From Candidatus Heimdallarchaeota archaeon B3_Heim (GTDB lineage Archaea; Asgardarchaeota; Heimdallarchaeia; Hodarchaeales; Hodarchaeaceae): a stretch of 13,223 bases of DNA. The stretch spans positions 1-13,223 of the forward strand of contig NJBF01000066.1 of assembly GCA_003144275.1 (NCBI GenBank), given 5' to 3'. The notes under the pieces are model-generated. The model was not told the DNA's origin and made no database searches. It saw nothing but the letters and a program-made list of their open reading frames with translations. The position numbers and the translations under genes were made by a program. The first letter of the stretch is position 1, and every line of letters begins with the position of its first letter. Below, in pieces: positions 1-13,223 of the stretch.

Positions 1-500
1 CTCAAGTTTGATCCTCAGGTGAGCTTAGTTATGCAATGGGTTGATGATAACGGCACGTTATGAATTTGATTGAAGCTTGTAATCATGGACAGAGAGATAT
101 TACATGTCAAGATGGCCTCGGTCACCCCTTGACCCCTGATTGCTCGGTCATCCTGGGGTAAAGCTTCTCAAGATGTTCAAGCCTCTTGTTTGTAGCATTC
201 GGTGGACCTACAAGCCATGGACAAACATCGATGTTTGTCCATGTCATTGTGTGTCTCTCTCTTCAGTGTCATAATGTGTCTCTGTGGCTGCTGGTCATTG
301 AAGAGGTCCAGAGCCACATTGAGGGTGTGTACAGGCAGTATGAGGAGCTCTACAAGTCAAAGGATGCTGCCGGCATCGCCTCCCTCTACACTGAGGACTG
401 TCAGTTCCTGCCCCCTAACAGACCCTTGCTGAGAGGTAGACAGGGTGAGGATTGAACATTCTCCGGCTGCAGGCCACAGGTCTTGGTGGGGTATGGTGAA
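1..500. other. Eukaryote-like (probably metazoan) DNA segment joined to archaeal sequence; likely chimeric/contaminant contig end
   Basis: About 49% GC over 1-480 versus 11/40 GC at 501-540 and about one third in sampled downstream lines; donor-like CAG|GTGAGC (18|19), pyrimidine tract plus acceptor TGTCTCTCTCTTCAG| (252-266), donor-like CAGG|GTGAGG (444|445); not gene-dense. The junction is approximate (~500). Confidence 0.75.
267..444 (+). CDS. Putative spliced exon encoding the N-terminal part of a SnoaL-like/DUF4440 (NTF2-like) protein (partial)
   Basis: EEVQSHIEGVYRQYEELYKSKDAAGIASLYTEDCQFLPPNRPLLRGRQ resembles the DUF4440 pattern (helix, 'DAAGIASLYTED', 'LPPN', 'GR'). Bounded by AG at 265-266 and GT at 445-446; 33 of the 46 codons V(GTC)-Q(CAG) end in G/C; the frame hits TGA at 453-455 just after the donor. 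Confidence 0.65.
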
Positions 501-553
501 TCATGATAAAATATAAGACAGAAAAGAAATACCTAGGATGACATCTGTAAACT

Positions 554-1669
554 ATGATTTCCAATGAATTTACATTTTCTCAGCTTCAGTATATTGTCCT
601 CTCTTGGCTCTCTGTTTTATTAGCCATAAGTGGAACAATCATTGTATTTAGGGAATATCGAAAACTACCAGCTCGTCCATTAATCTATCTGGAATTAATT
701 TTATTATTTTTTATTCCATATAATATATGTCATGGCTTACTTTTCCTAGTCGGTTTTGAAAATGAGCCTCTCATGATATTGCTCTTTCGTGTGCAAATGA
801 TATTTCTCTTTATTGTCGTTTTCTTTCTTGTTTTTTTTATTGAATCATTAAGAGCTGATACACCATCGCCCCTCATCTTGATGATGCTTGGTCTAGGATT
901 GGGGAACGGATTGGTTCTATCGGTGTTTCCAGAGTCTGTACAATTCAGTTTAGAAATTGGGCCGTACTTATCCGATGTAGCACGGATTATTTTTGGGATC
1001 GATTTGATCTGCTTGGGTTTTCTTCTATCAATAAGAATTAGCAGGTTTATTCCATTTGTCCCTCGGCCTTACTTAAAACCAGCCCTTCTGTTTTACTTTG
1101 GATGTTTAAGTCCGATTCTCTTTCCTTTAGTGCTTATAAGCACAAAATTATCTTTAGTTATTCTTGGAATTGAAATATTAAGTTTAGCAGTAGGTACGTT
1201 CATTGTGATTATAGCTATCTTAGTTGATGAGCGTGTCTTAAGAGTTCTACCCTTCAATGTGTATCGTGTTTCAGTCATCAACATGAATATAGGGCTATCG
1301 ATTTTTGATGTTCTATTTGAAGCTAAACAGAGTGGACCTAATTCCAGTGTTCTTATTCCACATTTGATGACAGCAAATTTTCAATTCGTACAATCTGTCA
1401 TTCATGATACGGAAAAAATTCGTTCTATTGCTACCGATAATTATTATTTTATCTTTGAAGCTTATAAAGATATCGTTGCTTTTGTTATCGCAGACCAAAC
1501 GTCAATGTTGATTAAATCTGCTCTGAAAGAATTTGTGAAGAATTTTTACGTGAAATTTGGTGAAAATATTGATTCTTCGGAAATTAGTCAGTATAAGGAA
1601 GCAGGAACGTTATTAGATCTATATTTTGCTTTTCTTCCCTCACATAAAATAGTCTCTATTGGTTCTTAA
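554..1669 (+). CDS. 7-transmembrane protein with a C-terminal cytoplasmic longin-like domain (371 aa)
   Basis: Seven hydrophobic segments in aa ~10-224, then a soluble domain (~aa 233-365) with a beta-beta-alpha-beta-beta-beta-alpha-alpha pattern (VYRVSVIN, GLSIFDVLF, LIPHLMTANFQFVQSVI, IRSI, YYFIFE, IVAFVIAD, LIKSALKEFVKNF, YKEAGTLLDLYF), matching Asgard longin-type domains as I recall them. ATG start, TAA stop. Confidence 0.75.
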   Translation: MISNEFTFSQLQYIVLSWLSVLLAISGTIIVFREYRKLPARPLIYLELILLFFIPYNICHGLLFLVGFENEPLMILLFRVQMIFLFIVVFFLVFFIESLRADTPSPLILMMLGLGLGNGLVLSVFPESVQFSLEIGPYLSDVARIIFGIDLICLGFLLSIRISRFIPFVPRPYLKPALLFYFGCLSPILFPLVLISTKLSLVILGIEILSLAVGTFIVIIAILVDERVLRVLPFNVYRVSVINMNIGLSIFDVLFEAKQSGPNSSVLIPHLMTANFQFVQSVIHDTEKIRSIATDNYYFIFEAYKDIVAFVIADQTSMLIKSALKEFVKNFYVKFGENIDSSEISQYKEAGTLLDLYFAFLPSHKIVSIGS

Positions 1670-1680
1670 TACAAAATAAA

Positions 1681-1689
1681 TTTTTCTTT
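1681..1689 (+). terminator. Possible archaeal oligo-T terminator
   Basis: TTTTTCTTT 12 nt after the TAA of 554..1669. Confidence 0.35.
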
Positions 1690-1742
1690 GAATTAGAGGG
1701 TGAGCTTTTTATTTTATGCATAGTAACACCCGTTGATATTTA

Positions 1743-3191
1743 ATGGGACAAGATTCTCTCACATCTGAGCTTATTTCTGTTTTAAACGCTATGGTCGATC
1801 CAGTACACGTTATAGATCGAAATCTCAAATTTATCTTCTTCAATAATGCGTTTAAGAAATGGAATGCTCATTTAGGGTATAAAACCCAAGTTATAGGTGA
1901 AAAATTAACTGATATTTTCCCCTTCCTATCAGCTCGACCATTAGCTGAGTATGAATACATTTTCAAGACAGGAAAAGCAATGGCTATTCCTGAAAGGACA
2001 AACTATAAGCGAGAAGGCTTTTATAATATCCAACGAATTCCAATAGTTGATGAAACTTCTTCTAAAGTAACTCACATTGTTACAATCTTACGTGATATCA
2101 CTCAAAATGTAACCATTCTGGAAGCTCTCAAAGAATCCGAAAGAAAATATCGTTCACTTATACAAACGATGGGAGAGGGTGTTTGGGTTACGGATAAACT
2201 GGATAGGACGATTCTGGTTAATTCAACACTATTAAACATGTTGGGTTATTCAGAGGGAGAATTACTAGGGAGAACAGTTACAGAATTCATAAGTCCTGAG
2301 TATTTAGATATTTTTAAGGAAGTTTGTGAACAACGATTATCAGAAGAGGTTACTGCTTCCACATATGAATTAGTGTTTTTGACGAAGAATGGTTTAACGG
2401 TTCATACTCGTGTTGCTGGTACAGCTTTATACAATGAAGAGAAGAACGAATTGATCGGTTCAGTAGGAGTAATATCAGATATTTCCTCGGAAAAAAGATT
2501 TCAGCAACTTCAAGAACGATTCATAGGAGTTACGGCACACGAATTAAGAACACCCTTAGCAATTATTTCAGGATACTTAGAACTTCTTCAAAAAGACCCC
2601 TCAATTACACAGGAGCATCAAGAAATATACGATGCTATGTTTAATAATGCGAGTCGATTGCAACAGCTAGTACAGTCAGTACACGATCTTACAGCAATAC
2701 AAGCAAATGTTTTCACCGTCAACCCGACTAAAACGAATCTGAATGACTTTGTAATCCAATTTAAAATGCAAATTAAAATGCTTTACCCAGATCGTTTACT
2801 AGTCATTGACGAACAGAATATTAACGATCAAATTGAGATACTGATTGACACCGATCGGATTACCCAGGTTCTTGAAAATCTTGTAGATAATGCTGCAAAA
2901 AATTCCCCAAATAACAGTATAATTTCGATTGTTGTAAGTCATTTAGAGAATTCCCTTCATATAATGGTACAAGATGAAGGAACGGGAATCTCTAATCAAA
3001 TTTTATTTCAGCTATTCCAACCTTTTTCCCATATTCCAACTGAATATTCCCGAAGAGGAACAGGGCTTGGACTTTACATAATTAAATCAATAATATCTGC
3101 TCATAATGGTACTATGAGTGTCATAACCCAAGAAAATAAGGGTAGCTGTTTTACTATTACCATTCCGAACAACATTGAAAACAATGCCTAA
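1743..3191 (+). CDS. Soluble PAS-PAS-HisKA-HATPase sensor histidine kinase (482 aa)
   Basis: Two PAS domains ending RDIT and SDIS; H-box AHELRTPL (His266, 2538-2540); N-box ENLVDNAAKN; G1 DEGTGI; F-box LFQPF; G2 GTGLGL; no transmembrane segment. Confidence 0.93.
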   Translation: MGQDSLTSELISVLNAMVDPVHVIDRNLKFIFFNNAFKKWNAHLGYKTQVIGEKLTDIFPFLSARPLAEYEYIFKTGKAMAIPERTNYKREGFYNIQRIPIVDETSSKVTHIVTILRDITQNVTILEALKESERKYRSLIQTMGEGVWVTDKLDRTILVNSTLLNMLGYSEGELLGRTVTEFISPEYLDIFKEVCEQRLSEEVTASTYELVFLTKNGLTVHTRVAGTALYNEEKNELIGSVGVISDISSEKRFQQLQERFIGVTAHELRTPLAIISGYLELLQKDPSITQEHQEIYDAMFNNASRLQQLVQSVHDLTAIQANVFTVNPTKTNLNDFVIQFKMQIKMLYPDRLLVIDEQNINDQIEILIDTDRITQVLENLVDNAAKNSPNNSIISIVVSHLENSLHIMVQDEGTGISNQILFQLFQPFSHIPTEYSRRGTGLGLYIIKSIISAHNGTMSVITQENKGSCFTITIPNNIENNA

Positions 3192-3196
3192 AAAAA
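3190..3196 (-). terminator. Possible oligo-T terminator for the hydrolase gene
   Basis: A7 on + (T7 on -) just downstream of the hydrolase TGA; a T7 run at 3231-3237 could serve the convergent kinase. Confidence 0.35.
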
Positions 3197-3200
3197 GTAT

Positions 3201-4079
3201 TCATATTACTTGATTCAGGAAATCCAAGACTTTTTTTCTGTATTCAGGAAGGTGCTCATGGTTAAAATGTGTACCATCTTCAGGAATCCAAAGAGTGGAA
3301 TTTTTAATGCATGAATTTAATTTATAGGAATATTTGTACGGAAATATGGCATCAAGTTTCCCATGAATGATTAAAGTCGGGGCATCAATCTTAGGAGCAA
3401 TATCAATTGGACTGTATTCTCCCCTGTGAAATCTTCTGAACACTCTTAAGGTAACAAATGTGACTCCTGGGATCAGAATTGGAGTAAACATTTTGAGAGC
3501 AGGTTTGTAAACATATTTTAAGCTGAATGGGAATGCATAAGGAGGGGATTCAGCAATAATTGCTTTTACTTGAGGATTTTGCGCTCCTGCTAACAAGGCT
3601 GCCCCTCCCGCTATTGAATGGCCACATAATACTACAGGTTGGTTCCACCACTTAATGCAGGCTTTTAGGTCTTGAGTGAATCGTATTATACTCATTCCAA
3701 GTAATTCTTTATCTGATTCTCCATGATCTCGGGCTGAAAAAAGAATGGTAGTATATCCCTGTTCTCCAAAAATTTTTGCTCGTGCAACCATTCGTCCCCT
3801 ATTACGTCCCCAACCGTGAAGAAGAATAATTGCAGGAGTATCATTTGATAATCCATTTTTAATTACGGTTTTTTCATCTGGTCTGACAACCCAACATTCT
3901 AGCTTTTTATTATTTACAGTAGGAATTCGATGTTCCTCTATAGTACCCCAATCGGGAGAGTCTGGTATTGGATCTCTAGGTAATTTGGCTAATACAAGCA
4001 TAATGATTAAACAACCACCAAGATAAATAACTAACCCAATACTAAGTATCACAAGCAATTGGAAAAGTAGTTCAAACAC
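3201..4079 (-). CDS. Membrane-anchored alpha/beta-fold serine hydrolase (292 aa)
   Basis: N-terminal hydrophobic anchor; LLHGWG oxyanion region; nucleophile elbow GHSIAGG; HGKLD acid; GTH histidine. GTG start with GGAG upstream. Confidence 0.9.
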   Translation of the reverse strand: MFELLFQLLVILSIGLVIYLGGCLIIMLVLAKLPRDPIPDSPDWGTIEEHRIPTVNNKKLECWVVRPDEKTVIKNGLSNDTPAIILLHGWGRNRGRMVARAKIFGEQGYTTILFSARDHGESDKELLGMSIIRFTQDLKACIKWWNQPVVLCGHSIAGGAALLAGAQNPQVKAIIAESPPYAFPFSLKYVYKPALKMFTPILIPGVTFVTLRVFRRFHRGEYSPIDIAPKIDAPTLIIHGKLDAIFPYKYSYKLNSCIKNSTLWIPEDGTHFNHEHLPEYRKKVLDFLNQVI

Positions 4080-4229
4080 CTGTCACGACTCTCCAAAGAT
4101 AATTCGTGGGGAACAAAAATCTCTTCTAATTAACAATCTTTCAACAATCCTTTATATTTCATTCTTGAAACTGAATTATATATTAATCATTATTAAATAA
4201 TTGTATCTCTATAGAGTAACTGGTTGGAG

Positions 4230-4240
4230 TATAATATAAA
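4230..4240 (+). promoter_or_regulatory. TATA-like box upstream of 4262
   Basis: TATAATATAAA ending 22 nt before the ATG, in the divergent intergenic region 4080-4261. Confidence 0.4.
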
Positions 4241-4261
4241 TCAAATGGATGAGGATTTAAC

Positions 4262-4840
4262 ATGAGTAATAAAGCTGAATATGAATATTGTCGTTTATGT
4301 GGTTATGTACGACGAGTGGGAAAAGGAGGAATATGTCCTGCATGTGGAGCACGAAAGAAAGCTTTTCTACCTTATGAACATAAAGCCTCAGAACAAAGAC
4401 GTATGTTTCTCAAGCTCGATGTTCATCCAGTGTCTGTTCACTTTACCATTAGTTATATAGCTGTTATCGCACTACTGTATATTATATCCATATTTTCCTC
4501 CGAATTACTGGGAATATCTATTGACGGGACACGGGATTTACAAATTATCTTCTTTCCTCTTCTAGTTATTGGAGGAGGAATTACAGGAATCATTGATGGG
4601 AAAATCCGGTTTAGGAAACTAACTACTCCGTATCTACAAAGAAAGATCATATTAGGAAGTGTTCTTTTTGTAATTTCTGTTCTAATCTTAATTGTCCACA
4701 ATCTTGAGGTAACAGACGGTGTAACTGGTTTACTTGAAGGTCTTTTGATCTTTTCCGCGTTTGGAATAGCAAGTTACCTTGGATGGATTGGAGCAGAAAT
4801 GATTTGTCCCATAGTTCCTGTTGGAAGACCGAGAGAGTAG
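4262..4840 (+). CDS. Rubredoxin-like Cys4 domain fused to a DUF2231-like membrane domain (192 aa)
   Basis: N-terminal CRLCGY-x9-CPACG; 'VHPVSVHF' resembles the DUF2231 HPxxVHF motif; about four hydrophobic segments; TAG stop. Confidence 0.8.
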   Translation: MSNKAEYEYCRLCGYVRRVGKGGICPACGARKKAFLPYEHKASEQRRMFLKLDVHPVSVHFTISYIAVIALLYIISIFSSELLGISIDGTRDLQIIFFPLLVIGGGITGIIDGKIRFRKLTTPYLQRKIILGSVLFVISVLILIVHNLEVTDGVTGLLEGLLIFSAFGIASYLGWIGAEMICPIVPVGRPRE

Positions 4841-4916
4841 TATAATTCATAGGTTACTTCTGAAATTCGATGACTCAACCTTAAGAACAACTTACACTTC
4901 ATTCTATACAAACGAA

Positions 4917-5078
4917 ATGATGAAATTAATGATGTCTACAAGAAATCGTCATTACAAACTAACCTGTTCATCCTGTGGAAAACAACAAGGCACCTGCTTT
5001 GCCTACTGTGTCGTTTGCGGAACAAAACTTGTTCCAAAGTCTCATGATGTAAATTACTCACATCAATCAAAAGGGTAA
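4917..5078 (+). CDS. Small zinc-ribbon protein (~53 aa; start uncertain)
   Basis: CSSCG-x8-CVVCG-TKL zinc-ribbon pattern. The ORF track starts at a TTG at 4821 overlapping the upstream gene; the ATGs at 4917-4932 are more plausible. Confidence 0.6.
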   Translation: MMKLMMSTRNRHYKLTCSSCGKQQGTCFAYCVVCGTKLVPKSHDVNYSHQSKG

Positions 5079-5079
5079 T

Positions 5080-6594
5080 TTAGTCAATATTATTGGGAAG
5101 TTTAATAGTAAAAATACATCCAGTGTTTTCTTCACCGCTAACAACCTCAATGGTGCCTCCATGGGCTTGAATGATAGCTTTTATAATATAAAGACCCAAA
5201 CCAGTTCCACTCTGAGAATATTGGGTTGGTTTATGAGCGAAAGGTCGGAATAATTGAAGCATACCATCATTAGAAATCCCTGTTCCTTGATCTTGAACGA
5301 CTATGGACAATTCGTCAGATTTACTGAGAATTCGAATATTAATCGATGAATCTTCAGGTGAATTTTTCACAGAATTCTGCGTTAAATTTTCAACAGTTTG
5401 TTTGATTCTTTCACTATCCAGGTTAAACGATAAATTTGAGTCTGAAGTGACATTAGTATCCCAGAATATATTTCGAGTTGGAAAGAGAATCGCAATTTGA
5501 TCTTTTATTTCATTAATGAACTCAAATAAGTTTACATCTTTACGATCAATGGTAAATAGATTCGCTCGGACGGCGGATAGATCATGTACATTTCTAACTA
5601 ATCTCACAAGTCGATTTACATTACGAGACATTTTCTCAATAATAGCAAGGAGATCTTCTTGAGAAAGATCAGGGCCAATTTGTAAAACGTCAATGTAGCC
5701 ACTTAGGACAGTTAATGGAGTTTGAAGTTCATGGGCAGTTGTGGCAATAAAACGTTCTTGCAACTCCTGAAGTGATTTTTCTTGTGTGATATCCGAGATA
5801 ACACAAAAATTTCCAACTACTTGATTATCTGGATCAGTTAGTGAGGATAGAATTAACCTTGTCTCTACTTCCACACCCGATTTATTCAAGAAAGTAATTT
5901 CAGTGGGGTTTGAAGTTGATTGAGTATCTAAAGAGAGTAAAACTTTGTTAAATTTGTCGTGAGATGTTTCAACCATAAAATCAGTAATTTTATTGCCAAT
6001 GAGCTCACTTTCTGAAAATCTTAACATTTCACATAACGCTTTGTTGATGAAAATTGTTTCTTGAGAGGAATCAAAAAGCCAAGCTCCGTCACCCATTTGA
6101 GTAATTAACTTTCTAAATTTATGTTCACTTTCACGAAGAGCTTTCATCATACCTTCGTATTTCTTCTCAACATACATAATTTTTTTAGCAGTTTTTTCAT
6201 CATTTGATTGATACTTGATGATTGTGGTCACTAAATTAGGATTTTTGGTCTTAATCATTGGTAATTTGTGAATAGTATAGGCAGTGGGATCCTTAGGGAA
6301 GGTATCAACGCTTTCGATCTGTGATTCTTGGGAATTAAAGATCTTTTTGTAATCTGCTATCCAAGTGTTGGTTAAGAAAGGGATAGCCTCTGTAATATGT
6401 TGATCTTTACCTGGGGGTGGTAATTCCCAACTATTCATCAAACGTACTAGTGCTTCATTATAAAACTGGATTTTCAAATGAGTATCTACTACAAAGATTG
6501 GGTCTGAGATTAAACTAAATGCCTGAAAAAGTGGCCTAGTTTTACTTACATCAATTTGTCTGATGTCAGTATTTGTAGTTATAATCTTAGGCAT
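5080..6594 (-). CDS. Soluble PAS-PAS-HisKA-HATPase sensor histidine kinase (504 aa), paralog of 1743..3191
   Basis: H-box AHELQTPL (His288, 5731-5733); N-box ENLTQNSVKN; G1 DQGTGI; LFRPF; G2 GTGLGL; motif-by-motif similarity to the first kinase. Confidence 0.93.
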   Translation of the reverse strand: MPKIITTNTDIRQIDVSKTRPLFQAFSLISDPIFVVDTHLKIQFYNEALVRLMNSWELPPPGKDQHITEAIPFLTNTWIADYKKIFNSQESQIESVDTFPKDPTAYTIHKLPMIKTKNPNLVTTIIKYQSNDEKTAKKIMYVEKKYEGMMKALRESEHKFRKLITQMGDGAWLFDSSQETIFINKALCEMLRFSESELIGNKITDFMVETSHDKFNKVLLSLDTQSTSNPTEITFLNKSGVEVETRLILSSLTDPDNQVVGNFCVISDITQEKSLQELQERFIATTAHELQTPLTVLSGYIDVLQIGPDLSQEDLLAIIEKMSRNVNRLVRLVRNVHDLSAVRANLFTIDRKDVNLFEFINEIKDQIAILFPTRNIFWDTNVTSDSNLSFNLDSERIKQTVENLTQNSVKNSPEDSSINIRILSKSDELSIVVQDQGTGISNDGMLQLFRPFAHKPTQYSQSGTGLGLYIIKAIIQAHGGTIEVVSGEENTGCIFTIKLPNNID

Positions 6595-6626
6595 ATATTC
6601 CCAATCCTTTCTTCACTAAAGGGGAA

Positions 6627-6639
6627 TTTATAATTTTTT
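6627..6639 (-). promoter_or_regulatory. BRE/TATA-like promoter of the second kinase
   Basis: Minus strand reads AAAAAATTATAAA, ending 33 nt upstream of the ATG at 6594. Confidence 0.5.
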
Positions 6640-6716
6640 ATTGCATATTAATGATTTGGCATTAGAATGGTGTAATTTGTATGCAACCTCATAAAAGAAA
6701 TTTCAGAGGTTTTAAA

Positions 6717-7829
6717 TTATTTTTGTATATTTACCATAGCGTTCTTAGTAGCATGAAGGGGTTCATCCACCATATATTCTTGAGATGCTTTCCATTTTTC
6801 ACTTGTGAAATCAAAATTTTCTGGATAAAAACAATAAAGCATAGACCCCTGTGTTTTTGTATCAAGTACATGGATTTTTAAGTTAGGGATATTTTGCCAG
6901 CAAGCATAGGTAAAATCAGAGGCTTGTCCTGGACTCATCGTTATCCAAATGAGAATTTTATTGTCTTTTAGTATGTCAAGAGACAGGAAGAAAGGAGGTG
7001 CATCCTTTTTTATACCATTATACAATCGTGCTTGTCTAAGGAGATCAACTTCTGACCCAAAAGCAATAATTGTTTCAGTAAGGTCAAAAATCTTTCTATC
7101 ATACATAAATCTAATTGCCCCGACATATTTCTCTTTCACAATTGGATATTCAGTCTCGACTACTTCTCTATTTAGGCCTGTCTTGTCACTAAGTTCGTCT
7201 ATTGATAGTGAGGCATTCTCTGTTAAAACTTCAAGGATTTTACCTTGGGCAGGTGTAAATTCTGAGAGATTTCTTCTTGTCTCTAAAGGAGATGGTAGAC
7301 GTGGAGGATCTACTTCAAGGGTTGCGAACCAAATTGGCCAAATAAAACTCCAACTTGATGTCCCCGCGTTATATTTCTCTAGATTTGGATAGGATTCAGT
7401 TCTAACTCCGTTACTTTCTGAAATTTCAAACGAAGTAATTATTTTCTTTTCTACCAACGTTTCAAATAACATCTCAATATATTTTCTTGTACCAATCGGA
7501 ATATCAAACTGAATAAATACCCCAATATTTCCCCCAAAAATTCTTGTCCTAAAGTGTGTATAAGGATGAGCAGTACATAATTCTTCCATCACTTCCAAGC
7601 AAGAATGATCGGGAAGAACTGTAATAACATGAATACGTTGTAAACCTAAAGATTCAGGATTAAAGATTGCGACCGGATTTTTAATGACCCCTTTCGCTTT
7701 CAAAAGATCATATCTTTCAGTTGCTTCAGATTCTGGGACTTTAATTTGGCGAGAGAGCTCACTTATCGACATGAAAGGGTTCTGATTTAGCGCTAAAAGG
7801 ATCGCAAAATCTTCAAATTTGAGCTCCAT
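6717..7829 (-). CDS. Tandem (internally duplicated) Lrp/AsnC-type transcriptional regulator (370 aa)
   Basis: Two HTH segments: DFAILLALNQNPFMSISELSRQI and QGKILEVLTENASLSIDELSDKTG. Each half ends in a similar motif (YPNLEKYNAGTSSW / YPENFDFTSEKW). Confidence 0.8.
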   Translation of the reverse strand: MELKFEDFAILLALNQNPFMSISELSRQIKVPESEATERYDLLKAKGVIKNPVAIFNPESLGLQRIHVITVLPDHSCLEVMEELCTAHPYTHFRTRIFGGNIGVFIQFDIPIGTRKYIEMLFETLVEKKIITSFEISESNGVRTESYPNLEKYNAGTSSWSFIWPIWFATLEVDPPRLPSPLETRRNLSEFTPAQGKILEVLTENASLSIDELSDKTGLNREVVETEYPIVKEKYVGAIRFMYDRKIFDLTETIIAFGSEVDLLRQARLYNGIKKDAPPFFLSLDILKDNKILIWITMSPGQASDFTYACWQNIPNLKIHVLDTKTQGSMLYCFYPENFDFTSEKWKASQEYMVDEPLHATKNAMVNIQK

Positions 7830-8074
7830 TCATTTTCACATTTAAGCTTGTGCTCCAAAGTATATTGAAGAAGTACTCTCATATCATATTTTATATACAT
7901 GTCCGAGGAGAATTTCTCTAGGACGTCTTATATAGTGGTAGCTGCAATTAATTCAGTTATACGCTGAATGCATCCCCCTAGTTCTTAGAAATATAATTTC
8001 AAGTCATTAAAATTAACCATTAGAAAGACAAAAAGAAAAGACTCCCTGCCAACCCATCATTTCTCCAAGGTATT

Positions 8075-9676
8075 TTATTCGAGTCTATCCAGATGTCTAA
8101 CTCCAATGTAGAGGAATATAAGACCTAAAGTCATAGCAAAAATAACCACGATACCCATTATGTAATAGAAAGAGTCGATAATGCGGAATGTATCGTATAG
8201 AAATTGATCCAAAACTATTAGGCCAAAGAAAAATGGGATCATGATTAAAAATATGATGACTTGCATATTGACCATATATTCTGGAGCTTTATCGTGAAAT
8301 GCTGGATTACGTAGAAATAAACCAGTGGAAAACAGGGTTAAACTTGTAGCCATAATTACCTGAAAGATCATATTGAAAAGAAGCTCATGTAGTTGAATAT
8401 TTGGAACTAGGAGAGAAACAACTCCTCCTATTACGACTGCTATGGGAAGGATGATTAAGAAATAATGACCTAACTTGCCTTTCACAAAGGAAAAAGTAGT
8501 TGTCGGAGTGTGTTTGTATAACAGTAAGCTATCTTTTCCCTGTAAACCAATTTCTCCTGCAACAAAAGCAGCTAAAAGAGGAGTAATCATGATTGTACTA
8601 ACTATCGCACTTTCTACATCTTCAGGCTGCATAAGAAAGATATTCATTGCTGCTACCAGTGCAATGACGTACAAGAGCATTGTCAAGTTTCTGACCGTAC
8701 GAGTGTATCCTTTCCAGCTAGCAGTAACCAATACTGCAAATGATCCATTACCAAGTAATTTAGACAAGAATCGATAAAACATTCTATCTGGTTTAGCTTT
8801 GGCCGCTGAGAATGATTTTAATTCAAGGCTATATAATCGATTAGCAAATACTATTCCTGTGATAAAAACGACAATAGTAAAGGTGATCAGTAAGATTACT
8901 TGAATGGAAGTTGTAGGATTAATTCCAGTTAGATTACCTGGTGATCGAGCAAATTCAATAATGATTTCTGCACCCCAGGAACTCGGGAAAAACTTTAACA
9001 AGTCTCCAAACCATTTGCTCTTTTCTGGGTCAAGAAGAAAATCAAAGTAGCCACCCAGCGCGGCATACATAAGAACAACTAAAGGAATGATTATTAAAAA
9101 GGCCACACCCTTACCAATATCACGGCCTCTAGCATTTTTCATGAGAAATGATCTGACAAGCACCGCTGTGACATTACCAATCCAAGTGGACGTTAAAAAA
9201 GTAAGAATGAATATTCCGAGAATAATTAGTACTTGAATCACACTTATGCCTAATGGAATCAATGCAATAGTGAAAAAACTTCCAATAATTATGGCGAAAG
9301 TTGCATAAAAAGGCATTTTACCAAGAAATTCTCCAAAGAGAAGATTTCCAGGACTGATGGGAGTAGAAAACAAATTTTCAAAATGATGATCTCGAATATC
9401 TTGGAGTATACTCATCATGGGTAATACAAAGAATATTAAGGAGCAAAAGAACAGTATAAACTGGACTAGAACAACTGCAACAAGGGAAAATAAGTATTTA
9501 TCCATTTCTGAAAGTAGTGACTCTGCTAGTGAGGGTCCCAAGTAAAAAATCCAGAAAATTAACCCCCCACCAAGAATAAAAGGGAGAATTGGACGGAATT
9601 GTCTAAAGCGGCTCGTTATCATGCGATAATCAGCTTTAGCAACAGTCCACCATTGAAACGAGATCATTCTGATCAT
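8075..9676 (-). CDS. ABC exporter permease, about 12 TM, two ABC-2-like halves (533 aa)
   Basis: About 12 hydrophobic segments; repeated cytoplasmic motif LFSTPISPGNLLFGEFLG / LYKHTPTTTFSFVKGKLG; directly downstream of an ABC ATPase. Confidence 0.85.
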   Translation of the reverse strand: MIRMISFQWWTVAKADYRMITSRFRQFRPILPFILGGGLIFWIFYLGPSLAESLLSEMDKYLFSLVAVVLVQFILFFCSLIFFVLPMMSILQDIRDHHFENLFSTPISPGNLLFGEFLGKMPFYATFAIIIGSFFTIALIPLGISVIQVLIILGIFILTFLTSTWIGNVTAVLVRSFLMKNARGRDIGKGVAFLIIIPLVVLMYAALGGYFDFLLDPEKSKWFGDLLKFFPSSWGAEIIIEFARSPGNLTGINPTTSIQVILLITFTIVVFITGIVFANRLYSLELKSFSAAKAKPDRMFYRFLSKLLGNGSFAVLVTASWKGYTRTVRNLTMLLYVIALVAAMNIFLMQPEDVESAIVSTIMITPLLAAFVAGEIGLQGKDSLLLYKHTPTTTFSFVKGKLGHYFLIILPIAVVIGGVVSLLVPNIQLHELLFNMIFQVIMATSLTLFSTGLFLRNPAFHDKAPEYMVNMQVIIFLIMIPFFFGLIVLDQFLYDTFRIIDSFYYIMGIVVIFAMTLGLIFLYIGVRHLDRLE

Positions 9677-10464
9677 GCCCTCCAGGGGGATATACTTGAA
9701 CTAGGGACTCCACCAGTAATTGCGATAAATGCCTCTTCAAGTGTACGTGTTTGAGTCTGATCTTTGATATCTGAAATTGTTCCTAGCGCTATTAACTATC
9801 CATTGTGGATAATACCAATCCTGTCACATAATTCGTCAACAACTGAAAGTCTGTGGCTACTGACAAGAATTGTTTTTCCACGGTTTGACATATCTTTGAC
9901 TAATTGTTTAACAGTACGCGCAGCTCGTGGATCAAGACCTGCAGTAGGTTCATCCAAAAAGATCACCTCTGGATCATGGATAATGGCAGAGGCTAATAAT
10001 ACTTTTTGACGCATACCTGTGCTAAATCCTTCTATAAGATCATTTTGTCTATCTAAAAGATCAAAGAAAGTCAATAATTCATTTATGCGCATTTTTAACT
10101 CAGATTTGTGAATGCCGTAAAGAGAACCCATGAACTCGAGAAACTCATAAGCTGAAAGTTTTGCATAGACTCCAGGCGATTCGGCAAGGAGGCCAGATAT
10201 TGATTTTACTTGTTGAGAATCTGTGAGGATATCATATCCATTTATATTGGCTGTACCATTTGTTGGTTTGATAAGCCCATTTAACAAGCGAAGTGTGGTC
10301 GTTTTTCCAGCGCCATTAGGTCCAAGTAATCCGAAGGTTTCTCCTTGATTAATAGTTAAGCATAGATCGTCAACCGCTCTTATTTTTCCTTTCGAATAAA
10401 ATTTAGAAAGATTAGTTATTTGTATTAAACCGTTTGACCTATTTGATGTTTTTTCTGTTTTCAT
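9673..10464 (-). CDS. ABC transporter ATP-binding protein (263 codons) interrupted by one in-frame TAG at 9796-9798
   Basis: Walker A GPNGAGKT, signature FSTGMRQK, Walker B IFLDEP, H-loop SSH; GGTGA SD upstream. After IIHNG-TAG the frame continues LIALGTISDIKDQTQTRTLEEAFIAITGG...PWRA-TGA, and that TGA overlaps the permease ATG (ATGA, 9673-9676). Confidence 0.88.
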
Positions 10465-10472
10465 TATTATAT

Positions 10473-10477
10473 CACCT
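10473..10477 (-). promoter_or_regulatory. Shine-Dalgarno GGTGA for the ABC ATPase
   Basis: Minus strand AAAGGTGATATAATA-ATG. Confidence 0.65.
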
Positions 10478-10489
10478 TTGAATATTTGT

Positions 10490-10882
10490 TTATTTTAATC
10501 GTGACCCACAAGTAGCGCAAAAAAAATCTGATCGATCGACCAATGAACCACAATTGAGACAATATTCGTATTTATTTTGAGGTTGATTTTCCCAAGTGGG
10601 TTGTAACGATTGGGATGGTCGTGAAACGTATCTAACTTGTTTTCCTGTATCAGAACTGGTTTGTTTTGACTCTAGAAATACAAACATAGGAATAAAGGAT
10701 GCAATGAAGATAATAATTCCTAGAACAACAAAAACCATATTGAAAGACATTCCGTTTAATAACGGAAATGCAACTAAGGCTAACGTCAGAAATAACAGAA
10801 GAAAGCTGCTAACAATGAAAGCAATTAAATTCGGTTTCTGACCTTTCTGACTAGGAGGGATATAAGGGATGATAGGTATCAT
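10490..10882 (-). CDS. Two-TM membrane protein with a C-terminal zinc ribbon (~130 aa; alternative TTG start at 10936)
   Basis: Two hydrophobic segments, S/Q/P-rich linker, YCLNCG-x8-CATCG. The ATG at 10882 is preceded by GGTG; 25-nt gap to the ABC ATPase start. Confidence 0.8.
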   Translation of the reverse strand: MIPIIPYIPPSQKGQKPNLIAFIVSSFLLLFLTLALVAFPLLNGMSFNMVFVVLGIIIFIASFIPMFVFLESKQTSSDTGKQVRYVSRPSQSLQPTWENQPQNKYEYCLNCGSLVDRSDFFCATCGSRLK

Positions 10883-11157
10883 TAATTTTACACCAATTTC
10901 ATTTTTTGTAGGTTGATGATTGACATTATTTGTCAATTACTATATTTTGGTAACATGTTTAAATATTCTTCGATTGTGGAAAAAATCCCCGAAATGGACT
11001 GTCACTACTTATTTGTCGAAAAGTCAAAGATTTTAACTGTAATCCATAAGAAATTTGTACCTTTCGCTCAAATAATGATACTCTTGGAGAATTTGGCTAG
11101 TAAATTGCACAAATGATTCAATGTTATGATATTTAGATATTTCATCTCACCAGAAGG

Positions 11158-11199
11158 TTTAAAAGGAAATTGGTAATTAACTAATTATAGTAATATTAC
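11158..11199 (+). promoter_or_regulatory. TATA-like box followed by palindromic putative operator
   Basis: TTTAAAA (11158-11164), TAATTA-AC-TAATTA (11174-11187) and the perfect palindrome GTAATATTAC (11190-11199), upstream of the HTH gene. AT-rich DNA makes chance palindromes likely. Confidence 0.3.
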
Positions 11200-11221
11200 A
11201 TTCGAAAGGAATGGACTTCAA

Positions 11222-11758
11222 TTGAAAAAGCTCTCAGATAGTGAAAAGATAGTGATTCGAGAGATATTTAGAAGACCATCCATTACATTGAATGAATTGG
11301 CAGAAGTTCTAGAGAACGCTGAAAATCGCCAAGTACGTAAACCTAACAAAGCTGTTGACTTACGATCTGTATCTAAATTTAAATCTATCGGGTATAAAAA
11401 GATTAGAGAAGGATTGTTAAAACTGGCTACTGATTTTCGGCTAGATCTTTCATTACAAGAAGATACTGCTGAAGGTAAAAAAGAAGAAGAACAAGTAAAT
11501 GAGATATTGCTCAGGAATGGAATTCTGAAAGGATTTGATTTTCGCGTCAATGCCATGGTGTACCTTTTATTTATCCTCAAAGAACAATCAATTCTTCCTT
11601 GGCAAGCACATCATTGTAGACCGCAGTGTGAGACTGAGTGTAAGAATATTCTTGATTCTTTTCGCGGTGAACATGGTTTACCTTCTCCAAATATACAATT
11701 AGAAGTTCTTGATCTTATAGAAATTACTATAAAAGAAATTATTGCACGAGAAAAGTGA
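11222..11758 (+). CDS. Putative winged-HTH regulator with a C-terminal HH-CX3CX3C motif (178 aa)
   Basis: LSDSEKIVIREIFRRPSITLNELAEVLE is HTH-like; HHCRPQCETEC (Cys132/136/140); TTG start; 6-nt gap to the next gene. Confidence 0.65.
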   Translation: MKKLSDSEKIVIREIFRRPSITLNELAEVLENAENRQVRKPNKAVDLRSVSKFKSIGYKKIREGLLKLATDFRLDLSLQEDTAEGKKEEEQVNEILLRNGILKGFDFRVNAMVYLLFILKEQSILPWQAHHCRPQCETECKNILDSFRGEHGLPSPNIQLEVLDLIEITIKEIIAREK

Positions 11759-11764
11759 TTAAAA

Positions 11765-12526
11765 ATGAATGATCTCCCTCATATTATTGGATCGGATATT
11801 CCAGCGTCCCCACCTGAGAAACCACGTATAATACGTCCTAGCAGAAACTTTCTGTACAAGAATTATTTTTTGTTTCTTCTGACAGCAGTGGTGTTCATTG
11901 GTGCAATGATCATATTTTTATTGTTTGTTAATACATGGATCGGTAGCTCTAGAGGGCCAACGGTCCAACAACAGTTGACTGACATGTATGTCCTCCTTTC
12001 GGTAGGATTTACTGTTTTATGGTTGATAGCGTTTGTTATTTATGGAATTGGAATGTACATCTATGTTAAACAAATGGTCTTCATTGTACATGGGAGTGAG
12101 ATTGTTGTGAAAAAAGGATTAATTAATAAGACTGAGAAGCATGTTCCCTATCGGACTGTAACTCATATTAGTATGCGATCAGGCCCTTTCGATCGGTTAT
12201 TTAATATTGGTACCGTGGAGGTTCAAACGGCTGGAGGTTCTAGTTCATCTCTAGAATCAATGGCTGAAGAAAAGCTAGAAGGGATTGTTATATATCGTGA
12301 AGTCCGTGATTATATCTTAACCCAACTTCGTTTGTTCCAACAACAGGAAAAGAAAGATTCGACTCTTGTTACTGGTGTACAAGATTTATCTTCAGGATTG
12401 AGAGAGGACGCTCTTTTAGGAACCCTTCAGGATATTAAAACTATCTTATCTGGAAAATTTCAAATCATTGAAGATAAACTCGCAGAGATTTCTAAAGAAT
12501 TGAAGGATCTTCACAAACCGTTCTGA
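11765..12526 (+). CDS. Membrane protein with a bacterial PH domain (bPH_2, YdbS-like) and a C-terminal helical tail (253 aa)
   Basis: Two TM segments, then VKKGLINKTEKHVPYRTVTHISMRSGPFDRLFNIGTVEVQTAGG, typical of bPH_2; amphipathic C-terminus. Confidence 0.85.
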   Translation: MNDLPHIIGSDIPASPPEKPRIIRPSRNFLYKNYFLFLLTAVVFIGAMIIFLLFVNTWIGSSRGPTVQQQLTDMYVLLSVGFTVLWLIAFVIYGIGMYIYVKQMVFIVHGSEIVVKKGLINKTEKHVPYRTVTHISMRSGPFDRLFNIGTVEVQTAGGSSSSLESMAEEKLEGIVIYREVRDYILTQLRLFQQQEKKDSTLVTGVQDLSSGLREDALLGTLQDIKTILSGKFQIIEDKLAEISKELKDLHKPF

Positions 12527-12568
12527 ATTGTGGAAATTCGAAAGAATTCATGATAATTTAAAAGAAAT

Positions 12569-13223
12569 TTAGTGGATGATCATTTTTAAGGGGAATAAGA
12601 GCTCAAAGCTATTTCCTTTAGGGTCTAGCGGAGTAATTTTCAAAGATCCATCGTAGTACTTCATGATAACAGAGGCAAGAGCAATAGGAAGATAATGTCC
12701 TCTAGATACCCACTTCTCTGTAATAGTTGAAATTAATTCAGTGCTTAAAAGCTCGGATATTGGCTGTGAATTAGTATCACGGATACGGATACAAAGATTC
12801 GAGGAGAGAATCGAGGCATCGATAAGAATGGAAGGGTCTGAATGATCAGAATCTAGCACACTAGATCTAGTACTCACAATAAACCGTAATAACTCGGAAA
12901 ACACGTCGAAAAGATTATTATCCGCCTCTAGTACAATGCTTGAAAGAATTGATTCTTGAATCTCAATTTGTTCGAGATAAGAGGATGGAATAAAATTATT
13001 TATGGCGTCATTAATTAATTTAAGAACTTTTAGTTGTTCGGTCTCTCCTGGGGTCTCTGATTGAAGCACAGCAAAAATTTTATTAACTAATTCAATATTT
13101 CGAGAAGAATAATTGACAATCTCCATTAATTGTAAGACCATTTCTTGATCAAATTCTTCTGTAGCATTATGTTTATGAACTAACGTATCTAAGCCAAAAA
13201 GGATTTTCTGTAGATCATTGTTA
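12569..13223 (-). CDS. Histidine-kinase-like protein, 5' partial (runs off the window), with a degenerate HATPase domain
   Basis: The frame is open from 13222: NNDLQKILFGLDTL...EMVLQLMEIVNYSSRNIELVNKIF (HisKA-like, H-box expected just outside the window), followed by an HATPase-like layout ending GSLKITPLDPKGNSFELLFP, but N, G1 and G2 boxes are altered. Confidence 0.7.
   Translation of the reverse strand, partial: NNDLQKILFGLDTLVHKHNATEEFDQEMVLQLMEIVNYSSRNIELVNKIFAVLQSETPGETEQLKVLKLINDAINNFIPSSYLEQIEIQESILSSIVLEADNNLFDVFSELLRFIVSTRSSVLDSDHSDPSILIDASILSSNLCIRIRDTNSQPISELLSTELISTITEKWVSRGHYLPIALASVIMKYYDGSLKITPLDPKGNSFELLFPLKMIIH

Follow-up and report, generated by a model that had tools for sequence, protein, structure and literature searches.

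A Widespread Asgard Archaeal Protein Joins a Seven-Helix Membrane Module to a Predicted Longin Domain and May Act as a Membrane Sensor

The window analyzed here is a stretch of 13,223 nucleotides from Candidatus Heimdallarchaeota archaeon B3_Heim (assembly GCA_003144275.1, contig NJBF01000066.1, positions 1-13,223, forward strand). An open reading frame on its forward strand (554..1669, from an ATG at 554 to a stop at 1669) encodes P0001, a protein of 371 amino acids in which a seven-transmembrane (7TM) region precedes a C-terminal cytoplasmic domain of about 140 amino acids. The next gene, on the same strand and starting 73 nt downstream, encodes P0002 (1743..3191, forward strand), which by its Pfam matches is a PAS-PAS-HisKA-HATPase kinase of 482 amino acids and which is soluble, with no hydrophobic segment. 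A sequence-only reading of this DNA had placed P0001, itself without a kinase domain, directly upstream of a kinase lacking membrane input, and both observations hold, as neither HisKA/DHp nor HATPase_c is found in P0001 by Pfam or NCBIfam. In these two collections P0001 has no match above threshold at all, HisKA_7TM and Longin included. Sequence comparison indicates that the frame is a real Hodarchaeales gene and not a chance ORF, because it has 28 homologues (48-90% identity, annotated as "hypothetical protein" of Hodarchaeales, Heimdallarchaeota or Promethearchaeota) and a family of 159 representatives (50% clustering, E<1e-3), nearly all of 350-365 amino acids and with the P0001 layout.

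The N-terminal module spans aa 1-225 (554..1228) and is delimited by hydropathy, AlphaFold2 helices, loop charges, and structure and profile matches. Kyte-Doolittle hydropathy places the membrane segments at 584-652 (TM1, aa 11-33), 680-751 (TM2, aa 43-66), 770-841 (TM3, aa 73-96), 866-931 (TM4, aa 105-126), 968-1036 (TM5, aa 139-161), 1082-1144 (TM6, aa 177-197) and 1151-1225 (TM7, aa 200-224), and these coincide with the seven long helices of an AlphaFold2 model of the whole protein (mean pLDDT 78). The loops predicted to lie inside carry 10 lysine or arginine residues and those outside only 1, which argues for an N-out, C-in topology. The count of seven that had been read from the letters therefore agrees across hydropathy, modeled helices and charges, and no different number emerged.

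Seven helices, an N-out orientation and an N-terminal location are also the features of PF16927 (HisKA_7TM) modules. In the ESM Atlas, the membrane module of P0001 reaches TM-scores of 0.72-0.81 to the 7TM regions at the N-termini of HisKA_7TM and LytS-type kinases, MCPs and GGDEF/EAL proteins, with a score of 0.76 for a cluster that is 90% HisKA_7TM. A kinship with HisKA_7TM, with which the sequence-only reading had proposed a comparison, gains some support at the level of profiles, where hhalign aligned the membrane profile with 10 Asgard HisKA_7TM domains over 193 columns (probability 92.7%, E 4e-7; reversed control 0.7%), values that shared hydrophobic composition can inflate, but none against PF16927 itself, which P0001 does not match at E<=0.1 and whose gathering threshold it does not reach. 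Taken at the level of predicted structure and profile, the 7TM part resembles the input modules with which prokaryotic histidine kinases, MCPs and GGDEF proteins begin. The one true HisKA_7TM member of the B3_Heim genome is located elsewhere (C45:13922-14605).

Matches of the membrane module in the PDB are generic 7TM bundles, such as the rhodopsin Kin4B8 (Z 16.9) and GPCRs (Z 13-15), and the whole-protein model yields only weak rows in Foldseek (E>=3e-3). A GPCR origin is doubtful, the likeness being that of generic bundles (Foldseek TM-scores 0.3-0.49) with no sequence relation. A rhodopsin was set aside, since TM7 contains no lysine and the matches are at the level of the fold only, as was an enzyme or PAQR-type protein, for which the alignments offer no conserved histidine/aspartate cluster.

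Few polar residues of the membrane part are conserved, and superfamily-wide this is true only of the acidic position 97. It belongs to the motif FIESLR, located where TM3 ends on the cytoplasmic side (aa 95-100, 836..853), and the orthologue group (alignment A1) has invariant E97 and R100, while 86% of 91 distant representatives have aspartate at position 97. The outer loop that connects TM4 to TM5 (aa 127-139, 932..970) is modeled as a beta-hairpin (strands 129-132 and 136-139); its G136-P137 pair is invariant in orthologues, 85% of distant representatives retain G136, and the loop is a candidate outward-facing functional element. TM7 is connected to the cytoplasmic domain by the linker DERVLRVLPFN (aa 225-235, 1226..1258), recognized by its conservation in alignment A3, where P233 and F234 reach 90% conservation or more, and in distant representatives, of which 93% retain L232, 97% P233 and 90% F234. 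This L-P-F element is nearly invariant across the 7TM-longin superfamily, and because the linker is only about ten residues long, the domain that follows is held near the helix bundle.

That domain (aa 236-366, 1259..1651) is predicted to adopt a longin fold. When modeled alone (model m30b98aeb0bb2, pLDDT 81, pTM 0.79), it comprises b1 (aa 236-243), b2 (248-255), a1 (267-285), b3 (291-293), b4 (298-304), b5 (307-313), a2 (318-338) and a3 (344-357), or, by DSSP in the numbering of the domain model, E9-16, E21-28, H40-56, E64-66, E71-77, E80-86, H91-111 and H117-130. The order b-b-a-b-b-b-a-a, with no N-terminal helix, appears in both the domain model and the whole-protein model. A Foldseek search of the PDB with the domain alone returned longins for all of the best 50 matches (E down to 4.6e-5), and VIA-align gave Z 12.4 for Sec22 (120 aa, 2.7 A) and Z 12.0 for VAMP7, scores that hinge on the predicted model (pLDDT 81). 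Roadblock domains scored Z 7.3-9.0 and covered only the first ~110 residues. A PAS or GAF fold was considered and rejected, being absent from the best 50 matches of both Foldseek and VIA-align.

The longin assignment of the sequence-only reading has thus gained structural support, and sequence models bound how far it extends. No Pfam longin model (Longin PF13774, Fuz_longin_1 PF19036 and others) matches P0001 or its C-terminal domain at E<=1, and a profile of this domain finds nothing significant among PDB sequences (best E 0.04, an unrelated BAR protein), although the genome's paralogues of P0001 repeatedly match the Pfam models Fuz_longin_1 and Longin below threshold (E 0.002-0.044). Because curated longin models are not matched, the modeled domain is a longin at the fold or superfamily level only. 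More generally, both domain assignments are based on predicted structures and on comparisons between profiles, since P0001 lies below every Pfam and NCBIfam threshold and the C-domain profile finds no solved structure. The densest invariant block of the domain is helix a1 with the loop before it (aa 267-285, 1352..1408), where L267, I268, P269, L271, T273, A274, N275, Q277, F278 and Q280 are invariant in alignment A1 and where model confidence is lowest (pLDDT 50-60). This block may serve in partner binding.

Proteins of this kind are found throughout the Asgard phylum, with family profile matches in 279 of 301 genomes sampled, often in several copies. Across the superfamily, conservation is highest in the longin and the linker and the membrane part is variable, which is the pattern expected of a common output with diverse inputs. 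Some members occur as tandem pairs in genus g45. A word-based search with profile A3 recovered 25 proteins, 23 of which were already among the homologues from earlier searches. A separate word-based search for longer, fused forms of P0001 returned none, which is weak evidence that none exists. Gene neighborhoods, which the sequence-only reading had proposed to compare, are not conserved among the orthologue loci compared. The 7TM-longin architecture is widespread in the Asgard phylum and is probably a membrane-to-cell signaling route, and no curated Pfam or NCBIfam model matches the family. In the running text of the literature, no description of a 7TM-longin or 7TM-longin-kinase architecture was found, a scope that leaves room for a mention in Fig. 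5c of Liu et al. or in the asCOG tables.

Relatives with additional domains are informative about what the two parts of P0001 might do. A hidden Markov model of the membrane part alone retrieves three proteins of one genome (G288) at E 1e-57 to 1e-66, in which the module is followed by HisKA, in some cases with PAS before it and with or without HATPase and REC; these kinases do not reach the PF16927 model. Two further proteins, L073 and L074, have the architecture 7TM-longin-HisKA-HATPase (membrane model E 1e-37; longin model E 1e-26 and 2e-22). Such fusions are present in 9 of 61 genomes, from six genera, of family f14, with seven at 45-65% identity and one at 33%, and in them the longin occupies the usual PAS/GAF place of the kinase. 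Another relative, L072, is a 7TM-longin with a sub-threshold winged-helix (wHTH) match (HTH_24, E 1.6e-4, 21.6 bits versus a cut-off of 21.9). The B3_Heim genome holds 26 paralogues of the P0001 longin, and the fusion partners of longins in this genome include MFS transporters, wHTH, TPR, a histone fold and large surface proteins. For Asgard archaea, Liu et al. (bioRxiv 10.1101/2020.10.19.343400) describe numerous proteins in which an NPRL2-like longin domain is fused to two-component signaling domains.

Based upon these models and comparisons, P0001 probably senses at the membrane and transmits through a non-enzymatic longin. The membrane-sensor part of this proposal, already present in the sequence-only reading, gains support from the structural and profile likeness of the 7TM module to kinase input modules and from its fusion to kinases in relatives; the transmitter part is the most likely role for a longin that carries no catalytic signature. 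A prokaryote-type receptor and a eukaryote-type output would thereby be combined in one polypeptide. The seven-helix bundle, N-out and C-in, would sense a signal within or across the membrane, and the ten-residue L-P-F linker would couple the bundle to the cytoplasmic longin, which may be dimeric. The signal could then alter how the longin is placed or paired and, as a result, its contact with a cytoplasmic partner. For the stand-alone P0001, an Arf/Rag/Rab-type small GTPase is a possible though tentative partner, another longin/roadblock or other protein is possible to the same degree, and the neighboring soluble kinase is an unlikely one.

One specific form of this mechanism is that the membrane-held longin, probably as a dimer, is a GEF, GAP or membrane receptor of an Arf/Rag/Rab-like GTPase, whose state would be set by the 7TM signal. 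We regard this as conceivable but doubtful. Small GTPases are bound by the longin/roadblock platforms of MglB, Ragulator, the TRAPP core, Mon1-Ccz1, Fuzzy-Inturned, DENN and SRX-SRbeta, several of which are among the structural matches of the C-terminal domain; however, the best matches are SNARE and adaptor sigma/mu longins, which do not act on GTPases. The genome is rich in both components, with ~67 small-GTPase genes beside the 26 longin paralogues. One paralogue is an Arf-family GTPase-longin fusion (L003 1423-2376; Pfam Arf 8.8e-35; longin model E 4e-6 in a first pass), another follows a GTPase gene at a distance of 10 nt (C4:42840-43418 and 43428-44198), and a Ras/Arf-type GTPase gene stands 0.9-1.6 kb from one 7TM-longin paralogue and from one distant family member. 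Against these cases, there is no GTPase gene on the 13-kb contig, none in 30 family loci with 1.5-kb flanks (0/30) and no 7TM-longin-GTPase fusion among the proteins seen, and proximity of the 26 paralogues to GTPase genes is what random ORFs would give (3 within 2 kb observed versus 2.1 expected, P 0.36). The missing synteny is weak evidence, because Asgard GTPase and longin genes are generally found outside operons, according to Tran et al. (PMC10933270). The more definite claim that P0001 is a GPCR-like receptor joined to a GEF nevertheless found no backing, in that nothing specific ties this protein to a GTPase, whether on the contig or by enrichment near its paralogues.

A second form, which we judge unlikely, is that P0001 and P0002 are a split version of the Asgard 7TM-longin-kinase proteins, with the longin docking on the kinase. 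P0002 is a candidate partner by virtue of its position, its orientation and its want of a membrane segment, and the two genes are adjacent in the genome of the window (G000), in three congeneric genomes (G181, G190 and G321), and at the locus of homologue P0007 (L005). The genome has only 8 kinase-like ORFs, such that a random gene would fall within 500 nt of one in ~0.4% of cases, a post-hoc figure. Fusions that join 7TM-longin to a kinase core are conserved in family f14, a different Asgard family. The adjacency of the two genes, however, is seen only in the closest clade. G107 retains a kinase that is 92% identical, with the same downstream neighbor but with unrelated genes upstream, and no P0001 orthologue was found in this genome (E<=1e-40, 91% complete). 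The alignment with G107 is identical in nearly every column from 1694, about 50 nt ahead of the kinase, to the kinase start codon, and the sequence farther upstream is unrelated; this A/T-rich block (1694..1742, forward strand) is, judging from its conservation, likely the kinase's own promoter and might contain a TATA box. Seven genomes of the genus with 48-52% P0001 orthologues have no adjacent kinase; in six of these no kinase matches at E<=1e-100, and the seventh, G238, has one that is only 42% identical and on a different contig. Homologues P0019, P0021 and P0016 also have other neighbors at their loci, and kinase genes are not significantly enriched near the 26 longin paralogues (P 0.1-0.23). 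Such patchy adjacency points to one lineage-specific event. Moreover, P0002 has two PAS domains with which it could sense alone and which are absent from the fused forms, arguing against simple gene fission. Thus the notion that P0001 is the sensor of its neighbor draws strength from fused relatives but not from the distribution of the gene pair.

It is quite improbable that the seven helices merely fix the longin to the membrane, or shape or mark the membrane, and that the longin is a constitutive scaffold, pairing for example with longin/roadblock proteins in trafficking-like or polarity complexes: the poor conservation of the membrane part across the superfamily, with few conserved polar residues and position 97 excepted, may indicate a pure anchor, longins joined to so many unrelated modules in this genome suggest a general adaptor, and the g45 tandem pairs fit obligate heterodimers, but one helix would be enough for anchoring, the topology, the invariant motif at the end of TM3 and the outer-loop G-P are kept at 48-90% identity, a P0001-type membrane module is also N-terminal in bona fide histidine kinases, and the short, near-invariant linker fits conformational coupling better than tethering.

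Asgard archaea have dozens of small GTPases as well as longin and roadblock proteins. In the P0001 family, a receptor module of prokaryotic type is combined with a domain that is a eukaryotic signature, and the kinase-fused variants show that a longin can take the transmitter position of a two-component sensor. Should P0001 prove to partner with a GTPase, it would be the first receptor-linked regulator of GTPases outside eukaryotes, MglB-type systems aside; should the partner be a kinase, the longin would represent a new class of kinase transducer domain. The soluble 140-amino-acid longin domain is a clonable entry point to whether longins of the closest relatives of eukaryotes engage GTPases, kinases or both.

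Among known systems, P0001 shares with HisKA_7TM and the related 7TM receptors of kinase, MCP, GGDEF and EAL proteins a set of seven N-terminal helices placed before a cytoplasmic output. In HisKA_7TM-type receptors this output is a kinase, cyclase or MCP domain, whereas in P0001 it is a longin. The distributions differ as well, in that true HisKA_7TM is rare in Asgard archaea (7 of 81 genomes) and the P0001 family is nearly ubiquitous in those sampled (279 of 301). With GPCRs and microbial rhodopsins the likeness is that of a generic bundle (Z 13-17 over 200-220 aligned residues, 3.5-4.5 A), a Z range normal for any helical bundle, so that the comparison with GPCRs is an analogy only and implies no heterotrimeric G protein.

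On the output side, the b-b-a-b-b-b-a-a order is common to P0001 and the eukaryotic longins, which include Sec22b, VAMP7 and Ykt6, the N-terminal domains of AP/COPI sigma, mu, zeta and delta subunits, TRAPPC1/2/4, Mon1-Ccz1 and Fuzzy-Inturned. Superposition by VIA-align gives Z 9-12.4 over 116-130 residues (2.7-3.6 A), with 8-19% identity and no significant sequence or profile match. We know of no polytopic receptor in eukaryotes whose C-terminal output is a longin. Longin-containing entries of the GATOR1/SEA complex score Z 7.5, below the SNARE longins. The roadblock/LC7 domains of MglB/MglC, LAMTOR2/3 and the Rag C-terminal regions share the core sheet and central helix, but they possess an N-terminal helix, lack the two C-terminal helices, and are matched only over model residues ~5-112. 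Because these matches are partial and the helix layout differs, the P0001 domain is of the longin and not the roadblock type. Roadblock platforms are still a precedent for the regulation of small GTPases in prokaryotes. Within Asgard archaea, the B3_Heim paralogues likewise include the wHTH-longin and TPR-longin forms of the asCOG "NPRL2-like longin domain" proteins, and the Arf-longin paralogue is like the GTPase-longin fusions reported in PMC10933270.

The lysosomal nutrient sensors SLC38A9-Ragulator and LYCHOS/GPR155-GATOR1 exhibit a common logic with P0001, in that a polytopic transporter or 7TM protein is coupled to a longin or roadblock, a parallel in logic and not a claim of homology. 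LYCHOS is among the 7TM matches of the P0001 bundle, at a Z of 13.3 that falls in the generic bundle range. MFS-transporter-longin fusions are encoded in the B3_Heim genome alongside the 7TM-longins. A speculative possibility, with odds that we consider long, is that 7TM-longin and MFS-longin proteins form the input layer of the Asgard small-GTPase network, where they would be receptors and transceptors of the membrane and the built-in longin would recruit or switch Arf/Rag-like GTPases. If so, this layer would be a forerunner, within one polypeptide, of the way in which eukaryotes link polytopic lysosomal sensors via longin/roadblock proteins to Rag GTPases. In the lysosomal systems the parts are separate proteins with Rag GTPases as their targets, whereas P0001 joins the membrane part and the longin in a single polypeptide.

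The P0001 gene, a 371-aa ORF at 554-1669 on the forward strand, is conserved: 28 close homologues (48-90% identity) carry the names Hodarchaeales, Heimdallarchaeota or Promethearchaeota, and an exhaustive phmmer search with a limit of E<1e-3 yielded 159 cluster representatives, which align end to end and are almost all 350-365 aa long. The sequence-only reading had described seven transmembrane segments joined to a longin-like domain, with no kinase domain, and this anatomy is borne out. Hydropathy gives segments at aa 11-33, 43-66, 73-96, 105-126, 139-161, 177-197 and 200-224, and an AlphaFold2 model of the whole protein (21 homologues as input, pLDDT 78) places seven long helices at the same positions and forms a small hairpin between TM4 and TM5. 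Because the loops carry 10 K/R residues on the predicted inside and one on the outside, the N-terminus should lie outside and the C-terminal domain in the cytoplasm. No Pfam or NCBIfam model matches the protein. Upstream of the gene, positions 1-500 are richer in G+C (47-56%) than the genome (36%) or the DNA that follows directly (29-35%), and encode a fragment similar to the beginning of a SnoaL/NTF2-like protein, ending at GTGAGG. No relative has a matching stretch, and a chimera at the contig end or a foreign origin could explain this segment.

The C-terminal domain (aa 228-371), folded alone from an alignment of 67 family members, gave a model (pLDDT 81, pTM 0.79) with the order b-b-a-b-b-b-a-a. 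In a Foldseek search of the PDB all 50 top rows were longins (E down to 4.6e-5), including Fuzzy, AP sigma/mu, COPI zeta/delta, Ykt6, Sec22b, VAMP7, Mon1-Ccz1 and TRAPP Bet5/Trs23. VIA-align, which is independent of Foldseek, returned Sec22 (Z 12.4; 120 aa, 2.7 A), VAMP7 (Z 12.0), Fuzzy (Z 11.6) and synbindin (Z 11.3). Roadblock proteins scored lower (MglC Z 9.0, LAMTOR 7.4-7.6, MglB 7.3); they lack the two C-terminal helices of the domain, and their alignments reach only its first ~110 residues. Neither search had a PAS or GAF protein in its top 50, the folds that would have spoken against a longin. At the sequence level, a Pfam search with P0001 gave no match and a search of PDB sequences with the domain profile found nothing significant; paralogues in the same genome repeatedly match Fuz_longin_1 and Longin below threshold (E 0.002-0.044). 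Judged from the model, P0001 is a predicted longin at the level of fold and belongs by sequence to no curated longin family. Among ESM Atlas predictions, structures like this longin are joined to Response_reg in Thermoplasmatota, in a cluster of 248 members, while bacterial ones are joined to OmpA/BON or SH3_3; modules of this kind in signalling proteins may therefore extend past Asgard archaea.

Comparison of the membrane bundle with the PDB gives rhodopsins at Z 15-17 and GPCRs at Z 13-15, but any seven-helix protein matches, and values of 13-17 are common for helical bundles. P0001 is not a rhodopsin, since TM7 has no lysine. When aa 1-230 were compared by structure with the ESM Atlas, the matches were 7TM regions at the N-termini of signalling proteins from prokaryotes (TM-score 0.72-0.81), namely HisKA_7TM kinases, LytS-type kinases, an MCP family and GGDEF/EAL proteins. 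By hhalign, the family TM profile aligns with ten Asgard HisKA_7TM domains over 193 columns (probability 92.7%, E 4e-7; reversed control 0.7%), a score to which hydrophobic bias may contribute. Moreover, an HMM of the TM region alone finds three proteins of one Asgard genome at E 1e-57 to 1e-66 (L069 97-1959, L070 90-2369 and L071 76-1737), in which the 7TM module is followed by (PAS)-HisKA, with or without HATPase and REC, and by no longin. This shows one input module with outputs swapped behind it. On these three lines of evidence the bundle is an input module in use by real histidine kinases. It falls below the PF16927 threshold, and is HisKA_7TM-like at the fold level only, not a member of that family by sequence.

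Of 301 sampled Asgard genomes, 279 match a whole-protein profile of the family, as do 88 of the 90 of high quality; at least nine families have full-length matches, and a genome carries several copies. Whole-structure ESM Atlas matches fall into three clusters without annotation, composed almost purely of Promethearchaeota. The longin and an L-P-F linker are the parts best conserved across the superfamily; conservation in the bundle is limited to an acidic residue where TM3 ends, one glycine of the outer loop between TM4 and TM5, and a handful of prolines and glycines, the pattern of a common output with diversified inputs in front. In at least seven genomes of one genus (g45), 7TM-longin genes stand in head-to-tail pairs 40-70 nt apart (for example G270:C144:27875-30017, G264:C126:36709-38872 and G153:C44:350-2509), an arrangement that would fit longin heterodimers.

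The longin also occurs within kinases. L073 (124-2001 in G071:C63, 625 aa) and L074 (234-2156 in G177:C64, 640 aa) read 7TM-longin-HisKA-HATPase, with TM HMM matches at E 1e-37 and 2e-36 and longin HMM matches at aa 225-358 (E 1e-26 and 2e-22). Their longin follows the sensor bundle and precedes the kinase core, a slot that normally holds PAS, GAF or HAMP domains. Full-length relatives recur in 9 of 61 genomes from six genera of family f14 (identity to L073 is 45-65% for seven and 33% for one), which indicates that the fusion is maintained by selection. In another protein, L072 (159-2189), the 7TM-longin unit precedes a C-terminal region whose winged-helix match (HTH_24, E 1.6e-4) stays below the cut-off, at 21.6 bits where 21.9 are required.

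We consider it fairly probable that P0001 is a kinase-type seven-helix sensor whose longin would serve as transmitter, working by protein contacts. The contact of the stand-alone protein might, tentatively, be another longin or roadblock protein, or an unknown protein. A small GTPase is likewise a possible but doubtful partner, and the proposal of a GPCR-like receptor plus GEF is not borne out in that form. The evidence that points towards a GTPase is of a general kind: the longin fold itself, an Arf-longin fusion among the paralogues, a likely operon pair, in which a GTPase gene (C4:42840-43418) is followed after 10 nt, in the same orientation, by the gene of a 256-aa longin paralogue (L028, C4:43428-44198), and two family members with a GTPase gene 0.9-1.6 kb off. 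However, the 26 longin paralogues of this genome are no closer to its 67 GTPase genes than random ORFs are (P 0.24, 0.36 and 0.57 at 0.5, 2 and 5 kb), and none of 30 family loci has a GTPase gene within 1.5-kb flanks. Tran et al. (PMC10933270) describe Asgard GTPase and longin genes as generally lying outside operons.

That P0001 is the sensor of the adjacent kinase, as also proposed from sequence, is unlikely, and the evidence is mixed. P0002, a PAS-PAS-HisKA-HATPase kinase (1743-3191, forward strand), begins 73 nt downstream and has no hydrophobic segments; the f14 fusions supply a Rosetta-stone argument, and the pair is adjacent in this genome, in three others of the genus (G181, G190 and G321) and at L005, the locus of the homologue P0007. 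However, G107 has a 92% identical kinase with the same downstream neighbour, unrelated genes upstream and no P0001 orthologue at E<=1e-40. Identity between the window and G107 sets in ~50 nt ahead of the kinase start, where an A/T-rich block resembles a promoter belonging to the kinase itself. The adjacent kinase is also missing from seven genomes with 48-52% orthologues: in six of them no kinase match reaches E<=1e-100, while G238 has only a 42%-identical kinase on another contig. More distant homologues have unrelated neighbours. The G107 arrangement, the promoter-like block and the orthologues without the kinase thus disfavour an obligate pair. Kinase-like ORFs number only 8 in the genome and receiver domains only 6, far below its longin and GTPase counts. 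The window holds a second soluble PAS-HisKA-HATPase kinase (5080-6594, reverse strand), 40% identical to P0002, adjoining a gene for a 370-aa protein with two winged-helix domains (6717-7829, reverse strand), and no receiver domain. That P0001 is a pure anchor is improbable.

Asgard longins fused to signalling domains are already on record; new are the phylum-wide 7TM-longin family, the kinship of its bundle with the input modules of kinases, and the 7TM-longin-kinase architecture. An iterated HMM search of all ORFs found 26 proteins with a P0001-type longin in this genome. Four have about seven TM segments before the longin, two are surface proteins of very large size whose longin is cytoplasmic, and one joins a histone fold to it (L022, C61:26711-27811; 366 aa, N-terminal CBFD_NFYB_HMF 5.5e-8, longin aa 102-190). 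Several longin-wHTH proteins and one TPR-longin correspond to the asCOG 'NPRL2-like longin domain', a type often joined to two-component signalling domains in Asgard archaea, according to Liu et al. (bioRxiv 10.1101/2020.10.19.343400). The single Arf-family GTPase with a C-terminal longin (L003 1423-2376, C4:13059-14012, reverse strand; 317 aa, PF00025 8.8e-35) has a weak MAPKK1_Int (LAMTOR3) match (E 0.011) and a Rag-like domain order; Asgard GTPase-longin fusions are described by Tran et al. (PMC10933270). Finally, two MFS-type transporters carry the longin at their C-terminus (L025, C4:37618-39285, and L026, C31:59905-61626; MFS_1 at E 1e-11 and, below cut-off, 4e-6), a layout reminiscent of eukaryotic nutrient transceptors.

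Follow-up and report, generated by a model that had tools for sequence, protein, structure and literature searches.

The in-frame amber codon that interrupts an ABC transporter ATPase gene of a Heimdall-group archaeon (Hodarchaeales) is probably a very recent single-base change from CAG to TAG, a genuine nonsense allele or else an error of the consensus, rather than programmed recoding. The window, that is, the whole stretch of 13,223 nucleotides analysed here, is contig C72 of the metagenome-derived assembly G000 (3.95 Mb in 103 contigs, 94% complete, 36% G+C), which encodes five Heimdall-CTERM domains above cut-off. The closest public relatives of the ATPase gene lie in metagenome-assembled genomes (MAGs) labelled Candidatus Heimdallarchaeota or Hodarchaeota. 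Translation of the ATPase frame gives 222 residues, the TAG, 40 further residues that read LIALGT...LEEAFIAIT...SPWRA, and a TGA at 9673-9675, which shares bases with the permease ATG at 9674-9676 (Table 1). An earlier, sequence-only reading of this DNA had described an amber codon inside a 263-codon ATPase frame, with 40 open codons, the LEEAFIAIT motif and an ATGA overlap with the permease start behind it, and the translation bears out each of these elements.

Table 1. Features of the transporter locus; positions are counted from the first letter of the window.
Feature	Position	Strand	Basis or remark
ABC transporter ATP-binding protein gene (DrrA/ABC-2-like)	9673..10464	-	with the TAG read through, 263 codons and a TGA
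In-frame TAG, codon 223, 19 codons past the H-loop His (SSH)	9796..9798	-	translation
Post-TAG tail: 40 open codons plus TGA; last beta-strand and C-terminal helix of the ATPase domain	9673..9795	-	
ABC-2-type permease, 533 codons, intact	8075..9676	-	ATG overlaps the ATPase TGA (ATGA)
GGAGGG, 1 base 5' of the permease ATG, Shine-Dalgarno-like	9678..9683	-	read from sequence; putative function
148-codon ORF with C-terminal zinc ribbon, upstream of the ATPase, context only	10490..10936	-	Pfam Zn_ribbon_3

The interrupted gene is a member of the ABC nucleotide-binding domain family, as indicated by a match to Pfam ABC_tran (PF00005) at 98.3 bits against a cut-off of 25 and by the motifs GPNGAGKTT, FSTGMRQK, VIFLDEP and SSH in its translation. 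Walker A, the Q-loop, the signature, Walker B and the H-loop are all located upstream of the TAG. Its best NCBIfam match is TIGR01188 drrA at 262.8 bits, which does not reach the subfamily cut-off of 312.45, and drrA is the nearest named subfamily only. The nearest solved structures in the PDB alignment are the nucleotide-binding domains of ABCA1, ABCA4 and ABCA3 and the Thermotoga protein 1vpl. Both the NCBIfam and the PDB alignments cross codon 223 and extend to residues 239-250. The locus thus resembles a DrrA/ABC-2 (type V) exporter in its best profile and in the ATGA pairing of ATPase and permease, whereas it differs in the score (263 versus 312 bits) and in the length of the permease, for which Pfam ABC2_membrane_3 gives only a weak match below its cut-off (28.7 bits). 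Compared with its counterpart in the closest species, G013, the permease has no stop in the first 501 codons compared. The zinc-ribbon match of the upstream ORF is likewise below cut-off (22.9 bits), and this ORF has no NCBIfam match.

Orthologues of the ATPase from 20 genomes of the genus (59-91% identity) are all open over their full length, none being truncated. Together with the profile alignments across codon 223, this indicates that the gene evolved as a 263-codon frame, as had been proposed, and that the tail is coding sequence, not a chance open frame. At the orthologous codon, G013 (91% identical protein) and G020 (88%) have CAG and G018 and G003 have CAA, so that the four closest species have Gln at this position. 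This comparison with sister genomes, one of the checks suggested beforehand, does not sustain the description of the site as Lys-like: the more distant orthologues mostly have Arg, and Glu and Lys occur in one each. Contigs from two other marine-sediment metagenomes, which are 97% identical across 330 bases and 92% identical across 462 bases over the TAG site, read G at plus-strand position 9798, corresponding to CAG. The four sequencing runs compared with the site come from related strains only, and in a search for the source run of the assembly none contained more than 9% of the sampled words. The ancestral codon 223 is CAG, one of the three one-change precursors named earlier (AAG, CAG or GAG), and TAG is one C-to-T transition away from it. 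The CAG in these contigs and the Gln in the four closest species show that the TAG is private to the G000 assembly and recent.

Consistent with a recent event, the 40-codon tail is free of decay. It is identical to that of G013 at 36 of 40 residues; three codon differences are synonymous and four non-synonymous, and there is neither a frameshift nor a second stop. The ratio of non-synonymous to synonymous differences in this comparison is 4:3 in the tail and 19:40 in the upstream part, numbers of sites too small to interpret. The site therefore combines a sense codon in the relatives, a single step to the stop, restriction to one assembly and an undecayed frame, as for a recent nonsense allele or consensus error. 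In its origin by one change from the sense codon of the relatives and its confinement to one assembly, it resembles an ordinary nonsense allele or a young pseudogene of a MAG; it differs in that the ATPase shows no further decay and in that the ancestral residue is the one that a CUA tRNA encoded by G000 (see below) would insert.

Under the standard code, translation would end at residue 222, 19 residues past the H-loop histidine, and the product would keep Walker A, the signature, Walker B and the H-loop but lack the final strand and the C-terminal helix. Coupling to the permease through the ATGA would be lost as well, with ribosomes stopping 120 bases short of the permease start, while the GGAGGG upstream of that start may still permit independent, uncoupled initiation. 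We infer that ATPase function is lost and that the stop is not read through. A deliberate truncation, in which this lineage would use the 222-residue protein as its functional ATPase, is very improbable. Every catalytic motif does precede the TAG; however, the tail is no less conserved than the remainder of the gene and has the conserved ATGA overlap at its end, no truncated orthologue was found among those compared, and strains 97% identical at the site have CAG.

Pyrrolysine had been put forward as one possible reading, with a PylRS/tRNA-Pyl system inserting it at a Lys-like site as in methanogens and one Asgard class. This idea draws on the in-frame TAG itself, on the Lys or Arg that distant ABC ATPases have at the position of codon 223, and on the report of a Pyl system in one Asgard class, a system whose loss that study infers on the branch to Heimdallarchaeia (bioRxiv 10.1101/2021.02.19.431964). 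The same study describes 'tRNA-Pyl' calls that are orphans, made in Loki- and Thorarchaeia without Pyl genes. The genomes examined here speak strongly against pyrrolysine. The best match to PylS (TIGR02367) in G000 scores 28 bits against a cut-off of 178, and a PylS match at E<=1e-10 is missing from all 22 genomes of the genus, of which three are single-contig, while the Methanosarcina control was positive. PylB and PylD are likewise absent from G000, where the best scores are 23 bits (cut-off 348) and 22 bits (cut-off 150), respectively. The single MttB-family gene of G000 runs through 481 codons uninterrupted by any stop, that is, it is not a TAG-bearing methylamine methyltransferase gene. 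A tRNA-Pyl is characterized by a 6-bp anticodon stem, a 3-nt variable loop, a short D loop and the lack of T-psi-C. By comparison, the only CUA tRNA found in G000 is of the Gln type: its anticodon stem is 5 bp long, its D loop has 9 nt and its variable loop 4 nt, and its T-loop reads TTCGAAT. The ATPase gene therefore shares with Pyl decoding (pylTSBCD) a UAG within the frame of a gene that is otherwise intact, but G000 is without PylS, PylB, PylD and tRNA-Pyl, the gene does not encode a methylamine methyltransferase, the ancestral residue is Gln, and TAG is a common stop in this genome. Pyrrolysine at this TAG has next to no probability and is refuted as far as genome data allow; the codon is no argument for pyrrolysine in Heimdall-group archaea and should not be used as one.

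An intergenic tRNA gene of G000 (C10:37765-37873; L027:201-309) bears on a different kind of read-through. ARAGORN, run with introns allowed, labels it 'tRNA-Pyl(cta)', but its acceptor stem AGCCCCG/CGGGGCT, with A1-U72, is that of the intronless tRNA-Gln(CUG) and tRNA-Gln(UUG) of the same genome, and it has a normal D arm and a 36-nt intron. Full-length orthologues are present in 17 genomes of the genus (L029-L045). The anticodon loop is C/TTCTGG (CUG, G37) in 11 of the 17 genomes and TTCTAT (CUA, U37) in the other six, namely G000, G013, G020, G003, G018 and G004. Exon sequence hardly varies among the orthologues, the intron diverging rapidly, and compensatory changes are found in the anticodon stem (GAGAG/CTCTC, AAGAG/CTCTT, GAGGA/TTCTC and others), in the T stem and in the 4-bp central helix of the bulge-helix-bulge motif (TTCT/AGAA, TTCT/GGAA, CTCT/GGAG). 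The nearly invariant exons and compensatory changes indicate that the gene is under selection. The bulge-helix-bulge, with the central helix TTCT/AGAA and ATA bulges, places the intron between positions 37 and 38, and the mature anticodon predicted from this conserved motif is CUA. An alternative with two stacked introns, which would yield CUG, is unlikely, since the second intron would have to differ inconsistently in length among the six genomes. Judged from its gene, this is a tRNA with a Gln body that descends from tRNA-Gln(CUG), its predicted anticodon having changed from CUG to CUA. Since intronless tRNA-Gln(CUG) and tRNA-Gln(UUG) are also encoded, the intron-bearing copy was free to change. 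The presence of GatD in G000 indicates that an indirect Gln pathway exists, and the genome encodes one aRF1, with NIRS and YVCDNRF. The Rfam tRNA model gave the unspliced gene no score, and a literature search found no report of tRNA-Gln(CUA) or of amber suppression in Asgard archaea. A second ARAGORN call in G000, 'tRNA-Stop(tta)' at C80:40050-40150 (L028:202-302), was rejected: it is a tRNA-Lys(UUU), scored at 58.5 bits by the Rfam tRNA model, whose 27-28-nt intron had been misplaced by one base.

Stop-codon statistics show TAG in normal use as a stop. It terminates 21% of the 2655-3008 genes called in G000, and in-frame extensions of at least 30 codons follow 16.2% of TAG, 16.3% of TAA and 17.3% of TGA stops. 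In G000, the extensions behind TAG exceed those behind TAA and TGA neither in length nor in coding character, and back-up stops after TAG are not in excess relative to TAA and TGA. The TAG share of stops is 21.4% and 19.7% in genomes of the CUA clade versus 15.6% in one genome of the CUG clade. No genome-wide sign of amber suppression was found in TAG usage, extensions or back-up stops.

We further counted lone stops, defined as internal stops with conserved flanks, by comparing 1.445 Mb (~45%) of G013 with G000 in both directions (~1000 orthologue pairs, 317,000 aligned codons). G000 has six lone TAA (two from TTA, two from GAA, one each from TCA and AAA), two lone TAG (codon 223 of the ATPase and a TTG-to-TAG change at C14:20158) and one lone TGA, from CGA. 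G013 has no lone TAA, two lone TAG, both from CAG, and one lone TGA, from GGA. By comparison with the closest species, about 1% of G000 genes thus have a lone in-frame stop, and frameshift-like junctions number seven in each of the two genomes among the ~1000 genes. Because lone stops of the other kinds occur in G000, an ordinary nonsense allele or consensus error is sufficient for the ATPase TAG; being mostly TAA, these stops are beyond the reach of any amber suppressor. The ATPase TAG is in this respect like an ordinary nonsense allele, in a genome where lone stops of all three kinds and frameshifts affect about 1% of genes, a rate that also serves as a warning about the assembly. A wider census, covering ~45% of G013, 380 kb of G009 and ~150 kb of other relatives, revealed no further in-frame TAG in G000, and G020 has one lone TAG at a Tyr (TAT) column. 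Among Gln-to-stop changes in the two-genome census, three are CAG-to-TAG and none is CAA-to-TAA, although CAA is 2.6 times commoner than CAG (8076 versus 3144); the binomial p of ~0.02 is post hoc and rests on small numbers.

Several details of the census are recorded here. The lone TAA of G000 include C7:20267 (TTA), C10:46694 and C82:93614 (both GAA) and C14:16149 (TCA), and its lone TGA is at C43:63378 (CGA). Lone stops in G000 are mostly TAA and mostly transversions, and G013 has about one third as many. The two lone TAGs of G013, L102:5211 and L135:11268, fall on CAG (Gln) columns of orthologues that are 98% and 92% identical; neither is conserved in other species, both being private to G013. 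In the same genome, a lone in-frame TGA (L073:1667) occupies a GGA (Gly) column of a 202-residue protein with both flanks conserved. Two candidates were discarded: the TAG at C7:27252, aligned with GAG, is part of a frameshift junction rather than a lone substitution and was dropped from the count, and the TAG first scored inside an ABC paralogue of G020 lies just 5' of the start ATG and is not internal.

Set against a nonsense allele or consensus error is the possibility that a real CAG-to-TAG change is tolerated through leaky or regulated read-through, with the clade-specific tRNA-Gln(CUA) inserting Gln and restoring both the ATPase and its coupling to the permease. We consider this unlikely, though the best of the alternatives. 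On this reading the tRNA is a redundant intron-bearing copy of tRNA-Gln(CUG) that turned CUA, as in supE, and would be charged through a non-discriminating GluRS and GatDE. The conservation of the Gln-type CUA gene in G000 and five sister species argues for such read-through, as do the redundant tRNA-Gln copies and GatD. Moreover, since the ancestral residue is Gln, the wild-type protein would be recovered if a CUA tRNA charged with Gln read the codon, and three of the five lone in-frame TAGs in CUA-clade genomes are on CAG Gln columns, with no CAA-to-TAA change. The remaining two, however, are on Leu (TTG) and Tyr (TAT) columns, each in-frame TAG is private to one genome, and lone TAA outnumber lone TAG in G000. 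The TAG share of stops is not lowered in the CUA clade and back-up stops are not enriched. The tRNA itself also has features that weigh against decoding, namely the failure of the unspliced gene to score with the Rfam model and its U37, a base unusual at this position in a decoding tRNA.

Of the two explanations that the sequence-only reading had placed beside a nonsense allele or base-call error, pyrrolysine fails on the genomic evidence, whereas the amber suppressor fares better in one part: a conserved CUA tRNA is indeed encoded in G000, so a suppressor is not refuted, but functional read-through is unsupported. Its ranking of nonsense allele and base-call error as at least level with both is upheld. 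That reading had also held that a genome with no CUA tRNA and no other internal TAG would leave only an error or a pseudogene allele; G000 has both the CUA tRNA and the lone TAG at C14:20158.

The closest known parallels of the tRNA are suppressors of the supE type. supE is E. coli glnV44, a tRNA-Gln in which CUG has changed to CUA, and ciliates have tRNA-Gln(CUA/UUA). As predicted from its gene, the tRNA described here is likewise Gln-bodied, arose by a CUG-to-CUA change in a redundant copy, and would insert Gln at UAG. Unlike these, it is natural, intron-bearing, kept in six archaeal species and has U37, and UAG is still a common stop. It is tentatively conceivable, and rather less than probable, that a six-species subclade of Hodarchaeales keeps a natural supE-like tRNA-Gln(CUA) whose low or regulated reading of UAG buffers CAG-to-TAG mutations while UAG still serves as a normal stop. 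If so, the ATPase would still be made at full length with its ancestral Gln. Hodarchaeales are the archaeal order nearest to eukaryotes, and amber suppression by a chromosomal tRNA in this order would, if true, represent a new state of the genetic code with an ambiguous UAG. Taken alone, the TAG at codon 223 is of an ordinary kind, whether a recent nonsense mutation or an error of the assembly. Its interest comes only through the tRNA-Gln(CUA) of the clade, for which it offers a natural UAG at a Gln column and hence a test site for read-through.

The transporter locus and its surroundings yielded further observations. Relatives of the ATPase at 59-63% identity are found in MAGs labelled Bathyarchaeota, Methanomassiliicoccales, Hadarchaeota, Theionarchaea and Thermococci (L204-L232). 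They are as close as the distant members of the same genus, which suggests that the transporter operon moves between sediment archaea. Downstream of the transporter and on the same strand, the window encodes a 370-residue protein with an N-terminal winged-helix (AsnC/MarR-like) domain (6717-7829, minus strand) and a PAS-domain histidine kinase of 504 residues (5080-6594, minus strand).
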